Source: Lepidodermella squamata
Lineage: Eukaryota > Animalia > Gastrotricha
DNA length: 64,000 nucleotides
Direction: 5' to 3'
NCBI GenBank assembly: GCA_047495785.1
Contig: JBLDXI010000033.1
Span: forward strand, 1,984,001-2,048,000
The notes beneath the pieces are model-generated. The model saw nothing but the letters and a program-made list of their open reading frames with translations. It was not told the DNA's origin and did not search any database. This document shows, piece after piece, positions 1 through 64,000 of the stretch. A program made the position numbers and the translations under genes. How positions within the stretch are numbered: position 1 is the stretch's first letter; every line of letters begins with the position of its first letter.

Positions 1-1039
1 GAGGACACCCGAATGCCGCCTAACATTACAAAAATTAAAATAAATTGATCTGAAAATGCAGTCCTTACCTGTCGAGTTCTCGCTCAATATCGGCAATTTC
101 TTTCTTTAGTTTAACTTTAGCCTCTTGGATCTCAGCTAACCGAGCTTTCAAAGCTTCGCAGTCGTTCTTGGCCAACTGCACTGCTGCTGTGCTGTCTGAC
201 TTCATTTTTTCGGCATGGTAGTAACTGTAGGCAGCAACGACTCGATCAACATGCTCACGCTCGCGAGTAAGCTGTTGATACTCCAAATAAATTTGACGAT
301 CCTTCTCCATTTTTGACATTCGGGGCTCTAACTGCTCCTTGATCAACGATTCATCGTCCTGCAGCTTCTGCGTTTTCTTCGCAATTTCACGCTTCGCCTC
401 CTCTTTCTTGTCGTCATAAAGGCGCGTGCCTGCAGCCTCTTCGATGAGGGACAAAATTTCGGCAGGTTTCATATTCAAAACTTTGGTGATGCGTCCTTGC
501 ATGATCAGAAAATGGGGATTGTTAACGTTCAGCTGGACTGATCGGAACAAATCTTCGACGCGATTGTTGGTCGCATTCACACCATTGACCTTGTATTTGT
601 TCCGTCCACCAAGTACAATCTGATGAGTAGAATGCCAACGATAAAGGAGGCAAATAATACAGGTAACTTCTTACCTGACGAGAAACCGTAATTTCATCAG
701 CATGCTGATAACCCATTGGACTTTGCTCTTTGTCAGTGTTGTCGAACGTTACGCTGACAATCGCTTTATTGATACCAGCTTGGCCATTCTTGTAGATAAG
801 CTCTTGAAGGTTGGATACGCGTACCTAAAATTCACTTGAAATAGCGTTCAAAAAATTCTGGTTTATTTTACCTGAGTGAGGTTAGAAATTCCCAACACAA
901 AACAAATGGAGTCCAAAATATTAGATTTCCCACTTCCATTGAGACCGGTTATAGCATTGAATTGAGGATCAAAGCCGTGAATTTCGGTTCTACTTGCATA
1001 GGATTTGAAACCCTCTATTACTATCGATTTAACATACAT
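1..1039 (-). CDS. SMC2: Structural maintenance of chromosomes 2 (condensin), 5' part; runs off window start; multi-exon
   Basis: Exon 1 from ATG 1039 reads [50 protein letters not shown] (Walker A). Later exons give [17 protein letters not shown] and [25 protein letters not shown], which are SMC2 signatures. Short GT-AG introns. Confidence 0.97.
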
Positions 1040-3321
1040 CTGAAGTCAACAAAAATACAATTAAATTGATATACCATAAATATCAGATAAATAAAAATTA
1101 TTCACTGTCCGCATCAGAAACAGCGTTACATAAAACCCAAACCCAAGCATAATCAATCATTATACAGCAGTAACAAATAATAACTGTAGAATCATGGTAT
1201 ATTTCACAAAACGGCTGTTACATTAAACAATGTGTGCGTTCGATGCAAGGATGGTAAATTGTAAGAAAAAAATTGTGATCAGCAAAAACTATTTTTCCAT
1301 CATAGCTTGTACTTTGAATTCTGTGCCAGAGTCGACCATGACTCGCTCCCAGCTCTGAAGCGACTAATTCGCAGGTCGATGTTGTCGATCTATCCGATTT
1401 AATGCTCAAAAACTACGCGGCAATACTTAGTGTTCCCTATTTGTATTAGTTGTTTTCCATGAAAAAATATAATCATGGGCTCGATAATCGATGGTGGTAT
1501 TTGTCACTACCATAGTGAACACAGCGGTCGAATGGTAATGCAACCAGCACAGGGCACAGGGTGTGATACGTTGGTTCCAGTGAGGCAAGAGTTCAACGCC
1601 CGCGTCTGTGCAAGAAGACAGCGGTTGACCGAAGTCACTGAAAAAACACAATGTCAGCGAGCGCAGGTTACACGTGCGCAGTGGCCCATTGTCACTTCCC
1701 CCGCCTCAACGGTAGCACAAGGGAGAGTCGCGGAAAAAGTTAACAGAAAGATCCTTTTATGAAAATTACGTACGAGCCTTGAAAGTAAATGCAAATTACG
1801 ATCAGCGGGATTAGTACTCATAAAAGCCGAACGTACAACATCATTACATTAGGCTTCGTAACTACGAAAGAGTCGTCGAGGGTCAAGGGTCAAAGCGGTT
1901 AGGTAGTTGTTTTGGCGTGTCGCCAATGTCTCCACCCTCCACCGAAGCGACAACCCTACTATTTTCAATATTTGACGGTAGAAGACGAGAATGTAGAATT
2001 TGACTCTTAACTTCCTACTTCCCACGTTATCAATTGCCGGACAACGGTGACTATCGTTTGAAGATGGACTTTTCGTCTGCGGGACTATTGGTTGAAGATT
2101 TAAAAAATTTCATTTTCGCGGGGTTGCGAAGTCTCTTTATTTAGACATGTATTATTTAAGAATCTTTTGAACGTGCCTTAGTTAGATAATATTTGTAAAA
2201 GCATAATTTATTAATTTATGGCGGGAAATAAATTCAAATTGTTGCTGACGAGTTACTCGTTTCTCGTTGGATCAGGGAAGGTACCGCGTTAACCCTTCGA
2301 GCTCCGCTAGCCGCTAGCGACCAATGCAGATTCAGAGAGTAGAGAATAATTTAAGCAACTCAACTCACTTCTAAGAATGCACTAAACATGTAACCATTGT
2401 GATTTGTCAATCGTTAGCAGCGAACCCTGAACCCTGCCAAAGTGGTGGGAATTTTAGAGCCATACTACGCCATACTTCGATACGGCACCCTTCTGTCTGC
2501 TCCTAACTCTGAACATTTCTCAAATAACCAATAATATCTTTTGGGCGTTATGCATTAGGGCTTAAAATCCTGTTAGGAGGTAGGAAGAAGCTGTAGCGAG
2601 TGATGCTAATTTGAAGCAGAAAGAGCGTGGTGGTGGTGGTGGTGAAATATGCGGCTGATAAGTGATCACCCCTGAGGTTTTCATCTCTTATCTCTATCAT
2701 ATTAACCTTCTTAGGTTTACTGTTCATCATCAAATAATGTCTTGGAATACAATTCCTTCATTTCTGCAATAGGTAAGTTGGAGCCTGGAGCCCTACCTTG
2801 GAATAACTTGGAATAACTACACGCTACACATATCTGAAGTTAGCGGGCCAGTTTTATTCCGACCATTAAGCCCAACCACCAGTCCCAAACTTAACTCAAA
2901 CCTAGCCTGACAGATACCAAACCGCGTGAAAATAGTCACATCGATCTAATTCAATCAGCTTTCACAACTTGATAAGCTGTACCTTACCTTATTTTATCCC
3001 ACCGCTGATTCAATAACTTCTTAAATTCTTACTCAGTTAATTGTAGAAGTAATTTATAAATTACCTGCTTGAGGCTTTGTTTTAGCGTTCAGCGTAATTG
3101 AAGACTACATCAACCTATTGATGCTAACCCTTACTTAACCCAAAATTCTTAATCACTATTGCATGAAGCATGAAGCACATGTGTCATGTACGTAATTTCG
3201 GGTGAAATTGTTAAATGATTGGCGCAAAATTTCTCCCGAATTCAATCAAATTCACACATTCCTGCATTGTAAGCTTTTGACGGAATTTTATCTAGAAACT
3301 CGTTTTAAATATGCATTGAAA

Positions 3322-5790
3322 ATGTTCGCATCTGCTGGTTTGCTCCGCGTGGTTGCGTGCCCTTTTTATCAAGAAGGAGGTTGCACCAGGCCGCATTGCC
3401 TATTGGGCCATGTAGAATCACCATCCGATTCCGCACCTGATCGTAGTATTCCATCACCAATAGTGCCGTCAGCCTATGATGTCGACCCACAACGGAGCGA
3501 TGAATACGATCCTGCAGCCAACTTCGATATGGGGTTGCTACGTTCGACATCGCCTGCGTACGATAATCCAAGCTGCCGATACAGTGAACCTAATCACTTA
3601 CAATCAGCGCCTGCGTCAACAGCAAAAACTGACAAAAGTGCTGCTCACACTACTCAAGCTGTGCCGAAAACCGCAAGGGGCGGCGAGAAGCCAATAAGCC
3701 ATTACAGTCAAAATAATAACAATAGTCATAAGAATCCCGAATCTGAGTCGAAAAAGAGCAAAAGTTCCGTGGAGACTGTGTTAGAACCGCCACCTTCAAA
3801 GCTTGGGAAAAGTTCTTCCACTAAAAGCAAAGCCTCCTCTGCAGCATCCGGCTCTTTTTCTGCAACTCAAATATTGGAAAAATTCGATGAACTGCCGAAA
3901 AAGCTGTCACCTGTATTTGATACTGAAGAGAAGTCGAGCGGTAAAGCTGTTAAATCTGCTGGATCTGTCAAAGTTGTCTCTCCAGTAATTGATTTGACGG
4001 CTGATTGCCAGGTGAAGGAAGAGAAGCAACAAAATTCTGTTAAATTGCCGACAACGCGATTAGTCGAAATGGCTGAAGAACGCCGAAAACGGAAATTAAT
4101 ACCTCCGACGGAAGTTGCTGCTGCTAGGATGAGGGAACTTGAGCAGAAGAGTGCCCAAAAGCCGGCCCCTGCTAACCAGCAGCAATTCAGACCTCATACA
4201 AGCGGTGAAGGTGGCCGAGTCGCGCATGCCCCCAAAGGCATAAATCCAGCAACAGTTCGAGGGAAGCCTCGAATTCCGATCGAATACAACGCCAAGGTTC
4301 CGACTTCGATTCGCCAGAGCTTCCTTGATAAACTAGTCGATGAATTACTCAAGTCTGGTGCCGGAAACACTGATCATTGTTTCACCGAAGCTCTCCGTCA
4401 CGAGAAAGAGGCATATACCAGAAGTAGTAACGACAAAGTCTACCGACAGGTGGTTGCTAATGTTATGGTGAAAATTCGCCGAGAATTAGGATCAGCAAGC
4501 ACTGTCTCCCCGCCTAAGAAGGCTGCCGTTTCTCATACAGCTATGCTTTTGCCGGCGGGGGCACACACGGTTGGCATTGGAGCTGCGAAAACGTCCCCCG
4601 GTAAACCTGCGGCAGGCGGATCACAAGGTCTGTCGAAATCTCAACTATACCGCCTCCTATCCAAATACGTCATGTCGTAAGTTTATTGGTAATATCAGTT
4701 GATGTTGTATCCTATCAATTGGAATATAGGGAGGAACAGCTGAAAGCCAACGGCTATCCAGTATTGGTCTTTCAGGATGACGGGACTGAAGTTGTGACGA
4801 TTAAACCACCTGACAAGCGGGTAACTCAGCGTCAGAACAGTTTGACCCCGGTTCAAATCGCCAATGGCGAGCGAGAATGCGCGAGATGTCAGAAACGATT
4901 TCGAATAAACCCAGAAACGGGCGCATTCATTCAACGCGAAGAGTGCCAATATCATTCTGGGCGAGTTCAAAAAGTTCGCACCCACGCGAGACACCTCGAA
5001 CAAGTGTACAGTTGTTGCCAAGCATCCACAAGCGGCAGTGTTGGCTGTAAAATCGGGGCAACTCACGTGCATGAACACAACCGGGTGAATGACGTTGAAG
5101 GTTACGTAGCCACGCAAGAAGATAGCAACAATCCTGGAATTTTCGCTATTGACTGCGAAATGGTGTACACTTTGAAAGGAGTGGAACTCGCGAGAGTTAC
5201 GGTAATCGACTACAATCTGAAGCAAATCTTCGACGCTCTAGTCAGGCCTGAAGCTGAGGTAACTCAGGACTTGATAGATATTGCATTTCGCAAATCATCT
5301 CATTTTTCCAGGTTCTCGATTACAATACTGAATTCAGTGGCTTGCAAAAATGTGACTTCGAAAACGTCACCGATCGATTAGCTGATGTGCAGCGGAAGTT
5401 GTTGGCGATGATCAATGAAAGGTCGATTCTAGTCGGTCATAGTTTGGAATCAGATTTGATAGCACTGAAAATGCTTCACAAAAACGTCGTCGATACCGCA
5501 ATCGTATTTCCTCACCCTATGGGTCCACCTTATAAGAAAGCGCTTAGAGTGAGTTTTTAGCTCAAATTTCGTTAAAATCTAATGATTTCTTGATTTAGAC
5601 TTTGGTATGTGACATTCTTCGAAAAGCCATTCAACAAGATCTTGGAGGGCATGACAGCTTCGAAGACGCTGCATCTGCAATGGAATTGATGCTGTTTAAG
5701 GCGAAGTCCGATCATCAAACTGCGTCTTCAGTTCCAACGTCGGCGATTGCAGACCGAGCGGGGACGCATCGCAGGAATAGCAATTTTTAG
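3322..5790 (+). CDS. REXO1: RNA exonuclease 1 homolog (CCCH finger + DEDDh exonuclease), 4 exons
   Basis: N-terminal CPFYQEGGCTRPHCLLGH; KVPTSIRQSFLD region; C-terminal AIDCEM...GHSLESDL...HDSFEDA DEDDh motifs spread over ORFs 4686, 5342 and 5602 joined by ~50-bp introns. Confidence 0.93.
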
Positions 5791-7100
5791 TCCCGAATGA
5801 TACCAGTGATAGGCCGGTCATGCGCGAATTCGGATTTTGTTGATCATCTGTACTTTCTGCCAGCAATGTATCGATGATGAATATATATCTAAAATGCCGC
5901 TTACGTAGTTTTTCATCTTTTTATCTTGCCTCTACTCAGCGTGACCGCTGTTTGATCATTCTTTCATTGTTCGTGGAAAAGGATCCTATTTTGTAGCATT
6001 TACGAACGAGAGATGAATAAAACTTGAAGTTTGATTCCATGGCGTTTCTCTTGAATACGTGATTGAATAATCATTTAACCGATTCAGATGGTTTAACTAA
6101 AGAAACAGCCCAATAAAAATAGTGCCAATTGCCAACAGAACTGTTTTTTTTGAGCTAGGAATATTTCAAGGTTTTCTCCCGATAATTTATCGCTAAGAAA
6201 TGGCGGTGAGAGTGAAGAAAATTAGCTACCGCATATGAAATCAATTTTCAGTGATTTTTTGCGCCCTGATGAAGTTGCCTTCGATTTCGGGCCTTCCTTC
6301 TTATACACATCGAAAAGCCATGCAAAGCATGCATAGAAAGCCCTCATATCCTGGAATCTGCTTACAAAAGGCCGTGTAATTCTGTGCATGCTTCAAAGAG
6401 TGGGCTCGTGGGTAAACTCCTCCACATTCTGTTGAAAATGATGAGTAATCGCGAGATCGCATGATTTAGCATTAGATGGCAACTGAATTTCGCCCCGGCC
6501 CTTGCACCATTCCACCTTTCATGGGTCCTGCATTATTCCGATATTTCGACGTGGTCTAAAATCGTATTCCCTAATTGTGAGTGACCGCGACTAAGAATGA
6601 GGAAATGATCTGGCGCTTTTGATTCTATTTTTTTGCGTATAAACAACCAAGCACATCGTAAAAAAAGTCGACCGATGAAAATATTGCCAAACAGATGTAA
6701 AGGCGTGCCAGTAAGTAGGGACGCAATATTCCAAGGGGTAACCTCCATAGAAAAGTGCTCTGTAAACATCAATATTCCCAGCCATGCGCCCATGAGAGTT
6801 GTAATAGGCATGTAATGAAGTAAGGGTGCCAGCACTAGAGCCGCTGCTGGCTGTTACTTTGGCGTACCTCGCATTTTAGTTATACCTTGTATGAAACAGC
6901 ATAACCTTCTCAGGAACTTGAGGCAAAAACGTGCGTGGTAGTATTCTTTCTACGCGATGCGTGCTGTAAACATAAGATACAACACTGCACGGTGAATAAT
7001 GTCGCCAATGAAAGGAAAAGTTTGCTACGACTAACAAAACAAGGTAGAAAGGTATATGCACGTCTCCTACATTTTTACATTTGGCTGGGAAAAAACAAAA

Positions 7101-8074
7101 ATGCTGACGTTGGCAAGTTCTAGTTGCACATCCTTTTATGTTTACAATATGTTAATTAACTCATTTAGGTAATATCTGTGACATTTCTCGCTACCTGCTT
7201 GGTCAATGCTGAGCAGCCGGCTTTCTGCGCTCAGAGGGCGGAGACCGGCATGTGCAGAGCTTATATCGAACGCTATTTTTGGAGCGCAGATGAGGGAAAA
7301 TGCGTTAAATTCGTCTGGGGGGTGAGTCCAATAAAACATCATTTCCCAATGGCGAACATTCAGTTTTCGTTAATAGGGCTGCGGTGGAAATGAAAATAAT
7401 TTCATGTCGTGAGTAAATTTGCCTAGCTTGCCATATAAAGCTAAATTCAAATTTTAGGGCGGAGAATTGCACCACCACGTGTTCACCCAGTGCTGGTGAC
7501 GTACCTGTTAAAGCTAATCCAAGTAAGAATTAGGCCATACGTTGGAAAAATATCCCAAACTTTGTCTTGCAATGCAGCCACTCCTCCTCCCACGCCTGCT
7601 GCAGGACTCGGTAAATTTCAAAGATCGCATTGAATACGTGACATAAGCAATTCAATTTTCAGCCGCGATGTGTTATCTTGAGTCCGATGGCGGAAACTGT
7701 GCTAATAACGCCAACGGCATGTTCGTGAAGTATTTCTTCAATTCGAAAATTAATGATTGCCAAGTTTTCACATGGTCGGGCTGCAATGGTAGGAAATGAA
7801 GAGGCCTCCTCGCAATCTTTCTATCTAATATATTTTAGGCAATGACAATCGTTTCGATGACCTCAAAACCTGCAAGGAAATGTGCAAATCTGCAGCGAAT
7901 CCTGTAAAACCTCAGAACGAAGCTCGTGTTTTGGAGCTCACATCTACGACAGCGAAGCCGAGAACAAGGAAGCCGCCGACTGATGTCAGCGATGACGCCG
8001 ATAACAGCTCGTCAGCTATCGTTGCGACGCTTACTCTCGCCATCTCAGCAGCTGCTGCATTTTTCATTCTTTGA
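7101..8074 (+). CDS. Secreted/GPI-anchored protein with two Kunitz (BPTI) domains
   Basis: Signal peptide MLTL|VISVTFLATCLVNA (GC-AG intron 7113-7168). Kunitz 1: FCAQRAETGMCRAYIERYFW...CVKFVWG|GCGGNENNF. Kunitz 2: CYLESDGGNC...KYFFNSKINDCQVFTWSGCNGNDNRF. Hydrophobic C-terminus NSSSAIVATLTLAISAAAAFFIL. Confidence 0.85.
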
Positions 8075-8473
8075 ACGTCTGAGTAATTTCCAGCATTAAT
8101 TCGAGTATCCTATTCTATCAGGGATTCTTATAATGTGATCGCTTGGCAATTAAAAACTCAATAAATTTACAATATAAGTTGGTCATCAGCTCTTTATTTT
8201 AAGAATCACGGTATAAGAATAATCACATTGAAGTATTTACAATAGATTCACAGATTCTCGGTCACCGGAGTTTGGCACGAATAGATATAAGTTGGTTAAT
8301 ATTTGATTTCGAGTATAGCAACAACAACATCGTTTGAGCAAGTTTACATTAATTTTCAATACAAATTCCGATATTATCGCCAACAAATAAGGTTAAAAAA
8401 TGAGTCGAGATATTTTTGGATAATGAAGTCATGTAAAAACGAGGTTACAGGCCAGATTATACAAAGACTCGAG

Positions 8474-11400
8474 TTAAATAATTCCATTTCCTTTCTTTAA
8501 ATTCTGGAGCAGTTCCGAAGCCATGCGATGCACACGGCCTGGATCACGCGAGTAGTTTGAGGTAGCAATTTCTTCTTCCAAGATAGAACGCACATGTTCA
8601 ACAATTTTCCGGCGCATTTCTTCGTCGTTCTCTCCATCTATAATTCTGTTTAGCTGAGCGAAATCTTCTCGCAGCTGATTCATCTGCTGGGTTTTCACTT
8701 TAAATTCGGCAGCGAGCAGATCGGCGTCCTGAATCTCCTCAATGCATTTGCGCATGGTGGCTCGAATCGTGGTCATTTTTTCGGCCATTCGATTAGTCAA
8801 CTCGGTAACATCATCAATATGGTTGAAGGCTCCTTTCATCACATTGCAGCTGTAAATAAACAAAGCTAGTGAATGTGAGAATTAAAACAAGAGAATTTAC
8901 CACAACGCAACCATTTTCCTATCGGATGAACTGGGCGCGGCATGTTGGTCCTGTTCAACTCGATTGAGTTTGGTTTGGCTTTCGGGATAAGATTCTGACC
9001 ATGAACCAATCGACTGAAAAGAAAAAAGCAGTAAATATACATTGGGTTCGTTCATTTTTCCATAAAAATTCGGATTCAAACGGACTATTCAGGGTTAATT
9101 TTCTAGACTAGATCAGTAAATTAATTACGTGATTTCGAACTGATCGCATACATTGCAGTAATAATATTCTGATGGCAACTTACTGTAGCGCGAACGTTAA
9201 CTTTTGCTTCCTTCTCCTTTTTAGAACTTGAATTGGTGGATGGAGTAGGCGTTTTCTTCGGCGGTTCTTGGACGGCCGTGGTTCGCTTGACCACCGGTGC
9301 TTCGGTTCGATCCAACACAGGGGTCGGAGTTTTGTTGCTCGGCTTGTTCGCAGCAGAATTTTCGACAATCTCATGATCAGCAGACATTTCGTAAGGAGGC
9401 GGGGCTACGTTATCGTCAGGCTGGAAATAGTCGTTGAACGTGTTGTCTCGTGCTCGCTCGACAGATTGCGGCGAGGCAAGTTCGGTTTCGCTGATTCGTC
9501 GCGCGCTGGCAGGTTCTGTGAGATTCGAATTTGCCACTTTCAACCCGATAGGTTTCCCGTACTTTTTAGCCACCAAACGACCCTGGTTGTCGATGATACC
9601 GTCTTCGATGACCAAGGACGGCAGACTTTCATCTACAGCTGGGAACATTTGCTCAACCTGCTGACCCAACGAAACACTACCCTTCTGGTTTTGTTTCCCC
9701 CTCGCGCGAGGAGCAGTCTGTTTCTTACTAGTCGTAGCAGCTTTTCGCTGTTTCTTCCCACCTGAAGTAGCAACGGCTTTTGGCGAGGTGACAATATCGA
9801 TATCATCGAACAATGTGAGACTTTGGCGGGCAGGCGGGTTGTGGACGAAGTCGAAAATGGAGCAACGTGATTCATCATCCTCATCCCTAGAGATTTTCTT
9901 GCGAATCTCAGCTTCAATTACGACTTTACGTTTGGGTTGCTTGCGGGCCGGGGGACTTTCAGTTCTCACCGCTAATTCCGAAGTTTCGTTTTCGTCCAAT
10001 TCTGAAGTCCGAGATAAATTGCGCCGAGCTTGCGTTTTCTGTCTGGACGAACCGGCAGCTTTATCATCGCTCTCCGTCACAGCTTTTGCCGGCTTTTTTG
10101 TCGGATTTTTCGGAAGAGCCGGGGTTACGGTGATTGTCTTCGCTTTCGGCCGTCCGCGGCCTTTTTTCACAGGCTGCTCGCCAAGAGAATCGCAAATTTC
10201 TCGCTCGACAGGTTCGACGTGACTGGCCGTAATTTCAGCCGAATTGTTGACCTCCAGGATCGGAGATGGTGGTCGAAATGCGACAGATTTACGAGTCGAG
10301 CTGTTGATTTTACGTGTGTAATCAGCAGCACTGTAAACCGATGACGTTATTTCAGGCAGATCTGGTTCCAAATTGGCGGCGTTAGCGTTGTTGACGTCCT
10401 CCGAATCCTGAGAAGAAAAGAAAAACAATTAGTCGGAGAGCTCAGGGGACATAGGTTGATGGTTACCTTTTCAACGGGCGATGTGGAGAAGACACTTTCA
10501 AGGGATCTTCTGGTCTCTTCGCTAATCGACCCATTCCAGGCATTCTTCTTTGACGAGCTTTTCGGAGGGTTCGGAGCAGGGACTTTGAACTCAGGTTCCT
10601 TTTTCTTTTGCTCCCGTTCGACAACCGGTGACGGCTCAATTGGAGTTCCGTTTGATTTTTGAGATGAGAAGACAATATCTTCATTTATGGCATGACCGAT
10701 CGCAAAACTCGTTGAACTAGCTCGGGGTCGCGTTTTCTCGCCTTGCGACTGTGAAAGTTCAGTCCATGAAGATGACTTTGTTCGCTTTGATGGCGATACG
10801 TTGACAAAAGTTTCACGCGGATAAATGCTTTTTAGAGCATCAACAAACGCCTTAAGCTCTGATTCCTTGTCAAAGGTAACAGTCATCTCAAATGAGCCAT
10901 TTCGATGCGATTTAAAGTTAGAAAGCGATTGAATTGCAGGTAACTTCAATAGCCAAAGTGTCACAGTAAGCGACCGAGAAGAGCCAACGACTTCATGAAC
11001 AGTGGTTTTTAAATAAAATAAAATTGGAAATATTTTCCATACCTGATTCACCGCAAACCTCGACGCGGCAGATTAACTGCGGTGAGAATTTGGCGAACTC
11101 GACCGTAGCACTTTCGCCCATTACTAGAATCGACAGTCGTCTCGTCAAAGAGTTGACGTCAACCCACGCTCCAGCGTCGTGAGCTGGAACTGGCAACTTT
11201 TCCGAATTCACTTTCACGCCAACAACCGAATAGGACTTGATCAAATTGCTTCCGATGCGGCTATTCGCCACGCGAGTGAATTCGACGCTCGAAAGGAACT
11301 TTTCTTCGTAGGAAGAAGCCTTAAATGTTTTTCCGTACAGTTCGATAAGTGTTTCCACTGTTTTCTGATTCGAACGCTTTGAAAGAATGCGGGACATGAC

Positions 11401-12328
11401 GTCCTTGCAATCTAGTTGGTCGCCAATGTATGAAGACACCAGAATGATGGCCGACTGGAAACTGAGATCCCCAATGTCAAACATATTCTCCAAAACAAGC
11501 GGTCTAATAAAACGTATAATTCCTCAGTATAAAAAATACAACGATCACTTACAGCTGAACATCTGATCGAGATCGAAATTTCTCAGCCAGGCTATTCTTG
11601 TTTGGTTGACGATCCCAGTAAGGCATGAAGAATGCGAGTGATTCGAATGAAGCACTGATGGGCTCTAATAAGCAAGTTAAGTGTGAATCCGTCGCGTAGT
11701 GAGCTAAAAACTCCAAAACTCGGGAGAAATGGATCAGGGCGTTAACTCCAACACCTAAAACAAACACGGTTGAAGCTCAAGAAATCGTCCAGCCATTTCT
11801 GATCTCACCTGACTGAAAATCAATTACGGCTCTGAGGAAGCCTAGAAACCCGAGCCAAGCGTCACCAACGTTTTTGTTTTCTGAAGCGTCGATTCTCAGC
11901 AATTCTCCTAACATGACGTTGAGCTAAAACGCGACGAATAATAATTATTTCAAAAATAATATGCGGAATTTACCGCCGAAACCAAGCGGCTAGTGAACAA
12001 AAGAGGAAAGGCTGCGACTGAATCGTTGTTTTCAGCCATAATCATGGCAGATGAAATGACCGAAAAGAAGCGCCTGATAAACGTGTCTTCATCTTCTTTC
12101 ATCGACTTTCTCGCATCGACCGCTTTATGAATCAATCGGACAAATTTTTCAGCCGCAGCTTTGTCCAATTTATCCCGCCACGAATCGAATGAAGTTGAAT
12201 TTTTCTCTGTTAAAATCAGCTCGATTGCATCTTCACTTTCAACAGCAGCGGCAAACAATTCCTAGAAATATTCTTTTGATTGTACTACAACGGAGACGCA
12301 CATGTTCGATTACCTTCAAAGGCTTCAT
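8474..12328 (-). CDS. SYCP2-like meiotic chromosome-axis core protein (ARM-like + Spt16M/PH-like N-terminus, disordered middle, C-terminal coiled coil), multi-exon
   Basis: ENMFDIGDLSFQSAII resembles SYCP2 xILDAGDYDLQVAI; KLPVPAHDAGAWVDVNSLTRRLSILV resembles SYCP2 [27 protein letters not shown]. Long K/S/T/P-rich disordered region and terminal heptad region (8474-8863). First exon MKPLK from ATG 12328. Confidence 0.65.
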
Positions 12329-12440
12329 GATCTTTCGGTCTGTCAAAAATTATGTACGGCGCCTCCTAAGCGAAATTAAACCAATTATGTTAAAGCGATA
12401 ACAATTCTCATTTTATTATTCGTTTTGCACAATTTAAGCT

Positions 12441-14099
12441 TCACACACGCAAAGTCTTCAAAGGATCGACGTCTTTCTTTGCTTTCTTCCCAGCCAGTCG
12501 CTTAGCCTTGAGATTTTGACGACGCTTCGAGGGAATCAACACTGGCCCATCGGTGCCTTTCGAAGCAACGTGGACATGTTTGACAGTTTTGAACGCGCCA
12601 ACTCGCTTGACAGTTTTCGGAACAATATAATCTGGAACCGCTTTGATATTTCCGCTGTTCTTAGCGTCAAAAAGCGACTTGTCATGCTGCAGCATAGCCA
12701 AATCTTTCGGGTTAGCCGCGAAGTGACGCTTTAGCTTTTCAGAATTGAGCAACTCGCGCTTTATTTCCTTGAGACGAGCTTCCCTGATAGCACTTCGTGT
12801 CGCAGCTTGCACAGCATCTTTAACTCGATAGCGGAATCCATCAAGCTCTTCCATGCGAAGTTGATAATTTTTTATTGGAACGCCGCACTCCTTCTGAACT
12901 GAGCCAAAAAGTTCAAGATCACGTCCGCTAACAAATGATAAAGCTGTTCCAGAATTAACTCCACGCGCCGTTCGCCCAACGCGGTGAATGTATTGCTTTA
13001 TAGAAGTCGGGAAGTCGAAGTTTACAACATTAGCGACAGCATCGAAATCGATGCCTCGGGCAATGGAGAAATCTGACTGTAACGTCGATGATTTCTTGTC
13101 GCTGCTGCCAACTTGTTTTTTACCACTTTCATCATCCACATTTGGTGTCATATCACAGGCAATAATTCTATCCATACGGCCAGAATTAAACAAATCCAGG
13201 GCGTGGATACGGACACTTGCTGGTAGCTGAGGATTCAATATTGCAGTGGGAAGGCCAAACTGTTCAAGAACTATGCGTAAACGGTATGCTCGGTCAACAT
13301 TATTGATAAAAATTAAAGTACGCCCGCGCAGAAGATGCAACTTCAACAAAGAGACCAGTACCACGAATTTATCTACATCTTCGTTGCAAGTAACTTTATA
13401 ATGCTCCAGCTGATCCGGCGGAGGTAAAACAGCCGAACTGCCGTCCAAGTCATCCTTTTGTTTAACAGTGACAGGGTTCTTCAGGTACAAGGTTTTCAGC
13501 TCGGCCATTTCAGAGGTAATGGTTGCAGAAGTTACAAACGCCTGATAAGTCGATGGCAGATGACCAACAATAGAGCGCATCTCTTCCGAGTAGCCGAAAG
13601 AAAGCAGCAAATCAGCCTCGTCAATCACAAATCCAAGCAAAGATTCCTTGACGCTGAAAGATGACGCCGCTAAATGCGCTAGGATACGGCTTGGTGTTCC
13701 AATAACAATATCTGGATTTGCTGCCAAATATGTTTTTTGAACTGGCAAGGGCACGGTTGGAGACACATCAATATATGTTATTGATTCTCGGCAGCTGGCA
13801 CATAAAGCTTCAATATTGACAGATATTTGATTGCACAGCTCTTTACTAGGCGCAAGGATTAGCAGTTTTACAGACGCCGCATCGACTTTCGCTTTTTGCT
13901 TTGCATTAATGATAATGTTAAGAAAAGGTAGCAAGTATGAGCCTGTTTTTCCAGATCCGGTGCGAGCCTGGGCAACAACGTCTTTACCAGCTAACACTAA
14001 CGGAATAGCTTTTTCTTGAATGAAAGTAGGCTTGGGCCATCCAAGCTTAGCTACATCTTTTAACAAACGCTCATCAAGACCAAATCGATCAAAAGACAT
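12441..14099 (-). CDS. DDX56: DEAD-box RNA helicase DDX56/Dbp9
   Basis: Q motif, AQARTGSGKT, DEADL, SAT, RGIDF and YIHRVGRTAR motifs; Dbp9-specific EARLKEIKRELLNSEKLKRHF and terminal DPLKT. Start uncertain (14099, 14117 or an upstream exon). Confidence 0.96.
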   Translation of the reverse strand: MSFDRFGLDERLLKDVAKLGWPKPTFIQEKAIPLVLAGKDVVAQARTGSGKTGSYLLPFLNIIINAKQKAKVDAASVKLLILAPSKELCNQISVNIEALCASCRESITYIDVSPTVPLPVQKTYLAANPDIVIGTPSRILAHLAASSFSVKESLLGFVIDEADLLLSFGYSEEMRSIVGHLPSTYQAFVTSATITSEMAELKTLYLKNPVTVKQKDDLDGSSAVLPPPDQLEHYKVTCNEDVDKFVVLVSLLKLHLLRGRTLIFINNVDRAYRLRIVLEQFGLPTAILNPQLPASVRIHALDLFNSGRMDRIIACDMTPNVDDESGKKQVGSSDKKSSTLQSDFSIARGIDFDAVANVVNFDFPTSIKQYIHRVGRTARGVNSGTALSFVSGRDLELFGSVQKECGVPIKNYQLRMEELDGFRYRVKDAVQAATRSAIREARLKEIKRELLNSEKLKRHFAANPKDLAMLQHDKSLFDAKNSGNIKAVPDYIVPKTVKRVGAFKTVKHVHVASKGTDGPVLIPSKRRQNLKAKRLAGKKAKKDVDPLKTLRV

Positions 14100-14934
14100 A
14101 TCTAGAAATAAAAACATGAACGGAGTTGTTAAACGTGGTAACGTTATAAAACAAATGTTGCAATAATTGGAGAGTGGTGAAGAGCGACGTTAGAAAAAAC
14201 CAGTTGTAAGTTCTCTAGAACCAAATAGCTCCTTTCATGGGAGCCATTGCAAATCTCAACATTGCATTGCTAATTATTTCAGACCTGAAAGTAACTTCAA
14301 CCGTCAATCGTTATCTCAGTTTAGAAGTTTAGTCATTAAACAAACCCTTAGTTTTGGGGGTGAAGCTTGGTCTATAATAAAGTTTCAGCCTTCCGACACT
14401 CATCCCCAATCAAGCTTCGGGTCCATTACCATAAAAAAGAATACTCGAATGTTGTGATACGCGTCTCTAAGAGTAGCTCTATAGAATGAGAATGATTCCA
14501 CAAGAAAAGTGCTTCATTTCATGACTTTTACAGATAGCACAGCGGCGGTTTTACTTGTTACATACAGGTACAATTTTCATACTCTTATATGTAGGAGTAA
14601 AGTTGCCTGGCTGATGTTATTTTTAGAGTAGAATATTCTTTAAGCAGTGCTCTAGGACCAGTTTACTCTAGGAGACAGCTTTAGAAGTAACGCTACCTGA
14701 CTAAAAGTAGCAGTACAAGGTAAATAGCTAAATGCGGCTGATAGCTGAGTTTAGAACGGAAAATACTACCAGCTGAAGACAGGAAAAGACCATGAATGCT
14801 GACTAATACCAATCAATAATGCTGAAACATAATCCCAATATGGTTCTATTAGGATCCAGGTTCCAGGTTCCAGTCGAAGCCATCCGGCCGCCTTTGGCAG
14901 CAGCGAGAGGTGAGAACACGAAGCACGTGCCACC

Positions 14935-14957
14935 ATGGATGGATGGATGGATGGATG
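14935..14957. repeat. (ATGG)n/(CCAT)n microsatellite forming the LINE 3' tail
   Basis: atggatggatggatggatggatg directly abuts the LINE 3' hairpin. Confidence 0.9.
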
Positions 14958-15092
14958 TTAGACCCTGACACCATTTCTGGTGATTTAACAGGGCTTGGGA
15001 TGATAAGTTATGCCTGTCACCGATAATTCGATGTTAGGCGCAGAGATGGCACAATGTGATACAAAAATAAATTATAAAAATAGAGCTATGAT

Positions 15093-18000
15093 CTATTTGG
15101 TCCATTCAGACACCTGTTCGATGAAGAATTGCTGAAGGTAGGCGGCTTTGCGGCAGGCTTTCGAGCTAGTGAGCTTACGAATGAAGGGGTCGGTCTGTCT
15201 CCATGCCTTCGAGCCGCGGATGAGGAAAGTTCGATCTTGGGTGACACTGTCGGACTGCGTGGCCTTGAGGCTGCCGTTCGTTGAACTGCGGAGTCCGGGG
15301 TTCACCTCTGTTTTCGGCTTGAAGAGTTCGATTAGCTCAACTGGTGCTTCGCCATGGAGGCACTGGAAAACCAACTTAGTTTCGTGAACTTGTCTTCTTC
15401 CAGCGAGAGTGAGCCATTTCAGGTGGCAGCGTAGGTCGTCGACTGGGCACGAGTAGTCCTTCATCATTAGCGCTCGGATGGCGTTGTCTTGCGCTCGATC
15501 AAGGGTCTTCCTGGCAGCAGCAGAACCAGCACTGAGTATCACGTCACAATAGCTGAGTCGCGAGTTCACCAGGCTGTTGTAGATAGCTTTGCGACCGTCT
15601 AACGGGATACCGTTCTGGCCGGCTAGGCGTAGGGCGTATGATCCGCTGCGACACTTGGCGTGGACGAGCTGGGCGTGTTCCTCAAAATTGAGGCGGTTGT
15701 CGACTTGTACTCCGAGTAACTTAATCGATTGTTGAGGGTGAATGAGCGTTCCGTTCACATTGACTGGTAGGTTGACGTCGATTTTCGCGGTTTTCGGGCC
15801 GATGAACATTATTTGAGTCTTCGTTTCATTCAACTTTAGAGAGTTAACACTTAGCCAGTTTGCGACATGGGAGAGCTGTTTTTCGAGTATGGACTTCGCT
15901 TCGTCAATTGTTGACCCAATCGCATAGATCGTAGTGTCGTCAGCGTACATAACGGAGTAGCAGTTGGGATCGTTGATAGTTTCTGGCAGTTCGTTAACAT
16001 AGACGGTGAAGAGAAGAGGGCCAAGGACACTCCCTTGAGGGACACCGTATCTGATTGGCAATGACGACGAGGAGATGTTGCCGACCTTAACCTTCTGGTG
16101 ACGGTTAGACAGATAGTCCGTGAACAGGTTCAGGGCTACGGGCCCAAGACCAAACGAACGGAGAGATTCGATGACCCCAGCAGGGTCCAGCGAATCGAAC
16201 GCTTTTGATAGATCCAGGCTGGCAGTGGCGACGTACTTGTTTTGCGCTGCAGCTACGAGCCACTTCTCAGCGAGCGATACCAGACAGCCGCTTGTCGAGT
16301 GGTGTTTGCGAAAGCCGAACTGGTATTTTGACAGGTAGCTGTTCAGGTGAGGTTTCAGTTGTTCACCGAGGCAACGTTCGAATAGTTTTAGGCATCCAGG
16401 TAGGATCGAAATAGGACGGTAATTCTCAGGCAGCTGTTTCTCGCCAGACTTGTGAATCGGTGTTACGACGCTGGTTTTCCAGTCTTCGGGGAGTCTGTCA
16501 CCTGTGAGGATACTATTGAACAGGGAGACCAAGGCGGCGTTCATGGCCGGGCAGCTAATGCTGTCTCGTAGAACAAATTCAGGAATGCCATCGTTGCCAG
16601 CAGTCTTCTTGTTCGAAAGCTTCTTTGCACTTTCACTCAGATCTTTTTCCGTGATTTCGCGAAACTCGAAGGCCTGTTTGATACTAGATGCGCGGCGTTT
16701 CATATTAGGCGTTGGCAGCGATTTGGCAACTTTTTCTCCGACTGTACAAAAATAAGCGTTGAATTTATCAGCCATGGCAGTAGCTGTGTCGTCATCGATT
16801 TCTTCGTGTTTCTTTTTGTTCGGCATGAAGTCGTTCAGAATTTTCCAGACTTCTTTGGGGTCACCGCCGGCTTCGGTCAGTCGGTCTTCGTAGTGCTTGG
16901 ATTTCCAGTTTCTCGTCAATTTTTTCACTTTTGTTTTGATGGCCTTGAAGCGAGCCAGCGAGTCATCAGATTGGAACGTTAGATGATCTCGGTGAGCCTT
17001 GTTCTTTTCCTCGATGGCTAGTATTAGTTCGACGTCGAGTTTCTTCGATGTATTCAGTTCCAAGCGCTTTTTGGTAGTTTTTCCAGGCTTCACAGTGATA
17101 GTTGTAAAAGGAGCGATGATGTCGAGAACAGCGATAACGTGACCTTTGATCCTGGACCATTTGTCAGCGGAGGAAGAGTTCTCGGGGATAGGATCAGCCT
17201 CCAGGCGGCTATTGAGCATTGAGTTGAATAGTTCAGGCTTATAGCCTTTGAATTTGCGCACGTTTATCTTGTACGGTTTCTGAGCTTCTGCAGTAGTTCT
17301 CAGAAAACAGGCCGTGCCGTAGTGGTCGGAGAAACCGGGTAAGGTAGCTGTGCCCACGGCTTCATGTGACTTGCTAACCCAGATGTGGTCCAGACTCGAG
17401 TTCGAAATAGGCCGGGTGATTTTATAATCGTCAATTTGAACGAATTTGTGAACTTTCAAAATTCTGAATAGGTCTGTAGCAATCGATGGATTAGCGGTAT
17501 TGATGTTCGAGTCGCCATTGATGATGACGCGTGCGTTCTTCTTGTTTTTGAGGTTGATGGTTTCTAGCAGCGAGGAGATTTTATCTTCCCAGTTTGGATG
17601 ATCTGGCGGTCTGTAGATAGAGAAGATACGCTGGACCCCCGATTTGGTTCGGATATCGACCCAGATGTTCTCAATAGGTTGTTCCTTCGTGTGTTCAAGA
17701 ACGCCAGTTGCCGAGACAAAGATACCTTTCTTTACTAGAATTGCAACACCACCTCCGCCCTTCGTTCGCGGATTAGAGTAGATGGTGTAGTCCGGGAACA
17801 AGGTTCTTAGGTTGTCTTCTGGGTGATCCACAGCGAGTTTCGATTCGGAGAAGCAAATCACATCAGGTGTTCGAGGCGCAGTTTTATTGACAGTTAGTCC
17901 AACTTCAGTTGCTTTCCCAGTTAGACTATTTACATTGTAGTGTAGGATATACAGGTTGGCGTTGAGTTGTTCCAGCCTTTGTCGGACTTCTTCCACGCGA

Positions 18001-19616
18001 AGAGTGGGTGGAACAATAGTTGTTTTCGGTGCTGTGGGTGGGACGACAGTTGTTTTCGGTACAGCTGCGGCTTTACCTCGACGCTGTGTACATGGATGTT
18101 GGGAGGTGGTTGAACACTTAGGGCATGACCACCTAACGTTTTTCTTGCTAAAATGCTTCCAGCTTTTCTCGTCCAGTTGGGTGCAGGTGCGGTGCCACCA
18201 GAAGTCGCATTGCGTGCAGAGGATACAGTCGGAGCCGTCTGAGCAGTACTTCGAGCATGATGGGCAGTAGTCGTGACAGATAGGACAAAGCCAGTTTTCC
18301 ATGCAGTTAGCCGGAATGCAGGAGTCATGGCATTTGATATCGCAGTTTGAGCATTTCTTAAAGCGTTTTCCAACAGACTTCTTCAGGTCCTTACAGATCA
18401 GGCAGACTGTTTTCGCGGGGCCAGGATTCGACTCGATGTCCCCACATTTCAGCAGTTTTAGTCGGTCGAATGATGACTTGATGGTAGGAAGAGTGTGTTC
18501 GGCATGGATAACGTGAAGCTTTATGGAGTAGCGGGGCACATTAGAGCCAGCTATATCTTCGCGTCGAAAGGTGATGAGAAGAATTAGAGCCAACAACTGC
18601 TTCGGAAATCGGTGGTCAGCTTTGAGTAAGTTAAAAGCATGATCGACATGCAATAGTGCAGATTTAACAATAAACCCGGTGATAACAACAGTTGCGAGAA
18701 GTCCAAGAAGGTCCAGGCAGTGTTGAAACAGCGGGACATGGTTGCGTAAGACGTTGAGCGTAGATGAGCAGGTGTCGATACCTAGGGCTGCATGGTTCAG
18801 GACAGAAATTGCAATGATGCCAACCTTGAAGATCTTTACAGAGATAGGATAAGAGTTCTCAACCATACAAACATAATGCTGCCTTTTGTGTACAATCATA
18901 TAACACATCAAGCGAAATACAGAATAAGACAGGCAGAGACTGATGACAACTAGAACGAGCAGGGCCATGCTACTGACAATGAACAGACAAGAACAAATCA
19001 GTGCGAGGACCAAGGTAGCATGACTCAAGAGAACCGAGAGTTGTGCAAATCTGGTCAGAAATTTACAAAATAGATGCAGTCGTATACATGGGCCCCTGAG
19101 GGGGCTGAAAACGTTTTGACAAAGGCGTTCAGTGATGAGCTCATCAAGTATATTCATAGTAAAACTGAGGGATTTCTCTAGCGAGCGGAATACCGTTAGT
19201 AACCCATTTTTGCCTGTCAGGTGAGTGGCGATCGAGCATAGCCAATGTCCAGCACCGGGCCATGTCAACCCCAAACGCAAGACAAGCAGTCGTAGGTGTA
19301 AACGGTTTTCGAGTCGGGCGAGGTGAGATCTCAAACTGAAGTATCGTACAGCGAAGTGAAACAGGAAACGATCCCGAAAGCAACAGTACAATTTCAGAGG
19401 GAGGTAACAAGCAGCAGTCAGTAACATATACAAAGTGAGCCATAACAATGAACAGGCGCGGAAGATAAGAACTACAAGGAGATCATTGGATAGTAGGCAA
19501 GTGTACATAAAGAGGTCAAAAGGAGCAGTATTTACAATGTCCGCTGTTCGTAGTAAAAGCACCAGAAGCAGAAGGGCCGTCATACGAGAGAACCAGCACT
19601 GCAAAGAGATGTTCAT
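15093..19616 (-). CDS. LINE polyprotein: hydrophobic leader - 2A peptide - 2x PHD - APE endonuclease - reverse transcriptase
   Basis: 2A: LLKCGDIESNPGP. Two C4HC3-like PHD fingers. APE: HYNVNSL, CFSES, GGGVAI, IYRPP, GDSNI, LDHI, SDH. RT: NYRPIS, QFGFR, LDLSKAFD, GVPQGSVLGP, YADD, LLGV. Confidence 0.95.
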   Translation of the reverse strand: MNISLQCWFSRMTALLLLVLLLRTADIVNTAPFDLFMYTCLLSNDLLVVLIFRACSLLWLTLYMLLTAACYLPLKLYCCFRDRFLFHFAVRYFSLRSHLARLENRLHLRLLVLRLGLTWPGAGHWLCSIATHLTGKNGLLTVFRSLEKSLSFTMNILDELITERLCQNVFSPLRGPCIRLHLFCKFLTRFAQLSVLLSHATLVLALICSCLFIVSSMALLVLVVISLCLSYSVFRLMCYMIVHKRQHYVCMVENSYPISVKIFKVGIIAISVLNHAALGIDTCSSTLNVLRNHVPLFQHCLDLLGLLATVVITGFIVKSALLHVDHAFNLLKADHRFPKQLLALILLITFRREDIAGSNVPRYSIKLHVIHAEHTLPTIKSSFDRLKLLKCGDIESNPGPAKTVCLICKDLKKSVGKRFKKCSNCDIKCHDSCIPANCMENWLCPICHDYCPSCSKYCSDGSDCILCTQCDFWWHRTCTQLDEKSWKHFSKKNVRWSCPKCSTTSQHPCTQRRGKAAAVPKTTVVPPTAPKTTIVPPTLRVEEVRQRLEQLNANLYILHYNVNSLTGKATEVGLTVNKTAPRTPDVICFSESKLAVDHPEDNLRTLFPDYTIYSNPRTKGGGGVAILVKKGIFVSATGVLEHTKEQPIENIWVDIRTKSGVQRIFSIYRPPDHPNWEDKISSLLETINLKNKKNARVIINGDSNINTANPSIATDLFRILKVHKFVQIDDYKITRPISNSSLDHIWVSKSHEAVGTATLPGFSDHYGTACFLRTTAEAQKPYKINVRKFKGYKPELFNSMLNSRLEADPIPENSSSADKWSRIKGHVIAVLDIIAPFTTITVKPGKTTKKRLELNTSKKLDVELILAIEEKNKAHRDHLTFQSDDSLARFKAIKTKVKKLTRNWKSKHYEDRLTEAGGDPKEVWKILNDFMPNKKKHEEIDDDTATAMADKFNAYFCTVGEKVAKSLPTPNMKRRASSIKQAFEFREITEKDLSESAKKLSNKKTAGNDGIPEFVLRDSISCPAMNAALVSLFNSILTGDRLPEDWKTSVVTPIHKSGEKQLPENYRPISILPGCLKLFERCLGEQLKPHLNSYLSKYQFGFRKHHSTSGCLVSLAEKWLVAAAQNKYVATASLDLSKAFDSLDPAGVIESLRSFGLGPVALNLFTDYLSNRHQKVKVGNISSSSLPIRYGVPQGSVLGPLLFTVYVNELPETINDPNCYSVMYADDTTIYAIGSTIDEAKSILEKQLSHVANWLSVNSLKLNETKTQIMFIGPKTAKIDVNLPVNVNGTLIHPQQSIKLLGVQVDNRLNFEEHAQLVHAKCRSGSYALRLAGQNGIPLDGRKAIYNSLVNSRLSYCDVILSAGSAAARKTLDRAQDNAIRALMMKDYSCPVDDLRCHLKWLTLAGRRQVHETKLVFQCLHGEAPVELIELFKPKTEVNPGLRSSTNGSLKATQSDSVTQDRTFLIRGSKAWRQTDPFIRKLTSSKACRKAAYLQQFFIEQVSEWTK
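18417..18440 (-). other. 2A/StopGo ribosome-skipping motif D-I-E-S-N-P-G/P (aa 393-400 of the LINE ORF)
   Basis: Codons GAC ATC GAG TCG AAT CCT GGC CCC exactly match D(V/I)ExNPG-P and are preceded by FDRLKLLKCG, similar to FMDV-type FDLLKLAG. Confidence 0.9.
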
Positions 19617-19858
19617 GCAGTCGGGTTTATCCTGTGAGGGATAAGGACCAAACGCAGCGACCCGCCAAAACGCATAAATTCAAATTTTATGAAAATAATT
19701 CTAATATATAAGGGTTTTATCAAAAAGCAATTAATTTGTTTGGATTCACAATCTCTTTCCTTGACATATTTTTGGCGCTAACATTTTGAAATGAAATGAC
19801 TCACGATTGCATCGCAAAGTCGGAATCGATGCCTGCGTTTAGTCGTAGCTGATGAATA

Positions 19859-21280
19859 ATGAAAGCCAATAGAAAAGCGGATGAATATTACTTTGATGTT
19901 GAGAAGAACCGATATTTCAAGATATTGCCAAGCCACGAGTGTCAGCATGAATCATCATTCCTGACATCCAGTAAAGCACTTGAATTGAACAGCCGGAAAT
20001 ATTGGTTGTCCTCGTATCAACGTTCGACTGGCCACATTTCTGCCATCCCACAGCTTTGTACTCGGAGGCTAATATTTGGTAATAGGTCGCACGAGGCTGC
20101 TTTGCGGCGATATGCCGTATCACGACTGTCGTCATCATCGAATAGCCAGATGCTGGTTTCTTCGAGGATACCTCTCTCGTCAGTCGAATTCATATTAATG
20201 CCGCCGAATAGACTTCTGGAACCTATTACAATATCTATTTCCGATCAATCTGAGATAACGTTACGATTTTTGAAATTAACTGAAGATTCTCATTCGTCTT
20301 ATGTATCGAGAGAAAGCAGAAATACTGTTTTCAGGCTCCATCAATGCCATCCTTCTGCGAAGTTGTATGGTGATATTATTGATCCATGCGTTGTCGAGAA
20401 TCCCTACCGTGTAATATTTGGCACAATGTCTGGTATGGGATTAACCAACTCATCAATTGTTTTACATGATATTGAGCATGGTTATGATGAGGTGAGCTAT
20501 CGGACCCTGGAAATTGCGTCTTCCTAAAAGCTATGAATATTTTCTTTTTCAACATAGACATTATCATTTGGTTCGAGAGAAATATGGTCCTGCGCATGGA
20601 ATGAATCTCACAAGAGACTTGCTATTGGCAGCCATCGCAACGCTTACTGCCTCGACCCTGAAACGCGAGCTGTTCAAACGTTGTTTACCGAGGGAGCAGA
20701 CGTGCTATCTCAAGCTTTCGGCATTGCTTCAACAAACGCTCATCAGGTTTTATTCAATGGCTGCCGAAATAAGAAAGTTATAGCCAATGATTTACGCGAC
20801 GCTTCAAAGGCGATTAAAGTTATCGATAGTTGCAAGTTTTATACTGCATCTATTAATTCGATATTATGTTCACCCTTGGATGATCACGTGTTGTACGTTG
20901 CTGACAGGAGTGGAAATGTAAGTCAACATTTTTTCTGTATTCCATGATAGCATTGTTTATAAAACTGTTAGGTGCTATCATGGGATTTAAGAATGCCAAC
21001 TGAACCCATGTCGAGATTCAGCGAAACTGATCGCTTGCCTCATGTCATCGGTGGGAAATTCAACTTGGATCATTCAGGGCACTATTTATATAATATTGGC
21101 CCGGACAAAGTGATCAGAATATGGAATGCAAGAAATGCCGACCTCGAGGCAATCATCTTAGGACCATCTTCAAAATTGACCAGCGCTGTTTTGGTCACAA
21201 ATATGAATCTTCCATCTCGATATTTAATTTGCCCTTTTATCATAATGGCGACCTCAGCTGGACTTGCGATTGTATGTTGA
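19859..21280 (+). CDS. DCAF4: DDB1- and CUL4-associated factor 4 / WDR21 homolog (WD40), 3 exons
   Basis: YYFDVEKNRYFKILPSH resembles the DCAF4 N-terminal motif FYFDPEKKRYFRLLPGH; also IWSCAW, ADVLSQAF, LFNGCR..DLR and WDLR. Confidence 0.85.
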
Positions 21281-21383
21281 AATACAGCGGCAGTATCCTA
21301 CAATTTTGACGGACTATTTGTCGTTGACATTTTATCCAATAATCATCTCGTTTTCGATAGAATTGTATTTAAAATTAATTTCT

Positions 21384-22514
21384 ATGGATCACTACTTGAA
21401 CACCGATCCACTCAAGTTGATTCATACTCACAAACTGAGCTACATCAATGGCATCATCAAACGATTAAAAGCCGACCAACTGCGGCATTGGTTGCAAGTT
21501 CATGGCCAGAACTATCAAGGTCACAAAGACGTCATAACTAAGAGATTGAGGGCCCTGGTTAAGCGTGAGGCAGATAATTTGAGGAGTCCTCAAAAGTCCA
21601 AGCAACCCTCAGCAGATGGTGAAACTCGTTATTATTTTGTCATGGACATTGAAGCGACTTGCGAGGAACCTTTGCCTCCTGAATATCCTCACGAAGTCAT
21701 TGAGCTACCGATCGTGGTTGTCGACGCGCAGTCCCGAACCATTGTAAGAATCTTTTCTTATCCGTTAGATTTTTTGAACATCCAAGCAAATTTAGGTTGC
21801 TGAATTTCGTGAAATTGTTCGCCCTATTCTAAACCCTATGTTAAGCGATTTTTGCGTCGAGCTGACTGGTATCACTCAATCTGACGTCGATAAGGCTGAT
21901 GTTTATGCAGATGTGTTCCCGCGTCTGCTTGATTTTTTGAAACCTTTTTTGGAGTCTAAATGCATACTGGTGACGGATTCGCCGTACGACGTCTACAGAT
22001 TTTTGATGCCGGCTTGTCAACTTCACGGGTTGAAATTTCCAGATTGGGGCAAGAGTTGGATAAATTTGCGAAAGGTTTCAGAATCTTTGGCCAATTTTTG
22101 CTAGTATTTCATTTATTCATCTCGCAGGTATTTTCCTATTACTACAAAACGGAGCGCATGAATCTCGCCGGAATGCTATCTCATCTGGGTTCGTTTGAAA
22201 AGGCTATAAAAGAGGTTTTATTCTTGCAACATATTTCAGGCATGGATTTCGACGGAAGACCTCATTGCGGATTAGATGACGCTCGAAACATCGCGAGAAT
22301 ACTGCTTGTATTGCTCAACGATGGCTGTGTTCCTATGCCGAATGAAGGCCTTAATAAGGTTGCGCACGGCACCCTTTCCTCTATTGCTAACAACCGAAAT
22401 TCGCAGAAGAGTTCATCGCCTGAATCAAAGCAGCCTATACTCGATAGAGCCGAGTCAAAAGAGACCATTCGGCTTCAAAAACTGGAGCTTTCAATGTTAA
22501 ATATGAAAGTCTGA
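21384..22514 (+). CDS. ERI1: 3'-5' exoribonuclease 1 (SAP + DEDDh), 4 exons
   Basis: SAP-like LRHWLQVHGQNYQGHKDVITKRL; exonuclease motifs VMDIEATCE, HEVIELP, LSDFCVELTGITQ, TDSPYD and GRPHCGLDDARNIA. Confidence 0.92.
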
Positions 22515-23359
22515 ATTTTTTAATATGTTGAAACCTTGTTCTTGTCTCATGGTTTGTGATCGATGACCAAAATAATTTTCAAATTTTCTTTGATCTTTGC
22601 TAATAAAAAAGACGAACGGTTTTGATGATGTGGTAGTTTTTCATGGAGCGGTGCGAGCTGGCGCCTATCTTCGCCTGGAAAAATAAGAGGAAAAAGTAAG
22701 GGAGAAGAGGCAGAAAAGCGCCAACATGACAGGTGAAAGTTATTTGCATCAAGGCTTCTAAACTCGGTACTCGGTAAGTCATTTTTATCGAGGCGGTTAA
22801 TAGGGCATTCATCAGCTTATGTTGAGATGCGGATGTCTAACTGAGTGACCCACAGGATTTGAATATGAATGCGCAGCAAAAAAATCAAAGGCCAAGCTGA
22901 GCCACGATGCCGTCTTTAGATGCGCCTATTCACCTGTAAATAATGCATTCGATATCGTATGTATTTTGTGAATACAGCGGCTGGCATGGCGATTTTACTC
23001 AAAATAAGTCCACCCACTGCGCTTATATAAAAATACCGCCGTATATACCAACATGTAAGCACATAATAGTATTGGTAGTTGGGTTGATCTGGCACGACGT
23101 TGCCTTCACAAGTTTGCCAAGGCCGTAATGCATCCATGGTAGTAGAGGACAGAGCTACGACTCGTTTTTAATAATCAATTCCGATAATTTAGTCGCTTAC
23201 AGCCAACTTCTGTGTTTATTCAAGGGTAAAAGCGGTGATCGGATGTAGAGTGTTTGATTTCCTATCGATTTCTTCCAGCAGCCTAAACATAATTTTTTTA
23301 TCATAACAATATATGTTCCCACATTACATTTTTTCAAACAAATACAGACGCTTTTGAAA

Positions 23360-24949
23360 ATGAATACTCATAAAAAGTCTGGTTCCAAAAGTACAAATGC
23401 GGCTGGCAAAGCCTCTCCGACGTGCCCAAAACTGCCGTTCAAATTAATTCAATTGGAGAGCAACGTTACAAAGGAAGATGTGGACTCTAAACCGGCGTTC
23501 GATGACATGATATTAATGTCCGAGTATTGCTTACGCGCCCTGGAGAACAGTGCCAGCGAACCAACGACGGCCTTTCTTACAGAACTATTAGCGGGATGCT
23601 CTCACGTAAATAGATCCGGGCAGACCTCAACTTGCGGCTACGTTTCTTTCCCACATGTCATTTGTTCTTTTGACCGGTTTTGGCTTGGAATCGAGAAGAT
23701 GGATCACTTCAAATGGCCACTAAATAAAGTATCAGACTTCAGCACTGTTCTCTTGCATTTCATCAATAATTTTCCTCTTGGTAGGTTATGTGATCATTAT
23801 TTCTCTTGCGAATACCTGTTGTATTTTTGCAGGATTTCTCCTTAAAACCCACACCGAGTCTTTAGCCATCGCTGTAATTCGCTCTGGTTATTTACTTATG
23901 GATACAAAACCGCGAGATTATGCCAAGGGACCACATATTCTCGTTATTCAAACTATGACATCGTTGATAGATCACATTAAACGACTCTGGTTGAACGTAG
24001 ATCTTGCAACGCAATCAAACGCAGAGGATGAGCGAGACGTTTTGAGCACCCTGGAGATAACTGTGATCCGTAGAACGAACACACGATTCGATGAGCTGCC
24101 CAATTTACCGCAAACAACCCCTGCTCCATCTCAGGAAACGAGTGCAAGTGTAGCCATGCCCCCGCCTTATACTGAACCTGAGAATGGAGATGATGATGGC
24201 GTTAAGGAAAATCATGTGACTATACCACCTTTGCCTGTGTTGGAGAACAATGCAGATACATCATCGAATTCTACCTCGTCAAAGTCAAAATCGACCTCAG
24301 ACTCAGAACCCAGGGTTGAACGAAGCAACATGGATAAATCAGGTAAATGTTCGACACTTGCCCCTATCACTTAATTTCAACTGATTTTTCTTCATTCTCC
24401 TTAGACAGCGAGCTTCTTCTGGAAGATAGTTCGAAGGCAGATGAGGTTTCCAGTGAGGTCCCAACATCAGCTGCAGAAGAGTCATCACGCTCGTCCAAGT
24501 CAAATGCGTCGGCAACGTCAAGCGGTGAAAGTATCATCATGTTCATGTGCTGCATATGTCATCAAAAGCAGGGTGATGAGTTTCTATTTTCACATGGCTT
24601 GTGTGAACACCAGTATGATCGGAAATGTGCGACAAAGCGTTTATTGGAGATGATCGAAGTTGGTAATATGTGTCCGTTGAATGCATTGAAATGTCCCGTC
24701 GACGGCTGCGATGCGGAGCTTGCTTTGGAACAGGCTGAAACCGTGTTAGAGCCTTTGGAAAGACGCCAATTGCGCAAGCTGTTATTGGATTCGGGTTCGA
24801 TTCGAAAAACAATGTGCCCTGATCCGTCCTGTGGGGGTGTGCGATTCTTGAAGCCAAATGCACCGTTCAGTTGCCCAGAATGCGGCAACAATTTTGGCTG
24901 TTTAACGGATTCGGCTAGTTTACTCAAGACAAGTCAATATTCTTCTTAA
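23360..24949 (+). CDS. Protein with N-terminal alpha/beta (possibly SEFIR/TIR-like) domain, S/T/P-rich linker and C-terminal RING1 + partial IBR
   Basis: Three ORFs joined by phase-compatible ~50-60 bp introns. RING: CCIC..CEHQYDRKC..CPVDGC. IBR half: CPDPSC..CPECGNNFGC. Confidence 0.6.
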
Positions 24950-26609
24950 CTTTCCTAACTAAATCTGTTTTAGTGGCATATTAATAGCCAGCACGGTTAA
25001 TAATGAAATACTCTAGCAATTTATGCAAATAATACGTTTGATTAATAGAAGAAACCGTTTTCACTTTTTTAATTTCCACCTTTCTAAGCAACTGGTTATC
25101 TCGACGTATAAGAGCTACCTCATTCATGCATTTCTCTGTATAAAAATATTTTGCTATTCGGTGGTATTGTGATAATAAAACATAGGTAAGCGTTTGATGT
25201 ATCTCGGAATTGAAACCTACCAAGAACTGAGTTTTCAATTTAAGCTACAATTATTAGAAGCTTGATGGACAATATTCTTTCATCACGTGACCTTCGAAGC
25301 AGCAACTGTAATCGGGGCGAAGCTAAATGTGACGTTTTACAGTAAGGCTTGTACCGCCTAACTGTCCTCCATTCGTGTCTTTCGAGAGTCATCACTGAAG
25401 TCTCCGCGTAATATTCGGAAATTTCTTTATTTAAAGTGCACTGGTCAAAATCCCAATCTGTAAACTGATTGAATGCCGGAAGGGCTGTTAGGCGTAAGTT
25501 TTTTAAACATGTGTTGAAAATATTATAAGGTTTCTGTATAGTGCCGGAAACAATAACGCCGTTGTTATTTGTAGTTTCCGTTAAATTATGTCAGCACTGG
25601 CATTTGCGGGATACTTCAAGTCATTCTTTCAGTGAGAAGCCAATCACCTAATCAATCTTGGAGAGAAGGTAATCTAGAGGGCCAAGGCCTAAGAAACTAC
25701 TAGGTACTAAGCTTCGCACTAAAAACACCGATGCGAATAGACAAAATCTTCTCGCGCTATTCTTTACTCTTTAATTTCGCCACATAATTAATAAGACTAC
25801 AGACTTCCAACAGCATCGTGTGACACCAAATACAATAGGCATACAATATCAAGGAATATAAATGACAATTTCTTGCCTCATAATATCCTTGCAAAAATAT
25901 CAATGCAGACGCTCGATGATGTACAATTGCGCTTTTGCAAGGCATCCAGCTATAAAATATAAAAGCTAGGTCCGATTTTCATGATGAGAAGGCAAATGAT
26001 GACATGCGTGTGAGAAAATAAGCGCGTGAAAGCGTCGCCAACTATCACACCAGCCGAGTCGACAAGTATGCAAATTAATCAACTCAATGAAAATTACGGA
26101 ATTACAATATCCAAGTTGCAATATTCTAAACGAGAAGTGCCAGTTACAATGAGATAAATTTGAAGATTCAAATGCGTTTGCCATCAGCATTCTAACAAAT
26201 CAAAATATTTAAGGGTGTTTCACAGTAGGCACAATTTATCACATCGCTTCTTCCATTTTCGCGGCCCGAAATCTGCTATAAATCACCGTACTCAGCATTA
26301 AATTGGTCGCAAAGCGAAGAAAAGACGTGCAAATAATTCTAAAAAATACGTCATCATTTCACTAAAATTTGATATAAAACCACAACTCAGCGCATTTTCA
26401 AAAATATCGCATGCAAAAGTTGCATAAGCAGGAAGAGATCACAAAATCATTAGCAAAGCCACAGAACAACACAGTCGCAAAGGGAAAATAAACAGCATTT
26501 TCAGTACGGATCGCATCTATATCAATATCATTTTTTACATTGGTAAGTGTAAACAATTATATGAAATTTATGAAAAACTGCCACTTTCTAATTGAACGGC
26601 CATGAAAAT

Positions 26610-29460
26610 TCAGTAGTGACCCCTAAGACTCAGTGATCGCAGGTAGCTGTCGATATTTACAAGCCCCGAGTGAGTAGATGAGACGTTGATCGCTTCCTCC
26701 ACATCTGGCTCGTATAGTCCGAGTTCGTATACTCGATTGTACTCATTTGTTATCCATCTAACATCGTCAGGAGGCAAATGGCCTACGTATTTAGAGTCGA
26801 CGGTGTAGAGAGCTTTCGAGAGGCGCATAAACCGGTCGAACCACGCGCGAGCAGCATCTGAAGACGGCGAAGTTACGCCCAAAGTTCTGGGAGAAATTCT
26901 ACCTTTCTGCATGCTCTCATTGGGAACTATTGATGCTGGTTGCTGTTGCGGCTTCGTCGGCTGGTTTAAAGATTCTCGTAAACCTTCGGACGACCGATGA
27001 TCCCGTGGTGGAACCCTAGGCTCAGGATCGAGTCCGGCAGTACTAGGCAGCGCTGCTTCTACGTATTTCACGAACTTCCTCCAATCATATTGATCCCACC
27101 TGAAATTAATTGATTGCAATAGCTTGAGTCATGTATTCTAATCTTCAAGATTTACCTAGTGTAACACAGGTCCAACAAAGCATTGATAACCGAATTCGTC
27201 ACTCGTAAATTTTGACGATAAGCTACTGTTTTTATGTCATCGACTGTCATGGTTCCCTTCTTTTCGCGATCCCATAGATAAAATGCGTCAACCAAGCGGT
27301 TGAAGTCTTCGCGAGTGTAGTCTTTGAGTGCCTCGTGCAAAATCGAAAGCAACTTTGCCTGGTTCCCTTCAACTTCGAGTCTAGATTTGCATAATTGGTT
27401 ATTGTTATCAGAATATAGGTGTGTTAAATACCTTCTTCTTTCTTGCAAAGGCGACTCGGCTCTCTGATTTGTCTGGTGAGCCCTTGTTGAATTGTTGTTG
27501 AATGTTGCCGGATGATCTATTGTTTGGTGTGCTGGTGGAGGATATTCGTCCTGATAGATGTGAGAATCTTTTAATTAGGTATGCATCAACAAACTAAAGC
27601 AAGTCACGATAACATAAAATAGTGTATTTCGAAGTGCGAATGAATAAAATGTGAATTTGTGACCGATTGCATAATTTCTCTAGTAATTTCTTGGTAAACA
27701 ACAAATTAAATCAACGCGTGACATACATATCGACCGCGGCCTCCCCAATACTTGTGAAAAAATATGTTAACCCCGCATTGACTAATAACCATCATGCAAG
27801 ACAATTATAGATCAAACTAGCAAACCTGTCTTTGATTATGAGCTGTTTTCAGACCAGTCGATCGTGGAGATTGATTCCAGCCTTCGTGGGGCTCAACGTG
27901 AGGGTCTAATTGATGTCCCCCTCTTTCTTGAGCCCGGCGACTCATATAGCTAAAACACGAGGTTCATTTCAATGTTATCATGCTTAAATAAATAATCCCT
28001 TACTTTTCTGTGGGCGCTTGCTGTCCTGGGTAATTGGAGTAATTGGAAGAATTATCAGACCTCAGAGCGGCGCCAATAAATGACAAAATCTTTTCGTAAT
28101 TGACAAAGTTTGGGGTCGAAGGAACCACGAACATCGCAGCGACAAGTCGCATTAGTGCTGGGTCGCATCTCAACTAATATCAAAAATCAGCGACAAATGT
28201 GTGACAAATGTTGAAATCAAGAAATTAACCTGATGTTTCCGTGCGGCAAATACGAAGTCGTCAAAATGTATGAGGCCAGACAACCTGGGAAAATGATTAT
28301 GGTGAAATGAGATCATATATTTCAAGATTGAATTAATACTTTCTATCGAAAGTCGTCATCTCAACATATATGTCTTTCAGGCGTTGAGTGACATATCCTT
28401 GAAGTTCTTGGTGTAATCGTTGCATTAAGAATGAAACTTCAGAAGGAGCGAATCTGATCGGCTCGCTCGGTAATCTGGCACCGGGCAATTTTCTCGTTAA
28501 TTCCTGCATCATGACATCATTTTGGCCGCGCAATTGATAATCGTCATTAGCATGGCTAAAAATTGCGGAATTACTAGACCTCGAAATATGATGAAACTTG
28601 GAGGTAATACCTCAGGTAGTCACTCCGAACAGGGGGTAGAACACTGAAAGGATGTAATGGGTCGTTTTGCGGTTTCGAGACGTGGTTTAGCGCATCATAC
28701 GGCTATTTTGGATATTTGAATAGAAAAATAGGAACTTGATAGATTTGTATAAGTTTACGTCATGTCTCGGACTACGAAAAGCAGGATCTTCTTGCGCAAA
28801 AGGCGGCTGAACTTGGGATGGCCAAATATGATTTGGTTTCTCAGGTAGCGTACGGCTACGGGTTTCTATATATTCTCTGGAAGAGCAAATAAAAATTAGC
28901 ACCACGGCTACCTAGTCTTCTGAAAAATACCTTCCCGTAAGGGGCTGAGGGTACACGTTATCTTCGACAACAGGCATCAGCTTGCTACCAACGATGCGAT
29001 ATCGCAACTTCGACGTGTGGGAAGTCCCGTAAGGCGAATTTTTAATCGTAAAGTCACGATCGGCAACGGCCATGTGCCCGTAATCTTCTTGATTCTTCAA
29101 AAGAAAGTTTTTACGAACAATTAATTATGATGAATTAAGATGCAACAATATACAACAATTATCATAGCACTAGATGAACAAGAGAAATGATAACAGTTAG
29201 AAAATTGATACTCTTGTGAATAGTAAGAAAGTAAACAAAATCCGTCGAAGTAGAATCTTACCAATTGTAAGAGTGCTTTGATAGAAATATAAGGCGTCAT
29301 TGCAACATTCAAGTTATTTAGCAAAAGGCCGGGTTCAATTTAATCATCAATTTTCAAAGTTGTTCACTATCTGAATTCGGCTACTTTGGATATCATATAG
29401 ATTTTGCGAACTTGAGAATAAAAACAATCAATTACTTACCTCACGTTGCTTTAACGGCAT
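26610..29460 (-). CDS. C1orf87-like EF-hand-containing protein, many exons
   Basis: RIVGSK resembles C1orf87 KIIGSK; EF-hand-like FDRK and WDREKKGTMTVDD; C-terminal AWFDRFMRLSKALYTVD...ITNEYNRVYELGL resembles C1orf87 WLDRFRKLENALYLCD..IQNYNLIYNLSL. The start at 29460 (MPLKQRE|gtaag) is tentative. Confidence 0.75.
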
Positions 29461-30290
29461 GTTACTTCTTAAACATTTACATCCTATCTAATGAGAAGAA
29501 AATATATTTCATCAAATTGACATTGATTGGGATATCAATAAGATTGTTTTATCGGTGTTTAAAACAACTCGGAAAGTAGATAAGACTATGTTAAACAGGA
29601 CCGGATGAACAAGTGACAAGGAAGCAACGACAACAGATGACTTTGAAAAGGGAAAACTATAGACGCACGTTGTCAAGTAATTTTTTGTATTAAATTTTAT
29701 GATAATTTTACAATATAATTAGTATTATTCAATATACAGAAAAATATGTCAATACCAAAATATGACTGCTGTTTCTTTTTTAAGGAAGGATCCTGGGTCA
29801 CGTTGATATCTGGGGGTGCGCCAAAAACACCGGCTATTGTAGGCGCTTGGCACACTTGGCGCCTTGCCGCAAACCGCAAAATATATTCAAATATATCCCG
29901 AAAATGAAAAAATCGTAAAAATGTACCTTGTTGTTTGCAACTGCCGCGGTGGTGCTATTATTTATTTTAGTATAATACCTATGCCTCGTTATAATAATGA
30001 GTTTGGAAATAATCAAGAGTGTTAATTGTTAATTGTTCCGAAATGTATCATTTCTAAACATTACGAATAAGTCGGAGAATTTAAAAGTCTATAGTAGCAC
30101 CTCTTGTTGACTCAAGTTTCAACAATTGTTTCGTTTTTCTTCAGCGCTTAGCGCCTTCTGCTCTTTTCTCTTACTTTGATCTACGATTTACCCTATAATA
30201 AATTGAACTATTTGGTTAACTTGGTGATTTCAAGCTATTTACGAATGCTAAATAATGCTTATCTATAATTTTCAATAGGATTGATTCGCT

Positions 30291-32407
30291 ATGAGAGATC
30301 GCGTACTCTGTTTGCTGGTTTTCTACGGCGGAGGTATATTCTTGCTTGTCTTAAAGACCTGAAGAGTCATTTTATATTTTTTAGTGGCTGTTGTCTGGTC
30401 TCAATTTCCGTTACCAACAATGTTTCCCCCACAGCAAAACAACAACGCTAATTCAAACGTTAATAATGCTAATAGCAACAACAATAACCAGAACAACATT
30501 AACAACAACAACAACAACAACATGAACATCAACACATTTGCTCCACCGCGCGCTAACTTCACCACAACTGCTCGGGCACCGATGGCTACTGTCATCAGAC
30601 AATCGCCGTTTTTTCAACAATACCGCAGTCCCCAAGATTCCGGCTTTATACAATACCACCACCCGCCCAACTACGGGCTAGATCCCACGTCGAAGCCACC
30701 TGCGGGATTCACTATTTCGCCAGCTGAGTTTGACCAAGGTGTTGAGCTACCGACGATCGTCAATGATATCATTGTCTATCCTCCTGTTTTAAAAATGGGA
30801 CTTACTGCTAGTCTGAAATGCTACGTTGCCAACAAAGGTCCAGCCTTTGTGTACTGGATGAAGTCCAGCGCCATGTCTGCGATTAGTGTAGATAATCGCA
30901 TAGTAGTCGACGAAGATAAACGTTTGGTTGATGGAATAGACAAATATGTTATGAATCACTATAAAGAGGGGGACAAGGATGTCTTCGAGCTCCTCATCAA
31001 TAGGCTTCAGGTAATTCTTCAAAATTAAGTTTTATGGCCAAAATATGGTTTCTGGAATTTTAAGCTCATTGACAACGGCAATTACACCTGCTCACTCTAC
31101 ATAAGTGGTGGAATCAACACTCGCAGCTTACCCTCTAAAACGATGGCGTTGGTCGTAGTGGTTCCGCCTCGAATTGATACGGCTCGAACCTTGTCAGTTT
31201 ACAATGGCGCGCTCAACAGATCTGCTCGAATGGAATGTTATGCCGACGGCATTCCGATGCCAAACATTACCTGGGAACGCATGAATGGTCAGCGTTTCAA
31301 AAATGGTCAACAAACCGTGCGAGGAAATGTCCTTTTGATTTCACCTGTTCAACGAGATGACGTCGGTCTCTACCGATGCGCCGCCCGAAATAACGTCTGA
31401 CATAGCCAACTAAATTATTCGCTTTATTACCGTGTATTTTGTCTCAGGTCGACCCAGATGATCCTTTGACAGCTCAATTCGATATTCGATTTAACGTGTT
31501 GTATCCTCCGGAAAGCTACGCTTTGCAAACTTACGTCGGACAGGCCCAAAACAAGCATTATCCTGCATATTTAGGCACTGGACGCAACATTTTATTTCTC
31601 GGCTATTTTTATTTGTATTTTTCTGTTAGACTGCGTCGTTGGTGGTAATCCACAAGCTGAGTTATATTGGATGAAAGTTCGGCTGCGCAATGACACAGCA
31701 GTATATACATCCGTCAGTGATTTTGGAACCGTTCTCGTTTACAAAGCCTAATACGCCTATAAATAACATTCAGCAAACCATTTAACTCGATTTAACTTCT
31801 CTTCATGCACACAAAAATTGCTAAAATTTCTAGCTTCAAATTATTCAGGCGTCAACAAAAACTAATGAGCTTTGTAAACCATGGGCGCACGCTGTCTAAA
31901 ATCACGGCTTTCACGATTCCCTTGAAATTCGCTAAACTGTGCTATTTTTCAGAATTTTCAAGTCGACGTGGGAAGCAACGAGCTGTTAAAAGGCTCACCT
32001 TGCGATCGCGACTGGGTGGTAGAACGCCGAATTTTGCAATCTGATATTTATCAAATTACCATTTCGCAACATGGCATCGAGTTCAACATCAACCAAGTTT
32101 TCTTCCGCCTGCGCATCGATAACGGTAGGCTTGTTGCCTCAATTATGTCACTTCAGAATTTACATATAACCTTGCAGTTCGTGGCTTGGACTACGGCGAT
32201 TATTTATGCGTCGGCCGAAATGATATCGGAGCATCATGTTCGCATATTGTGTTATATGAAACTGCCGACTGTCAAACGAAAGAATGCCCTGATCTTAGCC
32301 GGCAATATGCTCCTCAAGGCGGATATCCTGATAACGCAATCTCTGTTAGCTCCAGTTCTATGTGGCTCGTGGTTCTTTTCTGCATTTCTTCATCACTCCA
32401 GTTTTAA
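30291..32407 (+). CDS. Lachesin/IgLON/DIP-like 3-Ig cell-surface protein, paralog 1 (poly-Asn N-terminal extension), 7 exons
   Basis: Signal MRDRVLCLLVFYGG|VAVVWS; Ig motifs ASLKC..W, DNGNYTC, MECYADGIPMPNITW, DVGLYRC, DYGDYLC; hydrophobic C-terminus (GPI-like). Confidence 0.85.
30436..30535 (+). repeat. (AAC/AAT)n coding repeat encoding a poly-Asn tract
   Basis: Encodes NNNANSNVNNANSNNNNQNNINNNNNNNMNIN. Confidence 0.9.
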
Positions 32408-32736
32408 ATTTCAAATGCATATATTTTGATATAGCGAGAGATTTGTATTTTGGATCCAAGATCGACTAGCAACATTGCTCTTTGTTTAGCTGATTTTAAT
32501 TTGCCTTCAGTTATTTTCCCTGCTTCTTCGCTTCGCACAAATTAATTTGTTGATGTAGAAAATCTGCTGCCCCTTCAATTTCATGTGAAAGACGATGATA
32601 ATGAGCTTTTTGGTTTAAGCACCCTGGTGATTCTTTAACATCATCAAATCACCCATAAATTTCCATTTATATTTTCCTATAAATGAAGTAGTGCATCAAA
32701 ATGCAAAATTTATGCTTTTTACTCATCTCGTGAGAG

Positions 32737-32964
32737 TGTTGCAAATTTGAGATTTGGAATACATTATACCTTCAAACACAACCTTTTGGATAAGAATGAG
32801 CGAAGCTTTAGGAAATAGGTAAAATTGAGATAAACAATGTGGCACAACCAGATACTGAATTTCTCAGGAAAAGCGTTGAGGTAGTCTTCAAGGGCACAGC
32901 CAATGCGTAAAATGTGTCTGAGAAGACAAAAAATTAATGTATTCCAAATCTCAAATTTGCAACA
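32737..32964. mobile_element. MITE, 228 bp, perfect 30-bp terminal inverted repeats, TGT..ACA ends (Ginger-like)
   Basis: tgttgcaaatttgagatttggaatacatta (32737-32766) is the exact reverse complement of taatgtattccaaatctcaaatttgcaaca (32935-32964). Flanks agag / agaa match at 3 of 4 positions. Confidence 0.8.
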
Positions 32965-33122
32965 AGAAATTGTTATCTGAATCTTCTATTTCTACATTTT
33001 CATTGAAATGATAAATCTGATATTGGTTGTTACGTCTTCTTGCTACAATAAGCAAACAGTCACTTCAATAATATGTATACAGCGAAATGCTAATGAATCT
33101 GTTAATTTTTTTTAGGCGTATT

Positions 33123-34538
33123 ATGTTACCTATAGCAGTGATTATCATCGCCTCGATATGCGAGACGCTAGCGGTCGACAGTACGGGCGGCGTTCAACTG
33201 CCTCAAATCGTCAATGAGGTAATAGTTTATCCGCCTGTGTTGAAAATGGGTCAGACTGCCAGTTTGAAATGCTATGTGGCGAATAAAAACACAGCAACGC
33301 TGATGTGGGCCAAATCGAGCGCAATGTCGACTATCAGTGTCGACGATCGTATCGTAGTCGATGAAGATAAGATGTACGTAGATGGAATCGAGAAGTGAGT
33401 TACTGTCTGTTTTAGAAACGGCAATAGCTATGATGTTTTGTGTTTCAGATTTCGAGTGAACCACTTCCAAGAGGGAAATGTTGATGTTTTTGAATTGGTT
33501 ATTCATCGCCTCCAGTTAACTGATTCGGGAAATTATACCTGCTCAGTGTACATCAGTGGTGGCCAGCATCAGTTTGGCGCACTGCCGCAGAGAACTTCTG
33601 AATTGGTCGTCGTAGTTCCGCCTCGAATTGACAGGGCTCGGACTTTGTCGGTGGTGAATGGGGTTATAGGCGGAGTCGGAGTGATGCGCTGCTACGCCGA
33701 TGGTATCCCGGCTCCAAACATAACGTGGGAACGATTGAACGGTGTCCGCTTCAAAGACGGCAATCAAATTGTTAGATCCAACGAACTTGTAATTCAAAAC
33801 GTCGACCGCAACGATCGTGGGATTTACAGATGCTCAGCGAGAAATAATGTTGACTCAGAGGATCCGCTCGAAGCTCAATACGATGTCCGCTTTAATGTTC
33901 AATATGGCGCCGAAACCATTGCGTTGGAAAAAGAAGTTGGCCAGGCTGAAAATAAGCATTACCCGGCGTATCTCGAATGCAAAGTTGGTGGCAATCCTGC
34001 TCCAGAGTTGTATTGGGTGAAGATCAAACAAACACCAACTTCTATAAGCTATAACCCAGCCGAGAACGACGTTGCTATTCAAAGTCGCCAATCTCCTCCC
34101 TCCCGCGAAACTGCCGACCTCGGGGATCATGCTTTGTTACTTGGAACGAATTGCTCGGAAAAATTTCAAGTTGAACGTCGAATTTTGTACTCTGATATTT
34201 ACCAGTTAACGATTTCTCAACACGGCTTGGAATTCGCTGAAAATGAGATGTTGCTCAAACTTCGAATAGACAATGTGAGAGGCCTTGATTATGGTTACTA
34301 CGCTTGTGTCGCCCGTAATGCCATTGGTGCTTCTTGTGACACGATTTTGCTTTTCCAAACTGCTGATTGCCAAAGTAGAGAGTGTCCTGATTTGTCGCAG
34401 CAGTACGCTCCCAGGTCTTATGCGTCTGGTGTGATGGGTGGCACGGCGTATGAAATTAACGGTGCGGTGTCTGATCACGGTTTCAAAGTAACTAGTCTTC
34501 TACTTGTGACCGTTTTATTGTTATTGCCTACCATGTGA
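33123..34538 (+). CDS. Lachesin/IgLON/DIP-like 3-Ig cell-surface protein, paralog 2, 2 coding exons
   Basis: Signal MLPIAVIIIASICETLA; close paralog of 30291-32407 (shared VYPPVLKMG.TASLKCYVANK and ERRIL.SDIYQ.TISQHG); GPI-like C-terminus. Confidence 0.9.
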
Positions 34539-35216
34539 ATTTTTATGCTTCCACGTTAACTGTTCGTGATGCTATGACAATCGTGTTGTGCTTGTTTTAT
34601 ATCATTTTTGTTTTACCTTACATGACAAAAGTTAACGCTGCGTGCGGTTGGGATGGACCATCCCACCTCCAGCGATCGCGATCGTGATCCTCCGATAATA
34701 TAGCTATGCTCGCTATGCACGTTGCAATAATTTTTACTGACGACTAGTTTTGCTCAACGACGAAAATCTAACTTCCATTAACGATTGCAACTTGTCAAAT
34801 GGTCTCATTAATCGTGGTTGTGCTTTGTTAAAGAATATTCCTGCAAACATTTTGCTTGCTTCGATAGAGATTTTACACTTTCCATTGAGAAATGATTTAA
34901 TAAATTGCGAAGCAGCTGATTTTGGTTGTTTTTTCGTCAAAAATGACAATCTTGGACTCATTCAGTTGAAATGAAAAAACTGGATCTGTTTTTCACAAGT
35001 TGACACTTTATTTCATCAACTAAGTCATTTAGGTCGTCACAATAAAATTCGTCTTTATGGCTTCGGTCGGAAGCAGAAAAAATAGTAAGGGTAAGAACAA
35101 TATTACGTGATTTCGGAAGTCATTTCCCTTTAAAAGAATGCAATTCACGAAACACCTCGTAGTTAAGTAATTACAATATTAACATTTATCAAAACCGGAC
35201 GTCTCGCTATTTAAGG

Positions 35217-36276
35217 TTAGATGGTAGGCATGGGCGAAAAAAGATCAAGAGGATCTTGGTCTATAGATTTGAAGAAGTCTTCCAACTGATCCGACAAAAG
35301 TAAGTCGTTGCACAAATTCTGTTCCGCTCCGAAGCCTTTAGATGATTGCGAAGTACCCGAGAAAACTTCAGATGATGACAGAAAATTATCCATGTCAAAA
35401 TCGGTATCGATTACAACTGAAGTGCTTTCACCTACATTTTCACACTTATTTGCGAGATTTCCCTCTTGGTTATAAATAGGCTCTACTAAACGATCCATAA
35501 CATCATTCACGCATTTAGTATAAACATGGTCATTCGAAAGCGCCTCTACGGCGGTCTCTCGCAAAAATCCATTACATCCTTCGACATCTGACAAAATGAT
35601 GGTGATTGGGTTCGCCAAACTGAAGCTCGACGGCGATGCGCATTCGAATTTTGCTGGATGATGCGAAGCAGTTTGATTGCCGATTGACGCTGGAATGAAG
35701 CCGTCTTCGAGCTGCAGCTCGGCACTTGAATAAGACTGAGGAGCAGAGTGAGAAACAGGAAACGAGCCCTTCCCTTCTGCAGAGGGCTGGCTAAGAGCGC
35801 GGCAGGCTCAGACTCGCATTCCAAGTTTCCCAGAATCATAGACCTCAGACTTTTGTTTTGCTGGACGAGCTCAGTGCTTTGGGTTTTTAGGCGCATGTTT
35901 TCCTGAATAAGCTGTTCTTTCTCTTCCTCCATCTGTTTAAGGAGCTCCTCAAGCTCTTCCATCCTGTGTGAAAAATAATGGTTATGAAGCATGTCATAAT
36001 CAAACAGTTGAAGTCAGCTAACCTCGCCTTCTTACGATCCCTGGCGGTTTGTGCGGCTATCCTGTTCTTGAGCTTTCTCCGTTCCATCCGATCCTCTGGG
36101 CTGAGTCCAGTCAAGCGTGACCGCTTTGCTGCTGGAGCATCATTGCTGATGATGCTCGAACAAGCTGATGGTGGGCGAGGAAGCGGTTGAACAGTGGCAA
36201 CAATTTTAGGAGGCTCTGGTGCTGCAGCAACTGATGCAACAGCTGGTGCTTGACGCAAGACATATACCTTCACCAT
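35217..36276 (-). CDS. XBP1: X-box binding protein 1 (bZIP); spliced (stop 35217) and unspliced (stop 35546) isoforms
   Basis: bZIP RRKLKNRIAAQTARDRKKAR|MEELE. Unspliced frame has hydrophobic HR2 FLFLTLLLSLI. Spliced frame has DHVYTK and terminal DLFSP, as in XBP1s. Confidence 0.96.
35780..35802 (-). other. IRE1-excised unconventional 23-nt intron of XBP1
   Basis: Two hairpins with 7-nt CNG^CNGN loops: GAGC-CTG^CCGC-GCTC and CCCT-CTG^CAGA-AGGG. Removing 23 nt joins the bZIP frame to the frame of ORF 35217-35618. Confidence 0.95.
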
Positions 36277-36408
36277 CTCAACTTCCGACTTCAAGGAAAG
36301 CAATTCAGATACTTGAAACTTCTGGTCACTTTGCGATGTTCAGAATATTTTTTGTCGATAAATGTCGACGACAAATCGAGATAATTGACAGCGGAAGAGA
36401 CAAGTCTC

Positions 36409-36530
36409 TACGTGTGCATTTTAGATTGGTTGCAGTATGCAGTAACAAGGAATGGATGAATAGTCAGCAAACAAGCAAACTGACACGTAAGAAGCTGACG
36501 TGTCCTGACGCCGTATGTACTGCCACGTCA
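36409..36530 (-). promoter_or_regulatory. Cluster of ACGT-core UPRE/CRE-like sites and a CCAAT box upstream of XBP1
   Basis: CCACGTCA (= UPRE TGACGTGG) at 36523-36530, TGACGTGT at 36496-36503, GACACGTA at 36482-36489, TACGTGT at 36409-36415, ATTGG at 36425-36429. Confidence 0.6.
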
Positions 36531-39263
36531 GCGCTAAGGGCGCCGAACAATCTGGAAAACTACAAATTTCAATTTTAAGATAATTTTGATAATAATTTAC
36601 AGAAAAGTTTCATTATCCAAAAATTTCGCAAAAACAATAATTTCAGATAGTGGCAGGCGAAATTATCAAAAAGGAGGATTTAACGAGGATGACGATCTTG
36701 ACGATCGTGACTGTATTGAAGTTACCAGAAGTTTTCCAGCAGAATATACTCTCACTTATGTTATGGACTCCATTTTTTGTTATCCGGTGTTATGGACCTT
36801 GTCTAGTTGATAGAAAAAGACCACACCTCGATAACATGCGGATAATGCGGATGATGCGGATGGACAGGGCGCATAAGTGTCCCTGGCTCCAGACTTATCA
36901 ATATATATATGATATATATATAACTACGTAGTATCTATATGATAGATGCCTAATAACCTGTAACATGTTGGGAGCAAAAATAAAACTAACTAACTAACAT
37001 CTTCCGCTGGCATTCTGCCAGCATTTCTGCAGACTTCAGATTTTACTGTGTGGGCTGGGTGCATCCATTTTGGGACATCCCTGTTATGGCAGGCAGAATT
37101 AAGTAACATGCATTGATACGGTGTTATATGCTGTAACATAGCACGCTGATTCTCGTGGTGCAATCCGTTTTCATAGCAGAATTACCTGGACAGGTGTGGC
37201 GGCAAAAATCCAGGTGGGCAGGTAGATGCGATCGGATCGCATCAAAAATGGCACCAATCGATTCCCCGTCCATGAAAACCCTAGATTGCGACTGCAAGCT
37301 GCAAAAAAGATGACAGCCGTACTTATCTAGGGTCGGACTGCCGTAGATCAACTTGGTTGGTTCGATCAAATGCTCTTTGACCTTAAACTTACTCTTCGGC
37401 TAGAGTCAATTCGCGATCAAGAGAAATTTGGTACAGAAAAGGCGATGTGACATCGTCGACTGAAAATTTTCAAAATAAGAGTAATAAAATTGGGAAGATT
37501 GAATCGCCTCGTGATGCTTTTGAAATATTTCCAAAAAATCCTAAAAAATCGAATGTAAGGTAGAAAAAGAACCCAGGAAAATTTTACAGCCATTAACATG
37601 TTCATAAAAAGAGCGATTTTGTGTGAGAATCTTGTCGTAGGAATGGGGCATCACGTAACTGAAATCTTTCAGAAATGAAGATGACAGAGCAATCACAAGG
37701 TATAGTACAAATATATAGTTAGCTTTTTTGCCATGTGATCTTGTAGTAAAAATTTCTTCAAAAAATATGGATGACCAGGGTTTTTTAAGCAAACGATTAG
37801 TTGTTACAAACGATTTTTTGGTAGTTACTTTGCTGGAAAAGGAACATTTTTGTGCTGCATTGGTGAAAATTACATGTAATTTGAACCAATAATACGAGCG
37901 AAGCGAGGAAATGTTGATTATTTTCCACTAATAAAGGCTTCGAAACCTCCTAAAAATGAGGATTTCGCTCGAATATTATCACTCGAACAGCGAAAATACT
38001 GTATCGCCATAACGCTCAAGTTCGGTGCTACGACGATAACTTCATTGAATTAAATCTGGACAAACCGTCAAAGGAATTTAATGAATTCGCTAGAGTTTCC
38101 TGAAAATTGGCAAAAAACTGCGCGCATCATTAGGGCAACAATTTATTTTTGAAATTCAACTTGTAGCCCGCTTACCTTAACGGTAACCATTTTCAGTCTG
38201 TATCATGTATCACTCGGCATTTCGACCAGAGGAGGAGCAATCGTTATTGTCACTAACTTGGGCGACCAGTTCGAAACTCTGACATTGAAAAGGTGGCCGC
38301 CAGATTCAGGTAAAAGCTTCCCAAAATGTGAGTATGAAATCAGTCACCAGTCAGAAATTGTTTCGTTTCAATTTAGTCATGACTCAAGTATCAGAAGCTT
38401 CTCCAACTTTTTAGTCGAATTCCCAATCGTAGTCAAGCGATTCTTTAAATCGTCCGAATTGAAAGAACTGGCATTGAAATCATACATTGTAGATAGTTGA
38501 CTTTAAAACCGTTTTTCAGTATCAATCCATCGTAGGTTACATCGTAGGGCGATGCTGATCCAGCGGCATAAATAAAAGAGTTACTTGTTTCAAATATATT
38601 GGCATCTGGCTCGAGGAACGGCTTCTCTACTAGAAAGCCAACGCTGATGCCAACTTGAAACTGCAACGCGCGGCTGGCATTATACCGCAGCTATTCAAAA
38701 ACCTACCTCTTTGGGAATTTCGGGAATTAGCGATACAACAGCTGTGTTCTATCGCAATTCGGATATGGCGTTTAACATCATATAAGATTTTTTATCTTTG
38801 AGGTATTGCTTTGGCATCTTTGGGCCCCGGCGAGATCTGCCAAGTTATCACTGGTCGGTTCCAGCTTCCAGCCCATGTCATTAATAAGGTGTTTTTTCCA
38901 CGCCAGTTCGTGATAGCCACCAATTGATTCTATTAGTTATCATGAAATAAAAGTATCGGGGATTTTTCTTCCGACTCCACTAAAAGGAGCTGCGTTGACA
39001 AAACGGTGATGCTCGATGGAAAATTTAACAATTTTATTGCAATCTCCACTTCAAATCAAACAAAAATCAACTTCAATCATTTGCGAGACTTTTATGATAG
39101 ACTTCATAGCACTGGTATTAAAGATAAAATAATATCAGCGGGAAGACAAAAAAAACAGCGGAATGGCGCAATTCGCCTTTCAGATAGGAATGACTCGCAA
39201 CACCAGCAATAGTGTTATTTAGGCATAGCCTGAGCTCACATATATAGCAAAATATTGTTGCAT

Positions 39264-40573
39264 CTAAAATTGCAAAGTTCTTGGAATTACGTACAGCAGC
39301 GGGTCCGAATAAGCAGCAGATAGGCCGGTAGGAATGACGGCGCCGAAATCAATCATAAGCCAGTCCACCTCAGGATCTAGGTCAGGAAGTTTGCAGTTAT
39401 TTACTAGCAAGTCCATGTCAAGATCTCCAGATGGTCCGCAAATTTTGCTGTTGAATAGGTATTGTTTTTTCTTGGTGCTAGCAGAAGATGTTTCACCGAA
39501 GCCAGAGCAAGCCTAAAAATATATATAGTGAAAACAATTGACATAGGTACCAAATAACGCACCACCACGGACGGTTTCTGAGCTGTTTCCTCGGCAGCCA
39601 ACAAATTACCGAACAAAGAGAAAACGCCTTCGCTGACCGTGTACAAGCGTGATTCAGGGACATAAGAATTTTGCTTGTTTTTGACACGGGCCCAAAGCAT
39701 GAATGCATTGACAAATAAACAATTAGTTGCATCGAAATAAATCATCAAGTCTTTGTTGAAATTAGTGCATTCAAAAAGTCGCCGCACCACATTCACCCAG
39801 GTGCTCGATTGAGAGCTTGGCCCTAAAAATTCAGCACCGAAGTAAAGGTCATTCACGTCAAATTCGTATCGTATTCGGGCGATTTCGACAAGAGCATTGA
39901 TGATTGCCAAGATTCGGTATAGCGCAGATGCATTAAGATCAAACTCAGCATGAAATACGAAACCGGTCACCGGTACATTCACTGCCATGCAGCTAGCCAG
40001 CAGATCACTCGAAGAGTTCAGTACAGAAAGCAGCGACTCCTCACTCGTAAACGTGACAGATATCACAGCATGGGCTGATTCAAGCTGTGCAATGCGATTG
40101 AGCTGCTCAAGCGAATCGATGGGGAAAGAATGCAGCCCTTTAGCGGCAGCACTGACAAGAAAAGATGCCGTGCGGTCGGAACTCAAAATGCTTTGTCGCG
40201 AGGCAGGCAAAGATACTGAGTTAAGGAATGCGACATCCTCCTTTAATAAGCATAATTAATAAGACTATTTTTTCGGCAAGAAACATCAAACCATATTTTC
40301 TACAATGAATCCGGATCCAAGTCCTTCCAAAACGTGATACAGAAGAGACGATCGAGGGACCACATTGGCTGCACATAGAAATTTCCCGAAAGGCAAATTA
40401 TCAGAAAGGTGATTGTAACGTTTGACAATATTGTTCACATCAGCGACAAGAACAGCATCATCTGACGCCTGAATATTCGAAACTTCAAAGACTGAATAAT
40501 AAAACAAATGATTGCTCACGTTATCTAAAGCGCGAGAGATAGATGAAAAATCATTGCCATGTTGCGCTAACAT
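39264..40573 (-). CDS. Catalytically inactive ornithine decarboxylase homolog (antizyme-inhibitor-like), 4 coding exons
   Basis: DAVLVADVNNIVKRY..LP resembles ODC DAFYVADLGDILKKH..LP. PFYAVKCN is replaced by KFLCAANVV (PLP Lys lost). YTVSEGVFSLF resembles YYVNDGVYGSF. SKICGPSGDLD vs SSIWGPTCDGLD shows the catalytic Cys lost. DWLMIDFGA follows. Confidence 0.85.
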
Positions 40574-40693
40574 TGGCTTAGAGCGTAACAGATTCGAGAC
40601 CTGTGATCGATCCGAAAAGAAAATCAATATTTAGAAATATTAGATAGATGTGATCAAATTTACCTTCAGCTAACAGAAGCCCAATACAAATCG

Positions 40694-40789
40694 CTACCAC
40701 ACTGGATAGAAACCAGCGTGGAGTCCTTCAATGTAGCGAGAGTTGAGTATCACAACGGAATAAGTGCAAAATATCCAACAATAATTAAT
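40694..40789 (-). promoter_or_regulatory. Putative non-AUG (ATT-initiated) uORF of uCC type in the ODC-homolog leader
   Basis: The leader exon (40664-40798) has an AUG-less open frame INYCWIFCTYSVVILNSRYIEGLHAGFYPVW*. Its EGL and terminal P-x-W resemble the AZIN1/ODC uCC (YPEGL...EPPW). Confidence 0.55.
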
Positions 40790-42693
40790 GTTAACGTTCT
40801 ATTGAACAATTATTTGCGATTATCATAAAACAGAATAAGTGCTTACCCAGCAAGCTATAATGAGATGAAAATACCTTGCTACTCATCGAGCAATGTGAGC
40901 GGCCGCAACTACATGAATGACACAATGAACTACAAAGCTCCCTTTTAGCTTTTAGCCTAAAGCCAATCTCATTTCTATAACCACAGACCACAGGATAACA
41001 AAGTCAAACATCAAACACAACAGTATTCCATAAATCTCATATTCCATATGATATAAGTTGCTAGAAAATCCGAGAATGGCCAGTTCCTCGATAGAAGCAA
41101 ATTATCGACAAATTCATGATCTTGTAACTTGTACCTATACTGGGCACTGGGCAGAGGGACGCCCGGGCGTCGGGCGTTAAGGAGAATTCATTAATGACAC
41201 GGATTTTGTCAATAACACATTGTTGGCGTATAAACACATCAATGTTCTGTGTCATTGTAACTAGTTACTGTAACTAACCTGGTAATTATTTCAACAACTG
41301 ATGGTCGCAGTGGATAAGTCGTTTATGACATAAAAAAATTATCAGGCATGTGTATCACCCAATGTAGCAACCAGCTTATTACATACATCTATCACTGAAT
41401 ACTAACGCCGCAGCACTAACCGCAGCACTAACAGCCAGTTGGCACCTGATCAAGCTGTCTCTGGCACACTAACGTTCATAATTGTCGCGAAGGATCAAAA
41501 GCTGTCTACATCTGTTTTTTTCCCTGTAGAGAGTGTCTAACATCCAAGATTTTTGGACTCAGGTGGATCCCTTTCGAATAGGTCGATTTGTAGACGCTGT
41601 GAACGTTCCGTTGGCTTACTTGGGTAACGAAAAATCGGACTTCGCGATGAGAACCAAATGAAATGAAAAGCGGGAAAAACAGAGTGTCAAGGTCAAAACT
41701 TAATACTCAGGATTTTTTAAATTCTAGAAATATAATTTTGCTTTCCAAATGGCCAGTGCCATTCTAGAATAAAATTGTCGAAATATTTGTTTTTACCATA
41801 TTTAGTATCCTGCTACTAAATAACGATGTGTTATTCTGCAGTGCATAACAAATTTATTATAAAATTAAAATTTGGCGATAAAAACGCTGAAACAATATTT
41901 TATGTCAAGGATATCTGACTCATCATTTTGCCGCCATATCACCTTTTCAGTGCTCCCCGGCAAATGGCAAATAAGCGGTGAATCGATCGATTAAAGCTGG
42001 TTGCTACGCTTGGGCTATATGCTTATCTAGTCCGTTAGGGTTGGATTTACGTTATTGTTTTGACAACCAACTTCGCCCTATATAAATACTTTGAGAGAAT
42101 ATGTCGCCGTTTTGGTATTTTTGATCAGAAAATGGGCGCGATTGTCATCTCAGTAGTATTTATTACTGTTGATCTGTGTTAATAACAAACGCCGCTTCAC
42201 CCAGGCTTCCACTCTAAAAGCGTGTTTTTGGCTGATGTATTGCAGTTTCAATCGTCACGATTGAAATAGGAAATTTTTGCATTATCGAATCGTGCCTGAC
42301 AGTGCCCTTCTCGATGTTTAGAGACGAGAGGCTCGAAACGTGTAATTTTAGGTTTTGAACTTTGTACTTTCCGTTACCCTCTAATTCCTGATTTTTCTAG
42401 ACTTGGATTTTCTGTAATTGCATAGGCTTCCTAGGATGTTTATATTTATAATATGTTGTTTATTGCAATGCATCTTTAGCATTTATATTCGCTTTCCGTG
42501 ATAATGGACTGCCCTTTTAGAATGACTTCGTAGAATTATTGCCTTCGACATGTTACAATGTGTTTGCTAATTTCTGGATTTTAGACTCATGAACTTTTAC
42601 CAGTTGAGATATGAGTCCTCTCGACGGCAGTGAACTTTCAGATCGTCGAGCGCTTCGCAATCCATCTAGTTGCACGCACACAAACTGGTCAAC

Positions 42694-44877
42694 ATGTCGA
42701 CTTTCCTTGATGTGTTGGATATCATTGCAACCGCCTTATCAATAGCTGCCTTCGGTGGATGGTGGCTTCAATGGACGATACATGTCACATCAATTTTTAT
42801 AGCGTAAGAATCCGCGTACGATTCAGATTACGGCTGCATTTTAACCAATTGCTTATATTTTAGAAGATGTAGGCTGCACCGGCGTCCTGTCATTCCTCCA
42901 TCCGATGATCCCTTACCCGGCATCTCCATTATTAAACCGTTAGTTGGTGTTGACTCGAATTTATACTCGAATTTGGAAACCTATTTCACGTTACAATATC
43001 CCGGGGAGGTAAGATCATTCTAAGTTCATTTCCATGGAAACGTGACAATAAATTATGTTCGATAGTACGAGATATTATTCTGCTTTCATGATGCGTCGGA
43101 CTCTGCTATGATGGTGGCGAAATCGCTGATGGCAAAATACAGCCATGTAAATGTTCGGACATTTGTTGGTAGGTGGTGAATTTCGCTGATATCATGCCGT
43201 TTGCTAACTTGCTTTAATATTCTTGTAAATAGGCGGATCTCGCGTTGGTGTCAATCCGAAGGTTAACAACATGGCAGAGGCTATGCAACACGCTAAATTC
43301 GATTTGCTATACATCGCTGATAGTGGATTGAGAGCCGAGCCTGATACTTTACAAGACCTAGTTTTGGCAATGCGTCCTGGTGTCGGAATGGTTCATCAAT
43401 TTCCCTATGTTGTCGATCGAGATCCTCCAGACTTTTCCAATACTTATCATAAGGTTAGTTAATCAACCCACGCATCTTTGACTTATTAGTAGGCTGTTTA
43501 CGCAGCTGATTTTAGGCTATTATTGCTTATGAACACCTGCTATTGTCTCGTCCTCCTAACTAGTAGTTCATATTTAGTAATTCGAGAAATTCTACTCAGA
43601 CAAAAGTGGCTCTGCTAATTTCCAAGCTTTATTGATTGATACTCTAGGGACGCCGGTTTAGAGGGAGATGATATTATGTTTCACTGGGCTATAATGTATT
43701 TCGTCGGATATCCGATAGCCGCTGTTAAAATTGCCTAAAGAATTTATCGATACTCATTTGATAGTAATCGATATATAATGATAATTACGCACATTTCAGG
43801 TTTTTTTCGGCACCCATCATGCGAAGATGTACCTGTTCATCAACTGGCTCGGGATCAACTGTACAACAGGCATGTCATCCATGATCCGGCGACAAATTGT
43901 GGAGCGAGCGGGTGGCCCGTCTCATTTTGCTCGCTACTTGGCAGAAGATTACTTCCTTGCAAAAGCGACGCTCGATCAAGGCTGGAAGATAGCTCTGACT
44001 TCAAACGTTGCCGTGCAGGCCTCCGGCGATGCGACTGTCCGCGCCCTGCAGCATCGGTTAATGCGATGGGTCAAGCTCAGAATCGCCATGGTTCCTCTGA
44101 CTATAATTTTCGAGCCTATTGCCGAGTGTTTCGTATGCGGACTGGTGGTTTCATTAGCCGTGTGTTATTTGTCCAACTGGAGCCCTCTGCTCTTCTTTCT
44201 GATGCACTGCGTTATATGGTTTCTTCTCGATTACATTCTTCTGTCATCCGTGAATCGGACACCACTTCCTTTTTCACGGTTAGACTATTTAATCTGCTGG
44301 ATTTATAAAGAGGTAAATTGTCCTACTTTTCACATTGAAGAACATGACTTTATTTATGCATTTTCAGGCCATGACCTTTCCATTATTCGCCCGCGCTGTT
44401 CTAAACCCGGTGGTCTCATGGCGCGGGTCTGATTACATAATCCGTTGGGGAGGAGTGGTTGAAGAAATAAAGAAGTCGAGCCCTTCTTCTTCACAGTCGT
44501 CGTCAGGCCTTGTTTCTCCAGCCTCGTCGACATCGTCGCTACTGCAACGTGTCATTGCTATGCCTCCGCTCAACGTGTCAAATGCGAATGCCAACGGCAG
44601 CCTAGTGAAGAGCTGCAGCTCATCAGCAGTCAACAACGACGCTCCGGAAAGGGGTGTTGCAACGGAACAAACACAACAAGTCGAAACATTGTCTACAGCT
44701 CCGTTATTACACTCAACTTTTCTCATCACATCATCCGCATCGGCCCCGCCCTCCCCTTCAGCATTATTACCATTGCAGCAACATCAAGCCCCACTGTCTA
44801 CTCAGCAGCATCAGTTTTTAATGAAATCCAACAGTAATGAAAGCAAACCGTTGCTGGGTGGCGTCTATTCCATTTAG
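42694..44877 (+). CDS. UGCG: Ceramide glucosyltransferase, multi-exon
   Basis: N-terminal TM; LPGISIIKPLVGVDSNLYSNLETYF, VGVNPKVNNM, IADSG, CTTGMS, YLAEDYF, RLMRWVKLR and EPIAECF are all UGCG signatures. Confidence 0.95.
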
Positions 44878-47777
44878 AACAAACCCGATAGGTAGCTAAT
44901 ATCCCCAACTCTGCTCTATCAGCTAGTCTTATATCTAGATTCACCCTGCTCCGATTCGATTTTCCACTGAATATTAAGCTGTACTACCTACTGTTTGATC
45001 CTTATCTAATCAACGTTCTCAACTTGCCACTCGCTTTTCGCCCCTATGAAGCGTTCTCGTTGCACCAAGTTCTGAGAAAATGAGGCTTGCTGAATACGGG
45101 CGCTAGAATTGGTCGAACTGCAAGGTCGTGTTATCAATTTCGGAATGTGAAAAAGCAAATGCATAAGTTGCTCACAAAGTCTTTCCATGATATTACTACG
45201 ATTATGTTGAAAATTTAGCTCGTGTTATGTTTCCCATGTATACTTACATAATATTTCTTGGTAGTTATATTGAAGATCCAAAACTGCAACAAACAAACCG
45301 TTGTTTGCTTGTTTGATTATCAGGCTTTCATCATAATATAAATATTGTTAGCTTACGAATCGTCTGACGAGCGCGCAGTCTTGGAAACGCCGCGCGCGTG
45401 TCTGAAAAAGCGTCTATGACCGGCTCGGCGGACTTTGCTACGCAAACTGACTGATATACTCGGATGAAATTTTAGTCGAGCTGCGAGACGCCTAGGTGAC
45501 GACACGCCGCGATGAATTTTAATTCAAAAACTCGTGCCTGAAAGCGGCTTTTGTTTTATTTACTAAGGACTGAAATCCTTGAACGCGCGGACTTGTTACG
45601 AACATGAATTTCAATTTTTATGGAGTCCTGTATCAGTAACTCATCTTTGTACACGTCGAGCAAATTGCCGTTGCCAAAGTGATCAAATAATTACGAGAGC
45701 ATTTTGTTTTTTTGTAACAAGTCAGCCCTGTTTGAAAATCCTCACTGTGTTTTTTCGTCTATCATTATTGCGATGAAATATAATGATTGGAGAATTGTTG
45801 CTCGCTGTTTTAGCGCATTATTCTTTTCGTTTCCGTTGCTACTTATTGCAAGAAAAAGATAATTAAACAGAATCGTTACGCAAGCTGATTGTTCGCCTAG
45901 GCGCTTACTCTTTCTAAAACAAGAATCTATGCTCGCTTCGCTCTTGGCGTATTAAAAACGCTTATCTCTGTGAATGGCGTATAAATTGAATGCCTGCTCT
46001 CATGCGACATCATAATATTATATGAAATTTTTAGACGTTTTTCTCACAACATGTAATTGAATCTTACTGTGTCTACACACGGAGGAGATAATGATGAAGC
46101 TCGATGTATTATATTTATATTTGGAGATAATCTATATATTTGTGCTTCTTTCTCTTCGTCATCTTCTTATAACGTTTATGTTAAAATTGAGCGATTGAGC
46201 GATGGAAGTTGCCCCGGCTTCGTTGTTTAGGTTAAAGTGTAAATGTTGATAATGCTTGAGCAAATAAATGAAAGATTTGGAATCACAATTTTTTGTATTC
46301 TTCAAGCGGAAACAGCAGGTTTATTGAATTGATATCCATAATGAATGCTGGACGACACGCGTTCAAATACTGTCTGAGCCGAAGGTGATTCTGAAACTGA
46401 AAGCTCATTAAAAAACGCGTATAACAACGTCGCAATTTTTCGTCTAATTCGATGCATGATGATCTAGCAGCACCAACAGCTGCTGCTCACAGCTAGGTAG
46501 AGCTCGCCAACTTTCACGCGAAATTATTTATGAACGTCATTGCTGTTCGTATCTAGAAGCGCACAGCATCACGCCTGCTGTAAGCGTCGATGCGGCGCAC
46601 GGTTGCACAGCTAATTACAAATTCATTCCAGCCTAATCTCATTCAACAATACGAATCGATGAAACCGAAAACATTGCCATGGAGAAAATCGACGTAACTA
46701 GCAAACCGCGGCAAAAAATTACCACAAACAATGACGCACAAGCCTACACGTAGTGAATCAACCTATGCTGAAATGTTGTGGTTCAATAATGCGTGACCTG
46801 ACAGGTGTAGACATTGTAGACGCAAGCTGTTGGTATTCGGCGTGGTCGATGATGTTTATGAGTTTTTTGCCGTTATTCACGTGTAAGAGTATTCAATGAG
46901 CATTGAAAATACTGAATGTCTTATTACGCACGCAATCGAATGAGACCACTGCCGGCAAGCATGAGTGTTGAAATGGCTATGCACTACAATGACACTGATG
47001 AAAAGTTGCGCTCACCTCAAAACTCATCGCGTTGTCCAGGGCTTCATAGGCAGTTCTTATACATTGGTGCTTGCAACTAACGCGAAGCATTCATGTTTAA
47101 TTCAAGGACATTAGGTGGGCAAGAAGGCGCAAATGCCCGTGGTAGGTACGTCAGCAGCCTCGCTATAAGCTCTCGGACGGAATGGATCCAGCGGTGATAT
47201 TCACAGCCATTCAATCATAACGGAGCACCGCTGAGATATTTAGTACGCGAGTTATATTTCGTCTCTGCGCGCAGTGCTCGAATCTTTTCACAGATTGACT
47301 CTATATTATAAAATACAGTTCGTCGCCTTGCAACTGGAACTGTAATTAATAGCTTTGAGAGAGAAACACACGGAGATTTCTAAAAGCTCCGAGTGCGCAA
47401 TGTAGCATTGATACTATCAGAGGAGACTGAAAGCTAAAACGAAAGTAATGGAGACGGTCAAATTGCAGCGCTGACTCGGGCGTTGGCTATATCGTTCCGT
47501 AAAATCGATCTAATGATGATGAGACAACATAGAAATTTCTTTAAATGATCGGCAATTCTTCCATTTATTCATATTTTTCTGCACAGGCAACAATTGTATA
47601 CCTAGGTATCCTATAATGAAATGGCTAATAAAGGAGAAATTTCGAAGTTTGGAATATTGGAGTACCAAAGGTAGTTTGAATAAATTATCTAAAGTCAAAC
47701 TTTGCCAGTTTGTCATGAGCTTTCAGCCAAATGCATTACACCGAAGATCTTCATGAACAAAGTCATCCAAGTCGAAA

Positions 47778-49047
47778 TTAATATTTAACCGGAACAGCAA
47801 CGCCCATGCTTTTTAGGACTTCCTCAAGAGTGGCAAGAAATTGCTTGAAATCCTCGGGGTGCAGATTGCCAATGCTACCAAGTCTAAAGCAGTCAGCGTC
47901 AATCACTTTTCCTGGATATATCAGAAAACCCTTTTCACTCAGTTTCTCGTACATCTGCTGGAAATTGAACGCTGGATCTTTAGGATAGTGATAGGACGTG
48001 ATTATGTAGGCATCGTCAGTCAAAGCCGGGGGCTGCAAATATTCTTTGAAACCTAGCTTCGTCATTCCTTTGCGCAATATCGCACGGTTGTTGCTATATC
48101 TTTGTCCTCTTGCAGATGTGCCACCTTCAGCTTCGAATTCTTCCAGTGCTTTGGAAAAGGCCAGCATGGAATGTGTTGGTGGTGTGAATCTGAACTGTGT
48201 GGTTTTTTCGAGGGTAACCCACTGGTCATAAATGTCTAAGGATAGAGATCGGGAATTTCCCTTGCATCGCTGCAGTGTTTCGATTCTTCCAATCACGAAA
48301 GAGAATCCGGGAACTCCTTCCAAGCATTTATTGGCCGAACTGACCAGAAAGTCGATCGATGAATTATTAAGGCTAATGGGAATGGCGCCAAACGATGACA
48401 TGGCATCAATCAAGTACAAAGGACGCTTAGTACCAGGTAAATTGGCAATTATGGTGCCGATTTCTGCTATCGGATTGATTACGCCTGATGAAGTTTCCGA
48501 GTGCACTACGGCCACCATACTAATATTCGAGCCATCGCCAATTTCTTTTTTGACGGTTTCTACATCCACCCTGGTGCCATCTGGAAAACTGATCTAAATT
48601 CAAATCACCAGTAAGAAAGGTAGAATTTCACAAAACAATAAAACTGACAACTCGGTGTGGTATTCCGATGACTTGACAAATGTCAGCCATCCTTTTGCCA
48701 TAAGAACCATTTTTTAGGATCAAGACAGGTTTCTTTTCATCTCTGGGAATGGCGCTTTGGAAAACGGCCTCAACTGAATAAGTACCCGTGCCTTGGATCG
48801 GAACACACGTGTAAGTTGAAGTGGTAACACCGGCAATTTCGACCAACTTCGTACGGATTGATCGCACCACGTTAATAAACTCGCCATCGCGAGATCCCAA
48901 ATCACGTAACATGGCTTGTTTCACGGTTAGCGATGTGCTCAATGGCCCAGGAGTGAGCAATTTCTTTTGTGCGGATTGCAACATTAAATGTGTGCTGAAA
49001 CAACGATGAGCTATCGACTTGGCGATAACTTGCTTTAAACCTAACAT
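47778..49047 (-). CDS. 2-aminoethylphosphonate-pyruvate transaminase (PhnW/AEPT, class V PLP enzyme) with mitochondrial-type presequence, 2 exons
   Basis: LLTPGPLSTSLTVKQAMLRDLGSRD, NGSYGKRM, VHSETSSGVINP, DAMSSFG, SSANKCLEGVPG (PLP Lys), QFRFTPPTH and GFLIYPGK..CFRLGSIG. Confidence 0.95.
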
Positions 49048-50275
49048 TGCCGCTGATTAACGATGATCAACAAATATAAATGTAATTCTACTATACAGCA
49101 AACAATAAATCGTATGTATTTATCAGTTAGGGGAACTTGATGTGCGGAATTCCGAACAGTTGAAAAGTAAAAGCTTTTGAAATTTAACAGGCCGAGTGAG
49201 AAGTGAAAAAATTCTAACGCGCACTTCGCCATGGTGTGGCGAGTTTATATGGTGCATGTTGTACCTAGTACTCGGAAAGGCTGCGCTGTGATAAAATGCC
49301 GGGCTCATCCAGACCGCTGATAACAACTGCGTTGTAATAACCCGAACTCAAACAATCGTCTACCGGAGATAAAATACCCAGCTCTTACTTCATACTGCCG
49401 AGTGTCATTGGTTATTTAGCATTATTTTTCGGGATCACTATACGAACATGTATACGAATGCTATGAACGGATGATTGTAGATCATATCGAAAGAGTTTAT
49501 TGCCCTCCTTGTAACAGGATGTAGCTGAGGGGTGAAAATTGTTTATCCGGACAACAGAAAAATCTTGGAATAATCGACTGAAATTACCCGACATAAATTT
49601 AGATCAGAGGCAAGTTTGCTTCAATGCTGAGAAATGAGAGCAGCTTGGAAACGGCATCCGTCGCTTGGATCGAAACCCTCTTATACATGGAATCGATTTC
49701 ACCAATGTCTATCAGTTTCCGCAGCATTTACCTAAGAGTCAGGAACTTGCTGGTCGATTCAGTGTCGGATAAGTTTTCACAGGATAAGCTAAAGGGTGTA
49801 TTAGCCGACGCGATATTTTCCTACTTTGGCCCTCCATTTTGGACTTTTGATGTCATCTTACCTGCTATGTTCCTTGCATGCGTTTGGACTTCAGTCAAGC
49901 CTCTCTGGGTTTGCATCAGTTTGCAACAGTTTGCATCTGCAGTGGCAGCAGTGGCAGCAATGTCCAGATATTTTATATCAGTGATATTGGTGGATATCGA
50001 CTTGAGACTCTGAATGCGGGGGCTATGGATGTGAAGGTTCCGCTAACACTCTGAGAATTCCTATTACTGACTGAATCAAAAGGTCTTGTATTTCAGTGGA
50101 TAAATTAAAGCCATAAACGAGGAAAAACTTTGAATTAAGGCAATGAACCTATTGCAAGTTAAACGCTTTGAAATGTCAGGAATACGGCTGTCACCAACTT
50201 TTTATTTGTCGCAAGTAGCGAATTTGGCGTTCAAGGAGCAATAAAAATATGAAATCTAAAACACTATCAAAGTGG

Positions 50276-51635
50276 TTAGCAAACCCAGTTATTTCTTCCG
50301 TTAAACAAAAATGACTGTTTCGCCGCTTTTTGAGGGTTATATTGAGCCGGACTGGGCATGTTGTACTCATCAATCGATCCGAGTTGCCATCTGCTCGTGT
50401 TCGAAACAAATGCTGCCGATGACATGGGAATACGGATAGGCTCTCTGTAAGCTCCTACATCGTAAGCACCAGGGCCAGGCTGAGGGCCAGGTGGTGGCGG
50501 AGGAATAGCTGGAGCCGACAGGCAAAGGAAATGTTTCTTCCTAATTATATGAAAATTGCACTATAAATCAGCCGAGACATTTTTAACAAATCAAACAAAC
50601 GGTAATTGCAGATCCTGTTTCTCTTTAACCATGGCTGCCTCTCTCACGTTGTAAGCTGCGGGCCCTGGGCTCTAAACATGATGGCTTCGAATTTAAATTC
50701 ATTTTCAATCATTATAATTAACCTTGTATTTTTGATCGTATATCTTCAATCGCTCTGAATTTGAGGTAAAACAGTGACTTGCACCGCTTGTAACGATCTC
50801 TGGCTTCAGAATATCATCCTTCACATCGTACTGACCTGAGAGTCACGTCATATGTTACGCATGCAAATAGGCTTGCAATCAAATTTACCTGGCCCTGGAT
50901 TGTTTTTGTATTCAAAAGCCGGCTCAGCGGTCCGTTGACTGGATGATTTGAATTGATTAGTGGCCCCGCTGACTTTACGGAATTTCAAGTCATCGGCATT
51001 AGTAACCTCGTATTTATTAGGTGGCGGTAAATTTAATGCTTCTCTATTAATGAGAGGGTGGCTTTTCTCAGAAACCGCGATTGGCCTTTGAAACTGATAG
51101 GACGCTATCGTTCGATTGAAATCTTTTTTCGAAACGATATTACCAGCTGTATCGTAAACGTTTGGCGCCGGCGTCCTGTCTATAGCGAATCGTTGAGGGA
51201 AACGAACCGCCTTGCTAGTCATCGTTCCAAAGCCCGACTTTGAATGAGATGGACTAGCTGTAATCAGAGCACCTTCGGCATCACGAGAATACGCGCCAGG
51301 GCCCGGTATTTCAGACTGTAAATGAAAGACAACACGGTTAATGCACCATATTCTTCGATTCCAATGTTTACAAACAGGATAAAATTGAAACCGCTTCGAT
51401 TGACTACCGAAACCCTGACTCTCGGCGTTAGAAATCACGAACGTTTGGAATTTGCTTGGTATTGATGCATTTCGCAAGCGAGTTGAGTTTCCTTTATACA
51501 AATATTCTAGCCAAGTGGGTTATTTTGACGAGTAGACAAACCTCTTTGAAGTCGTCCACTAGCCAGAGCCTCAGAATGGATCCGTTTTACGTACAGGTCA
51601 TCTTTTATTAATTTAACGCTATCGCCGCCGGGCAT
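50276..51635 (-). CDS. STPG1: Sperm-tail PG-rich repeat protein 1 (MAPO2/C1orf201), multi-exon
   Basis: SIPSKFQTFVISNAESQGFGSQSKRF; repeated PGPGxY motifs; KHFLCLSAPAIP and terminal KQSFLFNGRNNW match STPG1. Confidence 0.85.
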
Positions 51636-52288
51636 ATTCGCAGTAACTCACTGACGAATTCTAAACGAAGATGACGTCCATACAATTATAAAATCTGAAT
51701 TATTGGGGGCGTGATTATAGTCAACAAGTTAGACTCAGCAATTTTAACAATAGGAGTTATGCTTATGAATTCTCAAGAAACAAGGGCCCCGCCAAGGTAA
51801 GAGAAGACGGCAGCTTGTAAACCGAGACCGAACCTGAACATTCTTCTCAATTAGCTGTTAGCTTCGCACGTAACTGTGGAGGCGTTACCCATGAAATGCA
51901 TTTTACAACGCCGAGATTCAACCTACGACAAAATTTGGCGTGCGCGACCCAGCACTAGCGGTAATTCAGAAGTACGCTGTCCGTTACCGCCGAGAGTATC
52001 AGATATGCTCCAAGAAAAGGCCTATGATAACTTGCTTCACACAATCTCATTCATACCAGACGTATGTTAGGTATATTTAGCAGACTACTTCTGTGAGACG
52101 CTGAATCTTTTAGGTGGCTGTCATTGCGCAACTTTTTATAATTGACAGGGGAAACCGCATCCAGAAATGCCGAATTATAAGTATATAGGCACAAATCATA
52201 TCGTTTGTAAGTTGGAACCATATTAATCAGCAGTTATTAAAAAAAAATAAAATAAACCAGATTCTTCATTAATGAAATTCACACAGTA

Positions 52289-52716
52289 GGGCACACAATA
52301 GTTCAGTGGATAGCTGTCTGCTGTGCATTGAATGTCAAAGATCGATGGGCACGAGTTCGATCCCCACCCGGATCGACCGTGATTAATCAATGACGCTCTA
52401 TCCCGACGGTGGCCCACCACTCTATCGTGTTACAAAATAGGAAAAGTGGAAGATTAGGAGTGTCAGCGAGACTGCACTTATCGCTACCTAGCTGTCAAAA
52501 AGAGACCCTAAGAGCGCTCATTCGTGACCCGTGGCCTCGACCCATCCATTCAACGAATGGGACGTCTCGAAAATAACAAGGAATTTTCATCGATGGAATT
52601 CATCTAGTGCTCGCCGAAGAGTGCATCTCAGGGGACTTGCGGGAGATTTTAATGTGAGACATTTTCTCAGATGGATGGATGGATGGATGGATGGATGGAT
52701 GGATGGATGGATGGAT
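52289..52716 (+). mobile_element. tRNA-derived SINE with (ATGG)n tail
   Basis: Pol III A box TAGTTCAGTGG (52299-52309) and B box GAGTTCGATCC (52353-52363); ~300-bp tRNA-unrelated body; terminal hairpin TGAGA-CATTT-TCTCA followed by the microsatellite. Confidence 0.8.
52671..52716. repeat. (ATGG)11.5 microsatellite
   Basis: Perfect tetranucleotide run. Confidence 0.95.
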
Positions 52717-53075
52717 TTATAAGCCCAATTGCCAGTTGCCCGACGATATGCTTGGGCATCGGTTTGAGAGTTTAGCACCCGAGTCACCGCTGTAGCGATG
52801 TTTTACATCAGAAATCGCTGATCGACAGCGAAACATGCAGGCGTCGTTAAGGACGCCAAAATTATAAAATAATAGAAAACGTGATTAAAATTAAAAAATA
52901 TCAAATATTTAGTAGTTAACTATTATTTGTTAAGATCATCTACAGTCACATGTCGGTCAGCTGATTCATGTCATGTGACCTGTCGCCTTCAAAGGCGACT
53001 TGTTGGACAGGATGGATATGGATACATCTCAACTCCGAATGTGTTGCCATTCTAATATTGCTGCTTCTTAATACC

Positions 53076-54617
53076 ATGCGATTGGCAAAAGTTTCTGATT
53101 TGCTGCTTTTCAAGCAAGACTTCGTACCCAACTTCTGCAAAGAAAGCCTTTCCAAAAGCTTCAAGGTAGTTTTCAGATTTCAACTTTTGACTGTGAAGTG
53201 GCTACCTACTCATTCTTCCGTCATATTCTACATTCAGGCATTAACTTTACATGGCTGGATCTCAAGCAGTTACAACGGGGCCTACTATTTCCTGCCTCAA
53301 TTACAACGCACGGTTGAGAAGCTATCACAAGTGGTAGCATCGAATATGGACTCGATAGGCGCTATGCGTGTTTCGCTACCATCTCTATGCAAGTCCTCTC
53401 ATCTAGAGCAATCAGGTATTATTCTGAGCAAAATCAAATTATCACCCCATTTTTGTTTAAATTAATGATAAATGCAATAAATAGGAAGGTGGAAGGCTTT
53501 TCCTGAATTGTTCACTCTGAAAGACCGTCGTAACAATGAATTTGCACTGTCTCCTACGTGCGAAGAAGGCATATGTCATTTGATTACCACTCTTGGCAAG
53601 CCATTACCTAAAGCACGATTACCACTTCTTCTATATCAAATAACCACGAAATACCGAGACGAGCTGCATCCGCGTAATGGCCTCCTTCGTGGCCGTGAAT
53701 TTCTCATGAAAGATCTTTACAGCTTTGATTTCGATTGTAAACATGCGGAGATCACTTATAGGAAAGTATACGAAGCCTACAACAATCTCTTCAAATCTCT
53801 TGGCTTGAAATTTTACGCTGTTGAGGGTTCAGTTGGGTTAATGGGCGGTTCGGCTTCGCACGAGTTTCATATTTCGGCAGAATCAGGAGAAAACGAGCTG
53901 TTGGTTTGTCGTAAGTGCGATTCTGGCTTTAGTTTAGAGCTGCTTCAAGAGCAATCAAAGGAAGTTAAATCTTGCTCAAAATGTGGTCATCATCTGGAAA
54001 AGGAGAACGGCATTGAGGTTAGTTGCATAAACTAGCAGCCTTACCGCCTTTCACAATGGATTATGGATTTATAGATTGGCCATACGTTTTTGCTGGGTAA
54101 AAAGTATTCTGAAGCATTCAACATTCAGTATAAATCATCCCAAAACGAAGCAGACATTGTTTGGATGGGTTGTTTCGGTATTGGTATTACTCGTTTGATA
54201 GCCGCATGCTTGGAGCAGTTTGGCAGTGATGAACGCATATCTCTCCCAACTGCCATAACCCCCTATCTAGGAGTGGTTATTCCCCAAAAGGAGGGCCATC
54301 GGTTTTCTGATTCTTTAAATGTCGCGGAAAGGGTTGCTGGTCATTTGCCTTCCGTTTCCAACGCGGGGGATTTTGTTTTCGATGATCGTCATCAATTATC
54401 TATAGGGCGGCGATTGCAAGATGCCTACAATGCCGGTATTCCATTGGCAATCGTTGCAGGAAGAACGGCATTGGAAGATCCTCCTAAATTGGAAGTGTAT
54501 TGGCGTCCTTGCGGCTCTACCAAGCTAAAAAATGAAAAGCCATTGATTGTTTGCACGGAGGCTGAGATGATAGGGCAGTTGAAAGATTTGTTGCGCTCTA
54601 ATGGAGCTATCATTTAG
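53076..54617 (+). CDS. PARS2: Mitochondrial prolyl-tRNA synthetase, 4 exons
   Basis: LSPTCEE, LYQITTKYRDELHPRNGLLRGREFLMKDLYSFD, MGGSASHEF, GIE|IGHTFLLGKKYS and MGCFGIGITRL. Confidence 0.95.
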
Positions 54618-54705
54618 TGGGGTGTTTTATAACTTCTATCAAGCTCATCAAACTTTGAAGATTTCATGAAATTTTTTATTGTTAGACATTTTATTCTTAG
54701 TGACA

Positions 54706-56073
54706 ATGATGGAAGAAGATATAAATACTGGATCAATGTCGCCAGAGGCCAATAAAGCTGCTTCTTTGCGAGAAAATCTATTGAGAAATTTTGCGACATC
54801 ATTTGCAAACTGCAAATTTAGCAAGGTGAAAAGCGTATTAGATTCTAATCAAGCTGTATCAAAGCTTCTGCATTCACAACTGAGGCAATTATTCGACGCA
54901 GAAAAACTGTTTCTTCAAATGAAATTTCACGCCCCACAATCTCGGCTATTATTTTTCCAGTCTTCGAAAGAACCTTCCACCGCTGCAATGTTTCAAGGAA
55001 TAATTCAGGCTGTCAACCAACCATCGGATGCCGGAGAAGATCTCGACTTGCTGTCAGATTTATCTAGTTTCGCAACCTGCCGTCTGGCCTTCATAGAGTT
55101 TTTGACGACATTGGCTGGCAACGAGTCTACCAAGTCAATTCAAGTAGCGTTGAAAAAGCTAGGCTCTAGCGCGTCTGTCATAGTTTCCACGTCACCTTGC
55201 CTCGCTCCCATTTTCGATCGATTGCGTGCGGAGTTCAAGTCATTGTATCACACCTTCGAAACCCTGTCTTTGGTTAATAATTTGCGATACATTGATGCTC
55301 TGGTAGCATTACAACAAGCTTTTGCTCGTTTCGATGAATTAGATTCACGGACGGGCTTATCTAGTGGTAATGCGAGCCTCGTTGGTCCTGTTGGGAGCAG
55401 CGCCTCTGGAGATTCATGGCAGAAGTTCTACATTTGGCTAAGAAACGCTTTGTCTCATTTTGTTGGGAAGTTTTGCTGCTTTTTCTACACGGCAGTTGGT
55501 TCTTTTCTTGTTCCGGATGGCCAAGTTGGCTCGACCAATGCTTTGCCCGGTTTATTAGCCCGGTCGTCGTACCCGGATTTTATTGGCCGATTCTTCACAT
55601 TGGCGAAGAAGTTTTCGATAGAAATGCTCGTTTTATTTTGCGATCCTATTGGCGATCGAAGCATCATTGAACCCAATTTTAAATTGGACCTTGAAGGCCA
55701 GGCCATCGAAAAACAGGAGGACCTTGTGCCTTCAGGTGATCTTCATGTTATGTTGGCTTATTGGCCTGCAGACCCAACTAACGATCCAACCTCGCCAGTA
55801 TTCACCGCTGCTTTTAGCAGGTATCAGCACTTCATTTGGAAGCTTTTAACGCAACATCGTGTTCGTGATGATCCATACACATCTGCAGAGGTTCAATCTT
55901 CGAAGACAATTTTAGTCAGCGTGGACGCCTCTGTCTTTCTAGTTTGCTCTTACGGCACTGTAGCGCGCGGTTATAAGGAGAGTCACATTATTACCGCGGT
56001 AACCGAATTAGCTGGTGCCCTACGATGTAAAAATGTATTCCAGCCATTGAAAGATGCGTGCTTGCAAGTATAA
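54706..56073 (+). CDS. KICS2: KICSTOR subunit 2 (C12orf66) homolog, intronless
   Basis: LFDAEKLF, CRLAFIEF, YIWL....FVGKFCCFFY and terminal LRCKNVFQPLK align with recalled C12orf66 motifs (AEKVY, ARMEMADF, LWL..LLAKFSFYF, LRNSKVFASLK). Confidence 0.75.
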   Translation: MMEEDINTGSMSPEANKAASLRENLLRNFATSFANCKFSKVKSVLDSNQAVSKLLHSQLRQLFDAEKLFLQMKFHAPQSRLLFFQSSKEPSTAAMFQGIIQAVNQPSDAGEDLDLLSDLSSFATCRLAFIEFLTTLAGNESTKSIQVALKKLGSSASVIVSTSPCLAPIFDRLRAEFKSLYHTFETLSLVNNLRYIDALVALQQAFARFDELDSRTGLSSGNASLVGPVGSSASGDSWQKFYIWLRNALSHFVGKFCCFFYTAVGSFLVPDGQVGSTNALPGLLARSSYPDFIGRFFTLAKKFSIEMLVLFCDPIGDRSIIEPNFKLDLEGQAIEKQEDLVPSGDLHVMLAYWPADPTNDPTSPVFTAAFSRYQHFIWKLLTQHRVRDDPYTSAEVQSSKTILVSVDASVFLVCSYGTVARGYKESHIITAVTELAGALRCKNVFQPLKDACLQV

Positions 56074-56144
56074 GACGTTGCCTTGATTAAATTATTTTAA
56101 CTTGCATTCATTTTATTGTGATAGATTTTTATTTGGACAACATT

Positions 56145-57954
56145 ATGGTATCTGCCGACGTAACGGCTATCGTTTTAGCGGCTGGTGCCGGCTCTCGTCT
56201 CAAGGATATATTGCCAGCAAATTTGCCGAAATGTCTCTTGCCAGTCGGGAATCAGCCTTTGCTGAATTACGTCCTAACGTGGCTCGAAGCTGGGGGAGTC
56301 AAAAGTAATAAAAATCATAATAAACTATTGGCATAACCAAGTTATTTCCCTTTGGATAAAGATGCCTTCGTCGCTGTTCGCCCGGCCGATATGAGTGTCA
56401 TTAAAGATGCAATTGCATCTGGTTCTGCAAAATTGACGTCATCACTAGTGCCCAAATTTTTCCCTGTTCAAATTTCGCCTGTAATCGCTCAGAAACAGAA
56501 AACGACTAGTCACTCGGTTCACTCCGATTCAGAGGAATCTGTTGAAGATGACCGGGCGTTTTCTATCACTTCAGAGGATGGCGAGGACGAAGAGGACGTC
56601 GAAGACGATGATGAGCAAGAGCTGGAGCCTGTAGATTGCCTTCACCAGATGATTCATTTAGTCAAGGTTTTTCTCGATTTTTCTCTGTTGTGCCCTTTTA
56701 AGACAAGTTTTTCAGACAAGCAATGTGCTAATTGTTCCATGCGATTTTCTTGCTTCTTTCAATTTATCGGATCTGCTGAAGGCCCATTTGTTTGGATTGG
56801 ATCATGCAGCTTTGACGGCGCTGTTTCATCCATACCCTGATGGCCTAAGTGAAGCTCTATGCCCAGGTCAATCTCGAAAAATGGCAGCTGATTTTCCGCT
56901 AATTGCTGTAACCGCCGATTCCTCGCAAATTCTGCACTACGTCCCACCCGGAGATGTCACAGCTGGCGATGAATTGGTTATGCCCACACGGGTTCTTTTA
57001 ACAGCCAATTCTGTAAGTTCCTCGGCTACTCCGTTGCGCCTGCTCTCCCGTGTTTGCGACTCGCATCTCTATGTCTGCCGGACCCAAGTTCTCGAGAAAA
57101 TCCTTCGTGCTTCCGATCGCCGGATGCATGCCTCCATTCGTGACGATCTGCTGCCATTTATCATTGACCAGCAAACTTTGCCAGATCGTAGGCGTGTTGT
57201 CACTATGGCCGACTTCGGGTTGGATGAAATTACCAGTAAAGCTATGAGTTGGGTGCGCCAAAGTGACGAGCAGAAACCGCATTCTAATAATCCTCTGGAA
57301 AAAACCAGACCAGAGAAATTCGGGGCTGGCGATCCCATTCGGTGCTACGGCTTCATTGCCTCAAATTCTACTTTCGCTATTCGAGTTAACACAGTTGCCA
57401 ATTTTGTTTTAGCAAGCTTGAACTTGCCTCGATTTTGGTCTTCCCTCCCAATCAGCCGGGCCGCTATTGTTGGGCCTGGTTGTAAAGAAACTGCCAACGC
57501 GTCGATCAGCTCGAAAGCCAGGGTTGGGAACGATGTGCTAATAGGCAGTGGTTGTGTCGTCGGCGAGAGGGCCGTAGTCAATAGATGCGTTCTTGGGCGA
57601 CATTGTCGAGTTGCTGAAGATGCTAAAGTTACCGACTCTGTTTTGCTGGATAATGCTGATATTGGCCCAGGGTAAGAATGATGGGAAAATATCATTTCTA
57701 TAATAACAGCCACCTTCTCCCCTGAAACAGATGTGTGGTTCAAAACTCAGTAATTTGCGGTCACTGCGTACTGGAAGAAAAAACCGAAATTCGCGAGTCG
57801 ATTGTCGTTGAGCGGTATACTGTTTCGAAAGGAAGTAAGTTTTTGCGATTACTTGCCATTTAAAAATAACCATTGATCTTTTTTAGCTAAACATCGCTGT
57901 GAAATTGTTGGCTCCGAATTTGAACTCGATATTGAAGATGACCATCAAAGCTGA
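56145..57954 (+). CDS. EIF2B3: Translation initiation factor eIF2B gamma subunit, 5 exons
   Basis: AIVLAAGAGSRL..PKCLLPVGNQPLLNY.LTWLE, DSHLY, SIRDDLLPFII, IRCY, RVNT and C-terminal left-handed beta-helix repeats. Confidence 0.9.
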
Positions 57955-58780
57955 TCAGTCTTGGGAAGAATGTATCTTGTCGAATGACTAAACATGTTGA
58001 CCTTATTGTGAATCTATTGTGAGAAAAATAAATTAATATGGTTTGAAAATTGCGTGAAAAACGCCGTCAATAATTCTGTTATATCATTTTCAAGCATCAT
58101 TTTCAAGTTGAAAAGTCGAAAATGCGCCTTAGGGAAGACCTAGTCAATAGCTTTTCGAAGATTTTCGCTGAATTTTTCAATTTTTCGCTTCCTCAAAACG
58201 CCCGCTCTCGCTCCTATTCCAGTCGAATTCGATGTTGGATGATAACTTCAACAGCTTCGATATTTGAGGCTGTCCGACTGAAAAGGGCTGAAGATTTACA
58301 TTCGATGAATTGATCAGTATCAAAGAAATCATGTTTCGTAGCAGAGCTGGCTCTGATGAATAATTTTACTTGGGAACCGGGCTTGACAGTTTTGAATGAA
58401 TTTAGCCTTGATCCATATCCCAATTTGATTTCGTTATCTTCCAAGGAGAGCAGAGGAACTTCATCCTGCTTCGAAATGCAATATTTTACCCATCTTGAAA
58501 TAATCGGATCATTCCTTTTTTAATTTGAATTCAAAACTTCAATTGTCGAGGCTGTTTGTTATTACGATTGATGTGGTTTATATCGACCGTTACCAAATCT
58601 AACTGTTTTTCACATATTGCTTGGAAGCTAAAAAGATCCCATACACTATATTTCACTAGTTATTAGACTCATGTAAACGGGAAGGATAATTGCAACGAAA
58701 CCACGCATGAGCCAGCATCTTTCTTTTATTTCAATAGCACTCTCTAGCAACTCTGAACCACATAAAAGATATCCACATCT

Positions 58781-59252
58781 TTACAGCATGGCGACTTCGA
58801 CATCGACGACAGGGTCCAATGTCACCTCAATCTGATTACGAGAAAAAGGCAATAGATCAAATTCTTTTGAATTAGTAACTAAAGCTTACGAGGTTCTTCA
58901 TTTGCTCAGGAGCACCGAAGAAATCGATAACCCGCTTGTGGATGCGCATTTGGAAGCGATCCCAGGTCTTTGAACCTTCACCGCAGGGAGTTTTGCGACA
59001 GGTGATGCGAAGCACCTTAGTGGGGATGCGGGTCGGGCCACGAGTCTTAAGACCCTTATCACGAGCACTCTTGACGAAAGACGCGCACACTAAAAATATA
59101 AAGTTTCGTCAATCGGTGAAAAGCAAATGCGGCTATAACTCACTCTTCTCAATAGCTTTCATATTCTTGCTGGTGAGGGTGACACGAATGCGGTGAATAG
59201 TCTGCTCCGAGGTCTGCTCGACTCCCTTGCCTTTTTCCAAGACAGCAGCCAT
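58781..59252 (-). CDS. RPS20: 40S ribosomal protein S20 (uS10), 3 exons
   Basis: [51 protein letters not shown] and VDVEV. Confidence 0.98.
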
Positions 59253-59365
59253 GGTCAAGCTATTTACTAATTAGCTCTATAATGGGAGAAAAACACAGTT
59301 TCGATGAGCATGAGATTGTTGTTGAAAGTTTAATTGTAGTAGTATAAAAAGATCAAAGGTAAAAA

Positions 59366-59872
59366 TCACCGCTTGGCTGCGGTAGACGAAGATGAAGGGG
59401 CGAAACGGGAGGTTAAGCCTGTTTGCGCGTTGTTGACAATTTTTCCTCGCTGGGCAGCGCTGACTAATCGCACGGCGTCTCCTTGCATGTCGACTGTCGG
59501 ATCAAATGGTTTTCGAGCTGGTTTCTCCAGTTTATCCAATTTAGCCTTTTCCTCTTTTTTCTTTTCAGAATGAATTTCTAACAAGGATTTCTTCTTCTTT
59601 TTTTTCTTCTCCTCCTTCTTGGATTTTTTACTTTTCTCATCGTCTGACGCTTTACGTTTTCGACTGGAATCCTTGCTTTTCCGTTTGCTTGATTGATCTG
59701 CTGAATCAGATCCAGGCAGCGCCGGACCGAATTCGCTATCCGTTTCAGAGTCCGTTTCAGATTCAGCCGCAGAAAAACCTGGGGGCAACTGGGGGAATAA
59801 AGCCGTACTTTCCGTCCGTTTGGCCTTCACAGTATCAGTGCATGATGGAGGTAATGCAGGACCGTAAGACAT
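59366..59872 (-). CDS. GPALPP1: GPALPP motifs-containing protein 1-like (short form)
   Basis: YGPALPP, FPQLPPGF and FGPALP motifs; SLLEIH, RKPFD..D and terminal LTSRF of DUF3752. Confidence 0.8.
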   Translation of the reverse strand: MSYGPALPPSCTDTVKAKRTESTALFPQLPPGFSAAESETDSETDSEFGPALPGSDSADQSSKRKSKDSSRKRKASDDEKSKKSKKEEKKKKKKKSLLEIHSEKKKEEKAKLDKLEKPARKPFDPTVDMQGDAVRLVSAAQRGKIVNNAQTGLTSRFAPSSSSTAAKR

Positions 59873-62003
59873 TACGTATTAACACAATCTAACAAAATAT
59901 TCGAGCGTTATTGGGAGAAAATATATAATTCGGCGTATTTTTCACGTCCTAATCCTTCATTCTTTTAATCATGAAGGATTAAAACAGGGGCACAATAATG
60001 TAATTAATACAAAAATCATTCATCAATAGAAGATATGACGAGTGAGAGCCTCAGGTATCTCGAGCTAGACTAGAAATAACAAGGACGAAACTGTAGGTCG
60101 CGATCACTCGAGAAATAAATAAATGTCTAAGATTGGACAGAATCTATTATACAATTCAGTTTTAAATGTATCTCCACTAAAAACCCTCCAAGGTACGAGT
60201 TGCTATATCATAATAACATTTTTGCGCTTTCTCAACAGAAAAACAAGAAATAATTTAGCCTTCGCTTCTGCTGGGAAGGGCACTGTTTCTTTAACAATTG
60301 CTTCACAATCACAACGGCTATCATTTCCTATTTATAAATCACTTTCTTCTCGGCCTTCTCCGATAAAATTCAATCACGATATTAGACCATCGACCGACCA
60401 CAAAAAGTCGATAATTTTTTACAGACAGCCTTCCTCATTATGTCCAGACACCTAGCTTTTTGATATATTCTCAAATATTGGGGATCAAGAACATCAACGA
60501 TTTTCTCTATACAGTAAATAGTAGGTAAGCTCATATATAACTGCATCCCAAGATTTCTATAATATATGAAAAGCTGGTAGGTTACTGACGCTATTAGGTT
60601 TACTTTAATATTGGTTTGGATTATTATTAGTCAAGATTTTATGGTCGACTGATCATATTCTCAGCTTCCAATGTCGTCATAACGTAATCTACTTATGATG
60701 GAACTTACCGACGCAGTAAATCATGGCCTCTTGAAGCTACCTACAATGTGAACATACAACAGACACAAAACACATTCAACCGCCATGACCCTCATTGGCA
60801 AGCCTTACAGGAATACACACAAGTGACCCAAGGTAAAAGGTGAAACGACCGAGAATGCGCCCTCTCAATTCGGCGATGCAAGAATGATAAATGCGCAGGT
60901 AATTTTGACAGTTCTAGATTATAGAGCACCACAAATCGAAGAAATATGACGCGTCAAAAAAATGTTCGGCTCGAGACAGCCGTAACAGCATGCAAGAATC
61001 TGAAAAGCGGTTTTTCCGACAGGCGTCACCACGTTGAACCCTAGCGATGGGGATTCCCGGGTCCCCCGTCGACTTGCGCGCGGTGAGTGTGCGCGATTGA
61101 GCGCATTGAAAAATCCTCAATTTCTGAAATTCTCCTTGATAAAAGCATCAATAGTATTAATATTTATTATTTTCGGTTACTAAATATTTAAATATGTCAA
61201 AACCAAATATCTATACAAATCCTCAGGCCTTCATCTCGTCGAATTTTTTGGCTGCGAGCGGCGTTTTTTCTCCAACTCTGAGCTCTGTTCACCTATGGGG
61301 TATATGGTGCTTGGTGTGATCAAAACCTTGACTGCCGCTTGAATGTTGCTACCTACCTAGCATTTCTCGCTTTCTCGCATCCCTAACCAACTAATTAGTT
61401 GCCCATTTTTATAACATGCAGCTCTCCACGACCGATGTGTTAATAACTGAGCTAAAATGTGTTCATCTGGCCACGTCGAGCTTTGGGCTTGATTCAGTCC
61501 GAATCATATCCTTCCAAGATCAAAATTTCACATCAGATACATCAGATATATCAAATATATCTATGACTTGGACTATTTGTTGTTTAGAAAAGGTTCGAGA
61601 ATGTATACAATTCACCTACTTCAACTTTTAGATATCTGGTTTGTTTGACGTCTGTCCTTCACAAGTTACGAGTGCAATAACAATAAATATTATTCAGGCG
61701 AGTCTATAACACTGTATTTAATTGTAAGAGATGGGTGTTATACGTATATGTATTTTTAGCATTGCTGTATTTTTAGCCTCCGTGTGTATACGCAAAATTT
61801 CAAGTGATTTTTTTTATATGAAAAATGAACCATCAGCCTTTGTTGGGCCCAATCTCTATTCTCTATTCCAACTACTTAGTTGGGATAAATAAGTAGAATA
61901 AAGAGTTCTGATCTTTCTAACTTTCTTTTTGAATGTTTCTTTTAATCTGAGGTTGAAATTACTGCCGTCTAGAATATCTATTTAATTTTTGGTTATGGTC
62001 TTG

Positions 62004-63044
62004 ATGGAAGGCGATATGCAATATGCCGCTGGCGAACAGTTAGATGGAAGTGAAGGTTTTGATCAAGATGCCCAGCTGAAGCTTGACAATTTCTGGACTG
62101 AAGTAATGGATGATATCCGAAAAGCAGTAAGAGACAACGTCATTTGCATTGTCATCTTAGTTGTCATTTGTTTGCTAATACAGAAAGATTTCAAAGAAAT
62201 GGAGCTGCCTATTGCTCGTATCAAAAGAATCATGAAACTGGATGAAGATGTGAAAGTAATGATTTGCAATCCAAGTTTGATGTAATTAACTTCATTCAAC
62301 CCAGATGATAGCGGCTGAAACACCAGTGCTGTTCGCTAAAGCTGCGGAAATATTTATTAAAGACTTGACCCTTAGAGCATGGCTAATGACTGAGGAAAGC
62401 AAGCGAAGAACGCTTCAAGTAATTTTGATGTCTCTTAATTCGATCTGTCATTTGATCTTTTTATTTCAATGACATCTTTTCAGCGGAATGACATTTCTTC
62501 TGCTGCTGGAAAATGCGAAATGTTCGACTTCCTAATCGACGTACTCCCTCGAGAAGATGCCAAAACCGCCAGAAGAACTCAAGGCCACACGACACCAAAC
62601 ACCGCTGCTAATGCGGGATATGTGCAACAGAGCATTCCACAGATGGATGGCAGCGCGACTGTCTCCATTCCTGCGAGTATGATTACAGCCTAGTCAAATC
62701 TATATTAAGTTGAATTGCTCCTGTTTACAGCTATGGGAGGAGGGGATCAGATGCAGCAAATAGTGATCCAGCTGCCAGCATCTATTCTGTCCGCGCTCAG
62801 TCCTCAAAAGCAATCTGGCGGTATCACGATAATGCAACAAATGCCTATGACAATGTCAGGAGGAATCTCCCAGCATCAGCAGTTAACTCTGACCGATGAT
62901 TCAGGTGTCCTCACCGCGGACGGTACTCAGATTGTCGCCATTGGAGGCAGCGACAATGGTACTATCCAACTTTCTGCCGCTCAACTGCAGTCTTTATTAC
63001 AACCCGCAGCGCTCAAGCAATCGATGCATCCTCAGCAGCATTAA
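62004..63044 (+). CDS. NFYC: Nuclear transcription factor Y subunit gamma, 5 exons
   Basis: [18 protein letters not shown]|[36 protein letters not shown]|RNDI...[10 protein letters not shown] histone fold; Q-rich tail. Confidence 0.96.
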
Positions 63045-63284
63045 AATTTCTTTTCTAAACTAATTTCTTACTTTGCTTTCTTGCTTGTTCATATGTCATT
63101 CCCAGTGACGCTATCTAATCCAACTAAAGCTAATATTTCAGGTGAATCACCTTGATTTCGTGCGAATGTCGATCGGAAATCGCGATAGATGAAATTTTGA
63201 TATTCCACTTCGAGATTAATGTTGATTTCTTTCTCAGGTAGAACTTTTGTTATATTTTTATATGGAATCATAAAGCAAAGAAAT

Positions 63285-64000
63285 ATGGAGGAAGAGAAAA
63301 TGACCATCGAAGACAAGGTATAATTTGCCATTGACACGACGCCTATTTTGATCATTACTTTTTTTACTACCTAAGGTTCGATCCTTGTTGGAGATGGGCT
63401 TCGGCGACGAGTCAAACGTGAGGAGACAGCTTACCAGGGCAAAAAATGATTTGAGCGTAGCCGTTGCCTACTTGACCGACGATGATGGTAGTTGGGTAGC
63501 ACCGCCCCCTGTGCAGGCAAAATCTTCGCAATCTACTGACACTTCTTTAGCGCCCTATACAGGAGAAAGTGAGTGGCCGTTATTGTTGCTTCTATGCTTT
63601 AATCTCATTTGATCATCGTAGATGTGACTGAGTTTCCTGAAACTCACCTTTATGATTTGATTGATCGAGCAAGCGGCCAGAGCACTTGGAACATTCCTTA
63701 TCAGAGACACGAATCGCTCGGTGTCATGTTAAATGCTACCACGCAGTTTCTTGATCGAGGTCAGCTCGATGGTATCCCATCGATGGAGCAATTTTTGTTG
63801 TCTGTGCTTCCTGATTGTATCGATAAGCTGACAATGTCTTCTGCGGTTTCCGGATGGAAGGAAGATGTCGTCACCGGTGTTTTCGATATGCTTTCATTGA
63901 CCGTGGAGCTTATCGCTAGTTATGCTGCTCATCGCGTTCTGCCATCAGAGCTTTCTCAATCTTTGACGAACATTTTCGACAAAAACAACAAGTTTTTCAG
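63285..64000 (+). CDS. USP24: Ubiquitin-specific protease 24 homolog, 5' part (UBA domain); runs off window end
   Basis: LLEMGFGD...AKNDLSVAVAYLT (UBA), EFPETHLYDL...WNIPYQRHESLG and KLTMSSAVSGW....GVFDML match the USP24 N-terminus. Confidence 0.88.

Follow-up and report, generated by a model that had tools for sequence, protein, structure and literature searches.

A 399-aa hydrophobic leader, partly under purifying selection, precedes a 2A-like peptide in a single-ORF LINE of Lepidodermella squamata

The window analyzed in this study, a 64,000-nt stretch of contig JBLDXI010000033.1 from the gastrotrich Lepidodermella squamata, contains on its minus strand an ORF of 1507 aa, which runs from the ATG at 19616 to the stop at 15093 within a stop-to-stop ORF spanning 19679..15093. 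The ORF comprises, in order, a 399-aa hydrophobic leader, the motif GDIESNPG/P, two PHD-type fingers, an APE domain, and an RT domain (Table 1). The predicted skip site is located between G399 and P400 (18420/18419), and the product downstream of the skip would be 1108 aa long. The initial annotation had given the coordinates and numbers of the leader, 2A, and enzyme ORF correctly; the strand is minus.

Table 1. Features of the element in the window, with the basis of each assignment
Feature	Position (nt)	Strand	Basis or remark
Full-length single-ORF APE-type non-LTR retrotransposon (LINE)	14935..19640 (5' end approximate, about 19640-19680)	-	ORF, 3' microsatellite, second-copy alignment to 19637
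Upstream ORF of 20 codons	19613..19675	-	TGA overlaps the first ATG of the leader (ATGA)
Hydrophobic leader, aa 1-399, in frame with the enzyme	18420..19616	-	0 stops, T bias at codon position 2, dN/dS
Signal-like hydrophobic run, aa 13-22	19551..19580	-	Sequence; Kyte-Doolittle (KD) of window 3-21 = 1.74
Hydrophobic region, aa 37-74, 1-2 predicted helices	19395..19508	-	KD 2.12; 21-aa uncharged run
Uncharged 45-aa core, aa 190-234, predicted two-helix hairpin	18915..19049	-	KD 2.91; longest-run P 0.03; strongest membrane signal
Last strong hydrophobic segment, aa 296-322	18651..18731	-	KD 2.11; ends about 75 residues ahead of the skip site
Putative 2A-like StopGo peptide, aa 381-400, ending GDIESNPG/P	18417..18476	-	Complete match to -GD(V/I)ExNPG/P- of Odon 2013
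First PHD-type C4HC3 finger, aa 405-447	18276..18404	-	Cysteine pattern; weak Pfam C1_1 match, E 0.007
Second PHD finger, aa 451-501	18114..18266	-	Pattern; Pfam PHD E 1.4e-4, 22.2 bits (slightly below the curated Pfam cut-off of 24)
APE endonuclease domain	17322..17942	-	Pfam Exo_endo_phos E 5.8e-12; motif residues present
Reverse transcriptase domain, YADD at aa 1224	15702..16457	-	Pfam RVT_1 E 2.4e-36
Terminal 4-nt microsatellite, 5.8 copies, at the 3' end	14935..14957	-	Preceded by a 3' UTR of about 135 nt

The succession of APE and RT in one ORF, the lack of LTRs, the short tandem repeat at the 3' end, and dispersed copies identify the element as an APE-type non-LTR retrotransposon. Copies were represented by many variant contigs over the 3' part of the element, and the leader was found in a second copy. 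No terminal repeats were found at the element in the search for LTRs, the search for a target-site duplication around it gave only matches of 5-7 nt, which is a chance size, and a search of 14000-20500 against Rfam gave no matches. The PHD fingers and microsatellite tail would fit the CR1/L2 group. In a tree of 121 mostly unnamed RTs, built without named reference elements of CR1, L2, Crack, and Rex1, the element grouped with P0002 and P0003 only (SH-aLRT 99). The statement in the initial annotation that there is no separate ORF1 was borne out on the minus strand of 19617-20600, where only three stop-free stretches, of 74-90 codons, were detected; on the opposite strand, a host gene encoding a DCAF4 beta-propeller covers most of this region.

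This architecture is of a known kind, the 2A-bearing single-ORF LINE. As in the elements described in the available parts of two reports (PMC3708506; PMC3894237), there is a single ORF and no ORF1, a canonical 2A, and PHD between 2A and APE, followed by RT; the 2A-PHD-APE-RT forms named there are Crack-17_BF, CR1-1_BF, and STR-24_SP, and the majority of 2A-bearing single-ORF LINEs are described as lacking ORF1 (Odon 2013, PMC3708506). It stands out by its multi-segment hydrophobic leader, the longest seen. A 2A was said to follow usually short leaders, which agrees with the available text of Odon 2013 (PMC3708506), where the distance of 2As from the N-terminus is given as about 40-80 aa, as against 399 aa here. 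A 2A-like motif was found in 30 of 120 ORF2 relatives, and the leaders of these 30 measured 9-307 aa (median 118), so the range reported earlier is too tight and does not define the group. The published upstream parts are not characterized as hydrophobic in the available text, whereas several membrane-type segments and measurable selection occur here. A 2026 preprint (PMC13405545) describes 2A-linked ORF2p add-ons with longer N-terminal parts, as here, among them Josephin and OTU deubiquitinases and an ORF1p-2A-ORF2p arrangement; however, in its available portion these are recognizable soluble domains, and no membrane leader is named.

The 1.2 kb of in-frame sequence noticed upstream of DIESNPG/P is indeed free of stops, compared with 26 and 13 stops in the other two sense frames and 12-16 expected (Markov simulations of order 0-2, mean 12.7-16.4). 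An open frame was obtained in 0 of 5000 simulations at each order, which rules out a frame open by chance. T at codon position 2 of the leader amounted to 43%, compared with 35% in the null (P<=0.0007), and exceeded the effect of stop avoidance. The search for repeats in the leader gave no tandem or long direct repeats. T-rich DNA yields hydrophobic frames unaided, as the GRAVY values of the leader frame (0.73) and the +1 frame (0.58) showed, and 19-37% of random 93-aa ORFs contained a hydrophobic segment of the KD>=1.6 type. This effect of composition, the frameshifted second copy described below, and the lack of homologs would fit a leader that is T-rich 5' UTR without coding function, open through chance or recent drift, with initiation near the 2A. 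We regard such a reading as hardly tenable, given the simulations and the synonymous excess in the leader frame; moreover, the last in-frame Met is aa 251, at least 149 aa ahead of the 2A, leaving no AUG for the initiation just upstream of it that the initial annotation had proposed to check.

Selection on the leader was estimated from a diverged copy, about 86% alike and the only one found. The dN/dS ratio was 0.31 (P 0.007-0.02) for codons 175-246, that is, for 73 of the 399 codons and 40 of the 111 listed differences, and synonymous changes numbered 18.5 against 11.7 expected (P 0.007; type-matched P 0.019). Only 1 of 20 residue changes added charge, outside the core at aa 190-234, where the changes stay uncharged. 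The absence of stops from the diverged block is uninformative, being expected in 39% of cases under neutrality. A contig from a second study spans leader, 2A, and PHD without a gap; 6 of its 11 listed leader changes were synonymous (P 0.03-0.06), with three sites common to both comparisons. These results show that part of the leader is under purifying selection and support its interpretation as a selected coding region of a mobile element rather than a chance-open 5' UTR. The initial annotation had named frameshifts in other active copies and a dN/dS of about 1 as outcomes that would speak against the leader: the ratio is well away from 1, but the second copy carries six indels with net frameshifts, though it is probably dead. 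A local flank fused onto a single copy was ruled out as the origin of the leader, which the second copy also carries. A metagenome scan with the ORF2 of the element returned 23 pattern matches, none of which was confirmed.

The leader has a membrane-protein-like character, as supported by its sequence. The segments quoted in the initial annotation are present; however, its count of 6-8 was overstated. Six 19-residue windows reached KD 1.6, compared with a mean of 5.2 in shuffles of the leader residues (P 0.39), and the segments were no more clustered than in shuffles. The uncharged run of 45 residues was the only leader feature above shuffles. A rough insertion scale clearly favored aa 211-229 only, with 46-64 and 303-321 marginal, and about 3-5 predicted membrane helices are credible. 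No Pfam family matched the leader at E<=1, so it has no env or esterase likeness, and an identity as env or as an SGNH hydrolase esterase was ruled out. No homolog was found by a word-seeded search (0 of 7996 candidates of 220-700 aa), by a full HMMER scan (0 among 1.84 billion representatives), or by phmmer against the leaders of 28 relatives, and an ESM Atlas feature search with this leader and that of P0023 was blank, which shows neither novelty nor absence. AlphaFold2 run on the single sequence gave an all-helical model (pLDDT 50, pTM 0.27). The Foldseek check suggested earlier was run with this poor model and returned one meaningless match (E 8.8); a conserved fold found no backing.

A segment of KD>=1.6 occurred upstream of the 2A in 23 of the 30 2A-bearing relatives, but in none of 30 equal stretches downstream and, among 90 N-termini that lack a 2A, in 4; shuffling of the 28 leaders that could be tested gave an expectation of 7.8, the relatives not being independent samples. 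The distance from the last segment to the skip site was 34-95 aa (median 60) in these 23 relatives and 75 aa in the present element. Relatives with both 2A and segment fall in five branches of the RT tree apart from that of this element, and neither a 2A nor a leader was present in the called proteins of P0002 and P0003, its nearest relatives by RT. Most relatives carry one segment. A second family has leaders of 214-320 aa, including a multi-segment one of 300 aa; its leaders show internal repeats and fast turnover (40-67% alike, against 76-91% for ORF2). A scan with this family gave 9 loci, two of which had a 2A and shared a single leader of 128 aa; no locus lent itself to a dN/dS estimate. 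A 2A-PHD-APE profile retrieved 25 distant proteins and no close kin; a 2A was present in 8 of them and a hydrophobic segment in 5 of those 8. An arrangement of predicted segment, linker, and 2A is shared by leaders that are unrelated to one another and belong to several RT lineages, and the element is, on sequence grounds, the long extreme of a layout general among 2A relatives, not a one-off module.

The layout bears on whether the leader is a translated throttle, that is, a promoter-bearing 5' sequence kept open since the first AUG lies at its start, with a 2A that severs it and reduces the yield of enzyme, and with hydrophobicity serving to have the waste peptide destroyed. The leader contains 16 out-of-frame ATGs without depletion and hence its frame must be read through, 2A has been proposed as an ORF2 down-regulator (Luke 2013, PMC3894237), 59% of the tested ORF2p-linked 2As lowered protein abundance according to the available part of PMC13405545, and the turnover and repeats of the second family fit such a role. 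Nevertheless, stop avoidance alone yields neither the dN/dS of 0.31 nor the excess of T at position 2, and in relatives the hydrophobic residues are concentrated in one distinct segment, whose spacing to the 2A is fairly constant (23 versus 7.8 expected), making this explanation unlikely.

The motif GDIESNPGP (aa 392-400), upstream of APE, fits the 2A consensus, and Leu occupies -14, -12, and -11, a zone linked to skipping in the literature. Highly active 2As were reported in only 43 of 580 RT-element contigs, with 56% in the mid-range (bioRxiv 2026.09.24.754024). Two natural peptides that share the final 13 residues of this one are classed as 'falloff only' and 'nonskipping only' in the accessible supplement of PMC13405545, where the exact peptide was not found by the terms searched. 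Many CR1-clade 2As are described as inactive (Odon 2013, PMC3708506), and 2A can be inhibited when the protein ahead of it is translocated into the ER (PMC2978324). Such data would fit a weak or dead 2A, in which case the main product would be the 1507-aa enzyme, with the leader holding it at the ER or nuclear envelope. With the perfect core motif, the Leu residues, retention of the motif across many lineages, and the presumably poor access of a tethered enzyme to chromatin, we consider this very unlikely.

We give an about even chance to the element being an intact single-ORF LINE whose selected leader is inserted into the ER, with the 2A releasing PHD-PHD-APE-RT beside membrane-docked RNA. 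Translation would start at the first AUGs, and SRP would bind the hydrophobic segments, docking the ribosome and the LINE mRNA on the ER or outer nuclear membrane, where the leader is likely inserted while being made. The ribosome, which 2A is described as pausing (PMC12846837, in part), would halt about 50-80 residues past the last segment; skipping would then free the enzyme on the cytosolic side near its own docked RNA, and a read-through fraction would stay tethered. Membrane targeting rather than a precise fold may be what is selected, so that the leader can grow and change fast; here it would have grown to 3-5 helices, perhaps from T-rich 5' sequence.

XBP1u offers a works-like model only. 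According to the available text of PMC6624018, its HR2 lies about 52 aa from the pause, recruits SRP, and carries the mRNA to the ER; the spacing, about 50-60 residues ahead of a pause, is comparable to that inferred here (75 aa, and a median of 60 in the 23 relatives). However, XBP1u is a host gene with no homology and no release with continued translation, and its HR2 inserts poorly, whereas this leader has several segments; since several upstream segments would put the ribosome on the ER before the 2A, XBP1u-like timing suits short leaders better than one of 399 aa. By analogy, Ty1 RNA also reaches the ER during translation, via SRP, and nucleates particles (PMC3945221, in excerpt), but Ty1 is an LTR element with the signal in Gag and with no 2A or membrane leader. 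In the sea-urchin NLR genes (Roulston et al. 2016, PMC4981915), 2A skipping and ER targeting give one ORF two destinations; in those host immune genes the signal is the 26-aa 2A itself, whereas the present segments are separate, far upstream, and in a mobile element.

The initial annotation saw a membrane-anchoring or vesicle-export module in place of ORF1; on such a view the released leader would be a folded multi-pass membrane protein with a job of its own, for which particle-assembly scaffold, nuclear-envelope passage, vesicle loading, and damping of host defence are options. The length of 399 aa is far beyond targeting needs, the dN/dS and the conservative core swaps indicate constraint, and the second family likewise has a 300-aa multi-segment leader. 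Links between LINEs and membranes are also described in the accessible parts of reports on ESCRT dependence (PMC5478143) and on the lipid-binding esterase ORF1p of ZfL2-1/CR1/RTEX (PMC3905857); the latter is an N-terminal LINE module with membrane affinity in related clades, but a separate ORF with a soluble, lipid-surface-binding SGNH fold, a domain that this element lacks. Against these points stand the empty homolog and Pfam searches, segment clustering at the level of shuffles, the poor model, and the single segment that suffices in most relatives, and we judge an own job rather unlikely. From that interpretation, the real, selected, membrane-protein-like, and unusually long leader stood, but 6-8 helices and a conserved fold were not borne out, and vesicle export has no support. 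It is likewise rather doubtful that ORF1-less 2A LINEs repeatedly built membrane proteins from T-rich 5' ends, with the 399-aa orphan as a StopGo-released multi-pass protein that organizes the particle at the ER or the nuclear envelope, or else loads it into vesicles; it would be the first integral membrane protein of a non-LTR retrotransposon, envelope-like without envelope ancestry.

The purpose of the 2A and the piece upstream of it in ORF1-less LINEs has been a question since 2013, with down-regulation as the standing idea. That unrelated leaders carry a membrane segment at a set spacing ahead of the 2A points to ER targeting of element RNA, which, if true, would connect LINEs with SRP and the nuclear envelope. 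As the extreme case with measurable selection, the present element is the best one in which to ask whether leaders of this type turn into genuine membrane proteins, and it may be an instance of a membrane protein that arose within a transposon from T-rich sequence. As a minor observation, the start of the 20-codon upstream ORF may fall outside the element.

The leader of the element was open throughout its frame (0 stops in 400 codons), as the initial annotation had claimed for the 1.2 kb preceding the 2A motif, and the other two sense frames contained 26 and 13 stops. Simulations of the same composition gave 12.7-16.4 stops in the leader frame, and none of 5000 had 0 stops. T at codon position 2 reached 43% in the leader versus 35% in stop-free simulations (P<=0.0007), and its GRAVY was 0.73 versus 0.44-0.45 simulated (P ~0.03). 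Because the +1 frame of the leader DNA also gave a GRAVY of 0.58, much of the hydrophobicity is supplied by the DNA itself. The absence of a separate ORF1 was confirmed in that the upstream DNA held just three stop-free stretches (74-90 codons), and the proposed PHD-APE-RT product behind the 2A was likewise recovered. The coordinates are listed in the table.

Features of the LINE and its flanking genes
Feature	Position	Strand	Basis
Stop-to-stop frame	19679..15093	minus	ORF reading
Protein of 1507 aa	from ATG 19616	minus	translation
Leader	aa 1-399, GDIESNPG at its end	minus	translation
Downstream product	from P400, 1108 aa	minus	translation
Two C4HC3 fingers	aa 405-447 and aa 451-501	minus	after P400
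APE, then RT with YADD	C-terminal to fingers	minus	domains in 1108-aa product
3' UTR of ~135 nt, terminating in 4-nt repeat	14935-14957	minus	repeat search
DEAD-box helicase gene, presumably DDX56-like (one flank)	ORF 12441-14189	minus	domain match
DCAF4-propeller gene (other flank)	19845-21300	plus	domain match

Selection on the leader was analyzed using two sequencing runs. The run X1 carried the sequence of the window and a second copy (840-letter contig) with 115 differences over 18847-19637. The codon test used 40 listed differences of 111, forming a contiguous block (18879-19092, codons 175-246; 73 of the 399 leader codons), which fell on codon positions 1/2/3 as 13/10/17. Synonymous changes numbered 18.5 versus 11.7 expected (P 0.007), or 18 versus 11.6 under a type-matched null (P 0.019), and dN/dS was 0.31. 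One of 20 residue changes added charge, and it was located outside the uncharged core. A contig of X2, from another study, spanned 18164-19524 across the 2A with 14 differences and no gap; 6 of its 11 listed leader changes were synonymous (pN/pS 0.27, P 0.03-0.06). The two tests overlap, since three sites are common to both. The leader is real and under selection.

The frame conservation expected of other copies held for X2 but not for the X1 copy, in which six indels (-1, -4, +1, -1, -1, +7) shifted the frame. Another contig, alike in depth and divergence, lacked 37 bases in the 2A helix, and we infer that both represent one dead copy; activity of the frameshifted copy would weaken the case for a coding leader. 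A non-coding leader, that is, a T-rich 5' UTR open by chance, is most improbable given the 0/5000 open simulations and the dN/dS value. In-frame ATGs were located at aa 1, 12, 37, 64, 154, 217, 237, 240, and 251, and 16 out-of-frame ATGs were counted versus 13-15 expected. Because no in-frame ATG follows aa 251 and out-of-frame ATGs are undepleted, initiation by scanning just upstream of the 2A is unlikely. Both of the leading ATGs carry a pyrimidine at -3, and aa 1 is thus only a candidate start. A 20-codon uORF (19613-19675, minus) overlaps the first ATG with its stop (ATGA), a termination-reinitiation geometry. Both contigs end at this point, so that 19608-19637, a stretch of 30 nt including the ATG, seems to be present in the diverged copy as well.

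The perfect DIESNPG/P motif noted initially fully matches the consensus in the available part of Odon 2013, which also states that the motif is not sufficient for skipping. Leu occupies -14, -12, and -11, and the accessible text of PMC13405545 ties the -14 to -10 zone to skipping; its supplement contains two peptides with the same last 13 residues and other upstream residues (model classes 'falloff only' and 'nonskipping only'). Highly active 2As were reported in 43 of 580 RT-element contigs and mid-range ones in 56% (bioRxiv 2026.09.24.754024, in part). Judged from its sequence, the 2A of this element probably skips, partly or fully, and a tethered leader-enzyme fusion is quite improbable.

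Six leader windows reached KD 1.6 (19-residue Kyte-Doolittle windows; aa 3-21, 46-64, 190-208, 211-229, 262-280, and 303-321). Hydrophobic segments were thus present as annotated, but 6-8 is probably too many for membrane helices: shuffled leaders gave 5.2 such windows (P 0.39), and 3-5 membrane helices are estimated. The uncharged 45-aa run at aa 190-234 was unusual (P 0.03). By a rough insertion scale with approximate values, aa 211-229 alone was clearly favoured, with 46-64 and 303-321 marginal. The single-sequence structure model was all helix (pLDDT 50, pTM 0.27). No homologs of the leader were found by sequence searches, in Pfam, or among the leaders of 28 relatives. That it is a membrane protein with a later job of its own is rather unlikely.

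Of the 1483 matches to aa 395-1518 of P0001, the 120 listed, 27-33% identical at best, were analyzed. A relaxed 2A-like motif was present in 30, with leaders of 9-307 aa (median 118); the 399 aa of this element is the longest among the leaders examined. A segment of KD>=1.6 lay upstream of the 2A helix in 23/30, in equal stretches downstream in 0/30, and in N-termini without 2A in 4/90; many of these 90 are perhaps cut short or of other clades. For the 28 leaders that were long enough (2 were too short), shuffles predicted 7.8 with a segment versus 23 observed, and random 93-aa frames of AT- or T-rich DNA contained a segment in 19-37%. The distance from the end of the last segment to the skip site was 34-95 residues, with a median of 60, and is 75 in this element. 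In a quick tree with SH-aLRT support only and weak deep forks, the segment-bearing proteins occupied five separate branches besides that of this element, and the 23 therefore do not represent as many independent origins. One family (P0020, P0023, P0036, P0028, and cluster members) has leaders of 214-320 aa with 2-4 segments, and therefore long leaders arose more than once; the leader exceeds 200 aa in 14 members, and the leaders are 40-67% alike versus 76-91% for ORF2. A 9-residue repeat of variable number lies between their segments. In P0012, P0015, and P0033 (N-terminal 131-158 aa), tandem 2A-like motifs enclose one hydrophobic segment, which would yield a small membrane peptide cut out at both ends. 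No 2A was found in the called proteins of P0002 and P0003, the nearest by RT, whose contigs are short and whose calls perhaps start late. Two metagenome contigs (L005:1790-2260 and L008:2650-3120) share a 128-aa leader with a single segment and a variant 2A, and in both a stop interrupts the finger that follows.

ORF1-less 2A-PHD-APE-RT LINEs are already known (Odon 2013). In the available part of that paper, the 2A lies ~40-80 aa from the start, unlike the 399 aa here, and the upstream piece is not characterised as hydrophobic. The PMC13405545 preprint, as far as accessible, describes ORF2 N-termini that vary in sequence and that can carry additional soluble domains. No membrane or signal leader on a LINE ORF2 was found described in the accessible open literature (including PMC12338488, PMC4981915, PMC5408684, PMC12846837, and bioRxiv 2026.09.24.754024), although supplementary genome maps (Odon, bioRxiv) could show such leaders; LINE-membrane links by other routes are known (PMC3905857 and PMC5478143, in part). 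Special to this element are its size (399 aa), orphan sequence, and direct dN/dS evidence, and the segment-linker-2A layout of the relatives is the more general and weightier point.

The most likely reading, to which we give an even chance, is that the leader targets its own mRNA to the ER, with 2A release of the enzyme; all steps past the anatomy are inferred. Translation would start at the first AUGs, SRP would capture the hydrophobic segments of the nascent leader, and the ribosome with the LINE mRNA would dock at the ER. The ribosome would then pause and skip at G399, and the enzyme would be made on the cytosolic face beside its template, giving an ORF1-less element an assembly place near the nuclear envelope. 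Precedents are XBP1u (PMC6624018) and Ty1 (PMC3945221) for targeting and PMC12846837 for 2A pausing, in their available text. A throttle or disposable spacer (cf. Luke 2013, in part) is an unlikely role. By analogy to de novo membrane proteins of yeast (PMC7005711, in part), the leader plausibly derives from T-rich 5' sequence.

The element lies between two divergently oriented host genes, its 5' end ~200 nt from the DCAF4-propeller gene, and may be transcribed from a bidirectional promoter of the host. X2 has an adapter-like loose end at 19845. A bZIP gene (35546-36339, minus; Pfam bZIP_1, E 1e-4), which resembles XBP1 and contains a hydrophobic stretch close to its end, has no relation to the LINE. 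The PHD-APE linker (18004-18060) contains a near-duplication of 30 nt (10 codons, Pro/Thr/Val-rich). Two X1 contigs join over a 1148-base gap (17542-18692), with loss of the 2A, both PHDs, and part of APE. As the joined sides are only 31-39 letters, this may be a non-autonomous deletion derivative or an artefact. Directly past the 3' tail, ~80 G+C-richer bases (14851-14930) with a 7-nt repeat (3.3 copies) are possibly a remnant of another insertion.
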